Assembly: GCA_024704765.1 (NCBI GenBank)
Contig: JAKMXF010000110.1
Coordinates: 372,001-436,000 of the forward strand
Direction: 5' to 3'
Length of the DNA: 64,000 bases
DNA from: Oopsacas minuta
Taxonomy: Eukaryota > Animalia > Porifera
A program made the translations under genes and the position numbers. The notes below the pieces were generated by a model. It worked only from the letters and a program-made list of their open reading frames with translations, was not told the DNA's origin and ran no database searches. Below, one piece after another: positions 1-64,000 of this stretch (its first letter is position 1; every line of letters begins with the position of its first letter).

Positions 1-5
1 GGTAC

Positions 6-1475
6 ATGTCACCTGATCCCCATGGTCCAACTTTATTCATACAGGGAGCGTACTCCCTCACTCTAGGTGTTACAGAACCAATACAACTGAGACTACTGAT
101 GGAGGGTAGTACAGGACAGTTGGTCCGGTCTAGTGTGTCAATAGAAAACAATGGTACATCAGTAGTTTATGCTGATTGGAAGAAATTACCTAAACTCAAT
201 AAACTTAATAGAGTACTAGAAGGAAATATACAGAGGTTCTATTTCGATTTGAGAGAAAAGGTTCTCTTGCCGGGGCACTCTATATCTGTACCAGTTATAT
301 TCAAATCTACACAGGCTGGGGTGTATTGGGAGTCGTGGGAACTAGCTACTAGACCTGCGCTACAACCGCTTATTGTGACATTCCGCGGGATAGCATTAAT
401 GAAGGATAAGTTCTATCAAGCTAGACAACAAGTTGAAAGAGATCTGGTGGCAAACGAAGCTCAGGAATCCGCTAAACTTATAGTAGATGATATATTATAC
501 AGTATAGCTACACCCCCAAGAACACCGACCCGTTATAAACTAGACCGTACCCACGAGGAGAAGTTCACGCGTGTTAATCCAGGTATTGAATTCCGCGAGG
601 ATTTATTCCGTGCATTACAAACACTATACATTAATTCGTTCAATCCTCCTGCTCTAAGTGATAGAGCTGAATCTGCTGAGCTTAGGAAAGAAGGGAAGAG
701 TAGCGTTAAGAAGGAAGAGAAAGGGAAATCTGCTGGAAAACCTCCGAAAAAAGGAGAAAAAAATGAGAAAAAGGATGAAGTGTCTTTGAGCAAATTAACT
801 ATACTTCCTATACAACAAGATTTTCCTATACTTAGTAATGGTAAAATATGTGAAAGTTTGAAAGATATTCCTGAATGGGATTTGACTTTAGGATCGTTAG
901 AATACGCGATTCTTAACACTAAAGGTAGTGACCAGCAAACAGATCTCTTATTAGCACAGTTGAGTGAGATATTATCTAGATTCCATTCACCTATATATGT
1001 AACGAAACATAATACGAACTATCAACAAATGTATATATCACTTGTACAAGTATTAGAACTAATTCCGTCTAATTCCGCGAAACTTCGCGCTTTCTACAAC
1101 CTCCCAGAGAAGCTTTTTGTCGATGAAACACAGCCTGAGGCAGGAGAAAGTGTGATTAGCCCAACTGACCTTGGAAAAAAGAAAAAAGCTACAAGTAAAC
1201 AGGATGTATCCAAAAAGCCTCCTCAGAAAAAGGGTGTACCCAAGGAAGAGACCCCAGCAAAGCCTAAGGGGTCTACTCCTAGCAGGAAGGGGAAAGCATC
1301 TGTAACCCCTAAAACACAGTTGGACACTGGTGTAACTGAATTAACACCTGAGCTGCCGAAAACCGCAGAAATTGATCCAGCTGTTGAGAAATCATACTCC
1401 CTGAAATTGAAACAAATTGTGTGTGATTTACTTGACACAGCTATAGGCAACTTCCTTACTTCAGTACATTTGTGA
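6..1475 (+). CDS. MYCBPAP: MYCBP-associated protein-like (AMAP-1), C-terminal part; probably 5'-incomplete at the window edge
   Basis: Segment SSVSIENNGTSVVYADW...QRFYFDLREKVLLPGHSISVPVIFKSTQAGVYWESWELATRP resembles the conserved MYCBPAP Ig-like region (NNGT..W...QRFYFD.RE.V.LPG..F.FKS...G...E.WE..T.P). It is followed by Lys/Glu-rich low-complexity sequence. The frame is open to the window start. Confidence 0.75.
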   Translation: MSPDPHGPTLFIQGAYSLTLGVTEPIQLRLLMEGSTGQLVRSSVSIENNGTSVVYADWKKLPKLNKLNRVLEGNIQRFYFDLREKVLLPGHSISVPVIFKSTQAGVYWESWELATRPALQPLIVTFRGIALMKDKFYQARQQVERDLVANEAQESAKLIVDDILYSIATPPRTPTRYKLDRTHEEKFTRVNPGIEFREDLFRALQTLYINSFNPPALSDRAESAELRKEGKSSVKKEEKGKSAGKPPKKGEKNEKKDEVSLSKLTILPIQQDFPILSNGKICESLKDIPEWDLTLGSLEYAILNTKGSDQQTDLLLAQLSEILSRFHSPIYVTKHNTNYQQMYISLVQVLELIPSNSAKLRAFYNLPEKLFVDETQPEAGESVISPTDLGKKKKATSKQDVSKKPPQKKGVPKEETPAKPKGSTPSRKGKASVTPKTQLDTGVTELTPELPKTAEIDPAVEKSYSLKLKQIVCDLLDTAIGNFLTSVHL

Positions 1476-2026
1476 TTATACTATATCGATCTGTATTTAA
1501 TCCAATTCTTAACAGGTAATTATCTCTATTGTATTGTTGGACTTAAAACTACGTATAACGCGTTTACTTAGAAATTTGATGTTTCTCCTATATTCTTGTA
1601 TGCCAAATTGGTGTTAATCAATTCTCTCTTTGTTACACCTCGATGGACCAACATGTACTCCGTTTTGAACAACGATTTGCATTTCAGATTTCGTGTAGCT
1701 TAACAAATTGTAATGAGTGTACCAAACTTTGCAATGTCGAGGTTTACAGCTGGCGGATAGTTCCCTACCTTTGGCACTCGCGGAATATTATCAGAGGGCG
1801 CAATTGCGATCCCTGCGATCCCTCTGGTGTCGGCACAGGTTTGACCCTAGAGTACCAAATTAATGTGACATCATATTATCACATCTCAACTTACATCCCA
1901 AATTCTATATTTTCTATTCTTAGTACCGTTATTAATTACAATGATTATCACAAATACTGTGTCTAAAACTTTCTAATTACTACCTTAAACTATTTCTGTC
2001 GACCATTAATAATGTCAAATTACTAG

Positions 2027-2135
2027 AAATAGACTGAATTTACCTAAAATAGAATGAATTTACCTATAAATAGAATGAATTTACCTATAAATAGAATGAA
2101 TTTACCTATAAATAGAATGAATTTACCTATAAATA
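2027..2135. repeat. 21-bp tandem minisatellite (AAATAGAATGAATTTACCTAT), 4 perfect copies plus 1 degenerate copy
   Basis: Read directly: perfect units at 2047-2067, 2068-2088, 2089-2109 and 2110-2130; degenerate unit at 2027-2046. It ends about 50 bp upstream of the ATG at 2182. Confidence 0.95.
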
Positions 2136-2181
2136 CACAAGAATTATTTATTCCTAATATTTACTTACGAAAAGAACAAAG

Positions 2182-5162
2182 ATGGCTGCCTTAGAAATGC
2201 CTGTACGTGCTCTAACCCTATACAATAACGGGTATGGTGTATTTCAACGTGATGTTAAAGTGAAGGGACGTGGTCATATAGATCTGTACTTCCAAGCTAA
2301 AGACATGGAGTATGTATTGAAGAGTTTATCATTCACTGACGAGACTGGCTCCAGTTTGGGTAATATTTCTTATGAACCTAGTCGCCCAGAAGCTACATTC
2401 AGTGTAGATGAGTCTGAGAGTATTATCGGGTTAATGCGTTCTTTACAGGGATTTACTGTGTCTGTTAAGCTGACAACAGGCAATGAAGTGCAGGGGAGGT
2501 TGCTGGGAGTAGATACACTAGAGGTAAATGTTCGTCCGTGAAGTATGTAATTCATGGTTCATCTTATTATAAATACATTAGGAAAATTGTCATTAGTTCA
2601 CCATTTTATCAGTGAAATTCGACTAAACAATATATTTACAACTTGACAGACCTCCTTTAACACGCTTAATTAACATATATCGAAGTAGAGTTCTATTAAT
2701 TGAACAGTTTATATTATGATAACGTCATAAAATAATGAAATGCCCCCTGCCCGCATGCTCAGATGTACATCATGCGGAGCTGAAACAAGTTTGTCGTTAA
2801 CAATACCTTACTATCTTCATTAACCTACATATCTATCCTTTAGACACCAGTAGGTGATCGAATCCAATCAGTTAACCACATTTGTTTACTACTACCAGAT
2901 GGATCTCTCATAAAGCACAGCATTAACTCAATAGATAAGCTCCGTGTCCTAGATACCAGTGCTGTTAAGGATATAGAACATAGTCTGGACCTTATAATGA
3001 GCGCTGAGAAGACTAACATGCAAAAGCTATCTATATTCTATCACGGTGATGATCAGGATAAGATCCTGAGTGTGAGATACGGTGTTATAGTAAGTGAATG
3101 GCAAAGTTCTTATAGATTAGTTCTCAAGCCTGAAGCTACTGCTAGTGATACGATTCGTTTCCGTTTAGAAGGTTTTGCTGTAGTTAATAATGTTAAAGAT
3201 GATGATTGGAATGATATCAAGCTTACTCTGGTCGTAGGTGCTCCCATGTTACCTACAACTGGGGGGTCTAGTAGTGGAGGATCTGCTGGGGGAACATTGG
3301 AACTCACGATTAAACAGATTACCGGAGCTGATATATTCATTCGTGCTAATCCTAGAGATACTGTGGAGCATGTTATTAAGAAGGTAAGGGATATGAAGTA
3401 TTAAGAAAATTCTCAAATAATAATTTTGAAACTACTTCTTTATATGCAGGGTAACTTCCACAAACGGGGTGTTAGGGACGCCGAAACATGCTACCCGTTT
3501 CACCATTTCTGCTAGATTCCCCGTTTGTGGATGGTTCATTTGTATGGGACTAGGAATTCTCTTTATTTATTTTCCACTCTGTTTGCAAAAGCCCCGTTTG
3601 TGGAGGTTTCACTGCACTTAATTTATGCGAAATTCGCGAAAATTATACCTTTGATAAATCATGATTTCCTAAATCTTTACAGCCCAAAGTAAGCCAGGCC
3701 ATTACAATAATAATTTCTGTTTATTTCTTCAGTAACCTCAAATATTTTCAATTTAGATAGCAACTAAGAAAGGCATCTCTGAGAGTAGCTGTAAGCTAAT
3801 ATTCGCCGGTAAGCAGATAGAACCAGGGCGTACGCTAACAGACTACAATATTCAGAATAATGCTACAATCCACCTCGTGCTAAAAACAGGAGCTTCTCAG
3901 TCATCTAGCTCTACATCCGGTGGCGGATTTGTAATGGCAGCTCAGCACAACCTTTCTTACTATCCTATAGATCCAGCTGTTACAGCTAAAAGGAAGCAGA
4001 AAGCTATTGTACCTCTACTTAGTACAGAGCTACAGGGACACCAAGTATTGCTTTATGATGAGAATATTCGTAAGGGGAATCCATTGACTTCTATTCTATT
4101 TGAAAATGCTACAGGACGTACATTGGATGGTGGTAGTATTCAGGTAGATCTTATATTATTCTTATACTGTCAATTCCTATCATAGATATATATAACACGG
4201 ATGTTTCGAAATTTCACGGTCCTTGAGCGTCCATATAATGAAATTGGGTGAACTTGGTGCTACAAATTTTGGTTTTCCTATTCATTAAGCTCGTAACGCA
4301 TATGCCGTAATCTGTTAATATTTTTTAGGTAATGACAGAAGACCTATTTTTGGGAGAGGGTAGTTTCCTAACCCTCCATCCAGGAGATGAAAGCTCTCCA
4401 ATACCCTACTGCGTAGAGACAGGCTGTGAAGTAACAGTAGACTATGACATTAGTACCCTCAAATTCCACAGAGTAACAATCAAAAACGGTTTAGTAGAAT
4501 TTACACGTAAGAGAAGACAGAGGACTATATACCGTATAAATAACAAAACTGATAGATCACTAGATTTTATGCTAAATCACCCATTCCTGGATGGATGGGA
4601 ACTACTACAAAAAGACCCGAATAATCCTCAAAACGAAATCGAAGAACCTGTCGATATTACAGACAGATTGTATCAATTTAGATTCCCAGTTGGGCCTAGA
4701 GTTGAGAAGAAAGTTTTTAATGTTAGGGAATCCACAAATGACGTAATAGAGAATGATATAGATAGTCAGGTATGCAGAGATGATCTTGAAAACTGGACCA
4801 AGAAAGCTTACCTCGATCAACCTACTATACAGGCTCTAACTGAAGTTTTGGATCTTCAATCTGAGGTAAATGAGATAGCGAAAGCTATCGTAGAGAAGGA
4901 AGGAGATATCCGAGAACTGAACACTACACAATCTCGTCTACGTGATAATATAAAAGCTCTACAGGGACATGAAGGAGAATCTAAGAAGTATGTTAAACAG
5001 CTGGGAGCTACCGAGGATAGACTAACCCAAATACAGAGTAGTATTAAAGGATTCCGTCAGGATAAGAAGAAAATTCAGATAGAGAAAGATAGAAAAATTG
5101 ATCTTATTGAGTTCTCTAAGGATTTAAAAGTTCTAGAGGATGAGTCTGAGAGTACCGTCTAA
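2182..5162 (+). CDS. DUF4139-like (mucoidy-inhibitor-like) protein with internal ubiquitin-like domain; 4 exons, about 700 aa
   Basis: Exons 2182-2523, 2844-3383, 3757-4143 and 4329-5162 have GT-AG junctions, all phase 0, and total 2103 nt. The N-terminus [23 protein letters not shown] and later [24 protein letters not shown] and IVPLL...[24 protein letters not shown] resemble bacterial DUF4139-type proteins. UBL: [29 protein letters not shown]|[45 protein letters not shown]. The C-terminus is a coiled coil. Confidence 0.75.
3447..3614. mobile_element. MITE family C (TIR about CAGTAAACCTCCACAAACGGGG) in intron 2 of the DUF4139-UBL gene
   Basis: The left end CAGGGTAACTTCCACAAACGGGG and right end CCCCGTTTGTGGAGGTTTCACTG are inverted copies. 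Related ends occur at 31436-31559 and 63973-64000. Confidence 0.75.
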
Positions 5163-5886
5163 CTCTATAGAGCTGTGTGTCTGGTAGTTATTATTAGAAT
5201 TCTTGATTTTTCGAAGATAATTGTTTGGAAATTTGATTAACTTTTTGTGTTAGATTCTATCTTGAATTGTTAAGCTTTATTTTAGCATTTTTAGTAGAAA
5301 GTATTTATTCATTTTTGTGAAGTCGAATTGGTTAATTATCAGTTTTTGCTGCTATATCTATGAGTTAGGTATCAATCTGATCATCTGAGTACTCTCATTA
5401 CATTATATACTATCCTTACTCCTAGCCACAAACCTAAATTACTACACATAAGCTTTGACTGTAAAGTCCTCACTCCAACATGGTACTCATAAAATATATA
5501 CATTTGTTCATTGATTGAATGGCTGCTAGTAATCTTATACACATGTTTCTCAACACTTTCTGCTCTATCCCACACTATATTATATTTGTATTTATCATGA
5601 TTTTATTCCCATAATATTATAAAATATACCAATACGTCATTTAATCGACAAAATACGTAGATATTACATAACTAATATAGGACTGTCACTCTCTGGGACA
5701 TTGATCATTCAGCTTGATACATGGAATTAATATTGAATAAAAACAGATAAGTAATTGTATTTACTATACAGAGTAGATAACTAGAGAGCAGATGCAGTAT
5801 ATAAAGCAAAGTTAGGTGATCAAGGCTAAAAGATCTCTCTGCGTTTAGTCGAGGAAAATTGAACATTGTTCTCGAGAAGATGTTTG

Positions 5887-8800
5887 CTAGTTTCCTTTAG
5901 TTAGTCTGTAGAGACGAAATTTATTTCCGTTATCGTCTGAATTCACTTCGAAGAGGTATGCGAGGCAAATGAGTGTTTCTTGTGTGTCTCTGTCACTGAC
6001 AACCTGTAGATATATGTCGTAACTACGCGATTGGTTATAGGAATGTGTAATATAACTTATAAGTAATAATGCATTTGTATTATATAGTTATATCCCGTTA
6101 CATCGAATACCGTTATATCAAAACCTGAAATTGTACAAATGTGGTCCTAAACCTTCAAAATAGCATAAAGTACATCAATTTTTATCGAAGTAATTGTCGC
6201 ACTTGAGATGTGTTAAAACAGGAGTTGACTGTAGTTACTTATTTATGAAATTACAATATCTTTTAATGACAAATTGCTTCATACTTCCTTGTACGTCTCT
6301 GACTACAATTATGCGAATAGCTTAACATTAATAGAAATGCATGTAGTTATAAGTGGTTGTTACAATTTTAGTGATTTTGAGAATTCCTAAAGTGTCATGT
6401 TTTGATGGGAATTTATTTAAATGACATTGTAGATATGTAAATTAGTTTCGTAACTATTATAACGAGATGATCTACGTGGTGACAGTACTTGTTAATAGGA
6501 ACGTTGTTCTATTATTGTAGGTTTAGGGTACATTGTTAATTTCCTTTCACCCAATTGAATCATCAAAAGTTGATAATGACTTTCGCCAGAATTCTCTTAT
6601 CAATGCAACCTTACTTATATAATTTCGAACTTATATATTAAGCTACTAAAGAGATCGATTTCGAAACTAAATTGTAAAAGGTAATATCTTTAACCCGGTT
6701 CTATAACAGACGTTCTACAAGTAATGATACCTGACAAGATGATATTACTATATACTACTACTTGTTATTGCGTATAATACCTTTTATATAACAATACACA
6801 AAGCACATCAGTCATGTATATTGCTATCTTTAATATTATCTGATTTTCGTATGGAATAAGGTGATATTAGTTATTGAAAAGATTAATTATAATTGGAAAA
6901 TGTTAAGTTGCGTGTACGTGTATTCAATGGAATCATAACAGATTGTTTGCTCGTTAGTTAGGTTCATAGACTCTATTACTATGAATAACATCATATAACG
7001 TATGTATTATTTTCAATTCCGGTTATATCGAACATAAATATATCGAAGTCTGTAATTGTACAAATATGGTCCCAAACTGCCAAAGTAACATAAATTACAT
7101 CGGTTATATCAAATTCCGCTTAGATCGAAGTAATTGACTGAACCCCCTTGGGAATACCAATACATGTTCCTATAACCGATAGATGATACTTACTTGTAGG
7201 ATAGTGAAATGCTCGAGTACATTATTCATCATGTAGTTCTCAGGCAGATTGTATAGTCTTTGTATAAAATTGAGGATATATTCACACATAGGGGATCTGT
7301 TGATACGATACACGAAACCTGAATTCTCGAATTTAGCATACTCTGTCTAGATTGGAATTAAAATATAAATGTAGTATACTCAATTTGATAAATTATCCAT
7401 AGTCCTTACCTCAACTTTCTCCACAACTTGTGTACCAAAAGAACATACTTTAGTTGAGCATGTTATAGTTTTGTTTTCAGATCCTTCAAACCTAATTATG
7501 CATACGATATATATAAGAACTAAGAAGAATCTATCTAGTAATTATTGTGTATATCCAAGTCGGATGTGAAGTTATATGTTGTATCAGGCTAGACATGCTG
7601 GCATTTCCCTGATCGTTACTATTCAATGCTTTTTCAATCGTTAATATACTTCGATTACATTTTTGTGTACGGTGAATTATTTACCTTTTCACTCGGGACT
7701 CCTATGACAATTTTAACAGCATTCTATCAGGACCCCTTCCATAGACTGCAATACAAATTATGAGATACTGTGGACCCCCTACTGTCTTCCGTTGACTACC
7801 AAGAGTATATGAACCCAAGATTGAGAACGCTGAATTAGAATAGCATATTATCTATACAAATACCTGCTAGATACTCCGTAGAAACAGTTCGGCTCCTCAA
7901 TTAATGGTGTATTTACGTTTCCCCAGAACTTTACTAAGAAGAAAGCGTGGGGAGGTCCTTTTTCATACAGGTCTCTCAAACCTCCACTCTTCTCAGGGAA
8001 TTTATCTCGAATATGAGAAATATCAATTGTCTAATAAAAAGTATTTATAATAATCGTCTATATTTTCGTTCTATTAAAATAGAACCTACCTCCATATCTT
8101 GGTCATTGAAGTTTGCATCTGTTATTTGTGCGAAAATATGTTTTCTTGGCTAAATAATCACAAATAAAAGCAATAAACAACTGGCAAATATCCCGAAATG
8201 CGACCATATAAGGTAGTAAACTAGTTATTAAAATATTGAATTTAACTCTTCAAACTTACATTTTCTGATTGAGTCGATTGAGATTCAACGAATGCACAGA
8301 ATTCCACTAATTTTAGAGGCTACATAGAAATAGAACATTAAATAATATAAGATGTGTGTCATTGGTAGTTACACTGCAAAGTTATTTTCCTAACTCATCA
8401 GTATCTTCCTACGAAAATTAGAAACGAAGAAAATTGCATAAAATGTCATTAATTAAGATTGAATTATCAGTCAGCTGTTGAGAAATATATATATGTATAT
8501 TTTGTTTTGTATTAACTTACCAATTCAAGTGGTGTTGGTTGTGAGTTGGGATTTGAGACTCTATCTTGTATGCTATTCCCTCCTTCGATTGGAGACAGAC
8601 TCTATAGATAATTTACAAAGTAACCTTGTGCAATATTCCGCTTGCTAGAAGTATTCACGCTCCCAAATGATCCATTGCGTGTATTATCGTACTGGTTATG
8701 AATTTGTTCGCTAAACGTATACACCTCCACACGCGAACCATAGGGAAGTATAGGCACGATCCCTTATAATCAGTTAGCCTCTCTATCTTATGTAAAGTTG

Positions 8801-11800
8801 TTAATGGATTCAATAGTAAATGATCAAATAGTGTTTTGGCTAATTTTATGCATTTTTAGATAGATAAATTCCTATATTAATTCGTTAATTACGACTAAAG
8901 AGTGAGGAGATATCATAAACAGAAAATTTAAATTATCTGCGGTGACATTTAATATTTTATGATTAGAGCAGATTTACACTATTAAAATAATAGTTGATAA
9001 GATAGTAGTGGTGTCGTATTCAAGAGTCACACATGAGAAACCACAAAGTGAAAACCAAGAACGAGAGCACATGGTAAATATTCTTTTATCAAATATTTTA
9101 AAGAGATAACAAATTCCATATAAGATTTCCTTCAATAGCTCAAAATATTTTTTCCTGCAAATATTTAGCATATTTTAGGATTCTAGGGAAAATGCTTAAA
9201 ATAGTAAAGTATTTTGTAGATATTTCACAGGGTACTTAAAATTTGTAGACTAAGACAACCGCCGTCATATCGAAGCTCAAGAGACCGCGATAATATAAAC
9301 AGAGTTCGATAAAACTGATGAAATATGTTACTTTAACCGTTTGGGGCATATTTGTACAATTTGAGACTTCAATATAAGCGGGTATTTAGATATGACGGGG
9401 GTTGACTGTAAGTAAATCAGATATTTTGAAGACAAAAGTAACATTTATATGAGGAAACAACTGTATTTAGCTATAAATACCTGATTAGTTAGGATTGGAG
9501 ATGAGTTTGTTGCTCTTCCAGGTTCAATAGTAGCATTAGAAGATGGAACAGCTATCTATAATTCCACAAATAATAATAATAGCATTTTCTTAACTATCTA
9601 ATATTATATGAATATACAATTACCTGTCCCACTGATGATGGATAAAGAGATAGAGATATAGGAATCATACCTCCAGCTAGATTCTGGAAATGTGTAGGTA
9701 ATGCATGAGGTTGTTGTACTAGTGCGTGTCCTGATGGATGCCACATCTATTTGGAAAAATATCTTAAAATTGAAATAATCCGTTAAAGATGTATTTACTG
9801 ATATTACATTATATATTTAACATTATACTTACGAGGCTGGGCTCTTGCTTTATCGTTATTGGATTCACTAAAAATCGAGAATATTTTGTAAAATATTGCA
9901 ATCTTATTATATGTACGAATAAATATTGTAAATATTTGTATCTTAGAATCTGATATACACCGTTATCAGATTATTCATAACTTATAACCGCCAATATTAT
10001 ATCACGTACTAATCCCTTCACTATTTCACTGGATTCCTTGTTCTGCGAATAATTCCCCTAATACACCCGAAGTTGCCAGAAAAATTGCGAATTTCCTGTG
10101 GTTTTCATAATTTTCCTTGGATATAAAGTTTAATGCGAGGATTACACATAGTTTTTGGGTTTGGTAAGTAGCATTTATGACGATTGATTTGTTCATATCG
10201 TTAACTAATTTATTCACTAACATTCACCTGGTCCTGATGCAAACATATGACCCATAGGAACAGCATTAGGAGCTATACCAGGTGAAGGAAATAGGTTTAT
10301 ATTCGGTCTGTGTATTGAGCTAGCTGATACTATCTGAGCTGATGACATGCTAGATAGATTAGCCATTGCTTTATCTTTTGCTACTGGATCCTAAAGCAAA
10401 TTCGTATATCATATAAATACACAATATATAGAATTACGTGTGAATTTACCTTTATTTTTCCTTGAATTTCTCTAGCTTTCTTTTTCGCCAGCACTTGGAT
10501 GTGACTGGATACCTGAAATTAAGGAAATCCACAGTAGTTAATGTAACAGTTATCAGGGTACTGATTATCTCCCTGATAATATAGACGCCTAAACCATGAA
10601 CATATTTATCTACTTCAATGTCCATATTCTACTTACACGATTGAAATATACGCTTACAAAATGCTTAAAATCTACCATGATAGTTATTTAGCAATTTATG
10701 CGAGACAAACTTGAGACTAATATTATCGATGCGTAATTGCATAAAATTAGAAACGTGAGCTTTAACTAAGTGTGAAGTACTCTCTACTTCTTACATATAA
10801 CTATTAATTATAACTTACTTGTTTCCTTGATCTTGATTTCCCTGTCCGTAGCTTAATATATCTTGCAATCAGTTCATTTCTACCTAAGAACAGACACAAT
10901 ACATTAATTACTGTGTTCTAGACAATGCTCTGTTTGGTGTCTCTACTGCTAATTGATATAAAACAGTCCATACAAACAATTTTGGTAAACTTCGAGACTT
11001 GTCCTGTCTATATAATTACTAACGACTTGATAAATATCTTATCACATTATTTCAGCTAAAATAATGTAATTTTATCAGTTTTATTGAAAGACCAAACATA
11101 GTTGTATTGAGAGATTAAGGAGTGGCTAAATAGTTGTATCACTGTAAACGATATCCACCTTTTGAACTCGTATAGAATTCTTCTATAAAATTTTTGTTAT
11201 GCCATCATGTGAAATAAATACTTTGCCCTGTAATCTATGTAGGGTAGGTATTCTTGTGTTTATGGAGGAGGGCTAGAAGTACATAGTTTATCATGGGAGT
11301 AAAATGTTAATTGTATCACATTACAAATTTATGAGGCTTATTTTTCTAATATTGTTCAAATGAATTATTGTTTGATGGGTCATTTTATCAATGATGAGTA
11401 TTGTATAGTCTAGGAGTAATGTATGTTTGAATTTATTAATTGGTGGATATATCAGGAATTAGAAATCTGATAATTTATACATTCACTTAATCAATGCACT
11501 ATAATCCCATTATTGAAGTTAATCAAGTACGCACTGGGTTGTTTCTAAAATCATATTCTTATAAAGTTAAACAATTACGGAGAAGTCTTTGGGTAAAACA
11601 TATATCAAAAAGGTTCCTATTCATTACAATTGTTACGCATAGGCCGTCTGTTAAGCCATCTAAAAATAGATTTGCCTAAGGCAATCCGATCTATTTTATC
11701 AATGAATATTTTCCAATTGTTTTTAAACTCATTTTACAAACATTCTGCTACACATATACGTATTAGAAACAGGTTGAAAGAACCACTTATGGTTCACATG

Positions 11801-14590
11801 AATAATGTTTACCTACCATTAGCTATTGTTTACATTGTATATACAGTTATACACTAAAACATAACATAAGACACCTGTTAAGGCAAATGTAAAACCAATT
11901 CTTTATCAATAGCTAAGTTGTAACAAATGTGTAATGAAGTGATACGAAATTGTTCATTCGAACTTTGAATTATAATCTTAGCTCTAAAGGAAATCAATAT
12001 AATGCCTTTAAAGATAAAACACCAACAGATGCCAAGCTAAGCATGTGAGATTATTCAACCTTTGAATGACTCATTATCAAAGGAACTGATTCACTGAGTA
12101 TAAACACAGTCAGTCATACACAATCTAGTATGAAATACGATAATTATTCAAGTTATATGTGGGTAGAATAGCTGTTAAAATAATGTATTGAACCAACATA
12201 GGTTGAAAACAGAATATATTATGCATTATTGTAGTGTATTGTCCCATTTGGGATCAGACAATTCTACTAAGCAGTACGTCATAAATCGATATTGTTAGTG
12301 CATAAATGGAATTTTTCTTTGCTGATTTCTGAAACCCGAATAAACCAATTAAAATACAAATTATCTGACTGATACCAATCCAATTTTCTTCCTTTACTTT
12401 TAAGGAAAAGTGGAAACATTAAAATGGATTCTTTGAGTTCAGGTGAACGTACACATGAACTCATTCCTGGAACAAGTGTGATCATGCATTCTTGTGGAAA
12501 TTATGCATCCTGCAAAGTAAACACCGATATTTGATCATTTATTTGTGAATGAGGTATTAGAATGATGGTTGTTATAGAATATAGATTTATGATTAAAAAA
12601 TAATTGTTTGATTGATTGTTATGATGACTATTGGTTTTAAATATCTGTCTTCTCATTGAGCAAATCTTTTTGCTAAATATTCTAATTCTAGCTATAATTT
12701 CTTGGAATTTTACACTAGCAAATTGTTGAAATTCAATTAAATTACTTACCATACATCTTTCCTTCATCAGAGAGTATAATCTTTCTCCGCCCACATGGTG
12801 GGTATATAGCAAGTGCCTCTTGAAACGCCTGCTCAATGTCAGGTGACCAAACACCCTCGGCGTCATTTGCCCCTGGTGTGTTTGGGTCAGATGCATCTGT
12901 TGTACTTGTGGGTGTTTGTGGGAGGGAAGTGTTTAACGATCCGTTTTGAGTCTGTGTCCAGTCTCCTGCTGGTATTTTGCTTTGTGGAGTGTCAGATGAA
13001 TCATCAGAACCCTAAGAGGAATGTTTACAATCAGGGTCGTTTATTATGAACCAAGCCAGTAGCCCCAATACAAATCATTCCCATTGAATTGGAGTAGCAT
13101 AATGTGTTGTTATAACTGGTGTTCTTATATGCGATACTACTGTATTCTGAACAAGATTTTGGTACCATGTGGGTTCACAACGCGATGAGGCAACCAGATT
13201 GTAATTAATTTCTGTTTCGTAGGAATGCTAATCGAGTACAGGAATCCTGATTCTATATCAAAACTGTTTAACCTCAGAGAAATGTAATATGTTAGCAGGA
13301 ATTAAAATGTTTCAGAAGCCAGTGGCGTTATTACCTTTTTGGATAATACACATTCCCAGCATATCGTCTCGTATCTAGGTTACGTATTAGTAATACAATG
13401 CTAAGTCATTTTGAATACTAAACCAATGAGATTCCTAAATCAACTCATCATTTGTAATTTGAGATTTTAAACTCTACACGGTATATTATTAGAAACATCT
13501 ACTAATATAAATCTTTATACTCTACTTCAGGGTGTTTCAAACTCTCATGGGTAGGCCACACTTCGTATGCAATTATCTATCATGATCAATACTAACCCGA
13601 TTTGGTTCAAATTGGTTATGTTTGGCCACATTGTTCAAAATGGCCACAGGTTGAACTCTCTTAAAAATCACTGTTATTAAGTGTATATGAGTTACTTACT
13701 GCGTCCGAATAATCAATGCTCTGTGATGTATGAGTATCCTTCATCATGAGCTGTCTATTTATACCAGGCCACAATCCCAATCCTGTAGGAGTACCTGTAG
13801 GGGTAACTGGTGTAGAACACGGTCTACCTGGTAGTATCTGGCCCTGTGAAGTCATAATACTAGATGGGATTAGCATGGATTGTATTGTATCAGATGTAGT
13901 GGGTGTTAGAGGAGGAGCTGTGTTTGTATCTGGAGTAGGATTGTTCCATTCGTAAACTTGATTTGTTGTTGGTGTGTGTTTTGTGGGTGTTGAGGGCTAT
14001 GGAATAGATAGAATTGTGAAACTAACTGAAATAGAAATTGCAATCTTAATCGAAAGTTTTAGTTGTTGCAAAAATAAAGATTATTTCGGATTTATTTTAA
14101 TATCCTGGCGTAAATTTTCTGTTTTTGCTTTGCAATATTTCTGGATATTTCCTGGCTAATACCTGAAATCCGAGAAATTTGTAGGAGGTTTTAAAGTATT
14201 TGGTATGTGGCTTTAATTTTGTATTCTTACATTTTGTGAGTTGTCATTAGTACTACTTCTCCTCTGTCTCTTCTGACCAGTAGACTGTTTCCATTCAGTT
14301 CCTGTATTTGTAGTTATAGTTACGGGACTGGATACTGCAGCACTAGGCTCGTTCTCAGCTATCGTAGGCTGATGTACGAACATTGTCTGAGGTCCTGAGG
14401 CTATGTTGGTGGGTGAAAACACCTGTTTGTGTGGATTCGCAAAGGTCGTGTTAATATTAATCGGGTGTCCTGTTACTCCTGTCATTAAATTGGATAGTGA
14501 AACAGGGGTAGGGTGAAGTCCAATTGAGACTGGGTTTATAAGATGTGTGCCATATACGAAGGCTGTTGGTAGTACTGTATCATCTGCCAT
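5887..14590 (-). CDS. TEAD: TEAD/scalloped (TEF-1) transcription factor, 16 exons, about 703 aa
   Basis: Minus-strand exons: 14590-14231, 13996-13700, 13011-12750, 10883-10819, 10512-10450, 10390-10228, 9867-9833, 9746-9671, 9551-9481, 8601-8521, 8319-8260, 8149-8090, 8030-7864, 7491-7410, 7346-7194, 6003-5887 (2112 nt, phases consistent). TEA domain: [39 protein letters not shown]|[21 protein letters not shown]|[15 protein letters not shown]-binding domain: [59 protein letters not shown]|[43 protein letters not shown]. The linker and N-terminal exons are less certain than the domain exons. Confidence 0.95.
6085..6231. mobile_element. MITE family A (Tc1/mariner-pogo-like, TIR CAGTCAACTCC), degenerate copy in last TEAD intron
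   Basis: Right end AACAGGAGTTGACTG|TA plus the internal TTGTACAAAT.TGGTCC.AAACC core shared with the other copies; left end eroded. Confidence 0.7.
7012..7140. mobile_element. MITE family A, degenerate copy (TEAD intron)
   Basis: CCGGTTATATCGAA..TTGTACAAATATGGTCCCAAAC..AAAGTAACAT..CGGTTATATC core shared with the family. Confidence 0.65.
9252..9408. mobile_element. MITE family A copy (TEAD intron)
   Basis: GTCATATCGAAGCTCAAGAGACCGCGAT..ATATTTGTACAAT..CTTCAATATAAGCGGGTATTT..GACGGGGGTTGACTG|TA. Confidence 0.75.
13028..13201. mobile_element. MITE family B (TIR CAATCAGGGTCGCTTATTATGAAC) in TEAD intron
   Basis: TA|CAATCAGGGTCGTTTATTATGAACCAAGCCAGT..AATACAAATCATTCCCATTG at the left end matches the copies at 40793 and 42306. 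The right end ..CAACCAGATTG|TA is degenerate. Confidence 0.65.
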
Positions 14591-14629
14591 TGAGCTAATA
14601 AAATGCTGCTAGTTTGTTGAATAAAATTA

Positions 14630-14830
14630 CAGTCAACTCCTGTTATATCTAAGCTCAAGGGTCCGCGATAATTATTCGATGTAACCGATGAAAATACCTG
14701 TTACTTTGACGGTTTGGAACCATATTTGTACAATCTCAGACTTCGATATAAGCGGGTATTTCGAAATATCCGTGTTCGATATTTTTTGAGTACTTCATAT
14801 GTTGTAATTTATTTCTAACAAGGAGTTGGA
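14630..14830. mobile_element. MITE family A copy immediately upstream of the TEAD start codon
   Basis: TA|CAGTCAACTCCTGTTATATCTAAGCTCAAGGGTCCGCGAT..CATATTTGTACAAT..CTTCGATATAAGCGGGTATTTCG; right TIR is disrupted, so the end coordinate is approximate. Confidence 0.75.
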
Positions 14831-17467
14831 GTGATTTCTGTTTAGGAAAAATATACTTTGAATGTTCCTCTCATCATGAAACTAACATTATCATATTCCT
14901 AACTCCTTATATGTAAGTTCAATTTGTCAATCTATTATCATGTCAAAGAAACTCCCACATCCACTGTAGTAGTATAGTTTATCTTTACGAAAATGTTTAG
15001 AAAAATAGATAGTAACCAAAGATAATTTCGACTTGATATATTTATGCCCGTAAGAGGATTAAGACTTTGTGTGTGTAATGTAGAATATTTTGCCATAAGT
15101 TTGAAAACAAAATCAGACCATTTTTGCACACAAAACTTCAAAAGATGACTTACAGAATCTATAGATATATATCATGAAGGTGTAAGAATTGATTAAATTT
15201 CATTTTTTTACTGTGGTTTAATTAAATGGACATTTATGAAAAATTCCTTATAAAGAATATATTTTGTTTGCACATTGTGACTTAAGCAAAATTAATCCAT
15301 TTGTAAGAAATGCTTCGCTTAACTTTCGTAGTAATGTAATTTCATAGAATCATTCGTGTTAAATATTTGTAAAGTTTGGCATTTGTTTAGTAAGCATATA
15401 ATAGTCTATGGGAGCGATTTATTACAGATACAAATACATACTTTATTAATAGCTACATGCATTAATCATTAGTGTTTGTGTGTTTATTAAGAATAATCAA
15501 GTGTTATAATACGCGTTAACGTATAATACGTTATACGTGATCTATTTGCACGTATTATACGTGTAGATAACCTCGAAATATGGGATTTTCACACTGTTAG
15601 ACTTGTATAAGTCACATTATTATCAAATATTATATAATTTGGTCAACTATGCTGAGATTTCTCATTAACAATTCGAGAACTTTTATTTTGATGCAAACTA
15701 TTTATTGCAGAAATCAGCTTAATAGAGTTTATGCCACTAAAAATTGTAGATTGAACGTGTAATACTTATTATACGTAATACGTCTTCGTTTAAAGACGTA
15801 TTATACATCTTAGAATTGCTTAGCAGTAGTGATTGATAAGCATTGCAATATTTCCAATCCGCAATTTAATTAATGCAAAGAATAATTTACATTTTGAGAG
15901 TTCGTTAACAATCTGTTACTGTTCTAAATCTTGTTAGACGTGTTAAAACATGTTCTATATACACAAATTAATTGACAAGAAGATCAAATTTCACGGAAAA
16001 TGACTTCAACTTCAAATTCCACAATTACCACTTTGTGTGAAAACGATATTCACATAAGTTCAACATAAGTAAATTAAGATATTAAAATAGTTCTAATATT
16101 TTTCAAATAATATAATCTGAATATTTTATATATCTGTGAATTGTTTGTACATAATGACCTTTTATGGATTTTAACCTATTTTAGTACAATCAATTGTTTG
16201 AATACTATTAATTAAAATACTTATATATTTGGTGAATTCGTCCTTCGTAAAAGGCGTTAATTAGACAAATGTATTAATTGTACCTTGTAAATTAGAATAC
16301 TGTATTTATCATCAGTTTGATAAATTCTTGACATTCTTAATATATTGATTTAGTGTATTAGGTCTGTGAAGAGCATTTTGATTAGTCAGGGCTGTGTGGA
16401 ATAATCAAAGGTTGGTACGCCATTATGTCGATGACAAAAGCGTAACTTGAGTGTAGAAATGTTAAAAATGCAAGAAATGTAATAAATGCTAAGATAAATA
16501 GTTGTTCATTCGAATAGACTATATTGAGTGAGTTCATATGTACTGTGGATTTTGAGGGAAATTCACAAATAGAGTTTTTGCAATTTTGAATACAGTTGAA
16601 ATCGGGTTTTTTGCTTTGTCCATTTCTTTACACGAGGAATGAGGACAAATAATCCGATAGACAAAAAATCCGAAGGTATTTACAGTCAAAGCCTATTTCT
16701 TTACAATTTATACTGTTTTTCGGGGACAAAATAACCCGGTTGATGAGTAACACAATTTTACCTGTATACGTTTCTGTAAGAATAAAATGTTGTTATTATA
16801 TACCCATAGAAGTATACTAAGAATATTATTGTACAGATTACTAATTGGTCTAGTGATGTCAGCACCTACTTTTAGCTTATAACTTGCCGAGGTTATATGT
16901 TACATCTGGTGCAACATTCTTCTACTAATCTAAACCAGTCTGGATTAATTCCATATTGGGAATAATAGTATGGATAATTATGACTAATATATTCGAATTA
17001 ATAGCTATTCTGCGAAATTCCCGCTAATAAATTAATATTGTTCAGACAAACATCTGCAGTCTACCTCTCATTTAAAATGTATAGTATATTCGGTCTCCAC
17101 TTTATTTATGAATCGCCACTCAGTACTGAAAACGGAACAGGTACTCTTCATAGCCTTGGCTCCAAGCGAGCTGGGATTATTCCAGTCATCACAGTAGCAA
17201 TTAAATTTACAAACAGCATATCTAGCTCAATAATTGACTGATACACTCTCAATATTATGGGTAAATTTAATATCATTCTTTTTTGAAATTGCATTGAATG
17301 CCTGTTATATAACCCTCTTGGGAGTAGCAATACAAGTTCTTATAACCAACATAACATATACAGGATTAACAGGAATACATAACCATTTTACAGAGGATGG
17401 CGGTTATATGCTCTAATAACCAGCATTCACTGTATTAATAAGTTTCTAGCAATAAATTTAGCATATC

Positions 17468-18376
17468 ATGCTCTTGAAGACACTGCTATTTATTGGAGTT
17501 ATAATCTGTGAATGTTTGGCTATACAATGTCCACGAGGCTTATACTCAATTCCATATAAGGACGGATGTGTTGTATGTTCTCCACGAACTAATGTCACAG
17601 CAAATAACACATTATGTCGTATGTGTGACCCTTATACACATACAGTAGGAGAACCGACAGGAAATTTAACTAAATGTTCGTGTGTGGGTCTACCAACTAA
17701 CAACAAGCCTTGTTTCCCATTCAACACTACTTTTATACCGACAACGAAAATAAATGGGAATAGGGTAATGTTCGTATGGAAAACTATTCATCGTGTTAAG
17801 ACATTGAATGATACAATATTCGGAAAAGTTACTGGTTATAAGATCAGTGGATTACACAACGGGATAACTATTTTTACTCAGAAACTACCAAGCATGAATT
17901 CAACATATTGCTACACATTTTCATCAAACAATATTACTTATGAAATAATCACAGAATTGGAAGCTAATCTTAATAATTATTCTTATTACGGCCTTCCTTA
18001 CAGATTCAATTTAACAATACAGCCAATAACAACAATACCCAATACGATATCTCCAGCTGCAGAATCTGTAATAATAACATTTGCTGTTATATTAATGATA
18101 ATATTTATGGTAGGTATTGTGCTCCTGTTTATATGTACTGTTATGGCACCATGTGATAAATATTGTAAGAGGGGTGAGCGTTTCACTTTCAATTTGGACA
18201 CCAGTGATCCACAATTACGTCGAGTTAATAACAGATTGGATGAAGGTTTTACCTCAATTTATCAACAAGATGATATACTTATGGATGAGCTAAATAGAAG
18301 AGATAGTGGCGAATTGTCTTACTTTATCAACCCTTATTTAGCGGTAAATACAACAGAGATTGATTCTGATAATTAA
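17468..18376 (+). CDS. Intronless type-I membrane glycoprotein: signal peptide, Eph/TNFR-like Cys-rich (GCC2/GCC3-like) module, FN3-like domain, TM helix, about 75-aa tail
   Basis: Hydrophobic N-terminus MLLKTLLFIGVIICECLA; CPRGLYS..CVVC..CRMCDPYTHT..TKCSC; beta-rich region with W..GY..Y spacing; TM VIITFAVILMIIFMVGIVLLFICTVMA; about 10 N-x-S/T sequons. Confidence 0.75.
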   Translation: MLLKTLLFIGVIICECLAIQCPRGLYSIPYKDGCVVCSPRTNVTANNTLCRMCDPYTHTVGEPTGNLTKCSCVGLPTNNKPCFPFNTTFIPTTKINGNRVMFVWKTIHRVKTLNDTIFGKVTGYKISGLHNGITIFTQKLPSMNSTYCYTFSSNNITYEIITELEANLNNYSYYGLPYRFNLTIQPITTIPNTISPAAESVIITFAVILMIIFMVGIVLLFICTVMAPCDKYCKRGERFTFNLDTSDPQLRRVNNRLDEGFTSIYQQDDILMDELNRRDSGELSYFINPYLAVNTTEIDSDN

Positions 18377-20027
18377 TTTGATAATTTGGTTAATTACAGA
18401 TCACTTATGTGTTATGCTCTATTATTTGTCTTTGCTTGTTTATGTAATTGCTGCTTTTATTTGTTTATTTATTTATCAAAATAGAGGGTATTTGGCGAGC
18501 TATAATATCTAAGGGTCTTGTCTTGAAATACTGTGAATTTTGGCAATAACATTCAAGGTTGTCAAATAAGATGTAGTAAAATGTCTCTAAAGTCTAAACT
18601 CAAGAAACTATTCAGACAAATGCTAAAATACTTCCTAATGCTTTCCTCGATAACTTAAGTTACATCCTTAGTTCGAAATTTCAAAGTAATGAACATGAAT
18701 TATTATATTATTTCAAACTAAAGCACTCTCTATATTGTGTTCATAGTACATTCTCAGTATTCGAATACAAGGTTTTTGGAACCTGTTGCTGTTTATACAA
18801 AATATAGAAACTTAGAAATATAATTTATGACAAACATTCACCCATCAGTAGAATACTCCCTGAACCTTTCAACAATTCTATTTTACAATATATCTTAAAA
18901 ATCAACATTATGGGAACAGATCCTTACAAATGTCGTACATTATTGCAACAAGCTTAAGTGAAATGTAGTTTTGGAATCAACATTCCTGTGAATGTAACGT
19001 CATAAACTGCTTGAATCTTAATGCACTAATCTTATAATATCTTTGATACTAAGCTAAGATACTCTCAGCAAATTTGGCAGGTAATCCCGGAAAATAAAAT
19101 GAAACTTAAAAGTTTGTGTTTCATCAGAAAATCTTTCAATAATCGTCAATTCTTAATTAATTAAATCCAGTTTGGAAGAGTTTAATATTGTAAATAATAA
19201 TTCTATAATATTCAATTACTAAAGCTCGTTATTACTCAATATTGTTACCTTGTGTAATAGCAAATATCTATTAACTTCAATAAAAGGTGTGAGAGCCGGT
19301 ATTAAGTGGTGTAATGTGTCAAATATAATTATCTTTGATTTTTCACTATACCTAGGTTACTAATACCAATCAATGCTATGGCTATGGTTTACTATAATGT
19401 ACATTCCTAGCATACCAGACATAGCATTTACTAGGGATTGAGCATAGGTTAGTATCTGCAAACGAGTTTGCTTTGCAATGGTGTTATTGCAGTAAGTAAT
19501 TGTTGTATGATGCAATCTAGATATACTGTAACAAGTACATGTGTCCTCTAATCACATGATGCAGCTATGTGACAACTGCCAACGATAGTAAAGGAAGCAG
19601 CAAGACGGAAAGTTGAATTTTTTAGGGACAATTGCTATACGTATTGGTGGTGGCTGTAGCATGTAATATAATATTAGTCTATACTGACTGAATCTACCAT
19701 ATAATGTGCAATTCTGCTCTTTATCACATTCAGGCTGGGCATAACACTTATTTGATCTCTAATTAAGCGTGACTCCCCGTCAAATACGGGATATTTAGCA
19801 AATATGTAATAGTATCCTCAAAATCTTTACAAGAATGAACAATTATTAAGCTTCACTTTTTCGTACTAAAACTCCATTTTATACAGCTAAAGCTCTCATT
19901 TTTTGCAACATTATTATTGTGCATGTAATTATGTATTTACACGAACAACTACACATGTAAATATTGAAATATATACGTAGCCTTTTATCATTTCATATGC
20001 CGTTAGTTAGCCAGTACTGTAATAATT

Positions 20028-20408
20028 ATGTCAACAAAGAATGGAGGCGAATCTCAGAAGGATGATGTTTCTAAGATAGATATGTACCAACTCATAAAGA
20101 GTGCTACTGACCACACAGACGCCGAGGTAGTGAAATTCAAAAAGGTAGTAAAGAGGAAGGTACTCGGAGATTGTCTGCCGGAAGCTAAGTTAGTTTCTGA
20201 CTGTTATGCTGGTGGATGGTTCAGATGGTGTAGCGAGGAAGTGGATGCATATTGGGCTTGCTACTATGAAAGGAGAGCTTTCTATATCTCAGAATATGCT
20301 AAGAAATTCCAAGATATTGGGAAAAAGAGTCTTACTAAAAGCTTCTTAGATACAGAATACATATGGAACTCAAATTCAGGCGAAAATACGAATAATTCAG
20401 AGAAATAA
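20028..20408 (+). CDS. Small twin-CX9C (CHCH/CMC-like) protein, putative mitochondrial intermembrane-space protein
   Basis: CLPEAKLVSDC (CX9C), an 8-aa spacer, then CSEEVDAYWAC (CX9C) in a 126-aa ATG-initiated single-exon ORF. Confidence 0.7.
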   Translation: MSTKNGGESQKDDVSKIDMYQLIKSATDHTDAEVVKFKKVVKRKVLGDCLPEAKLVSDCYAGGWFRWCSEEVDAYWACYYERRAFYISEYAKKFQDIGKKSLTKSFLDTEYIWNSNSGENTNNSEK

Positions 20409-20897
20409 CGTCAATATTGTAGTTTATGAAATATATATACGAAGGGCGGTTGAGTTGATATTAGACCGAATACCACGTACTAGATATTTTGAATCCATTT
20501 CAAAATGTCTCAGAAAATTAGTGGACAAAATATATCCCGCTAAGTAACAAATGCGAACATATCGTATAATTATACATGTGTGTAGCCATAGTTGTAATCT
20601 AGACTACTTCTCACAGGTGAGAAGCAAGCAATCTTCATAAAGGTACTCTACAGCAATCTCAACCTGCATTCATTCATCTCTCATGAATAGAATTCCAGAT
20701 CTATCAGTCTCCATGGTTAGGAGATTAAGCAATTGGCATTCACACTTTGTTAGTGTTTAGCGTGTACGTGCATGTATTTGAGGCGTTTCAATGATTAAAA
20801 TGGAACATTTTGTACTGATTTAGCTTCAGTCTCAAATTGTGTGAGATTTGCCACACAGAATCATAACATCTTATACATTTTTGGTAAGTATTTATTT

Positions 20898-21024
20898 GTT
20901 TTTACTCTCGTTATAACGAAGTGCTCGGAACCCCTGTTTCATTTTGTTTTACTGAGCGGAGTAAAATCAATTACTTTCAAGCTAAAGGGGTGAAGAATCA
21001 CTTCGTTATAACGGGATTTTACTG
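20898..21024. mobile_element. MITE family A2 (TIR about CAGTAAAATCCCGTTATAACGAAGTG), about 50 bp upstream of ALYREF ATG
   Basis: Inverted ends CTCGTTATAACGAAGTG and CACTTCGTTATAACGGGATTTTACTG|TA. The internal GGAGTAAAATCAATTACTTTCAAGCTA is also found at 57235-57262. Confidence 0.7.
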
Positions 21025-21075
21025 TACTTATATTTGTGTAGATATTCACTTAATATTTCAACTATATTTAGAAGA

Positions 21076-21801
21076 ATGGCTGATACTAGTCTAGATGATT
21101 TTATAAAACAGAAGCGAGTATCTTCTCGCACTATCAGGGGGTCCCGGAGAGGAGGAGGAGGACCTCGTGGAGGCCGTGGAGGTAGAGGGAGACGTCCGTA
21201 CAGTTCGGCTCGCTTCTCTTCCTCTACGACTCGTAGAGGAGCAGGAGCTGGTTTCAAAGCCTCTACCAGGACCCCGAGACGTTCGGGGAGTTTCAGTGGG
21301 AGAGGAGGTGCCACACCTCAGAGTCCAAATAATATCCAGCTTGGGGGACCAATGGGTACCTCCCTGATCGTCTCGAATCTAGAATTCGGAGTCAATGACG
21401 CTGATATACATGAGCTGTTTAGCGAATTTGGTCGCCTCCGTCGCTACGGCGTGCACTACAATGCTCAAGGTAATTCTATCGGTACTGCAGAGGTTGTGTT
21501 TACTAGATCCAGTGATGCTATGAAGGCTATACAAGCTTATCAGGACGTTCCTCTAGACGGAAGACCTATGCGACTACATGTTGCTATGAGCTCATTCCGC
21601 ATAACTCAAATGCCAGGGATGGATAGTCCTGCATCTAATATAAGGGGGGCTGGTATAGGTAGACGTGGAGCGAGGAGAGGACGAGGAGGCAGAGGATCAA
21701 GGGGTGGAGGTAGGAAGATGCCATCAGCTGTTGAACTGAATGATGAGTTAGATGTGTACCATAACAAAAGTAACAAGAGCGTGATTATGGATCAAAACTG
21801 A
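21076..21801 (+). CDS. ALYREF: Aly/REF export factor (THO complex subunit 4), intronless
   Basis: N-terminal REF motif MADTSLDDFIK, RGG-rich arms, RRM (LIVSNLEFGVNDADIHELFSEFG..VHYNAQGNSIGTAEVVF..A.KAIQAY.DVPLDGRPM), C-terminal motif PSAVELNDELDVY. Confidence 0.95.
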   Translation: MADTSLDDFIKQKRVSSRTIRGSRRGGGGPRGGRGGRGRRPYSSARFSSSTTRRGAGAGFKASTRTPRRSGSFSGRGGATPQSPNNIQLGGPMGTSLIVSNLEFGVNDADIHELFSEFGRLRRYGVHYNAQGNSIGTAEVVFTRSSDAMKAIQAYQDVPLDGRPMRLHVAMSSFRITQMPGMDSPASNIRGAGIGRRGARRGRGGRGSRGGGRKMPSAVELNDELDVYHNKSNKSVIMDQN

Positions 21802-22207
21802 TGATACAATATTTAGCTTAGAATATCTCATAGTTCTTTACTTGATTCTCATTATTTCTTAAGCCTCATCTTACTACGCTCTATCTCTTTATTACATTCT
21901 TTATGCAAGAATTTATTATGCTTTATTTTCTAGGTATCATCTTGGCTTCTTGGGTAACAGTGATTGTCCGAATTTCCATTAGTTTTCATGGTCTGCCACA
22001 TTAAAACGTAATATTTGAGGTAGAGTTCCAAAATTTACCGTAGCTTAGATAGTTTACGAGTGTATATAAATGCAATAAAAGACATTTTCGAGAATATCTA
22101 AAAAATCCAGTTGCTGCTACGCGCATGAGTATCTTGCAATTTGCAACTTTTAGTTATCAGTTATCACATTCCTAAGTTAATAATTATTTATCCATAAGAC
22201 CATAACC

Positions 22208-22338
22208 CAGCCGTTCCCAACCTTTTCACTCGTATGCCCCTTCCCATAGATTACAATACAAACCTTGACCTCCTGTGGACCCCCAGGAGCCGCCCGTGGA
22301 CCACTAAGGGGTCTATGGACCTAGGTTGGGAACGGCTA
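22208..22338. mobile_element. hAT-type MITE (131 bp) with exact 8-bp target-site duplication
   Basis: TIRs CAGCCGTTCCCAACCT / AGGTTGGGAACGGCTA, flanked on both sides by CCATAACC (22200-22207 and 22339-22346). An 8-bp TSD is characteristic of hAT elements. A degenerate relative lies at about 7730-7785. Confidence 0.9.
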
Positions 22339-22626
22339 CCATAACCCACCAAAAATATTGAAATTGGTCGCTTTGTCATGCCACCAAAACATACTTACAG
22401 ATTTTGAGCTCCTTTCCAAAGTGTAATCGTGGCTAATTGCTACCTGATTAACAATCTGGTTGCTTAAGTAGGCTACTAAGATATTCTAATTTGTCGTACT
22501 ACTATTACGTATGCTTAAACCTTCTATATCTCTCTGTCTAAAAGTATGCTTCTTTGTCTATAAATAGATCTGTATAGATTGTAATTACAGAATTCACTTG
22601 TATTGATATTCTTTATTTTGAAATTT

Positions 22627-25600
22627 ATGGCTTCTAACCAGTCAAAGATTCCTGTTACTGAACAACCCCCAGATGAGAGTAAAACACCCTCCTTCTCCCA
22701 GACACCAGAAGGGACTAGGAAGCCTGTGACGGATCCAGGGATTGTCGGTAAGATAGTGACAGACACAGGACAGACCAAAATAGTTGAGGGACATACTATA
22801 GATCCAGCCGTTGCTAAGGTAGCTCCTAATGAAATGCAGGATGTAGTTGTAGCTCCTCAACAGGGGGCTTCTCAAGAGGTAGTTCATGTGGAAACAGAAA
22901 AACTTACAGAAACCCCCAAACCAATTTCTGTAACAGATACGAATCCACCTGTGTTAGCAACAGATCCAGGAGTACCTGGGTCGGATTCAGTTATACAAAT
23001 ACCCGTTACAGACACACAACCAGTGCTAGCTAAAGATATAGAACTACCCATTGCAACTAAGGACATGCCTGTGTTAGCTACAGATTCCGATACTTCTATT
23101 TCAGCTACAGAAACACAGCAACCAGCTACAGGCATACAGCCTGTTCCTGCTACAGAATCACGGACTTTACCTGTTTTAGCTACAAATCTCGATCCTTCTA
23201 TTTCTGCTACAGATATACAGCTGTCCGTTGTAGTTACCGATACCAAACCATCAGTACTAGCCAAAGATATTCCACCAGTTCTACCTACAGATATACAACA
23301 ACCTGTTGTAGCTACAAGTACACATGAGGAAGTTAAAATGACGTCACTACCTAGCTCATCACCAGTTACAGACATAACAGCATCTAATCAAACTATTCCA
23401 TCAGCTACAGAAGATATAAAAGAGTCTGTAATGGATATTGATAATTCTACTGACATCATCACCTCACAAGACACAGCATCAAAACCTCAAGATATTCCAT
23501 TAGATAGAGAAACTACTGTACATACATTACCTATATCTATACCTATATTACACACTGATACATCACCGAATAGCTCACACTCTGTAGAAGATAAATCTGG
23601 GGATAAACAGCTGGAACTACCAACACCTGATGTAGTATTACACACAGAAGAAATGATTACTGATAAAACAGAATGTGTTAAAGTACCTACACATGTTATA
23701 CAGGAAATGGAGGTTACAGCATCAGGAAATGTGACGGCATCAAGCTCAGATATTAAACCTGATTCCAGTAGTGTAGATTCTAAAGTTGTTATGCTTAAAG
23801 AGGGAGAAGGAGGTCATTCAGGTCAACCTATTATACCCACTGATGGTGAGGTTATGCATGTAGAAGTGGTAGAGCCTGTTGTTGAGGCTAAACAATATAT
23901 ACCTACCGATAAACAACAGGGCGAGGTTGTCATGGAAACTAAACCTAGTGTTCCAACCGATAAACAACAACAACACAGTGAAGTTATGCATACAGAAGTG
24001 GCAGAGACAGTAAGGGAGGATAAACCTATTATACCGACTGATAAACAACAACAGAGTGAAGTTATGCATACAGAAGTTGTAGAGTCTGTTCTAGCAGCTA
24101 AACCACGACAAGAAGAGAGTGCAGTTATGGATATTTCAACAGAATTACCTCAACAATTCACCTCAACCTTACAAAACGAAAAACCAACTGAAGTACAAAG
24201 TTCAGAACCTGTAGCTCCTCCAGATGAGCCAATGAGTCCTGTATGTGATATAAAGACAATGCAGATTGATCCTACTAAAGTACTTCAACCTGTAGATGAC
24301 GTACATACACCTACTCTACTCCAAAATACTCCAATAGACACTATAGTAATACCAGATAGTCCTGTATCAGCTGTTTCACAAGGTGATCCTATGGAAGTTA
24401 TTGATCTCACTTCTGATTCTTCTCCTGTTGCTTCTGCCATTCATTCTTCGAATACGCCCCCTTCTAAACGGTCCAAGGTGTCCCTCTCCTCTGGTGTAGA
24501 TCTAGATTCCTCCCCAAGCCCTGCTAAACAGACTTCAAAGATGTTCTCAGATATACACCTGCTAGAACAGCTGATTAACAACTGTGAGCTGTTGAATAAA
24601 TTCTCAGTACAAGATCAGAAGATTTGCTTCTCGTTTCTACACAAAGATGTTTGTATTGATTATACACTTATCTGTCTTGAAGAGGATTATCCACAGATTA
24701 CACTCACTGTTAATTCTAAACTAGGAGAGGTGATTTATGTTAACGGATTAGAAATACAGTTAACTCCGATTATATCAAATACGGATATATGGAAATACCC
24801 GATTTTATCGAAGTCTTAAATTGTACAAAATTGGTCCAAACCGTCCAAGTAGCATGTATTTTTCGGTTATATCGAAGTAATTATCGCGTTTCTTTGAGCT
24901 TCGATATAACATGAGTTGTCTATAGTTCAAATGTAATTTAATATTTAAGTATCGAATTATTTATATTTCCTTATTCACAGAAATCAGATATTCTATCAAA
25001 ACGTATCCCGTATGTAGCTTGGGATGTATTAAAGGATTGCTGTGAGAAGCAACATATTCCTCTCCCCGTTATCGACTCTCTCCCTCCTCAGTTAGCTGAC
25101 CTGATACAAACCTCACAAGCTCCTTATCATGCTCAAATCAGTACTCAATCCACTGCATCTCACACTAGTAATTATTCTGGAGATGATGAAGATATAGGTT
25201 TGTTGAATTGTTATTGTGTTACCTCTATAAATCGGATTACAGGTAAACAGGTGTCCTATCTCAGAGGTCCAAGAAGTACTATTCGTATAGGAATATCAAT
25301 CGGTGGAATGGGATTGTGCCGTATTTCGGAGGTGCCGCTTTGGGAGGTTTGCTTGTATTGTAAGAAACAAGTCGAAGGTCATCATACATCAATATCTACT
25401 GTCTTTTCTTTACACCTCTGAATCATGTGGAATTAGCCCTGAAAGTCTGGTAACTGGTTTCTACTAGTTGTATATTCTGGATGATGATTCATTGATCGAA
25501 CTTTCATCAGATCGTGTTAATATATATATTGTATTGAGCTATCAGGCGCATTTCGGCTCATTCATCTCTAGGTGTACGAAAATTTGGCGAATATTCCTAT

Positions 25601-28419
25601 ATCATAATGTGAAATAGAGAATCTAGGCGTATGAAAGGGATTGGAATGCATTTGTAGCCTTATGTCCCTGAACCTGGATGGAACCATGCACTAGCTGATT
25701 GTATTCTGGAGAGAATCGAATTGAGTGAGAGTTTTAACGGTAATAATGAATTATTAAGAGGATATGTAGGTGTGTTAGAAAGAAGGTATAACACATGCCA
25801 ACGTCTTTCAAGTTGTCTAGCTTGATGAAAGCACGGGTTTACTGACCTTCGCGTATTTGTTGTACACACAGTGACATAATACTTTGATATGAGATGTTTG
25901 TGACATTGAATGCTGAGTAATGTTATTGAATGGAATAGTTCATTTGATGTTATAGAAGAAATGTCAAACACATTACCAATTAGATCTGTTGTTTTTGTCT
26001 AGGCTAAGATTGTTGTATCCTACTGACAGCTGACATACTACGTATATTTAGTTTATAGCTTCATGTATAACTATACCTTATTGATTGAGAGGATACGACC
26101 TCCTTTCTGTGTTAACAACAATGGAAGTTGGAATGCAGCATTATCTTCTACTCCTATTTACTGGTCCTGTAATGGCCTTTTTAACAAATTTAGATATGGT
26201 TGAAATTTCCCAATACCTTGTTCTATACAATTTACAACTCAAACTAACAAGGTGTATAGATCACTGGATACTGTATTTTATAATACATTAAAATATTTAT
26301 ACAGATTTGCTGGTATTAATGTTTGTATAGATCCTTCAGATGATGATGATTATAATGAGTTCGATGAGATAGATGAAGAGGTTGCTATGAATGCTCTACT
26401 TGATAAAGACATAGATAGAGTTAGACAGAAGTATGGTAAAGATGCTCTGGAGACCAGGAATTACGGAGGGATTGGTGATATCGATATTGACTTGATTGTT
26501 GATATGAACTTCTTAGAACCTGAGATAGCTCGGGCTTGGGGAGTTAAGCATACAATACCTCTGACATTTCGTCTTAGTCTGAGCGCGGAACATTATCTAG
26601 ATGGTGCTGATATCAAGGTGGAAGTATTCCAGGAAGACAAGGGGAACACTAAAGGTAAGATTCTTAGAATTAATTTATTACGAATATTATTTACTAAAAT
26701 AAATAGACTTATATTTTGATGAAATTTGGTGATTTGTATTTAGCATAAATCACCATTTTTAACAAAACAAGACCTTAGACTTCATTTTCATTTTCTTATA
26801 ATTGTAGGAATATGCAAACAGCTTGAGAAGATAGTCAGTCAGTTCATCTCTACAAGCACTAAAGTAATCAAGAATCCTCTCTGTAATTCTAAGGTAGAAG
26901 AGGCAGTAGAAGCTTACAACACTTTGGAACAGAGACTGGCAGTAAAGAGAAAGGCTATCTCAAAGAGCGGAGGTCTTATCCCAGAGAAGAAAGGATTAAT
27001 CGCTCAATTCATGGATAAATTCACTAAAGACAAGCAAGTAGATTGTGATATGTTAATAGCTCAGCTGGTAGAGATGGGATGGGAGACAGAGCTAGCAGTA
27101 CATGCACTAGAGGAGTGTAATATGGATCTAGAGAAAGCACTAAACTATCTGTCTGAAGAGAAAATTATTGATGAGAGTGATTTGGTATGTTTGTATTGTA
27201 GTTAGTGTTTACATATACCTCAATGTATATCTAAATACCCCCTCTCTTATAGGAGAATCCTAAGACATTTGATAAACAGAAGTCCAGAGGAGCTGAGGTA
27301 TCAGGTCTAGATTGGATGTCTGATATTTCAGACACGAATGAAGCAGCTTTGAAATCTAAAATGTTCCCTCCTCTCTCTCACGGGTTCCTATGTCAAGTAA
27401 TACACTATATTCTCAATAGAGTACCAACTCTAAATGATTTCTGTGTTATCTGTGATGAAACTCATCTCTTCGCAAACGGTGCTATGTTAAAACCAACCGT
27501 ATGTGCTCGTGAATTGTGCTCCTTCGCCTTCCAGACGCTGGGTGTAATGGCTGATGTAGCAGACTCTATTGCTACAGGACCGGAAGTTGTTGAGTTACTG
27601 GTTGCTATGTGTAACGCCGCTAGCCTATCCAATAGACGAGAAGATATTTTAGACCCATACCCAACGGTTGTAGACCCTACCAATCCGAAACAATTCGCAT
27701 TACACCCGAAAGAGAAAAATTTCAAAAAAGTTGAGAAGGCTATGGGATTTGTATTACAAGAATTGAAGGCACTCCCTACTGTATTGAAAGATCGATTAGA
27801 TAGTTTAGATCAAAATTCATTTCCTCTGTTACAATGGGTTCTAGCTAGCAATAGATGTCATATAGTTAAGCTATCACCAGATAGACAAATAAAGTCTATG
27901 GGAACTACACACCAGTTTTTACTACTGTCAGCTCCGCCAGCTAAAGAAGCAGAATTCAGGAAACTTAAACTGAAAAACAAAAGTATTTACGCTTTCCATG
28001 GTTCTAGACTTGAAAACTGGCACTCTATTATGAGGAACGGATTGATGAACGCTTCTGGTACCAAATTTCAACTGAATGGTGCAGCTTACGGATCTGGGAT
28101 CTATCTTAGCCCTCATGCGTCCGTATCCTTTGGGTACTCAGGGATACACGGAGGACATGCATCAACAGCTGACAAGAAGAAGGGCAGACCGACTATGCTG
28201 TCATCACAAAATCTAAACTGTATCGCATTATGTGAAGTTATTGACTCTTCTAAAATAAAGAAATCTGGTAACATATGGGTATTGGGAGAAGCTGACCACG
28301 TAGTTACACGGTTCTTTTTCGTGTATGAAGATAATACAACAGGTGATACGAACTTTGATACAAGGGAAGACAAATATATTAAAGAGATTGAAAATGCTGT
28401 GAAGAGTTTGATAAGCTAA
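22627..28419 (+). CDS. PARP6/8: PARP6/PARP8-like mono-ADP-ribosyltransferase with long repetitive N-terminus and UBA-like insert; 5 exons, about 1395 aa
   Basis: Exons 22627-24729, 24981-25197, 26331-26654, 26808-27184 and 27253-28419 (4188 nt, phases 0/1/1/0). PARP6/8 N-domain DIDRVRQKYG..RNYGGIGDIDIDL..FLEPEIARAWGV..YLDG; Cys motif FCVICDETH..KPTVCARELCSF; catalytic FHGSRLENWHSIMRNGL..YGSGIYLSP..SFGYS..ALCEV..NIWV. Linkage of exons 1-2 to the PARP exons is inferred from splice phase. Confidence 0.85.
23830..24100 (+). repeat. Coding tandem repeats in PARP exon 1: (K)P(I/S)IPTDKQQ(Q)xEVMHTEV.E
   Basis: About 4 imperfect units: PIIPTDGEVMHVEVVEP / QYIPTDKQQGEVVME / PSVPTDKQQQHSEVMHTEVAE / PIIPTDKQQQSEVMHTEVVE. 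A second T-D..PVLA(T/K)D repeat family lies at about 22930-23320. Confidence 0.85.
24757..24922. mobile_element. MITE family A copy (reverse orientation) in PARP intron 1
   Basis: TA|CAGTTAACTCCGATTATATC..TTGTACAAAATTGGTCCAAACCGTC..ATCGCG..TTGAGCTTCGATATAACATGAGTTGTCTA|TA. Confidence 0.8.
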
Positions 28420-29910
28420 TTGTCTGATAGCTGAATATATCATTGATTTCAACAATTGTGTAAAATGTATAAATATTGTATGTACAATTGTTAGTATAGA
28501 TTGCCCGAGTAGAAAGCTGCCATTTGAATATTTAACATTATGTCTTATGTTAGTTTATTTTCGTAATTATTCTTATGTCATGTTTTTTTTGAATGTGCAT
28601 GCATTTCAATTAATTTGGATTTACAGTTATATTATTAATTAAATAATTCATAGCTGTGTCATCATACATAGGGTGTAGTTATTGGAATTTGTATTATATT
28701 AGGGCATTAGAAATATGCTTTTTTTGATGATTTTTAAATTCAGTTTGACGTATTTTGAAATGTAGAAATATAATTAATTTGACATCAACGACACTATAGA
28801 TATGGATGATCCTGTTTGTTATAATTAAATTTACATAATTCCTTATTCTGGTTTAAAGAATTTGTTTTAATTCGATATTATTCCATTTACATTTTGTGAA
28901 AACATCTGTTAGCAATTCTAACTGCCTTGGTTTCTATTACTTCAGAGTTAGCACCTGAAATAGAATTCGTGTAAATTACACAATGCAAATATCAGATATT
29001 TGCTTGCTGTAAGTGGAATATTATCATATTGTATTTTAAGACATTCTAACTAAATATATATGTGAAATGCTATCAATCTGAGTTGTATACAGTATGATGT
29101 ACACCCAGTTTTGATAATATGTGACCTCACATCTCATATTATTGGACGTACAATTCATATAAGATTTAATCATATTGAATTATTCATACCATTTGGATAT
29201 GAGATATTCTTTAAGAAGATAGATATATGGTCCCATCACGATCACCTTTCTTCTCGGTACGGATATTATTAGTACCTGCTATACATGAGGTATCACCAGT
29301 GTGCTATCTTATTTATGCTCCAAGAGTTACTATATATCTTCATTGTTATGTACTTGGAATTTCGGCGTTTCGACACTGCACCAGATGGTAATAATACTAT
29401 TTTTAGAAATGAATATTTAATGATTAATTAAGTTTGCACTTTGCTAATGTTGTATAATACGATCTAAGTATAAGTAATATTGCATTACATTAAAATACGT
29501 TACCTTATTAATTAGTTTTATTTTCGCGTAATAATTCTATTATTTCATCTATTCAGTATTATTAACTATTTGAATTCATATTTCCTTTTCAGTCCTTCTC
29601 ACTAGACCAAATTAGCAAAGACATCAGGCAAGGTATTGCGCAATTGGCAATATTCTTGTTAGTAATAACAATTGAATAACTATTGTGCATGGACGAATAT
29701 TCACACAAAATCAGGTGTGTGCATATTTGTCTGTCTTATCCGTATATTAGTAGTGACGAGGTTCCATTGTTTTTGTCTTTATTTATGAAGAAAGTTGAGT
29801 TTAAATACTTTTAATTTATTGCCCAAATCATACATCAATAAATTGCTGCATTCGCAATGTAAAAATAAAATATGTATAATTAAGCAGGGAGTAATCAGAA
29901 AAGTTATTTA

Positions 29911-30483
29911 TCATATCTTATCTTTGTCAAGCAGCTGATTTAGTTCATTACAGATTAGTTGCAGATTGTCATTGTAGGGTTCACCCTTGTGAAACAATTT
30001 ATCTAAAACATCTGGATCGTAGAAGAACGAGAAGGCCTCACTTAGTTTCTTTCTAGACTTTTCCTTGATTTTCGTTTTGATGCATGTCATAAGGACTCCC
30101 TCTGCTTCTTGTGCCTCTTTAATTAGGTGATCTGGGCTGTAAGACCAATCTACCTGATGGAAGCTAAGCACTGTTAATGCAATGCGTTTGAATTTCCCAC
30201 GGAACTCCCTTATCTGTTCCATTTGTTTCTCACTGAACTCTTTGTTTAGGATCATAATCCCGATTTTGAAGGAACACTTTACGATCGATTTTATCCTTTT
30301 ATCAGCTTCCTTCGCTCCTATTTCACGCTCCATAACTCGTAATGCTTGATCAAGCAAGCGGTTATAATCGTCATCAAGTATCATCTTAGTTAGCGCCTTT
30401 GAATTCGCCATTTTACTAACAATTTTCTTCTCGCAAAGAGTTATAATCTTTCTAGAATTGCTCTCTGAACCGACTGCTGCCAT
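29911..30483 (-). CDS. TNFAIP8: TNFAIP8/TIPE family protein (DUF758), intronless
   Basis: NSRKIITLCEKKIVSKMA..MILDDDYNRLLDQ..KEADKRIKSIVKCSFKIGIM..EF..FRGKFKRIALTVLSFHQVDWSY..FSFFYDPDVLDKLF..L.LIC.ELNQLLD matches the TIPE family pattern. The first ATG is at 30483; the ORF track start at 30495 is TTG. Confidence 0.92.
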   Translation of the reverse strand: MAAVGSESNSRKIITLCEKKIVSKMANSKALTKMILDDDYNRLLDQALRVMEREIGAKEADKRIKSIVKCSFKIGIMILNKEFSEKQMEQIREFRGKFKRIALTVLSFHQVDWSYSPDHLIKEAQEAEGVLMTCIKTKIKEKSRKKLSEAFSFFYDPDVLDKLFHKGEPYNDNLQLICNELNQLLDKDKI

Positions 30484-30986
30484 TATTATTTTCAATATAC
30501 TGATATAGGTTATTGTGTATATAACAATAGCATTTCTAACTTCTATTTATTCGATTTAGAACTGCATAATGCCATTATACCATGCTTCTACAATTTCATC
30601 ATTACCTTATCAATTGTTCCGATCAGCAGTAGTGGTAATACGATACTTACTTATTCAAATGTATGTCGCCAGCTAAATTTATCGTTCATAGAAACCTTTA
30701 CTGTAACTTCTTAGAGATTAATTAATTTCCTCATTTAGAGGCAGATATTACTGCAATTTTTGTGAGTATATTCTCATAAATTTTTGCTCAAATAGGCATT
30801 CTATTTGCGCATATAAACATACGTACATACATTTATAGATATTTAATATTTTCATCTTCTAATTTTAAGTATTCTATATAGGAATTTACAGATAAATACT
30901 ATTTATTTCTGATACAATAGTTACTATAGAAATTTATAATTCAATACTTTTATGACGTCATGTTGTTGAATAGGCTATTTAGCTAA
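30484..30986. promoter_or_regulatory. Putative bidirectional promoter between head-to-head TNFAIP8 and KDM4
   Basis: About 500 bp separate the divergent start codons. No specific elements identified; inferred from gene geometry only. Confidence 0.4.
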
Positions 30987-33900
30987 ATGGAAAAGTGTGA
31001 ATGGGAGTTAGAAGATGGCGTTATGGTATTCAAACCAACTATGGACCAGTTCAGAGATTTCTCAAGTTTCATTTCGTGTATGGAAGCCGCGGGCGCGCAT
31101 GAAAAGGGCCTCGCGAAAGTTATTCCACCCAAAGAATGGTCGCCTAATACATGCAATTACTCGGAGATTGACTTCTCGATTCCATGTCCAATTCTCCAGC
31201 TGGTGAGTGGATCTCAAGGCGTTTATCAAATGTACAATATACAGAAGAAACCAACTAATTTCAAATCTTTCCGTAAACTCACACTATCTGACGAGTACAA
31301 GAGTCCTAAAACACAGGATATTGATGAGTTGGAGAGGAAATATTGGAAGAATGTTACTTTCAATCAAGTTATATACGGAGCTGATGTATCAGGTACTCTA
31401 TTTGATAGTGACGTCAATATTTGGAATATCAGGTATAGTAAAACTTCAATAAACAGGACCTGTAGAAACGGAGTGAAAAATGGATAGAGCGAATTTCTAA
31501 TCACATATAAATGAAAACATTTTGGCGTTCCTAACACACCGTTTGTGGAAGTTACAATGTATACTCATATCATAAATGTTAGGATATATACAGTGAAATT
31601 GTGAAAGTGGCCAGATGCGAAAACTCTGGATATTACGTACGATTTTCAGCCCCTTTCAATGAAGTTTTTAAGACATATCTAAAATTTCAAATCTGAATTT
31701 AATAATCCATCATCCAACATTTTTACTAAATTCATTGCGTTTCATAAATACATATTTTATAAGATTTATCCTCTTCTAGCAAGCTAGACAGTATCCTACA
31801 GGAAATACCACGGGAGACAGGTATCAAGATCCCTGGTGTATGTACTGCCTATCTGTATTTCGGCATGTGGAGATCTACATTTGGTTGGCACATAGAAGAC
31901 ATGGATCTATACAGTATAAACTATTTACACTACGGGGCTCCTAAAGTCTGGTATGGAATTCCTGCTACTGACGCTCATAAACTCGAACAACTTTCCCGCT
32001 CATTTTTCCCTGACCACTTCAGAGACTGTCCTGCCTTTCTACGTCATAAAATGACAGTCATCTCCCCCACTGTTTTGAAGAAATACTCTGTTCCTTTCTC
32101 ACGAGTTGTTCAGAGAGAAGGGCAGATAGTAATCTCGTTCCCTAGGGCTTACCATTCAGGATTCAACCTAGGATTGAATATAGCAGAAAGCACAAACTTT
32201 GCGACACAAGGATGGATCGATATAGGAAAGAAAGCTGTTGTATGTCACTGTGATCCTGATGGAGTACATATCGATATGGATTTGTTTATTAAGAAATACC
32301 AACCTGAACAGTATCAAGCTTATTTAGCTCAGAAGAAGAAATCGAATCAAGACAAGGGACGTGCTGGTAAGAACAAATCTACTAAATTAGCATCTACAAA
32401 TAGCGGCCTATTAGAAAAGGAGTTAGATACACTGACTGATAAAGATCAAAAGTTAGAAGCTAAAATGAATGACTGGTGCTCTAAATTCTCCGGTTTATGG
32501 AAGGGACAGTCTCCAGACAATTTCGTGTTTGAATCCGCATTTAACCTGGTCATGAGTCAGAAGGGAAGTAGATGTTCCATATGTGCGCTATTCGAGGACC
32601 CCTCTCCTTTCCAGGGATTCTCACGTGAGGAGCTACTCACGACCTACTGGGCGTTAAAGCGTAACAAAAAAGGCGGGTTAATGAATCCTGACACTATTTT
32701 AGAAAGTCTCAAGGCTCCCTCCTCGCCTGTTGATATGGATTGGAAACATATATCAAATCAGATAGTAACTAAAAAGAAAATTTTCCCTAAAAAACGTGGA
32801 GGCAAGAGAATAGATCGTTCGCCTCTCCCTCAACTTGATCCCCCTGAAATAAATAAGATAATCTCCCAGGAATTACGGAGTCCCCTCTCCCCGACCTGTA
32901 CAGAAGATCTACTTAATTCTACAAGAGCTACTTATGGATCAGATAGCCAAACTTCATCTTATCTATTCGATCAATTTTCTGAGTGTAAATCGAAATCTGA
33001 TACAGTAGTAGATAGCTGTATTGTGTTAGAGAATAGTGAGACTTTCTCTCTAGCAGAAGAGACTGTATTTGCCCTCAAGAGTGACTCAAGTAACGGTGCT
33101 ATTAACGGAGATAAGAAGCCCAGACTCTCTGAAACTTGCCCTAGCCCTGACTTGACTCAGTCCTATGACCTACCAAGGTCTACATACAGTTTTCATAACG
33201 CTCTTGCTATTCCTAGTAGAGAAAAGGTAAACTCAAAATCATCTCTCAAATGTCAATCAGATGACAGCTCTGATGAAGAAGACGAGGAGATAATACAATG
33301 TATCCACTGTAGAATAGCAGTACATCCTTCTTGCTATGGACTACGGATTGATGACGTCAGACCTAACTGGTTATGTAGTAGATGTCAGTTGAAATCATAT
33401 GTAGCTCAGTGTGAGCTCTGTCAGTTGAGAGGTGGACCTCTTAAGCCTACTTCTAATGGGAAATGGGCTCATGTGACGTGTGCAGTAGTTGTACCTGAAG
33501 TTTTATTCGGGGACCCAGACAAGCGAGAGCCAGTGAATATCAGTTGCATTCCGAAGTCCCGATGGCGTATTAAGTGTCTATACTGTAACACACACGGTGC
33601 TAAAGGAGGAGCTAGCCTACAGTGTGGATACAGGAAATGTTCATCATCTTTCCATGTAACATGTGCACAATATAACGGTATAGTACACTGGGCACCGGAT
33701 AATGATGGTAGTAAAGGTATACGTGCTAATTGTCCTCGACACGATAAGGATAAACAGGAGGAGGTTAGACGCGAGCAAAAGTTGATACCAATCGGTGATC
33801 CTGTTATCGCTAAAATTAACACTACAAAATACACTCAAGCTGAGGTGATTGAGAGAAATGAACAACCTTGCTTTGAGGTAGAATTCATAGAAGATGAATC

Positions 33901-34195
33901 AGTATGTTTTAACGTCCCCCCTAGTGATATACAATCAGATTCTACAAGTATTAATAAAATAGTCAAAGTTAAATGGAGTGATGGCTTGCTATATGATGGA
34001 ATTATTAAAGCTGAACATAAAGAATTGATCTATACAATCAAATTTGATAACGGTTCTGTAAATACTTTCCCTCGAGATGAGATATACACACTGCAAGATA
34101 AATTACCGAAAAAGGTTCAATCTAAATTGTGTAAGGTACAAGAGAGTGCAAAGTTCGAAGAAACTACTAATTTAATGGAAAGTTCAATTCAGTAG
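30987..34195 (+). CDS. KDM4: Lysine-specific demethylase 4 (KDM4/JMJD2): JmjN-JmjC-PHD-ePHD-double Tudor; 2 exons, about 953 aa
   Basis: Exons 30987-31432 and 31780-34195. JmjN VMVFKPTMDQFRDF..GLAKVIPPKEW; JmjC IPGVCTAYLYFGMWRSTFGWHIEDMDLYSINYLHYGAPKVWY..FLRHK..AYHSGFNLG.NIAESTNFA with H-x-E..H iron ligands; PHD C..C..AVHPSCYG..CSRC; WAHVTCA..ePHD; tandem Tudor. Confidence 0.95.
31436..31559. mobile_element. MITE family C copy at the 5' end of the single KDM4 intron
   Basis: Right end GGCGTTCCTAACACACCGTTTGTGGAAGTTACAATG|TA is the reverse complement of the 3447 copy's left end. The left end TAGTAAAACTTCAATAAACAGG is degenerate. Confidence 0.65.
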
Positions 34196-34537
34196 CAGAT
34201 ATACACTTACCTTGTTATAAGGCAAACAAAACTTCAGTTCAAAGTTCAGTCAAGTTCTTCAATTCACAGGTTCGATTTAATAGCTATAAGAGCTGTATTC
34301 CTATGTACGTAGTATGACGATTCGTTATTATTGTGAAACGAATATTTCTTAAAATTATTATTTCTTATTGTAATAATCTTTCTTGTTTCTTGATTTCTCT
34401 GAGTTTTTGAGTAACTGACTTAGAATAGAGATTCTAGTTTCAAACCCCAAGAATACTCTTTGGAAAGACCAGTTTAGAGAGACGAAAATCTTTTCAAAAG
34501 TAAACCTTTTACCAAATATACTTATACATTCACTACA

Positions 34538-34703
34538 CAGTCAACTCCCGTTATATCGAAGCTCAATGGGCCACGATTATCACTTCGATATCCGCGGAGT
34601 TCGGAATAACCGATGAAAATTATGTTACTAATGACGGTTTGAGACCATATTTGTACAATTTATACTTCGATATATCCGTGTTCGATATAACTGGAGTTGA
34701 TTC
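34538..34703. mobile_element. MITE family A copy upstream of AREL1-like gene
   Basis: CAGTCAACTCCCGTTATATCGAAGCTCAATGGGCC..GTTCGATATAACTGGAGTTGATTC; near-complete TIRs. Confidence 0.85.
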
Positions 34704-34909
34704 TACTATTTACAGGGGCCTGCACAAACGATCAGGCTATGGCCGGGTCTGACCACTTAAATATAGACTAAGTCAATGGCCTTCCGGTTGCCCGCTATTT
34801 CACACCTTCCACCGCCCTTGATTTGTATCCATATTTTACGACATTTTCATGTCCTAAGTGACCCTGGTTTAGATATAACCTAACTTTCAATTTCTTCTAA
34901 ATCTCTAGC

Positions 34910-37555
34910 ATGCTCTATCGCTGCATTGAGCAAATTAGACGTGGAAACTCTCAAACAGTTTTCCTATGTTTTATGATCCTATTCTTCCTCAACAAGTTGC
35001 TCTTTTCTAACACACCACCAGTTACACACATTGATACACCCTCCTGTATTGATCCTAACACATGTATACAAGAGTACACATCTTATCTCTACACAATCAT
35101 AAGTTACTTCTCATTGAATGCCATATCATGGCATAGATTATTGTATTGGGGTGTTACGCTATGTATCTGGTATGTATTTGGTCGGAAATTTTTCTACACA
35201 TCTGAAGCGATGGTATCATTCATCACACAAATATCATTATTAATGTTCCTTGATTTATTTTTTTTATTCTTCCTGACTTGTTTTATGTTCGCGTTTGTGT
35301 GTATGAGTATTTATTGTTCTGTTTACACAATCGCGAGTTTTTTCAAAACAGCTCCGAGAGAGATTAAACGGAATTGGGGAAATTTCCCGAAACACACCAA
35401 GCGGATCGCGGATAAGATAACAGGACATAATATTGATTTATACAAATGTGTGTTGGACGTTAGTAATGTAGTTGTAGGAGAGAGCAGTTGTCTGTCAATT
35501 AATCTGATTAACGGAAAGAGAGAATCTTATAAATTCAAGAAAGATGATGTATTCATGACTGAAGTTACCTGGACTAGTAATAACCAAATAATCCCTGTAG
35601 TTATTGAACCAACTGACCTAACCGATACAACAAGTATACGTGTTAGTTTCACGTGTTATACAGCAGGAGAATATTCTATAAAAGCTACTATTAATTCAAG
35701 AGATTTTCCTAAGACACCAATTTTCCATTGTGCTGTAGCAGATAAGCCAGATCCAGGGCATTCACTTGTTGATTTAAAATCAGATTGTCTAGTTGTAGGA
35801 GAGCATGAGCAATCAAGTATAACTGTATTACCCCGTGATCAATATGATAATGAAGCTGCAATGCTTCCTGAGAAATTAAAACTCATATTCTTGGACACGG
35901 AGGAGCCAGCATTCTCTAGCTCAGTGGAGCGAGATCTGACAATCTATTTAACTGTTCTTCAGTGTGGAGTATTCAGATGTTGTATACAATATGATGGTGT
36001 AGTGGTGGGTAGCGGGGAATTCTTTGTAATTGTACTAACTATTATGAATCTTAGTAGACTTGAAAATGATATTCAAAACGATAATCCTCTTTCTATAACT
36101 GTTTCAATCTCAAACTTAGAAAGCAAGCAAACAAAGAAGAAAATTCAATGTCAAGTTACTCCCAAACAGCTAACTTTTACTGAGTATTTTCTCATATTTT
36201 TCCCTTCAAGATTTGCTACATTTAGAATGAGGCCGGCTACTAAAATAATGATAGACAACAATTCAAATTCAGTTTGTATTAACGATGGGAAACAAGATCA
36301 AATGAATGTACTATTTAGCTTGGAAGAAAATCGTCAACTTTTCATTGCATATTTTAATAAATTCCTTTTGAAGAATTTAGGAGGTTCTTCTGATTTTGAA
36401 GAAAAAAAGACACATTTTTACCAGAAACTTAAAGTCGCTGTTAGCAAAAATCGACACGGAACTCATTATATTACAATTGACCGTGAAAATTTGCTTAAAA
36501 ATATGATTAACCATTCAAAAGATTTTAGTCCATCACAATGGCATAAGAAATGGTATGTAGAATTTAAAGGGGAAGAAGGTATGGACTACGGGGGCGTTAG
36601 TAGGGAGTTGTTTGGCGTTTTGAGTCGACACATTTTCACACCAACAAATGATAACCAGTTTTTTGTATATTTTGAAGGGAACGCTAATCCCTTGTCACAT
36701 CCCAACCCAGCAATAGACCTCAAACAATCTGAACAGGTTTATATACTTATCGGACGTTTAATAGGAAAATGTTTGATAGAAAGCGCGTGCGGGAATCCTA
36801 TTTTCCTAGAAGCGAGACTCACTCGCTCGTTCTTAGCTCAGCTGCTGGGATTGAGAGTCTGTGCGACATATTTCGCGACGGATGATAAAGCTTTATATAG
36901 AGGTAAAATTCAATACATGAATGAGTCAAATAATGTTGAAGAATTAGAACAATATTTCGTAGAAGAAGAATTAGGGAAGGACGGATCCGTTCTTAAGACA
37001 GTACCTTTAAAACCTGGAGGTGCTGACATACTTGTAACACAAACAAACAAACTACAGTATTTAGATTTATTAGCTAACTATAGACTATGTAAGCGTGTTA
37101 GTAAGCAAATTGAGTTGGTATGTCGTGGATTATACGAATTAATACCTGATACATTACTCAGTGTATTTGATGAGAGCGAGTTTGAGCTGTTAATATGTGG
37201 AATAACTACGTATGATATTAAAGAATGGAAGGATAGCATTAACATTTGTACTACAGATAGACAAGTATTTCCTAATCTCTTGTCTTGGTTTTGGACTTTA
37301 GCAGAGAGCTTACCACAGGCTGGGAGAGCTAGAATTGTACAGTTTACAACCGGAAGTGGTCAACTTCCACCTGGAGGGTTCGATTCACTATCTCCCAGAT
37401 TTCAAATAGGTTTAAGTCCATCTAGTCACAAACTCCCAACAGCACATACTTGTTTCAATCAATTACTCCTACCTAATCACTCTACATACGAGGAGTTTAG
37501 ATGTATGTTTAATTTAGCTATGAAAGAGGGGGCTGAAGGATTTGGAATGGTTTAA
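34910..37555 (+). CDS. AREL1: Apoptosis-resistant E3 ubiquitin ligase 1-like (TM segments, filamin/Ig repeat, HECT), intronless
   Basis: N-terminal hydrophobic segments; filamin-like SFTCYTAGEYSIKATIN..PDPGHS..PRDQYDN; TPKQLTFTEYFLIFFPSRFATFRMRPATK; HECT VEFKGEEGMDYGGVSRELF..WFW..IVQFTTGS.QLPPGGF..LPTAHTCFNQLLLP with catalytic Cys. Confidence 0.9.
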   Translation: MLYRCIEQIRRGNSQTVFLCFMILFFLNKLLFSNTPPVTHIDTPSCIDPNTCIQEYTSYLYTIISYFSLNAISWHRLLYWGVTLCIWYVFGRKFFYTSEAMVSFITQISLLMFLDLFFLFFLTCFMFAFVCMSIYCSVYTIASFFKTAPREIKRNWGNFPKHTKRIADKITGHNIDLYKCVLDVSNVVVGESSCLSINLINGKRESYKFKKDDVFMTEVTWTSNNQIIPVVIEPTDLTDTTSIRVSFTCYTAGEYSIKATINSRDFPKTPIFHCAVADKPDPGHSLVDLKSDCLVVGEHEQSSITVLPRDQYDNEAAMLPEKLKLIFLDTEEPAFSSSVERDLTIYLTVLQCGVFRCCIQYDGVVVGSGEFFVIVLTIMNLSRLENDIQNDNPLSITVSISNLESKQTKKKIQCQVTPKQLTFTEYFLIFFPSRFATFRMRPATKIMIDNNSNSVCINDGKQDQMNVLFSLEENRQLFIAYFNKFLLKNLGGSSDFEEKKTHFYQKLKVAVSKNRHGTHYITIDRENLLKNMINHSKDFSPSQWHKKWYVEFKGEEGMDYGGVSRELFGVLSRHIFTPTNDNQFFVYFEGNANPLSHPNPAIDLKQSEQVYILIGRLIGKCLIESACGNPIFLEARLTRSFLAQLLGLRVCATYFATDDKALYRGKIQYMNESNNVEELEQYFVEEELGKDGSVLKTVPLKPGGADILVTQTNKLQYLDLLANYRLCKRVSKQIELVCRGLYELIPDTLLSVFDESEFELLICGITTYDIKEWKDSINICTTDRQVFPNLLSWFWTLAESLPQAGRARIVQFTTGSGQLPPGGFDSLSPRFQIGLSPSSHKLPTAHTCFNQLLLPNHSTYEEFRCMFNLAMKEGAEGFGMV

Positions 37556-38816
37556 TTGGCTAATTGTGTGTCTGAATTTGGAGCAAATATTGATTGTGTA
37601 TCATATTGTGTATTGTATTGTGTATTGTATTGCTTGTGAATTGAATTTGAGACTTTTCCTTAATGATTCTTTTCATTTAACTAAATTTCTATTTTTATAT
37701 GATTTCTATTAATAGCTTGACGCAGAGCTGGGGCCTTGGGCTCAAAATTGAGGGTATTTTTCGTTGCAGAACGTTTGAATTTCTCCTAACCTCAGTGATT
37801 CTTGACCCGAGGGTTCACGGACCTCTAATGAGTTTATAGGAAATAGACTAGGATCCAATGGATAACATAAACAATTAATCAACTATTCACCATATTTAGA
37901 AGCTGCACTAATAGAATAGCAATTGGGATGCAGTGAATATACAAATTCCATAAATATCTGTATTTATCCATTGTTAATAGTCTTCTCATGCATTCATCTA
38001 CTCATCAAACTAGGTTCTATAAGTTTATCAAATTACTGAGTTACTAATTGAGTAGATTACACACTTGATATTGTGACTAGTAGATAGTCCATGTACTGAT
38101 TTATCTACTTTACACTCTCTTCTATAAATTTAACTAACCATTAAATCTCTCTAAATCGTGAGGTTTATCAATATATAATTTACTCATAAGAGATATCTCC
38201 TTGTTTGTTCCATCATAGTTTTACACTAAGAGACTTGTTTCTGCTCGAATACATTTGATATCCGTTATCTCGAACCTTCAGATCAAGACGGTTATTCGTG
38301 TTTGCAGATGTCCACTGAATTACCATTGTTTTCACTATCACCAATAAATTTATAATGCCAAATAAAAGACAAGGAAACTTAATATTATCATAAAATACTC
38401 AGTGAATAGAGGAATGCGTGTAATTAATTATTTATATGAGGACAACAGGAATCGAAAAATTTGGGTCGGTTATTAAACGCATTTATCTCAGCTTTTAGGA
38501 CACACGAGTGGTTATACAGCGCTATAGACCCCCACCTGAAATTTGTGCCTCACAGATTATGATGCCCTTGATGTTCTCCTCCAGTACTCTGATAAAGCTT
38601 AAATCCTACCTCTAAATATATATAATTGTATAATGACTCACGTATCTCAGTTTAATCAAGTTTAATAGCAAATTGCTAATTAAAGAATCAATTATACAAA
38701 AGTTAGTGGGAATGATGTGTGGTGTCTTGAATTTAAATACAGTCCGTAAATATACGTTGATCATTATTTATTTAATATACTCTCCATTTATGGTTGTTGT
38801 TGTTTATGCTAAATAA

Positions 38817-41800
38817 TTAGCTAACAACTAGTGTACCATCTCTCTCTAGGCTCCCATACGTCATGGAGGGAAGATTGTATATTAGGTCAGGGACTGTATC
38901 GTTCTTTGAATAGCTGTTCTTCTTCTTTGCGAATTTTGGTGGTTTCATTGGTTTTTCTGGACCTTGTACGATTCCTATTGAAATATAATTAAATATTAAA
39001 TATTCTGGTCATTTGACAGGTAAATTCGAGAATAATTATATTTTCGAATTTAGTTGACAACTTCATCTTAGATAAAATTTGGGTAATTCCGTTGTATATT
39101 TCATTGTGTATTATTTATTCTAAAGTGTATGGACCTATTTGGAGACTATCTGGATGGAGAGCCTTGAAGTCCTGGAAGAGTTGGTATGTGTTTGGAGGTT
39201 TTGGTTCAGTTGGAAGTAGAATATTTTCTTTAATCAATTCATCGACTAACAACATCAAATCTTGCATGAATTTGTCGTGATCTAGCTTTGTTGTTTCTCC
39301 CATTACTGTAATATACTCTAATAGTTCATTAGATTCCAAAGATAATAGAGTTTCTAAAGAATACAATCAATAAATATTTTTTCTTGTTTTGGGAAAATTT
39401 ATGACAAAAGTTACTTACTTTTATTCATTTTTAATATTAATATTGAAGCTGCCATTATAACGCCTGGTCCATCTAGAAACACTGCATCCCATATCCTGAG
39501 CACTAACTCATAAGGTAATACTCCGAAAAACATCTGTACTAACATCTTAGCTAAGTACATGGTCTCTGGTACCTCCCACTTTTTCTACAAAACAGAATAA
39601 TAAAACATTTTCAATAAAAGGATATTTTCATGAATTTGTTAAGAAAAATCTAAATAATTACTTACAAAGTGTGCATCTATCTTTGGTATCAGTCTTTCTC
39701 TCAACAAGCAATGATGTCCTGTGAATATGTGGAACTTGCTCATATTTTCTGTATACATTTCTACAAACACAAACAAATAATTACTATCAATTAATTGTAT
39801 TCTAAATCTATTTAGAATAATATGAAACAAATTTTAATAACTTGGAACATCCTCTGGCTTCATTCGTAATATTGATTACCCAAGATTTATCCTCACAACA
39901 TTCCTTACAAAATACACTATCCATGCACAATTCATATTACTACATAAGTCAATACTATTATTAGGAGATTATACGCGTAATTACGAATCTCATAATTAGA
40001 ATTTAATTATTTTATCAGTAAACTTACTGATAAGCGTTATTATTAATTGATTAACTTGTTGCATAAGTTTAGGTACATACAATCTCCGCCCCTGAATAAG
40101 TCATGATTACAATTTAACTTTATAGTGCTAGAATTGGGCGTGTACATATATCTTCTTATAATTTCAATTTTACCTTTTATCATTGCATTTCTCCGAAACA
40201 TAAAAGAGTTGGAAAATTTGTCGTGCATTTGCTGAATGGAAAATGGAAATGCTCCCTGCGTTATACGAATATTTGAATAAAAAAGAACAGACAACTTTAT
40301 CTTATAACTCTGCTTAATCCGATATTATGTATTATACGTATTCAAGGATAGCGGGGGCGAACTATACACAGGCTACATGGTGAATTTCTTTTGTTTGTTG
40401 ATCGATTTCCCAAGTTAATGTATAATGTATACTCTGTTTGGACGTATTTTGTGTAGAAAATCAACATATACAAATAGTATAAGTTGTCAATAACAGCACT
40501 CGAATATCAATGAATTACTGTAATGACCATTGCTACTTAATACGAGTAAGCCAAAACTAATATCGACGTTTCTATATAGTTAGTTCGTTGTAAATTTATT
40601 AAAAAGTACTAAATACATTTTGAAAGATAACATATACTTACCATGCATCTCATATTTAGTGTTAGTGAGGGAAATTAGTGCCCAGAATGCTTCTTCTTCT
40701 TCTCTCAAATACATTAATAATAATCCTGTTACTGAAGCCATACCTTGACAATACCCTATCCTCTAAAGAATGTACTCAAGTAAATATTTATACAATCAGC
40801 GACAGGAAAGCTTGTTATGAACCAAGCCAGTTGCCACAATAAAATCATTCCTATAGGATTTGTTTTAAAATATTTTTACTAAATATGAAGTCTCTTTATT
40901 GTGAGCAAGATTTTTGCCTCATGTGGTCCACATATGAGACCCTGACTGTATTGATGTCAGCTAAATAGCTATCATTACCAAATATTATCACAATTAATAC
41001 GTACGAATTAACTGCAGATGAGTGTATCACACACGTATACATGATCAGATGTTCAAATTGCAAAGGAAACACAATTTCCAATTATAAATCCTGTCTATGG
41101 AGATATCACATGTGAGATTTGCTAAGGTAGAATTTGGCAATGAAGTGAAGTTATAGCACAAAACATCTGATTAGTTTACATTGACTCAGTAGTAGTTGTA
41201 TATGATATTTCGTTAATATTTAATCGACTGTTCACCTTATTAAACATTGAATAAGCTGAGAGCACGTGGAATAGAGCTTGTTGTCTAAAAGATATAATTC
41301 ATAAGATAAGTAATATTGTACTTAAGTGCTAACAGATGATTTTGAGGTTATTCAGCTAAATTAAGCTTCGTAGATTTTCGCTTGTGGATAATAAATATTT
41401 CGTGTGTATGAGAGTAACCTATGATTAGCTAATAGTTCACTTTTCTACAACTATCAAGATATTAAAAAGTTCCTCGAAATTATGCTGAATTGGTTAGACA
41501 GAATTGATGAAAAATACATTTCCTTTCAACTCTAATCTCTTTGATATTTACAGTTCAGATCTGCTATCTGGAACCATCAGTCGAGATGGCGGATATTCGA
41601 GTATTGGATATCAAATAACAATTGTACTGAGATTTATTCTATGTGTTATTCACAATTTTGTTGAACTATTTCCTAAAATTCTAAGGATTTCCTTTTGGGT
41701 TAATCGAACCATTTTAACGGTAATTAAACTATTGAATACCACTGCAGTACTTTACTAAGGCCAGAATTAAACATGAGTTTCATTAATGTGAGGTTTTCAA

Positions 41801-44800
41801 AGAGTATGAACCATTCTGTAAATGTAATAATCTATAAAACTTACTTTGAACTATATCTCTCCCTGAAGTGCACATGTTCCCTCAGTGTCCTCATAACATC
41901 AACATCTATCTGCATTAAGTCAGGACTATACTCTCTGGCAAGGAATTTTGCTCGCTAAAAAAGAAATACAATCTGTGTAACAAACGTATAGTATACGTCA
42001 CTATGTTCATTTCACACAAGATCTCCTTCTGTCTATATCTATTGAAGTGGGTACCATGATTTGTTCAAAGAATATCAGATTACTTGTTTCTGCCTTCGAA
42101 CTAGGTTAAAGTTTTTCAAAGCATTGACTATCTAATCTAATTCTTGTCAGAGGTTAGGCCAGATACGGGCATTTTTAAGCATAATTGTTTCTTAATTGGT
42201 GGTAGAATACAGGTGTAATAGGTTGTCTTCCTTTATAATCGTTCTAACTGTGTTACGCCCTATTCATCGTATTATATTTGTGCTTTTGTATTATAAACCT
42301 AATTACAATCAGGGGCGCTTATCATGAATCAAGCGAGTGGCCCTAATAATACCATTTCCATAGGATTTGTATAATTTTCCTTAATATTAAGTGTAAGATT
42401 TTTGATCCCTTGCCGTGGGGGTTCATAATAAGCGACCCTGATTGTATTTTAATTAGTTTGTTATTGGATGTTGTGTACTCATAATTAATTCCAGGCGACT
42501 ATTTTTCATTTGAAAATCCCTGTGGCATAATGAACTGATCAATTAAATTCAAACTTTGTACCAATTCACTTACACAAGTCATTAGTTCCAATATTAATAC
42601 TGAAGTTGTCAATTATCTTATGAACATTATATTGAGTAATTAATCAAGATGGTACAGTATGTTCCACATTACATCATGAAAAATAATTTAGCTGATTCCC
42701 AAACTACACAAACAAAATTTGATGATAATAGAACTAATTAATTAGAAATACATATATTGAAAGTTCTAATAATTAGATATTGTACAATAATTCAAAAGTA
42801 AACTGAAAGTTACTTATAATTAAACTTAACAATTTTTTCATCAACAAAAAGGTGATGTGTGTTACCCGGATTTGAAATGTAAATGAACTAATTCCTTTTT
42901 TGGTATTATACAGATGGCTGGCCTTGCAAGGTTGCAGTTCTTTTCGATTTCAGTTTTATATCAAAACATATTATTACTTAATCTAACACGATTTGATATA
43001 CGATTGAGTAGCTATTAATGGAGCGTAGTGCTGAATCTTTTCTGTTATCACAGAATTACTTTATCTTATTTATTAATTAATTAATTAAGAAGTTCATTGT
43101 AATAATGTTAGTAATTCATTATCAGCTGATTTATCTGAATTGGACTGATGCAAATTTCAGTATTTTGCTAAAAACTTAATTTGCAAATGTGATCTGAGGT
43201 AAATGCTCTAATACGTGTATTTGTAACTGGTAAAACCTTAACAGACAGCAATATCTACTGCGCTGTGTAGCTATATTAAATACGTAGTTGTGATATATTT
43301 AATGGTAAGAGGAATAAGTATTCGTCAAAGAGCATTACCTCGTATATATCTTTTGACTTTATACTATCAAGTGCAAGTATTTTAGACCATACTGGACCTC
43401 GAAGTGAGTTAGGAATTCCTTTATATATTCTCCTCCTTAACTAAAGATTATTAAACAAATAATACAGAAAATATCACATAACTATGAAGAAGAATAGTTT
43501 ACACTTTAGCAGTATTTTAATGAACAAACCTTATCTGAATTTCTATATTTAGTCTCCCATTCTGTCCCGATCATTTTATTCCACTTCTGAGCTCGTTCTC
43601 TCTCAATTTGTTGCAACTGTTAATAAATACATTTTAAAATGTGCATTTTGCAACAAACTGCAAACCTCGCTTATACAAATATTTCATTCAGTGATATAAT
43701 TTGCAATTTAATTTCTTGTATAATTAGTTATTCCATGCAAACATCCATAAATAGCATTTCTGGATATACAATGATCATTTCCTTACTTAATAGCTAGACA
43801 ATCTTTCAATAATACTACAATTTCCTGCTGACATAATTCCTATCCTATTCCAGATACAAACTGAATTAATCTCGATCAGCATAGCAGAGTCTCCCTAACC
43901 TTAATATAAATTTAATTGTACGTATAATGATGGAGTTTCAAATAACAATCATTACGTATTCCTGACCTTGAATTTATTATTAATGAATTGTAATTGAGTA
44001 TATTGCAATTATTATTGCATTCAGTTGCTGAATTTCTAGAAATTTTACTACAGATAATTGTCAATTATGTATAATAATTGCAGAATTCGTATTACTGCCA
44101 TGTAGGTGAACGCCCAGAGGTTGGTAATATGAAATACTGCTAGTAACATCTATAAACTCGTGCTTTTCATAATTATCTGTGATTACCCTAGTAATATTAA
44201 AAATGTGAGGACATTTCTCCTGCTTGCATATTCGCTTTGAAATTTATACTTCATCTAAGTTGGAGCATGTTGCATACATGAGTGTGTAGCTCTAACCAAT
44301 TCTTCAATCAAGTTGGCAAAAAAATAACGAGTTTTAATATACAGAGGAACTTCGTTAATACGAACACGGTTAATACGAATTTCCGAATAAGACGGACAAA
44401 TATTTACACAATATCAGGCCCCTACAATGATTATCCAATTGATATTACTCTGGTAAATACGAACACCGAATAAAGCGAATAATTTTTGACCATCTGTTTG
44501 TGTTTGTATTAACGAGGTTTCATTGTATATGATTTATGGAGATTTTGGAAATTGTTAGTATGCAATTACGGTGCCTGAGAAAGGCGGTCTTTTATTAACA
44601 GCATTAAATCAATTTATATCTAATTAGATAACTCACTTTTGCACTGGTTGTAGGAGGCACTCGTTTGCTAAAAAAGAGAAAATTTGTAAGTTCGTTTGGG
44701 AGAGGAGACGATAGAAACCTTTATCAAATCTAATGCTATAAATTGAGATTCCTTTTCAGGATTTGAAGGAATATTCCCTGACATAATATGGTCTCAATAT

Positions 44801-45331
44801 TGCAAGGTTGCAGCTTTTGAAAGATGTCATAACGGAGAATCTATTGTATGCTTGTAAATGAACTTAGCAACGGTATTGTATAACTGGAATGTTTCTTATT
44901 GTAAATTATAGCATTAGTCTTATAACCATTGTGTAATCAGAAAGAAGGAAATTTATCGAAGAAATCAACAGATTTTACTTGATTTGAAGGGAATTAAACC
45001 TAAAATGAGATAATCTGTTTTAAGAATTATTGTTGATAACTTACTGCATAAATCCATGTCTGTCTGTATGTGTGTACACATCAAAATTTGGATCTTCCCA
45101 AGCCTCAATTACTGCACCTTCTCTTCCCTAAATGTATAGAAAATTGTAAAAATATCAAGGATAATATTGATACAGGAAACATACATGATCGTAGTTGAAT
45201 AGAATCTCTCTCCTTCTCTCTGGTGTTGTATAATTCCCCTTTCTCAAGCCCTGATTATCTAAGGTAATATCTTGTCCGTATGAGATTGATAAAGTTGGTG
45301 AAACCATTCTCTTTTCTGCTCTGTTAGCCAT
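38817..45331 (-). CDS. USP6NL: USP6NL/RN-tre-like TBC-domain Rab GTPase-activating protein, 11-12 exons
   Basis: Minus-strand exons: 45331-45185, 45127-45045, 44667-44637, 43616-43530, 43440-43339, 41954-41845, 41284-41236, 40762-40642, 39760-39666, 39584-39419, 39353-39135, 38974-38817. Motifs: GREGAVIEAWEDP..TDRHGFMH; ERAQKWNKM; LRRRIYKGIPNSLRGPVW; QIDVDVMRT (R-finger) LREHVHFRERY..QQALFHVLSAYS; IGYCQGM (Q-finger); EEAFW; LPYELVLRIWDAVFLDG. The last exon depends on a weak GTCCAT donor; the gene may instead stop at 39115. Confidence 0.92.
40793..40948. mobile_element. MITE family B copy (USP6NL intron)
   Basis: TA|CAATCAGC..GTTATGAACCAAGCCAG..AAATCATTCCTATAGGATT.. ..GAGACCCTGACTG|TA. Confidence 0.65.
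42306..42444. mobile_element. MITE family B copy with best-preserved TIRs (USP6NL intron)
   Basis: TA|CAATCAGGGGCGCTTATCATGAA .. TTCATAATAAGCGACCCTGATTG|TA: about 23-bp inverted termini with TA flanks. Confidence 0.85.
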
Positions 45332-46683
45332 TTTGTGAATTAGGTTTTGAATATGAGAATATATTATTTCTAGCGTTTAATACGTTTCATTTTTACATAC
45401 ACTTGCTGCTATTTATACTGTAATTCTAAATGATAGCTATGAACCATGGATTTCTCCCTGAATTCCTACCGCTATATTAATTTGAATTTTTGTATAATTT
45501 CTCCCTATTCAGGGAATGAATTCGAAAACATATTTCATGAATGCATGTCCCTATAGTTCTGTTATTCATATAATTGTTTCTATAAAAGACATCTCAAATT
45601 TCTATTGTTCATATATACGTATATCCATAGCAGTTGATATGGCTATAAGGAATGTTATCGCTATATTTGAATTTATTATGCGGGTTATGCTTTATAGACT
45701 TACATTGTTTTGTCTAATTAGTATTTGTAGTCAGAGAGACTTACGTCTGTAGGAGGAGGGATTGTTGGAAAGATAGCGTGGATGGGATCAGGTATTTGAA
45801 TTAATTACTGTAGCATTTAGCTCTCTCCATTTCTTATTGTAGTTCATTGCTAAATATGGAAACTATATTGGATATTATTATGTCGGTTATTCACTCCATT
45901 CTTCATCTAAACAAACGTATTTTTTTGCATGAAATTCACATGTTTATTACACTAGCCAAAAGAGCTATATACTTGCATTACTATTAGAATAACTGCAAAG
46001 GAGCGAACATCACTGGAATTTCAAAAGCTTTAATTTGTCCTTCAAACTTCTATTACCAAAGTGAAAGTTTAAACCTTTGATTTTTTGTACAATCCATTCT
46101 CATAATTGTGACTGTCTTTTAGTTCATTCATCCGTGGTGTGGTGGTATTTAGTTTGCTAGTTCTGGATGGCCTATAAACTCTTAATCTGCAGTACACATA
46201 CTCTCATTAATTTGGATAGCAGACTGACAAATTTCATACACTTTATCCGTAGTACTTACTTATTAGGTAAAAAAAAGCACTCAAGTGACGAGTAATTATA
46301 TGTATTTTCCGGTTATATTCTCAGCAAATAGCTATCCTTGTTTACTGACCAATTTAAAAGCTTATATCAGTTCACAAACGTTCAAGATTAATATGGAAAA
46401 TATTTGAGTAGTACGAGTTTGTATTTGTTTAAATTTTGGGGAAGATTTGAAGCTCATATAAGTGAATTTTAATTAACTGTACACAATTAACAACAGTTCA
46501 ACTTGCATCATTTAACAAATTACATTTACCAAACATTCACCATACAACAATGTATTTATAAAAATTCTAACTAAAAATTTGCAGATGAACTAAAATAATT
46601 TTAAGAGAAAGATAGAGAGAAACTCGATTGCGTATCAGAGTTTAACAGAGGTCAGTTCTTCCACTTTTGATTGTTCTTGTGAG

Positions 46684-49263
46684 TTAGTAAGGTGCGAACG
46701 TAGAATCTCGGTTTTGTTTGGAATCAGGTCCGGGTGTACCAGAGTCGCTAACCTTTTGACGTTGCTTCATTCTTCTTCTGGCATTTGCAAACCAATTAGA
46801 AACCTAAATTAACAAATAATTAAATATCTATGTTACTTTGACGGTTTAGGACTATATTTGCTCAATCTTAGATTTCAATATAACGAGCGTAAATAGTTAT
46901 GTAATATTTAAAAAAATTTAAAATTAGGATATTAACAACATAATTAATACTTTACCTGAGTATAGTTTAGTTGTGTGATATCACAGAGGCTTATTTTCTC
47001 CATCCTGCTAGGGTAAGGATGATGTTTATGTTTCTCAAACCATTCTAGGAGAGGAGATGCTCTCTCAGGAGTTAGCTTGTATCTTGGAGTACCGGTGAAA
47101 TTCTGATGATGAGCTAGGAGGCCAGGGAATTGTTGGTGTTGAAATCGTTGCTGACTATTTTAAGAGATATCTCAATTAAATAATATTCTTTACATGTTTA
47201 AAATAAAAACAGTGGAGTTCGCCTATTAGCAAGTCATACTTTGTATGAATATTCCTGGCTATTACATGGACTTCTATTAGGGAAATTATTTCAAATACTA
47301 AATGGAGTCTAAGCCCTGAAAAAACTTAAGCACTGTATGAATGTTTATTTTGTAAACTTACCCAACAAATTGGTTCTCGTGCAGCATCAAGGTAGGATTG
47401 ACTCCTGGATAAGCAGCCATATGTGGAGAGAAGGGATTGCGTGATGGTTGTAATGTCTTCTGTAGTGTATTGAAAGGAGAAGCTGAAAAGTCTTGTGTGT
47501 TGAATACGTTAGTTGGATTGTTTATATTTTGGCTGTTTGGGCTGGAATTTTGTTTCATGTAATTCTAAAATATAATTATTTGCTCAATAGTCAATTTTTC
47601 TGGATTACTTAGCGATTTAATCACTCAGCTGACAATTTTATTAGATAAATAATGCAATATTGTCCAACTCATTCTTGTATTATTATTCAAACCGCTATCT
47701 ATGTTAGGATATGTACAGCTATAATGATGCAAATGTTTCGTTGTATAATTATGGCATAGACATTGGTGTGTGGAATGACTGGAAATTGATTCAGTGTTAT
47801 ACATACAATTCTAGTTGAATCTTGTCATTGGCTAAGATTCATGATTATTAAAATTAATTATTTAAAAGACGAGAAAGTTGAATAATTATTAGTTATATTG
47901 TTCTGTAATTTGTTGTATAACTTTGCATGAATTTATTTTCTGCTATAAAATATATTTCTTGCTTTATCATAATCATATATTTATTACAAAGTGTCATAAT
48001 ATATTGCAATAGATGTCATTTTAAGTTCAATTAATTTCGAGTAATTGTAATTGATAAGATTCAGGCTAAGTACATTTGTAATCCACGGCCAATCGTAAAG
48101 ACAGCCTTTTATGTACTGGCATATGCTTCCACAGATTACTTCGCTAATTACATAATTAGAAGTCAACTTTTTAACCTAATTTTTTAACTGACCTGTAAGG
48201 GGTTGCCTCCTGGAGTGAGTTGGACTTGCTGTGAGTGTGTAGCTGGCACTGCAACAAAGCTTGGGTACCTAACGAAACAAATTGCATTAAACTACGTGCA
48301 AATACTTACAGTCGATATAAGTGGGTATTTCGATATTTCCGTGCTCTATATAACGGGAAATTATCTATTGGCTATCCATGGTGTAATTTGATATTACAAT
48401 AAGTAGCAAGTTTATTATTATTATGAATCATACTTGAGTTTATCGGATTAGATAAATGCACAATTACAAGACACGTTGGCGCACTCGTTATAATCATTTT
48501 CATATCAATTGCCTGTCTCTCAATATCGTTTGTAATGACATCATACATTATTCCTAAAGATGGTGTTGCAGCCAGCTTGCAATCAAAACTTAGAATTTTG
48601 CGAAGTATGGCTTCCTTGTTCCTTAAGTATTTCAAAGATTATCGGCTTTGTACGACGAATTAATTATTTGGGAATGCAAATCGGAGACATAATTATTCGC
48701 TAACAGTTTTTTCATAATTTTCCTAATATTCGAAATGTAGAATTGTTCTCAAAATTCATTTGGCACTTCTACTACAATTTCAATGGGGATCCTTTTGCTA
48801 ACTGCAAAATAATATGTCTTCGGAATCCTACATATATTTATATTTACAGTATTGCAATAGCACTTACCGATAAATTGAAGTATCTGTTGCATGTAATGGA
48901 CATCTCTGTAGAGATGTAGGTATACCTGTTGGTGTGAGTGCCGAGGTTGCTGTAGGCGTTCCTTCTGGACTGTGATTCTCATTTCCTCCCGAGCTGATCA
49001 CCGGGTTAAAGTTGGCTGAAATTGGTTGTGCCTAATAAAAATGAAAATAAATTGCAAGGGATTATTCAGTTATTTGTATGTCTCTTAATGTTGTTGCAAT
49101 TTGTTGAATATTTTTACAATGATCGCTATCGCCAGTGTAACTAATCCCAACTAATTTATACTAATTTCTCTAATTATAACCGATACTCGTTAAGGTATGT
49201 AATCCCTTTCAAATTTTACTAAATATTGCACTAAAATGTTCAACTCACCATTATGAAGCTCAT
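46684..49263 (-). CDS. Irx-like: TALE-class homeobox transcription factor, Iroquois/Mohawk-like; 6 exons, about 258 aa
   Basis: Minus-strand exons: 49263-49249 (MSFIM, donor GTGAGT), 49031-48868, 48268-48193, 47564-47362, 47154-46956, 46803-46684 (777 nt, phases consistent). Homeodomain TPRYKLTPERASPLLEWFEKHKHHPYPSRMEKISLCDITQLNYTQ|VSNWFANARRRMK has the TALE PYP loop and Ala50 (WFANA), typical of IRX/MKX. The 5' exons are less certain than the homeodomain exons. Confidence 0.85.
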
Positions 49264-51329
49264 GTTTATGTGTTATCTGTGTTGTGAGTATATTTTGTAA
49301 TTGGAGACGGTTAGTTAGCACTTTCTTCTGAAATCAGTAATTTTCAGTGTTACAACTTGTAATGTTAAACATTGTGTATTAAATCCTTTTATACTTGAGC
49401 ACTGTGTTGCATTAGTTTGATTGAGTATACAAGGCTTCTAGCTTGTTGAGTACAATTACAGTACTAGATTATTCTAAATTTGTAGATATATGTTGTTTCC
49501 AGCTTTAGAACAAGAATTATGTTTACTGAGTCTATAAGGAGTTTGGAAATAACTCGTTATTTTGTCATGCAGATGCTGTTTTATGATCTGTTGACAAAAT
49601 GTTTCGAATTCACTGTAAAAATCTATTTTAATCCAGATTTCGAGAGGATAAATATACAATCAGGTTCTAAAAGTTACAAATAATGTATACCGGCTTGCTC
49701 AAACTGGTATATTTCAATTTAAAAGGCTCAAAAATATTTTCTTTGCCCAGTTTACATTACATTATGATACGTACAAATTTGTAAATATTTAGATTCTATA
49801 ATTATTTAATTATTTGCGAGCATTTATTCAAAGATTCAAATGTGATTATTCTTAATCCTAAGAATTATTGGAGTCAATGATAATCACATAATCCGAAGAT
49901 GAAATTTCATGATTTGAACATAAAATACCTGATTTGTTGTGTTATTAGTCAGCCTTACTGGCCAACTTCTCAATGGGTCACGTAATCATTACTAACTCCA
50001 AGTACTATTGAAGCATGTTATGACTGGGGAATAATACGGTAGAGCTTGCTCATTAGCAACTCGTTTAAAAGAAACATTTAGTTATTTAGTAGTAATCAAT
50101 TTTCGACAATCGCTAATGATCCATATCACATTCAGGTATAAGAGCTGCAGATTAAAAATACTACAATTTCTTTTGAGATCTTGTAATAGTTATTCATTTA
50201 ACAGTCGACTAATGTTGCATGAATGAACAATCTTATTTGTTGAAATTTTTGTTGCAATAACGGATTTATATTGGCATGTATTATAACCGGTAAAAATTAT
50301 ATGGAGAATGATTCTGTAATTCAAATTGTAGTCTTGTAACCGACATGGAATGGCAAATCACTCAGTAATTCTCTTGAATAAATACTCTCAAAAAACTTAT
50401 GTTTACATGTTGTTGACAATTGATTCTGGTTAGGAGTATTCATTTATGGTCTTGAAATATGTGTGGATGCAATTCCCCGACCATGAAATTCCTATTTCAC
50501 TCATAACCGCTAAATCATAATATTTTAGTATTTACATGTAGTATTTTGTTTTCACATTCCAAATATTGAATTGAATTAAAATTTAGAACTATATGGTATG
50601 ACCAGATCAATTGTTTTGATTCATTGGATATTTGGTAAACTTCAAGCGAAATTACGTAGGTACTGTTTAGAAAGCCCTTCATGAAAGATAGGCTATAATT
50701 AATATTTTTAATACAAAAGCACTTGCAAATAGGCTACATATTGGTATGTGTATTATTTGCAATATTCTACATAGAAGCCTAGAGGGGTAATTTCTATTAT
50801 TGCATTGTTGCATGAACCAGATATGAATTTGATCAGTGATAGGACTCTTGGATGTTGTAGGGTGGGAACACTTGTTTAGCAGAATCTATGAGTATAATTA
50901 TTATACCCAGAATTGCTATGAAGCCTCTTAATTTGGAACATACAGTATTTAAATCTCTGGTATACAAGGGCTATTACAAAGTGATAAAGTATCTTCCATA
51001 TTTTACTTGCTTAACAACAATTTGCTATCGATTAATCTATAATTTGTTACAACATTTTATAAGTGATATCTCAAAGAAGCCTGTGATCAAACATAGTACA
51101 TTAAATGGCCCTTATGAGTAGTTGATTGAGCTTATTCCTTTGATAACATAAATTCTGGAATCCCAGTTAGGTGAAAATATGTGCCGATTTTATATAAATT
51201 ATGCAAATATTGTCATCACATTAACCTTGAGCACTTTTAAGTTAAAGCTTGAGAATTTTGACTGTATAATCAATTAGAGTCTGACTGAACAAACTTTATG
51301 AGCATTTCTTTAAATGAATTATTATCATA

Positions 51330-51610
51330 ATTATTAGTCATCGTTAGCAGCCATTGCTCCTATCTATTAACTTTATCTCCATGTAAGCTCCCATATAAGG
51401 TTAAAGCTTGTTGATGTAACAATACTCTAATTGTTTGTTTATCTTCTCCTAATTCTATGGTGATTTTAATAAAACAATCCTTCAGGGCAATTACCAAATG
51501 TCAACAATTGTCCAATATTACAGTTGCAAAGCTTCGCTTGTCTACATAGCTTAATATACTCTACACTGCAGAGAACAGATGTTTAAGTGCTTTAACCATT
51601 CCAGAATTTC
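51330..51610 (-). pseudogene. Possible decayed TPR-repeat (kinesin-light-chain/nephrocystin-like) fragment
   Basis: Frameshifted and stop-interrupted minus-strand translation gives ..CNIGQLLTFGNCPEGLFY* / ..IELGEDKQTIRVLLHQQALTLYGSLHGDK.., reminiscent of TPR helices. Pattern recognition only. Confidence 0.25.
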
Positions 51611-52519
51611 TGAAATCTTTGAAATCCTCTAACAACTACTTGATAGTGTAGCTGATTTAAATATTGTAGAATATAGACCGATATTCTTGATATATAATTA
51701 GACTTGAAAAGTAGTCATTTTATCTATTTTGGCTCGAAATTAATGCACTTTAATTGTTCTGAATAATAGTAGTTTTCGCAAATACAGTTCAACAGCAATA
51801 AAATGGCTTCTGTTTCAAATCTCTAGCAAACATAAAAGTTAAATGTCTAGACGACGATAAATCACATGTATATACTGAACGTATAGCAAATATAGCAATT
51901 CCATATGAAGATTCTTGGTATTTGGGGTACAGTTTCATTTTAATTCTAGGGAAATAGATTGCCTCACATTTTACGGCCCTTGTGCACGGATGGTTAATCA
52001 TGCCACTTTATGTTTTGATTAGTAGCTACAAATATGGTTACAAACTGTCAAAAGTAGATATTTTTCATCGGTTATAATGAAATATTTATCGTGGTTCTTT
52101 GGGTTTGGTATAACTGGAGTTGGGTGTATATAGTTAAAACTAGAGAACAGACTCGTATAGCCGTATTTCATATTTCTCCCAGAATATTTTACTGACTGCA
52201 CCGTAAAATACACTTTATTAACGAAAAAGCTTCTCATTCCAAATTTTAACAGGCTTCTTAAATAAATTATCACAACAATGAAGACTGATGGTAAGTAAGG
52301 TAAACAATGCTTATAAGGTGTATGTGATGACTATCTGTATAGTTTACATATTAAATAACTACATGATAAGTAATTATACAAGGTTATAAAAGCCTCTTTG
52401 TATTCATGACAGTGTTTGGTAATTTGAATTTTGGACAAAATGTGTATTGACTAGAAGACAGATTTCATAATGAGAGATCCTAACCAAGATGGTGTATTAT
52501 TTAATTTGTTATGCGTATA

Positions 52520-52695
52520 AAGTCAACTCCGTTATTTCGAAGCTCAATGGACCGTGATCATTACTTTGATATAAGCGGAATTCAATATAACCGATAAAAA
52601 TATTTGTGCTTTGACATTTTGGGATCGCATTTGTTCAGACTTAGGTAAAATCGGGTATTCCGATATATCCGTGTCGATATAATGGGAGTTGATTT
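52520..52695. mobile_element. MITE family A copy
   Basis: AGTCAACTCCGTTATTTCGAAGCTCAATGGACCGTGAT..CCGATATATCCGTGTCGATATAATGGGAGTTGAT. Confidence 0.8.
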
Positions 52696-55600
52696 CAAGT
52701 TGGGACTTGGGAGGGGAGAAAATTGTCTAATAAATTCGGGATGCAGAATAAACGTAAAGTAGCAATAAGGAAATATCTAAATTTACAAAATTACATTCAA
52801 ATCTAACTTAATAAATGAATAACAGCTGTTAATTTCTTGTCTGGACAAATATATTCACCTTGTTTACTAGAATACCATTTATCACAATCTTATCTGAATT
52901 CTTCCTCTATAAGGAAATAGTATGTCTGTTGATGAGAGATTATTACTAAATATTTGAGATATCAAATCAGAAATATCTATGTAATCTGTCATCGTAAGTT
53001 AGCTAAAAATTACAACTGTCAAGAAGGGCTCTATAATTGCGATTGAAGCTGCTTTGATCTATAGATGCCTTACAACATAAACTATCTGATAAGTAAATTA
53101 CTTGTTTGCCATTCAAATAACGAGATCATTAAATTACTAATTTTAATCGCATGGCCTTTGTATATGTCAAGTATACGTTATTCTGATAATCCCAACTTTA
53201 GTAGAGGAATACTTTGAACTTTATAATGTAAAATCAGTATTCTACAAGGAAATAGACTGTTTCGTTAAGAGATATGCTAAAACATTAGTAATATAGTGTA
53301 ATTAGCTTGTTGTAACAGATTTCCTATTGAAGTATGCTATTGATAAGCTGTTACTCGTAAGAATCTCTCTATGCGCTTGCTAAGTAGAGATAGGCTTTGA
53401 ATTGGCTGCTTGTTGCGCAGAGTGGAGCTGAAAAGTGCCAGCTGAGTCCGTTTAGGGTTGGTTCCTTCATGCTTGTAGGAATCTACAATAGTTTAATAAA
53501 TTTAAAGTAATTTTACCAGAATTCTGATGATAATTACTGTTAAACACATCAAAGACTTTACAATATAATTATAACAATGCATAGCTATTGTCCAAACATA
53601 CTCAATAATTTAATACATATTTGTTCTCATTAGTAATGCACGCCTTCATAGAATCTACTGAGAAAATGAAATTATTCAATCACATCTATTGGGACCAGGA
53701 GAATATATTGGGTGTTGGTGAGATCAAGTTAGGAGGGATGTAACAAAGCATTTTGAGACACCTATCTTAAAATAGCCAAAGACTTCTATCTCCTAAGGTC
53801 ATGTACTCGCATACTGTAGAAATATTAAGTATTTTAATCATGGGCAATTAATGTATTTAAACACTAATCTTTCATGTAATGGGTGTATCCATTTGGGCCA
53901 TGAGATTACTGGATAAAAAATGGACATATTTGGTGTGCAAATTATATGAAGTTAGATTGATGTCTATAGATTATCACTGAGATTATATTACACATTGATT
54001 TGATGGATTATTTTTACAAGTACTCTCTAATCAAGTTTTGATATAAACAGATCGCAGCATTGTGAGACCTGATTTCGTATTCAATTAATATATGTTTAGC
54101 AAATAACGGAGATTTTGAATTACTTTCAGATAGAATTTCGAATTTAATAGTTACAACTTTTCCGAATGTAATTCGATTTACAAATTAAACTTTTGAAAAT
54201 GGGAAATTTGTAGTTACTAATTTATGTATTATTGAATAGAAATATATTCCTTTGAAGTTTGGGGGTTTACTGCACGAATTTACTTCATTTAGTTTTACTA
54301 TACCTTTGCATTTTGATGAATGCATTCATTGGAGCATATGTTAAATGTTGTCAATGATTTAATTGTTGCAATCTATGTAGTTGAAAGTATAAAATAAGTT
54401 TTTTAGAAATAACAATTAATCTGCTTACATATTCCAGATGTTAAGCTGGGACATGTAAGCAAAATCTACACCCTTTCTTTAATAGAAACTTCCATCAGCT
54501 TGTTTGTGGAAAGATTGTACTTGCGTCATCAATATACAAGCTTTGAACCTGTACAATTTATAGTCATTAGTTTATCAAACAAGACCAAATTATTTAAATT
54601 AGAGCGATCAGAAGATAATTTTGTGAATTTCATTTTTATCAAGTAAACTCCAGATAAACAAGGAAAATACTTTATTAATTTTAGAAAATTCTTCGTCTAT
54701 TCGCATGATATTCTAATTGTCGGAATAAATAAACAAACAACTCGCATCTGGAAAGTTAATATAAATAGATTCTTCAAATTCAAATACTTGTCAACTAACT
54801 CAATAAATTAGCGCTTCTGACAGCATCTGTAATACGAGACATACCAAATTAAGTAATTCTATTTTAAAGGAGCATAAAATTCTAGAAATCATAGTAAATA
54901 ATAAAAAGAGTTAAAAACCAAGTTTTAAGATGATAATTATCTAAATCCGAATTGTTTTGGAACTTTGATTATTGAATAGAAATCCTGAACGGTTATCTTT
55001 GAAACAGCTTGATAGATGTAAAGACAGATGTCAAATAGTTGGATCACATATTCTAATCCGTATTCTGTGGTAATTATGGCATGATAAATATCATTTTCAA
55101 AGGCAGATAATTACTCATATATTTGAATTAATAGATTAGCTATTGAGTGTGAAGTAGTACGAATACAAGAGATTGATTTGAGATAATTATAATAATCTCG
55201 AGCAGATTAACATAGTTCTCTCTTGTTACTGTACACAATGGGTACTTTAATTGTTTGATATTTTGAATTTCTTGAATATCTTTAGATTCATCTTTGGTCA
55301 TGTATTTGCACTCAACTTGTGCTATCCATCGATTACATTTGTAGACATTTTTCTCGAATATTTAAACTAATACATATTTATGAACCATGACTTCTTTTGA
55401 AATACTCAAAGATTTTAGAATAGCTTCACCACCTACACGATTTCAAATGGGTTTACAAAATGCCAGATTTAGTTTTTTTGTATAACTTTAATTAATAAAA
55501 ATTTAACGGAATAGAGCAACTCACAATGAAACTAACTGTTACTTATCACTGAACTGTATGTTACATTGGTGTATGTGTGAAATATTTTTGCTGGTTTCTT

Positions 55601-56154
55601 CGCAAATATCACCTCCCATTCAGAACTGACATTAATACAACCCGGGTTAATTATCAAAACTGGTAAACACTAATTGCATTATCCACAAAGATAAAACGGT
55701 TAAAATGAAAATAAATTATAATTGATTGTAAAAGAGATGGTTATGTTTTTGCAACTGGTGGAAAGATTAGAATGTTCTAGTCGTCATTTGAACTATTTAA
55801 TAATTTGTAGAAATGTTGGGCAATGAGCACAGGTGACTTGCCTCAATAACATGCAGTGGACACAAAAACATAAGTTTCATAATAGCATCAAATGGTTTGA
55901 ATATCTTTATTGTGTAGACAGAGACAACAGATTATGCGTGTTTTGGTTTAACAATATTTCAAAAGAACTCTTCACAAAAACGTACATCTTATTCACACTG
56001 TAAATATATTGTGGTAACAATCTGATAAAACTTAATTTCCATCAATTATACGTAATAACATTCAGGATGCTAAATACAGATTTAACCAGAAGCGTGATAT
56101 ACTCCTTTAAGCGTATTATTTCTTGTTTTATTAGTTAAAAATATTTTAAATAGC

Positions 56155-56328
56155 ATTTACTCCCGGTTATCAAACGAAGTACTCACTTATATCGAAAATT
56201 CGAAATGTAAAATTGTCCAAATATTTTACCAACCGTCAAAGTAACATATAAATATCAGTACTATTGAACTCTGCTTTTATCGAAGTAATTATCGCGGTCT
56301 CTAGAGCTTCGATAACGGGAGTTGACTC
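56155..56328. mobile_element. MITE family A copy (reverse orientation)
   Basis: ..ACCGTCAAAGTAACATAT..TATCGAAGTAATTATCGCGGTCTCTAGAGCTTCGATAACGGGAGTTGACTC|TA. Confidence 0.8.
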
Positions 56329-57202
56329 TAATAGCTGAATATCCACTTTAGTATTCGATTATATTAATTCTAATTAACTAAAAATTACGTGTAAATACTA
56401 TACGTATCATATTTCAACTTGCAATCACAAGATACAGTAAATTCACATATTATACACTAAGTCATTAATTATAATTACTGCTTGTCCCAGGAAAACTATC
56501 ATATTATTACCGTAGTAACAATATGTAATTAATCTATATCAAGGGAGTTAACATAGCAATTCCCTGCATTATACTCTCAAGTTTGCTGATCTAATACATT
56601 AGAATAATGTTCATTGATCCTTAAAATAATCTTGTGCTGTGTATTTACACATTTATGCTATATTTAGCTAATCTCAAATTGCTGATTGCAATTTGCATAA
56701 ATTAGGATATAGTCGAGAAATGGAAGATTTATAATCAAACTATCTACTCACACTAAAAAATGAATAACCAGACCGTAAGACGTGTTCTAGACAAGTTTTA
56801 ATTAATAGAATCTGGATGGAAGGAAGGATCACTTTGATTTCTTGTAGGGTAAATAATTTGTCATTCATCAGGGTGGATAAAGTATGCTAATTTCTAGTAT
56901 GTATTTGCGTTGACTACTCGACATAATTATAGTAATTCTTTGATCTTTGTATATTGCGTATATTACTTATTTTAACTTTTTGATTCATTGACCATAGGCC
57001 TAAAAAGGATTGACGTACAACAATTCACCTCTTTATGATGGCAACAAACAGTAACGTAGTTTGAATTCATCGGCGTTGGTAGGAAAATAGTATACACAAA
57101 CATATCTTGTATTTTTACCAAATTTAAGATAAAGAAGTACTTTCAAATGACGTAACACCGTTAACCAGAATTTAGGAATAACGAAATACATACTTGAGAC
57201 AC

Positions 57203-57302
57203 CAGTTTCATTTCGCTATAAGCGGTATTTCTTTGGAGTAAAATCAATTACTTTCAAGCTATATGGTTAAAAAGAATCACTTCGTTATTCGGGAGTTTAC
57301 TG
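57203..57302. mobile_element. MITE family A2 copy
   Basis: Shares GGAGTAAAATCAATTACTTTCAAGCTA..GAATCACTTCGTTAT.CGGGA.TTTACTG|TA with 20898-21024. Confidence 0.7.
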
Positions 57303-60277
57303 TACGTTTAATTTACAATAAAGTATTATTATAAATGTATTCTTCGTTTTAAAATTTCTGATCAATTCTTCCTCCATGAAAAGCAGAATATTTCACAAAC
57401 AAAGCTCACAAACCTTCGTAAATTCTCTTGAAACTATCTCTCCGATTTTGATAGAAAGATAGTTCTCTGATCATCTAATGGGTATTAATTAATTTCATAA
57501 ACTATACAAAACAAGTCAATTTTATGGTTTATAGGTATGTCTGAATTAATTTCTGAAAATCATCATGATAGTGAAATAAAATAATACGGGCCATGTAAAC
57601 ATGATTACAGTATGTTGTTTCCGATAAATGAAGAGTGCTGGAGGTTTCTAATAGCACCCAACATATGGTATATACCTAAAATGACCAATCGTTAATTCAA
57701 AGAATCAATTAACAGTGATAAACTGCTGGTGAATATCGAATTCTGTTAAGTGTTTGTCAGACCACTCTAAAATCAAAACCGATTGTATTAACCCCACTTA
57801 ATCACGGAATTTTGAGTAGGTCGACATAGTGATTAATTAGTGTTTTGTTGAAGCCTGTCACATAAGGTATTTCACCCAATAATCGCTATAAAATAGATTA
57901 AATGCAAGTTAAGTAATTTTGTAATTAATAAACTAAGATACCGTACATACCAGGTATTCGATAGGTTATAAGGCTAAGACAGACAATACAATTCATTAAA
58001 TATCCATTTGCAAGAACTCGCTATTTTAATGTGTAATTTCGAAAAGAAATAAATTGACCTTTGTCAATGGGTGCCATTCAGGCACGAGGAAGTAGTATAG
58101 AGAGATTATTCCACATAAATTTAGTTCAATTAACAATTCCATTATTGTATCTTTAGACTTCTCATTTGCAGCAAAGTTAAATTAAGTTTGAATAATATCT
58201 TACTGTAGGATCCTGCAAGAGAATTTGATTAACATCTTGAAGGTATACTTACTCCAAAGTCATGTCATGTCATTAGCGCAAATGTTCTCAAAATGTTCAT
58301 GGTTTTACACTGTTCATGGCAGGACATTACGTGAAATCAAATGACCACATCTCGATCTCTGAACGTGTTCTTGCCAAATGTAACAGTCAAGTCCCAAATG
58401 ATTAAGTTACTCATTTCGAGTGAGATTTGGTCTCCCAAAATTCCATTAATAAACAGATGGATAATTAAGATGAAACCTATATACTCAAGAGGAGGGGTTA
58501 TCTCTATTAAGATTTCCTACATTATGACTGTAAGATATGCATTGCTATTCTCTGAAATAACAATTTGTTAAGCTGATGCTCTCTTACTTTAATAGACTTG
58601 TTTTCAATCTCAGCTCTAACATTCTGACAGAATCCTTCCACCTGTTCGCATCTATTCGATACATTAAGTGTTATAGACCTGTTTTGTTAGTTGTTTTCGG
58701 ATATTCTTACTATTAAATTTCAGCCTCATATCATTAGAATAAATTTTCTAAGCCAAGTGGCATATATCCTTATAAGGTATCTATCGATACCTGAGTAGAT
58801 AGCTTAGAATAGCTAATTAAGTGGATTATTATATACTGTAGATAAACCATAGAAAGTTGAGATGTCTATCAACATATGTGATCCTAAGAACCTATCTAGC
58901 TAGTTGACAAATTTAGTAATTGTTTTAGTTGTGTAGACAGAAACATTGGTTGAAGCTAATAATAATACTTACAGTTGTTCTAGTACTGTTGTGCGTGCAG
59001 TAGTATAGATGGTGATAGGAGTGATACAACCATATTTAGCTTGTTTACTCAGACATGTCTTATTTAGATATTCTGAGCATTGGGGAAATTCGGAAATTCG
59101 CAAAAATGGTAATTATCGCGGTCCGTTGAATTTGATATAACAGGAGTTGATTGTATGTTAAAATATGTTTAGTGGAAAATTATTTGGGTTTCAGAATCTA
59201 AGATGAGATAATTGCAATCAAATTATAATCACGTATTATAAGGAACATTACAAGTGTTTTAAACTACGCTCGAATCCTTAGCTAATACATTTCCAAGTAC
59301 ACAAATTAATTACAGGGTTTTAAACTTACAATTGCAAGCCTGATCTCACTCTACTTACATTTAGAGTGTTTTCTTATATCAAATGTGTACAGATAAATCT
59401 TAAAAATTGTAATGAATTGAAACAATCTAGGTATCTTATGTCTAACTATGCAAACTCGATTGTTTCATGTGTTTGCAATTTGTTGAGACTGCAAAGTATC
59501 TAAGATACTAGGAAAATTTTCGCATTTCTAGTGGAGTATGTCATATGTAAGTTAATCACGACCTATGAAATAAATTTCTGATAAATAAAACATTATATAA
59601 TATACGAGTTAACAAACAGAATCTGTTGATTAGTATTCATAAACTTGCAATTAGAGTAAACAATATTCTTTCAAAATTTGTCAATTATTTCAACTGTCCA
59701 ATTACACTTTATATTCATCTTTTAAAAGTTAAATACTTTAATAAAGAGTAAACTACTTTTTAGGCAGATTGTGCTTTTGACATGAAAATGCATCTCATAA
59801 AAGGTGCGATGACCATATAGCACATATCCAATAATTTATTCTAGCTATATAAATTTATCAGTCACTAAAATGCTTCCATTCCTGCCTCTTGTAAGAATTT
59901 GTATAAAAGGAATTCCCCGGAAGTATACAATATGAACTGTGTTATTGTGTCCAGTTTAACTGATACTGGTACCAGTTTATAATTGGCTTTTAAGACCTTT
60001 TAGATTCATCTAATTTATGTGTTAATTAATTCACATTCCCCTTACCTATCCTGGTTGGCATATTAGGTAAAAGGCAACAACAGATCGTTCATTAAGGTGG
60101 ATTATTATAATTCTTCTCTGCGCAGACAATAGTAAGTAATTATAGTTAGCTATTTGCATAAACAAACAATAGAATTATAATATCCCTCCGTTGACATGAA
60201 CCCCAATGACATTATCTAATTCAGTAATAGCAGCTTTTAATTATAAGAATTAATTAAATTTTATTAAAATTGAGCTC

Positions 60278-60438
60278 CAGTCAACTCTCGCTATATCTAA
60301 ATACCCGCTTATATCGTTATCTGAATTTGTACAAATATGGTCCTAAGCCTTCAAAATAACTTGCAATTGATTGGTTATACCAACTCCGCTTAAATAACAT
60401 TAGCGTTATCTTGAGCTAGATATAACCCGAATTGACTG
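60278..60438. mobile_element. MITE family A copy (reverse orientation)
   Basis: CAGTCAACTCTCGCTATATCTAAATACCCGCTTATATCG..TTGTACAAATATGGTCC..GATATAACCCGAATTGACTG|TA. Confidence 0.8.
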
Positions 60439-63400
60439 TAAATTGTTTTTCTTAAATTTCAAATAACTGCTATTACAAGCATGTTAATATATTATTTTAG
60501 TCGGCTACGCAGGGAGATTCCAGATTCAGAGTCTCCTGGTTACAAAGAACTCCGCTAAATATGGACAATCTGCCAGAAACTAATGTGTCCCAAATTAAGC
60601 ACAGCCACTTGTATGTTAAATTCGTTGGTAATCAATCTCGGATTTTCTCAGTCATTTTACAGTCAACTAATAAGCACAGACATTAGAAGTCTTCAAGGAT
60701 TGTGAAATACGATAATAGTATCAAAATTTCAGATTTATCAAATATTCAAATTGCATAATAAAACTAAACTAAGCCAGTTTCCACATGTACACGTAATTAG
60801 TGAATCAATAAAAAGAGAAGTAAGCTATAAGATAGCTAAATTCTGGGAATTAGGTAGGCGACAACTGTATTCTCATAATTATTCATTCAAGCGAGTTAAA
60901 ATGCATAATTAAGTATATTTTGAAAGATCATCTATATAATACTGCGGAATGACCCATCATAAATTGAAGAATAATCATGACAGATCATTACAAAGCACAT
61001 TGTAAGCTCTGTGCATTAAATGTATTAAATTCATATTCGCCAATATTTACGGAGTGTTTATGAATAATGATCCTCCATGATAGTTAATACCCTTGGCTGA
61101 AGAGGGAATAGCGAAAAGTCATACCACGCATGCAATTAGTCTTGGTTACAATAACGTCATTAAATATGACCTCTATCTGTGAAATTGGGAACATTACTAA
61201 GCAGGGATTTATTCAGGAATTTCGGAGCCTGCACTTTTTCTTGCAGGGAATCTCACTTTATGGACGGTAACATATTGATCCTGTACAAATTTGAGCCTCA
61301 CTGTCGAAATTGTGTCCTTTATGGCTGCTTTTAGGTGCCAGCCAAGCATCTAGACAAATCCCTTGTACGAATGTATTCTGATTTTGAATGTTTAGGGGCA
61401 TTCTATCGTTACATAGCGTTAGTACGCCCCCTGTTTATTTATTAAGACTTTTCACACTCAAATTATTGCTATCTTAAAATGGCTATTATTACGTGACAAA
61501 TTTAATTCGTTTTATAGGTCATATTTGTAACAATTATAATCTTATCTCTCTTATTTCCATCTGCTTAAACACAACCACCACTTAACTTTCAACTTTTATT
61601 CGCTGTAGCTAGTATTTGTAATTAGTTAATTAGAATATTTTATTTAGCAATTAGCAATAAAATTATACTATCATGCACACTGAATAAATGATTAAACTCA
61701 CTTTTTGATGTGCTCTATGGTAAATACTGAAAACACCGCCCTTCATCCTCCCGACAACTCCATATAAGTTAGAGTTACTTCTCTCCCACCTGAAAATTAC
61801 AGAGTACAATCAAACAATAATTGTGGGTTTATACAAAAATAAGGTCAATAAATTGTAATATTTGTTACACCCAGGTTCATATAACAACTGTAGATAGCTT
61901 TGATCTCTGTAAAGGGCGGAGAAATTCTTAAGAAATGTAAATATTGAATAATCTATGGATAAATATTGTCTATGGCATAATGAATGTCTGAATATGTGAT
62001 TTAATATGTAAATTTGATAGCCGCTTAAACCAGTTTTACGAGTAACATAAAGCTAATTATATTAAATTTGAAATATTGAAACTTATCATCATGCGTATGC
62101 AAATTGTGAATGTAAAATGAGACATGAAACATATACGGAACGCTGTATTATATGGAGTAGAACTGCGATAATAATTGTAAATTTGTGTGTCTTTGTATTT
62201 GACATAAGTCAGTAATAATTTACCGAAATATCTAACCTAGCAACGAATTAGCCGTTAAAGAATTCTAGTTATCTTTGATTTACAAAAGGAAATAATTCCA
62301 AATTTATTGGAGAAGTTACATTATAATATGTGTCTTATCTTTCTGCAGTTAGATGTTAACAAGCGGTAATTAGATTTGGGAATGTTGAAGAGATTTGATT
62401 GTGGTATACAATACATTATCTACTGTTAGAACCTCAGAACACAAGTTAACGTAGGACCTCTATTTTAATTATTGGAGATAATATTGGGAGTAAAGTGCTT
62501 TACTAACCGAACAATTCAGCTTTCGATTCTTTAGACATAATCATCCCAAAACAACAAATTTGGAAGCTAATTACATATATAACTTCTAGACATTGCATTA
62601 GTGCACCTGTATTAATTGATTGAATAGTGAATTCTTTATCCACCGAAATGCATTACTATGTTTCCCACACAAATTTCCACAAAACTCTTCAAACTTTCCT
62701 TTAAATGAGTCCTATCACCAATACTTGATTTTCGAACGACTAATTTAATTGTGGCTTATATGAATGTTTGTGGAGAGCCATATGGGGCAATGCTTTGATT
62801 TCTGGCAATTCCTTAATACCCAACAAATTTTGCTCAAATGCAGTCTATCGGAAAGATCAAAGGAATTGTATTGTTCAATAAATTTATAGTTCTCAACAGG
62901 TGGTTTGTTAAATCAAAAATCCTTTCGATATGGATATACACTCATTGCAAAGTTTTAAGTATTTTGCAATTATAGATGAGAGAGTAAATGTTAATTCGAA
63001 AATAATACTCAATATATTTTGTAATAATACATGACGTAGGATTCCTTAGGAATATTCTTGGAAATACTGCAGAAACGAACAAGAGGAATAATAGAGAAAT
63101 AATTCTATAGAATTCACCACCGTATACGTATTGCTCCTCTTTCTATAAAGTATAAACCAATACCTTAATTAGAAGAGAATTTTCTTGAAATGTTTCATTA
63201 ATTTTACTATTACAGCATAATGATTCTGAGATCAAATTTTTAAAGGAATCAGGTTTCAATGGCAATTACTTAAATAATAATATTTTACAAGAATTCACGT
63301 CTATACTTAAATATATATATGATTTAATAAATAATTAATTTCTGTCATATTTAATTTTGATTTCAATTTGTTGTGATTCTTACAAACAATCGACTTATGC

Positions 63401-63972
63401 AATCACAATTACACAAAATTAAATGCTACGAAATTCACTTTTAAATACAAATAACCAAATTTTTCACTTATCCTGCTTCTATCGTTAGTAAAGTTTCTAA
63501 TCAATAGAACTAAATAATTCCTGTTAAATTTGGTTAATAAAGCTTGTTTGCTGCAATTAGTGGTGAGTAAGTCTAATTAATTTGGTGCTGAAATATGTTC
63601 ATTTTACGTAGTTAACTGAAGTACAAAGTTCTTGAAGCTGACAAAGTTCTTATTCAAAGACTTATGTCTATTTATCACTAATTTATTCAATAGTTTGTAG
63701 TTGGACAAATATCTGCTATTTAAGAAATATCCTTCTAATCAAGGTACAATGCCAGATTCATTGTTTATAGAAGGGGCTATTAAGTATGTAATAAGTATAT
63801 CACCATTATTTAATTTCAGTTTTCAGACACAAGCTGAATTGAGGTAGTTACGCATAACACAATAGCTGAACTAACACTGAAAACAGGTGATACCATGTAC
63901 ATTATGTTTAATTATAGAGACTGAAATCAATATAGCATAGCTTAGTTGTAGATTAGGAATATAATAATAATA

Positions 63973-64000
63973 CAGTAAACCTCCACAAACGGGGAAACGA
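63973..64000. mobile_element. Terminus of a MITE family C copy, truncated by window end
   Basis: TA|CAGTAAACCTCCACAAACGGGG matches the termini of 3447-3614. Confidence 0.7.

Follow-up and report, generated by a model that had tools for sequence, protein, structure and literature searches.

An internal ubiquitin-like domain in a DUF4139-type scaffold protein of the sponge Oopsacas minuta

A four-exon gene for a 700-residue protein

The window analysed here is a stretch of 64,000 nucleotides from Oopsacas minuta (contig JAKMXF010000110.1, positions 372,001 to 436,000). Read from its sequence, the gene at positions 2182-5162 on the forward strand consists of four exons, the last of which includes the stop codon; all three introns are of the GT..AG type and all three lie in phase 0. 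The exons contribute 114, 180, 129 and 277 residues, giving a protein of 700 amino acids. The long ORFs of this locus appear separately in the ORF list of the window, and the first-pass annotation had proposed that splicing joins them into a single protein of about 700 residues. We found that this proposal was correct: the database protein P0184 (NCBI LOD99_15700, 'hypothetical protein', Oopsacas minuta, 700 aa) is identical to the exon translations residue for residue, with the four translations lying back to back at residues 1-114, 115-294, 295-423 and 424-700, and a Vazella transcript protein (P0175) is also 700 aa long and has the same layout. The strings quoted in support of the original proposal (LVVGAP, the Gly/Ser spacers and a stretch of 29 protein letters) can all be found in the exon translations. 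LOD99_15700, which is single copy in the genome, is already annotated as a hypothetical protein, and is thus unstudied rather than unseen. The gene contains the following features:

2173..2174, forward strand: probable 3' splice acceptor (AG) of a 5' leader, 7 nt before the ATG, from loose contig ends in run X4
2182..2523, forward strand: exon 1 (aa 1-114), with the ATG at 2182, encoding the N-terminal beta domain and the beginning of an Sm/Hfq-like barrel
2844..3383, forward strand: exon 2 (aa 115-294), remaining N-terminal region, first DUF4139-like part, Gly/Ser linker and residues 1-29 of the ubiquitin-like domain (UBL)
3018-3245, forward strand: first part of the DUF4139-like domain (aa 173-248), within exon 2
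3246..3296, forward strand: N-side flexible linker (aa 249-265), Gly/Ser-rich and weakly conserved, with low pLDDT at the equivalent position in an orthologue model
3297..3383, forward strand: first part of the UBL (aa 266-294), ubiquitin positions 1-29
3757..4143, forward strand: exon 3 (aa 295-423), second part of the UBL, linker, and continuation of the DUF4139-like beta core
3757..3891, forward strand: second part of the UBL (aa 295-339), ubiquitin positions 30-74, matching PF00240 and ending in LVLKTG without Gly-Gly
3892..3927, forward strand: C-side flexible linker (aa 340-351), Ser/Gly-rich, from conservation and the orthologue model
4329..5162, forward strand: exon 4 (aa 424-700 and stop), remaining beta core, including the best-conserved motifs, followed by the helical hairpin
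4818..5105, forward strand: C-terminal hairpin of two antiparallel helices (aa 587-633 and 638-682), its position taken from the AF2 model of orthologue P0011

The gene is expressed as a four-exon unit. None of the read runs is recorded as RNA, but run X4, of unrecorded kind and produced in the study that also yielded the assembly, behaves like RNA-seq. In this run, depth was 10,000-60,000 over the four exons and 260-2,200 in the introns. Contig ends at 3383 continue into the first letters of exon 3, while those before 3755 and 4327 bear the final letters of exon 2 and exon 3, respectively; the junctions 3383|3757 (the one singled out for checking in the first-pass annotation) and 4143|4329 are thereby bridged. 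The 5' leader maps to another contig, where it stands before AG|GTAAGT.

The same contig carries the metazoan genes MYCBPAP, KDM4-like and HECT. A PARP gene in the window had been described as a neighbour with a UBA-like insert, and a link to it had been suggested. This link did not survive: the PARP, which resembles PARP16/ARTD15, lies 22 kb from LOD99_15700 with other genes between, and no UBA was detected in it at E<=0.5. We therefore rejected LOD99_15700 and the PARP as one 'system'.

A remote branch of the DUF4139 superfamily

From the N-terminus, the protein comprises a beta domain that includes an Sm-like barrel, a beta core of the DUF4139 type and, in its C-terminal part, a helical hairpin; in the AF2 model of P0011, a short strand after the hairpin returns to the core. 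The C-terminal region, originally read as a long coiled coil, is indeed helical, and is modelled in the orthologue as an antiparallel hairpin. Searches were run exon by exon, or with database proteins by identifier, P0184 standing for the joined protein. Exon 2 matched Pfam DUF4139 (PF13598) with 20.2 bits (E 5e-4), below the gathering threshold of 31.8 bits and over profile positions 1-56 only, just before the UBL, and P0184 has no precomputed PF13598 assignment. Some orthologues exceed this threshold, such as P0012 at 34.3 bits, and many do so according to the precomputed assignments. Similarly, exon 2 scored 23.3 bits (E 2e-5) against NCBIfam TIGR02231/MuiA, under the cut-off of 112.6 bits, and full-length relatives scored 15-54 bits. 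Such sub-threshold Pfam and NCBIfam matches recur at this position across many members. When we compared a profile of 78 family sequences with a bona fide DUF4139 paralogue of the same genome (Pfam E 1e-48), hhalign returned a probability of 95.4% (E 1.8e-8) over 272 columns across the insert. In the ESM Atlas, the model of a bacterial homologue reached a TM of 0.69-0.76 to bacterial clusters labelled DUF4139, and the model of P0184 about 0.5. The scaffold family comprises 2572 cluster representatives at E<=1e-3, most of them 650-720 aa long and mainly prokaryotic, in agreement with the earlier impression of mostly bacterial relatives; each exon is collinear in alignment with full-length members, including a Planctomycetota protein. 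Together, these results indicate that the scaffold forms its own branch within the DUF4139 superfamily, mainly prokaryotic and related remotely but reliably. LOD99_15700 is not closely related to the canonical DUF4139 paralogues that the genome also encodes.

The likeness to DUF4140, which had been claimed together with that to DUF4139, did not hold: DUF4140 (PF13600) gave no match at E<=1 in the N-terminal regions of 28 family members, and hhalign against the DUF4140-bearing N-terminus of the paralogue gave a probability of 0.8%. We found neither a signal peptide nor a membrane segment in the 700-aa protein. A signal-like N-terminus was present in 0 of 15 UBL-clade proteins and in 27 of 69 homologues without a UBL; these signal-less N-termini support a cytosolic scaffold as our best guess. 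Other searches offered little on function. With the family profile, a sequence search of solved structures gave only coiled-coil noise; the PADLOC defence models gave only weak coiled-coil matches; the gene neighbourhoods of bacterial members had nothing in common at the three loci compared; and two copies of P0184 residues 361-700, modelled as a homodimer, scored 0.15, with the mark at 0.32. Our literature search found nothing on members of the scaffold family, DUF4139 being mentioned only incidentally.

A ubiquitin-like domain in a variable loop

The first-pass annotation had placed a complete ubiquitin fold between flexible spacers after LVVGAP, and this was confirmed. Exon 3 matched ubiquitin (PF00240) with 47.8 bits (cut-off 25.4; E 1.2e-12), and the full UBL of the Vazella orthologue with 55.5 bits (E 5e-15); the UBL is approximately 40-41% identical to ubiquitin. 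The structures used here were predicted for an orthologue (46-48% identical) and for a bacterial homologue, rather than for the window protein itself. The AF2 model of P0011 shows a confident fold for the UBL and low pLDDT for the linkers on either side; the UBL of the orthologue model superposes on ubiquitin with an rmsd of 0.7-1.0 A, and Foldseek results with this model were swamped by ubiquitin. The domain occupies a variable loop of the DUF4139-type core. In the model of the bacterial homologue this loop (269-322) is disordered, and in some bacterial members, such as P0043, it holds a CarboxypepD_reg domain. These data show that the UBL, a ubiquitin-derived domain, took the place of a disordered, variable surface loop in one eukaryotic group.

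Conservation of the UBL matches that of the scaffold, whereas the linkers are not conserved. Over 100 orthologues, K48 is kept in 100, G47 and L43 in 99 each, V, M or I at position 44 in 97, and H68 in 84; Lys6, Lys27 and Lys29 are kept in 94, and Lys63 is replaced by Asn in 89. Glycine at positions 75/76 occurs in only 10-14 of the 100; in the window protein the domain ends in LVLKTG rather than LRLRGG, as originally read. Because the domain is internal and lacks Gly-Gly, and runs from LVLKTG into a Ser-rich linker, it is neither releasable nor conjugatable in the manner of ubiquitin, NEDD8 or SUMO. No exon or orthologue contained a match to UBA or UIM, which sets the protein apart from the UBL-UBA shuttles Rad23, Dsk2 and Ddi1. 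As judged by residue conservation, the UBL retains the Leu8/Ile44/His68 recognition surface and Lys48 of ubiquitin, carried on flexible linkers; in the window protein, I309 and K313 are the equivalents of Ile44 and Lys48.

Named UBL-bearing members belong to Hexactinellida, Homoscleromorpha, Calcarea and Naegleria. The same UBL is present in orthologues from Vazella, Oscarella, Corticium, Sycon and Naegleria. In trees, the UBL-bearing proteins form one group (SH-aLRT 98 and 99). The Promethearchaeota sequences stand on a very long branch, so that the ancestry of the family may be archaeal or bacterial. None of the prokaryotic matches with an origin that could be told carries a UBL, and the family was apparently absent among named bilaterian and cnidarian proteins in the searches made. 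A word search in Naegleria, saturated by ubiquitin words, contributed just N. fowleri and a single transcriptome protein. The suggestion that the gene was horizontally acquired is contradicted in its recent or lineage-specific form: since orthologues of the same layout in three sponge classes and Naegleria form one group, recent gene transfer into O. minuta is not supported.

A putative docking module and its alternatives

Taken together, our results are probably best explained if LOD99_15700 is a DUF4139-type scaffold with a captured UBL; that the UBL docks it to ubiquitin receptors is our best guess. By analogy with the usual integral UBLs, we tentatively propose that the UBL is a docking handle, a role that we regard as possible. 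Such a handle would bring the scaffold to ubiquitin receptors, candidates being Rpn1/Rpn10/Rpn13 of the proteasome, UBA/UIM proteins and p97 adaptors, together with whatever the conserved core or hairpin binds. A link to the proteasome, p97 or UBA proteins, as first suggested, is a reasonable hypothesis. The Ile44 surface and Lys48 may be conserved in part because of the origin of the fold rather than for receptor binding. More broadly, a ubiquitin copy might have been captured once, early in eukaryotes, in a permissive loop of a prokaryote-type DUF4139-like scaffold, yielding an undescribed class of ubiquitin-receptor-docking adaptor that survives in sponges, heteroloboseans and possibly rotifers and was lost from most animals, with a scaffold that may descend from Asgard archaea and resemble ribophorin I in structure; this larger picture is speculative, and we think it improbable in full.

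Two other roles for the UBL have to be weighed. It could serve as a built-in, non-removable ubiquitin that accepts chains, as in ubiquitin-fusion-degradation substrates, and so set the turnover of the protein itself rather than dock it. The invariant Lys48, the retention of Lys6/27/29, and a UBL that cannot be cleaved and is predicted to be flexibly tethered are consistent with this; however, Lys63 is mostly lost, the conserved lysines may be inherited from ubiquitin, and a degron alone would not require a conserved Ile44 surface. We consider this role unlikely. Many integral UBLs function outside the ubiquitin system as regulators or partner-binding domains, and the UBL might likewise be a beta-grasp module of the RA/RBD or kinase-UBL kind, acting intramolecularly or on a partner. 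That the bacterial loop accepts an unrelated CarboxypepD_reg domain fits this role and indicates that the loop is a permissive display site. Yet the identity to ubiquitin is approximately 41%, the recognition patch is kept over 100 orthologues, and the long linkers, predicted to be disordered, suggest a free rather than a packed domain; we thus judge such a module quite unlikely.

Docking also presupposes that gene and protein are what they seem. Sponges host dense bacterial communities and most relatives of the scaffold are prokaryotic, as would be expected of bacterial contamination or of a recent acquisition from bacteria later domesticated with introns. The three spliceosomal introns, the metazoan genes on the contig, the single UBL-bearing group spanning sponges and Naegleria, and the lack of a UBL in prokaryotic matches of traceable origin all argue against this, making it very improbable. 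That annotation fused a ubiquitin-like gene with DUF4139-like fragments is barely credible. The separate ORFs and the run not labelled as RNA would allow it, but the bridged junctions and the Vazella transcript protein contradict it, as do a single uninterrupted ORF in another genome (L016, 4750-5805) that encodes the N half and the whole UBL, and dozens of intronless full-length orthologues of approximately 690 aa.

The UBL family would be a clean, datable example of an old prokaryotic scaffold joined to the ubiquitin system by a loop-borne ubiquitin copy, in a loop that hosts other guest domains in bacteria. Its partners, if found, could reveal a proteasome- or UBA-linked pathway lost by most model animals, and would open a first way into the function of the large DUF4139 superfamily.

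Among known systems, Ribophorin I/OST1 is a lead only: TM-scores were about 0.1, its chains do not appear among the 50 best VIA rows, there was no sequence match, and LOD99_15700 has no membrane segment. DUF4139 (PF13598) and MuiA (TIGR02231), uncharacterised in bacteria, archaea and eukaryotes, have a beta-rich core homologous to that of LOD99_15700. In contrast to them, LOD99_15700 belongs to a separate branch, below both curated cut-offs and without detectable DUF4140, which has its own motifs and C-terminal helical hairpin, and whose eukaryotic members bear the UBL in the variable loop. With the integral (type-2) UBL proteins (Rad23/Dsk2, parkin, USP14, BAG1) it shares the non-conjugatable fold, the Ile44 patch and flexible tethers, and its UBL weakly matches that of Rad23. 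However, the UBL of LOD99_15700 is internal, in the loop of another domain, rather than N-terminal; no UBA, UIM, RING or protease domain was found in the protein; and the carrier scaffold is of prokaryotic type. A parallel in architecture is found in bacterial family members such as the Blastocatellia protein P0043, which have the same scaffold and take their guest domain at the same place, between the LVxGxP motif and the following conserved strand. There the guest is CarboxypepD_reg, a beta-sandwich of the Ig-like kind that typifies exported proteins, and many of these bacterial proteins have signal peptides, whereas in the eukaryotic protein, which has none, the guest is ubiquitin-like.

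Gene model and expression

Four open segments lie on the forward strand at 2182-5162, separated by introns that, read from the window sequence, are all GT..AG and in phase 0:

Exons of LOD99_15700
exon 1: 2182-2523, + strand, 114 residues
exon 2: 2844-3383, + strand, 180 residues
exon 3: 3757-4143, + strand, 129 residues
exon 4: 4329-5162 including stop, + strand, 277 residues

The coding total is 700 residues (114+180+129+277), and the four translations, exact and consecutive, constitute P0184 ("hypothetical protein LOD99_15700 [Oopsacas minuta]", 700 aa). The gene is thus already annotated, as hypothetical only, and is unstudied. It is single copy by genome search in the assembly (61.46 Mb, 365 contigs); the published genome comprises 365 scaffolds at 36% G+C (PMC10280926).

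No runs are on record as RNA; X4, one of the four runs of the study behind the assembly, has an RNA-seq-like profile, with depths of 10,000-60,000 per exon vs 260-2,200 in introns. An X4 contig ending at 3383 runs on into the first 17 letters of exon 3, so that the 3383/3757 junction proposed by the first-pass annotation is bridged in RNA-like, although not RNA-labelled, data, and the contigs that begin at 3755 and 4327 have the closing letters of exons 2 and 3 in front of them. P0175, a Trinity transcript protein from the glass sponge Vazella pourtalesii (700 aa, 83% identity), aligns gap-free over all three junctions. In another genome, a single unbroken ORF (L016 4750-5805) spans the N half, the LVVG.P motif and the whole ubiquitin-like domain (UBL), and dozens of full-length orthologues of ~690 aa are intronless. 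Together, these results demonstrate that the UBL resides in one protein with its flanks. With the exons, the X4 junctions and the P0184 identity in agreement, the feature is real and had been read correctly.

The X4 contigs also carry a 21-nt 5' extension (site 2173-2174) that has no match to the window upstream of 2173. Exactly one genome copy exists, on another contig (G000:C348:25626-25646; L024 1501-1521), followed by AG/GTAAGT. The extension resembles a leader sequence added by trans-splicing 7 nt upstream of the ATG; leader trans-splicing has been described in the glass sponge Aphrocallistes vastus (PMC10282587). Within introns 1 and 2, at 2635-2741 and 3491-3597, DNA-like run depth rises from ~90-260 to 630-2,400 and contig ends are frequent; both stretches are probably MITE-like short interspersed repeats. 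A short tandem repeat with a ~21 bp unit (MNLPINR x4 in one frame) occupies 2054-2140, directly upstream of the gene start.

A scaffold related to DUF4139

Database searches with the window gene were run exon by exon. All four exons are collinear with full-length family proteins, and a Planctomycetota protein matched exons 1-4 at E 6e-17, 1e-17, 3e-15 and 4e-29. A search of 1.84 billion cluster representatives with a C-terminal-half profile gave 2572 proteins at E<=1e-3, of which 93 reach E<=1e-30; the majority are 650-720 aa long and align over their last 300 residues. The DUF4139 match itself is weak (E 5e-4, covering profile positions 1-56, in the part of exon 2 immediately ahead of the UBL), as is a family-scan match to TIGR02231 (MuiA family; E 2e-5). 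The DUF4139-type match turns up at this position again in independent homologues, some of which pass the Pfam threshold (e.g. P0012 at 34.3 bits). When a 78-sequence family profile was compared by hhalign with an undoubted DUF4139 protein encoded in this genome (Pfam E 1e-48), the alignment reached 95.4% probability (E 1.8e-8) and its 272 columns lie to either side of the insert; ESM Atlas structure searches placed the fold among bacterial clusters labelled DUF4139 (TM 0.5-0.76). These comparisons uphold the earlier assignment to a DUF4139-like scaffold. Its DUF4140 part fails: searches of the first 185 residues of 28 family members did not detect DUF4140. Taken together, the weak family scans, the hhalign and ESM Atlas results and the undetected DUF4140 make the scaffold a separate branch within the DUF4139 superfamily rather than a member of its curated families.

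Strong canonical DUF4139 matches occur at at least eight other loci in the genome, including G000:C310:463213-464253 and 418261-419265 and loci on C320, C354 and C304; two are intronless ORFs of ~620-637 aa with DUF4140+DUF4139. These loci are remotely related to LOD99_15700.

AlphaFold2 models of an orthologue with the UBL (P0011, pLDDT 90.6) and a Planctomycetota homologue (P0026, pLDDT 88.9) are both confident, and share a large beta core, an antiparallel hairpin of helices and a last strand that rejoins the core. A search with the family found no solved structures related by sequence; a resemblance to ribophorin I/OST1 is a weak lead only. Nearly invariant residues are mostly Gly, Trp, Tyr and Pro, and an R-x-R-x-N motif lies in the first hairpin helix, just before the turn. 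Nothing in scaffold conservation or the models points to catalysis.

The inserted ubiquitin-like domain

In members without the UBL, a variable low-complexity stretch separates the conserved LVxGxP motif from the following conserved strand; the bacterial model shows this loop as disordered (residues 269-322). In the eukaryotic proteins it contains a 74-residue ubiquitin fold with a weakly conserved Gly/Ser linker on either side, and in some bacterial members a CarboxypepD_reg domain. Because the loop is variable or disordered without a guest and accepts either domain, we conclude that it is a permissive display site.

The modelled UBL of the orthologue superposes on ubiquitin at 0.7-1.0 A with ~40% identity; the O. 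minuta UBL shares 31/76 positions with a ubiquitin repeat.

Ubiquitin positions among 100 orthologues
Lys48: invariant, 100
Gly47, Leu43: kept in 99 each
position 44: V/M/I in 97
Phe45: kept in 94
Lys6, Lys27, Lys29: kept in 94 each
Leu8: hydrophobic in 93
Lys63: Asn in 89
His68: kept in 84
positions 75/76: Gly in only 10-14

Conservation in the UBL equals that in the scaffold (e.g. 49-57% vs homoscleromorph sponges, 38% vs Naegleria), unlike in the linkers. These position statistics and the scaffold-level conservation indicate, from sequence, an integral, non-conjugatable UBL under purifying selection with its ubiquitin recognition surface intact; the superposition and the rarity of Gly at 75/76 bear out the mid-protein, non-cleavable ubiquitin fold first described.

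A 49%-identical homologue on 16 intronless contigs (L011 3800-3830; L012-L014; JGI sample 3300047102) has a one-base frame shift in the linker between LVVGAP and the UBL, giving two overlapping ORFs (341 + 395 aa); it may be an assembly error, a pseudogene or real.

The conserved scaffold displays a tethered, non-removable ubiquitin-like domain. Integral UBLs, such as those of Rad23, Dsk2, parkin and USP14, generally dock onto ubiquitin receptors. By analogy, the UBL would dock the scaffold onto proteasome ubiquitin receptors or UBA/UIM proteins, a role as docking handle that is our preferred reading, although we consider it less likely than not. Alternatively, it could serve as an in-built acceptor of ubiquitin or as a degron, a reading that would agree with the invariant Lys48, or be a beta-grasp interaction module outside the ubiquitin system. 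The bacterial gene neighbourhoods of the loci examined gave no functional hint, and we found no literature on the function of the family.

Distribution, origin and place among known systems

The UBL architecture occurs in ~95 clusters at 90% identity, mostly contigs of eukaryotic assemblies:

Species with UBL-bearing proteins
Hexactinellida: O. minuta, Vazella pourtalesii
Homoscleromorpha: Oscarella lobularis, Corticium candelabrum
Calcarea: Sycon ciliatum
Heterolobosea: Naegleria lovaniensis, N. fowleri

As leads only, the ESM Atlas holds a 134-member eukaryotic cluster, with rotifers the commonest labelled phylum, and an Asgard-rich non-UBL cluster. In two unrooted trees of the C-terminal region, UBL excluded, a single branch separates the UBL-bearing proteins from the rest (SH-aLRT 98 and 99), which fits one insertion event. 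The branch to the Asgard sequences is very long, and the scaffold's ancestry may be bacterial or archaeal, both being compatible with such a tree. The UBL-bearing distribution may reflect vertical descent with losses or transfer between eukaryotes. A signal-like N-terminus or membrane segment was predicted in 0/15 UBL-clade proteins vs 27/69 non-UBL homologues, which fits a cytosolic eukaryotic form.

P0023 (L017 61-2517) is an 818-aa UBL-bearing member, which may be eukaryotic or prokaryotic, on a JGI metagenome contig of 57-68% G+C with closely spaced same-strand genes, including one for a 1350-aa sulfatase-domain protein. The Asgard relatives P0094 and P0173 (Promethearchaeota MAG proteins, 1210-1306 aa) repeat part of the C-terminal core three times in tandem and lack the UBL.

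The gene lies in an ordinary metazoan neighbourhood:

Matches of long ORFs in the window
6-1475: MYCBPAP
21034-21801: RRM/FoP protein
27316-28419: PARP16/ARTD15-like PARP
29911-30495, - strand: TNFAIP8-like
30987-34195: KDM4-like JmjN/JmjC/PHD/Tudor demethylase
34910-37555: HECT ubiquitin ligase

The introns, the metazoan genes alongside it on the contig and the sponge-wide orthology exclude a recent transfer into this sponge, one form of the horizontal acquisition that the first-pass annotation had raised as possible. That annotation had also linked the gene to a "neighbouring" PARP with a UBA-like insert. This PARP16/ARTD15-like gene is 22 kb downstream with other genes between, no UBA was detected in it, and we found no evidence for a joint system.

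The findings are of moderate relevance to the evolution of the ubiquitin system and to sponge biology: the LOD99_15700 product is a new variant both among UBL-domain proteins and within the DUF4139 superfamily.
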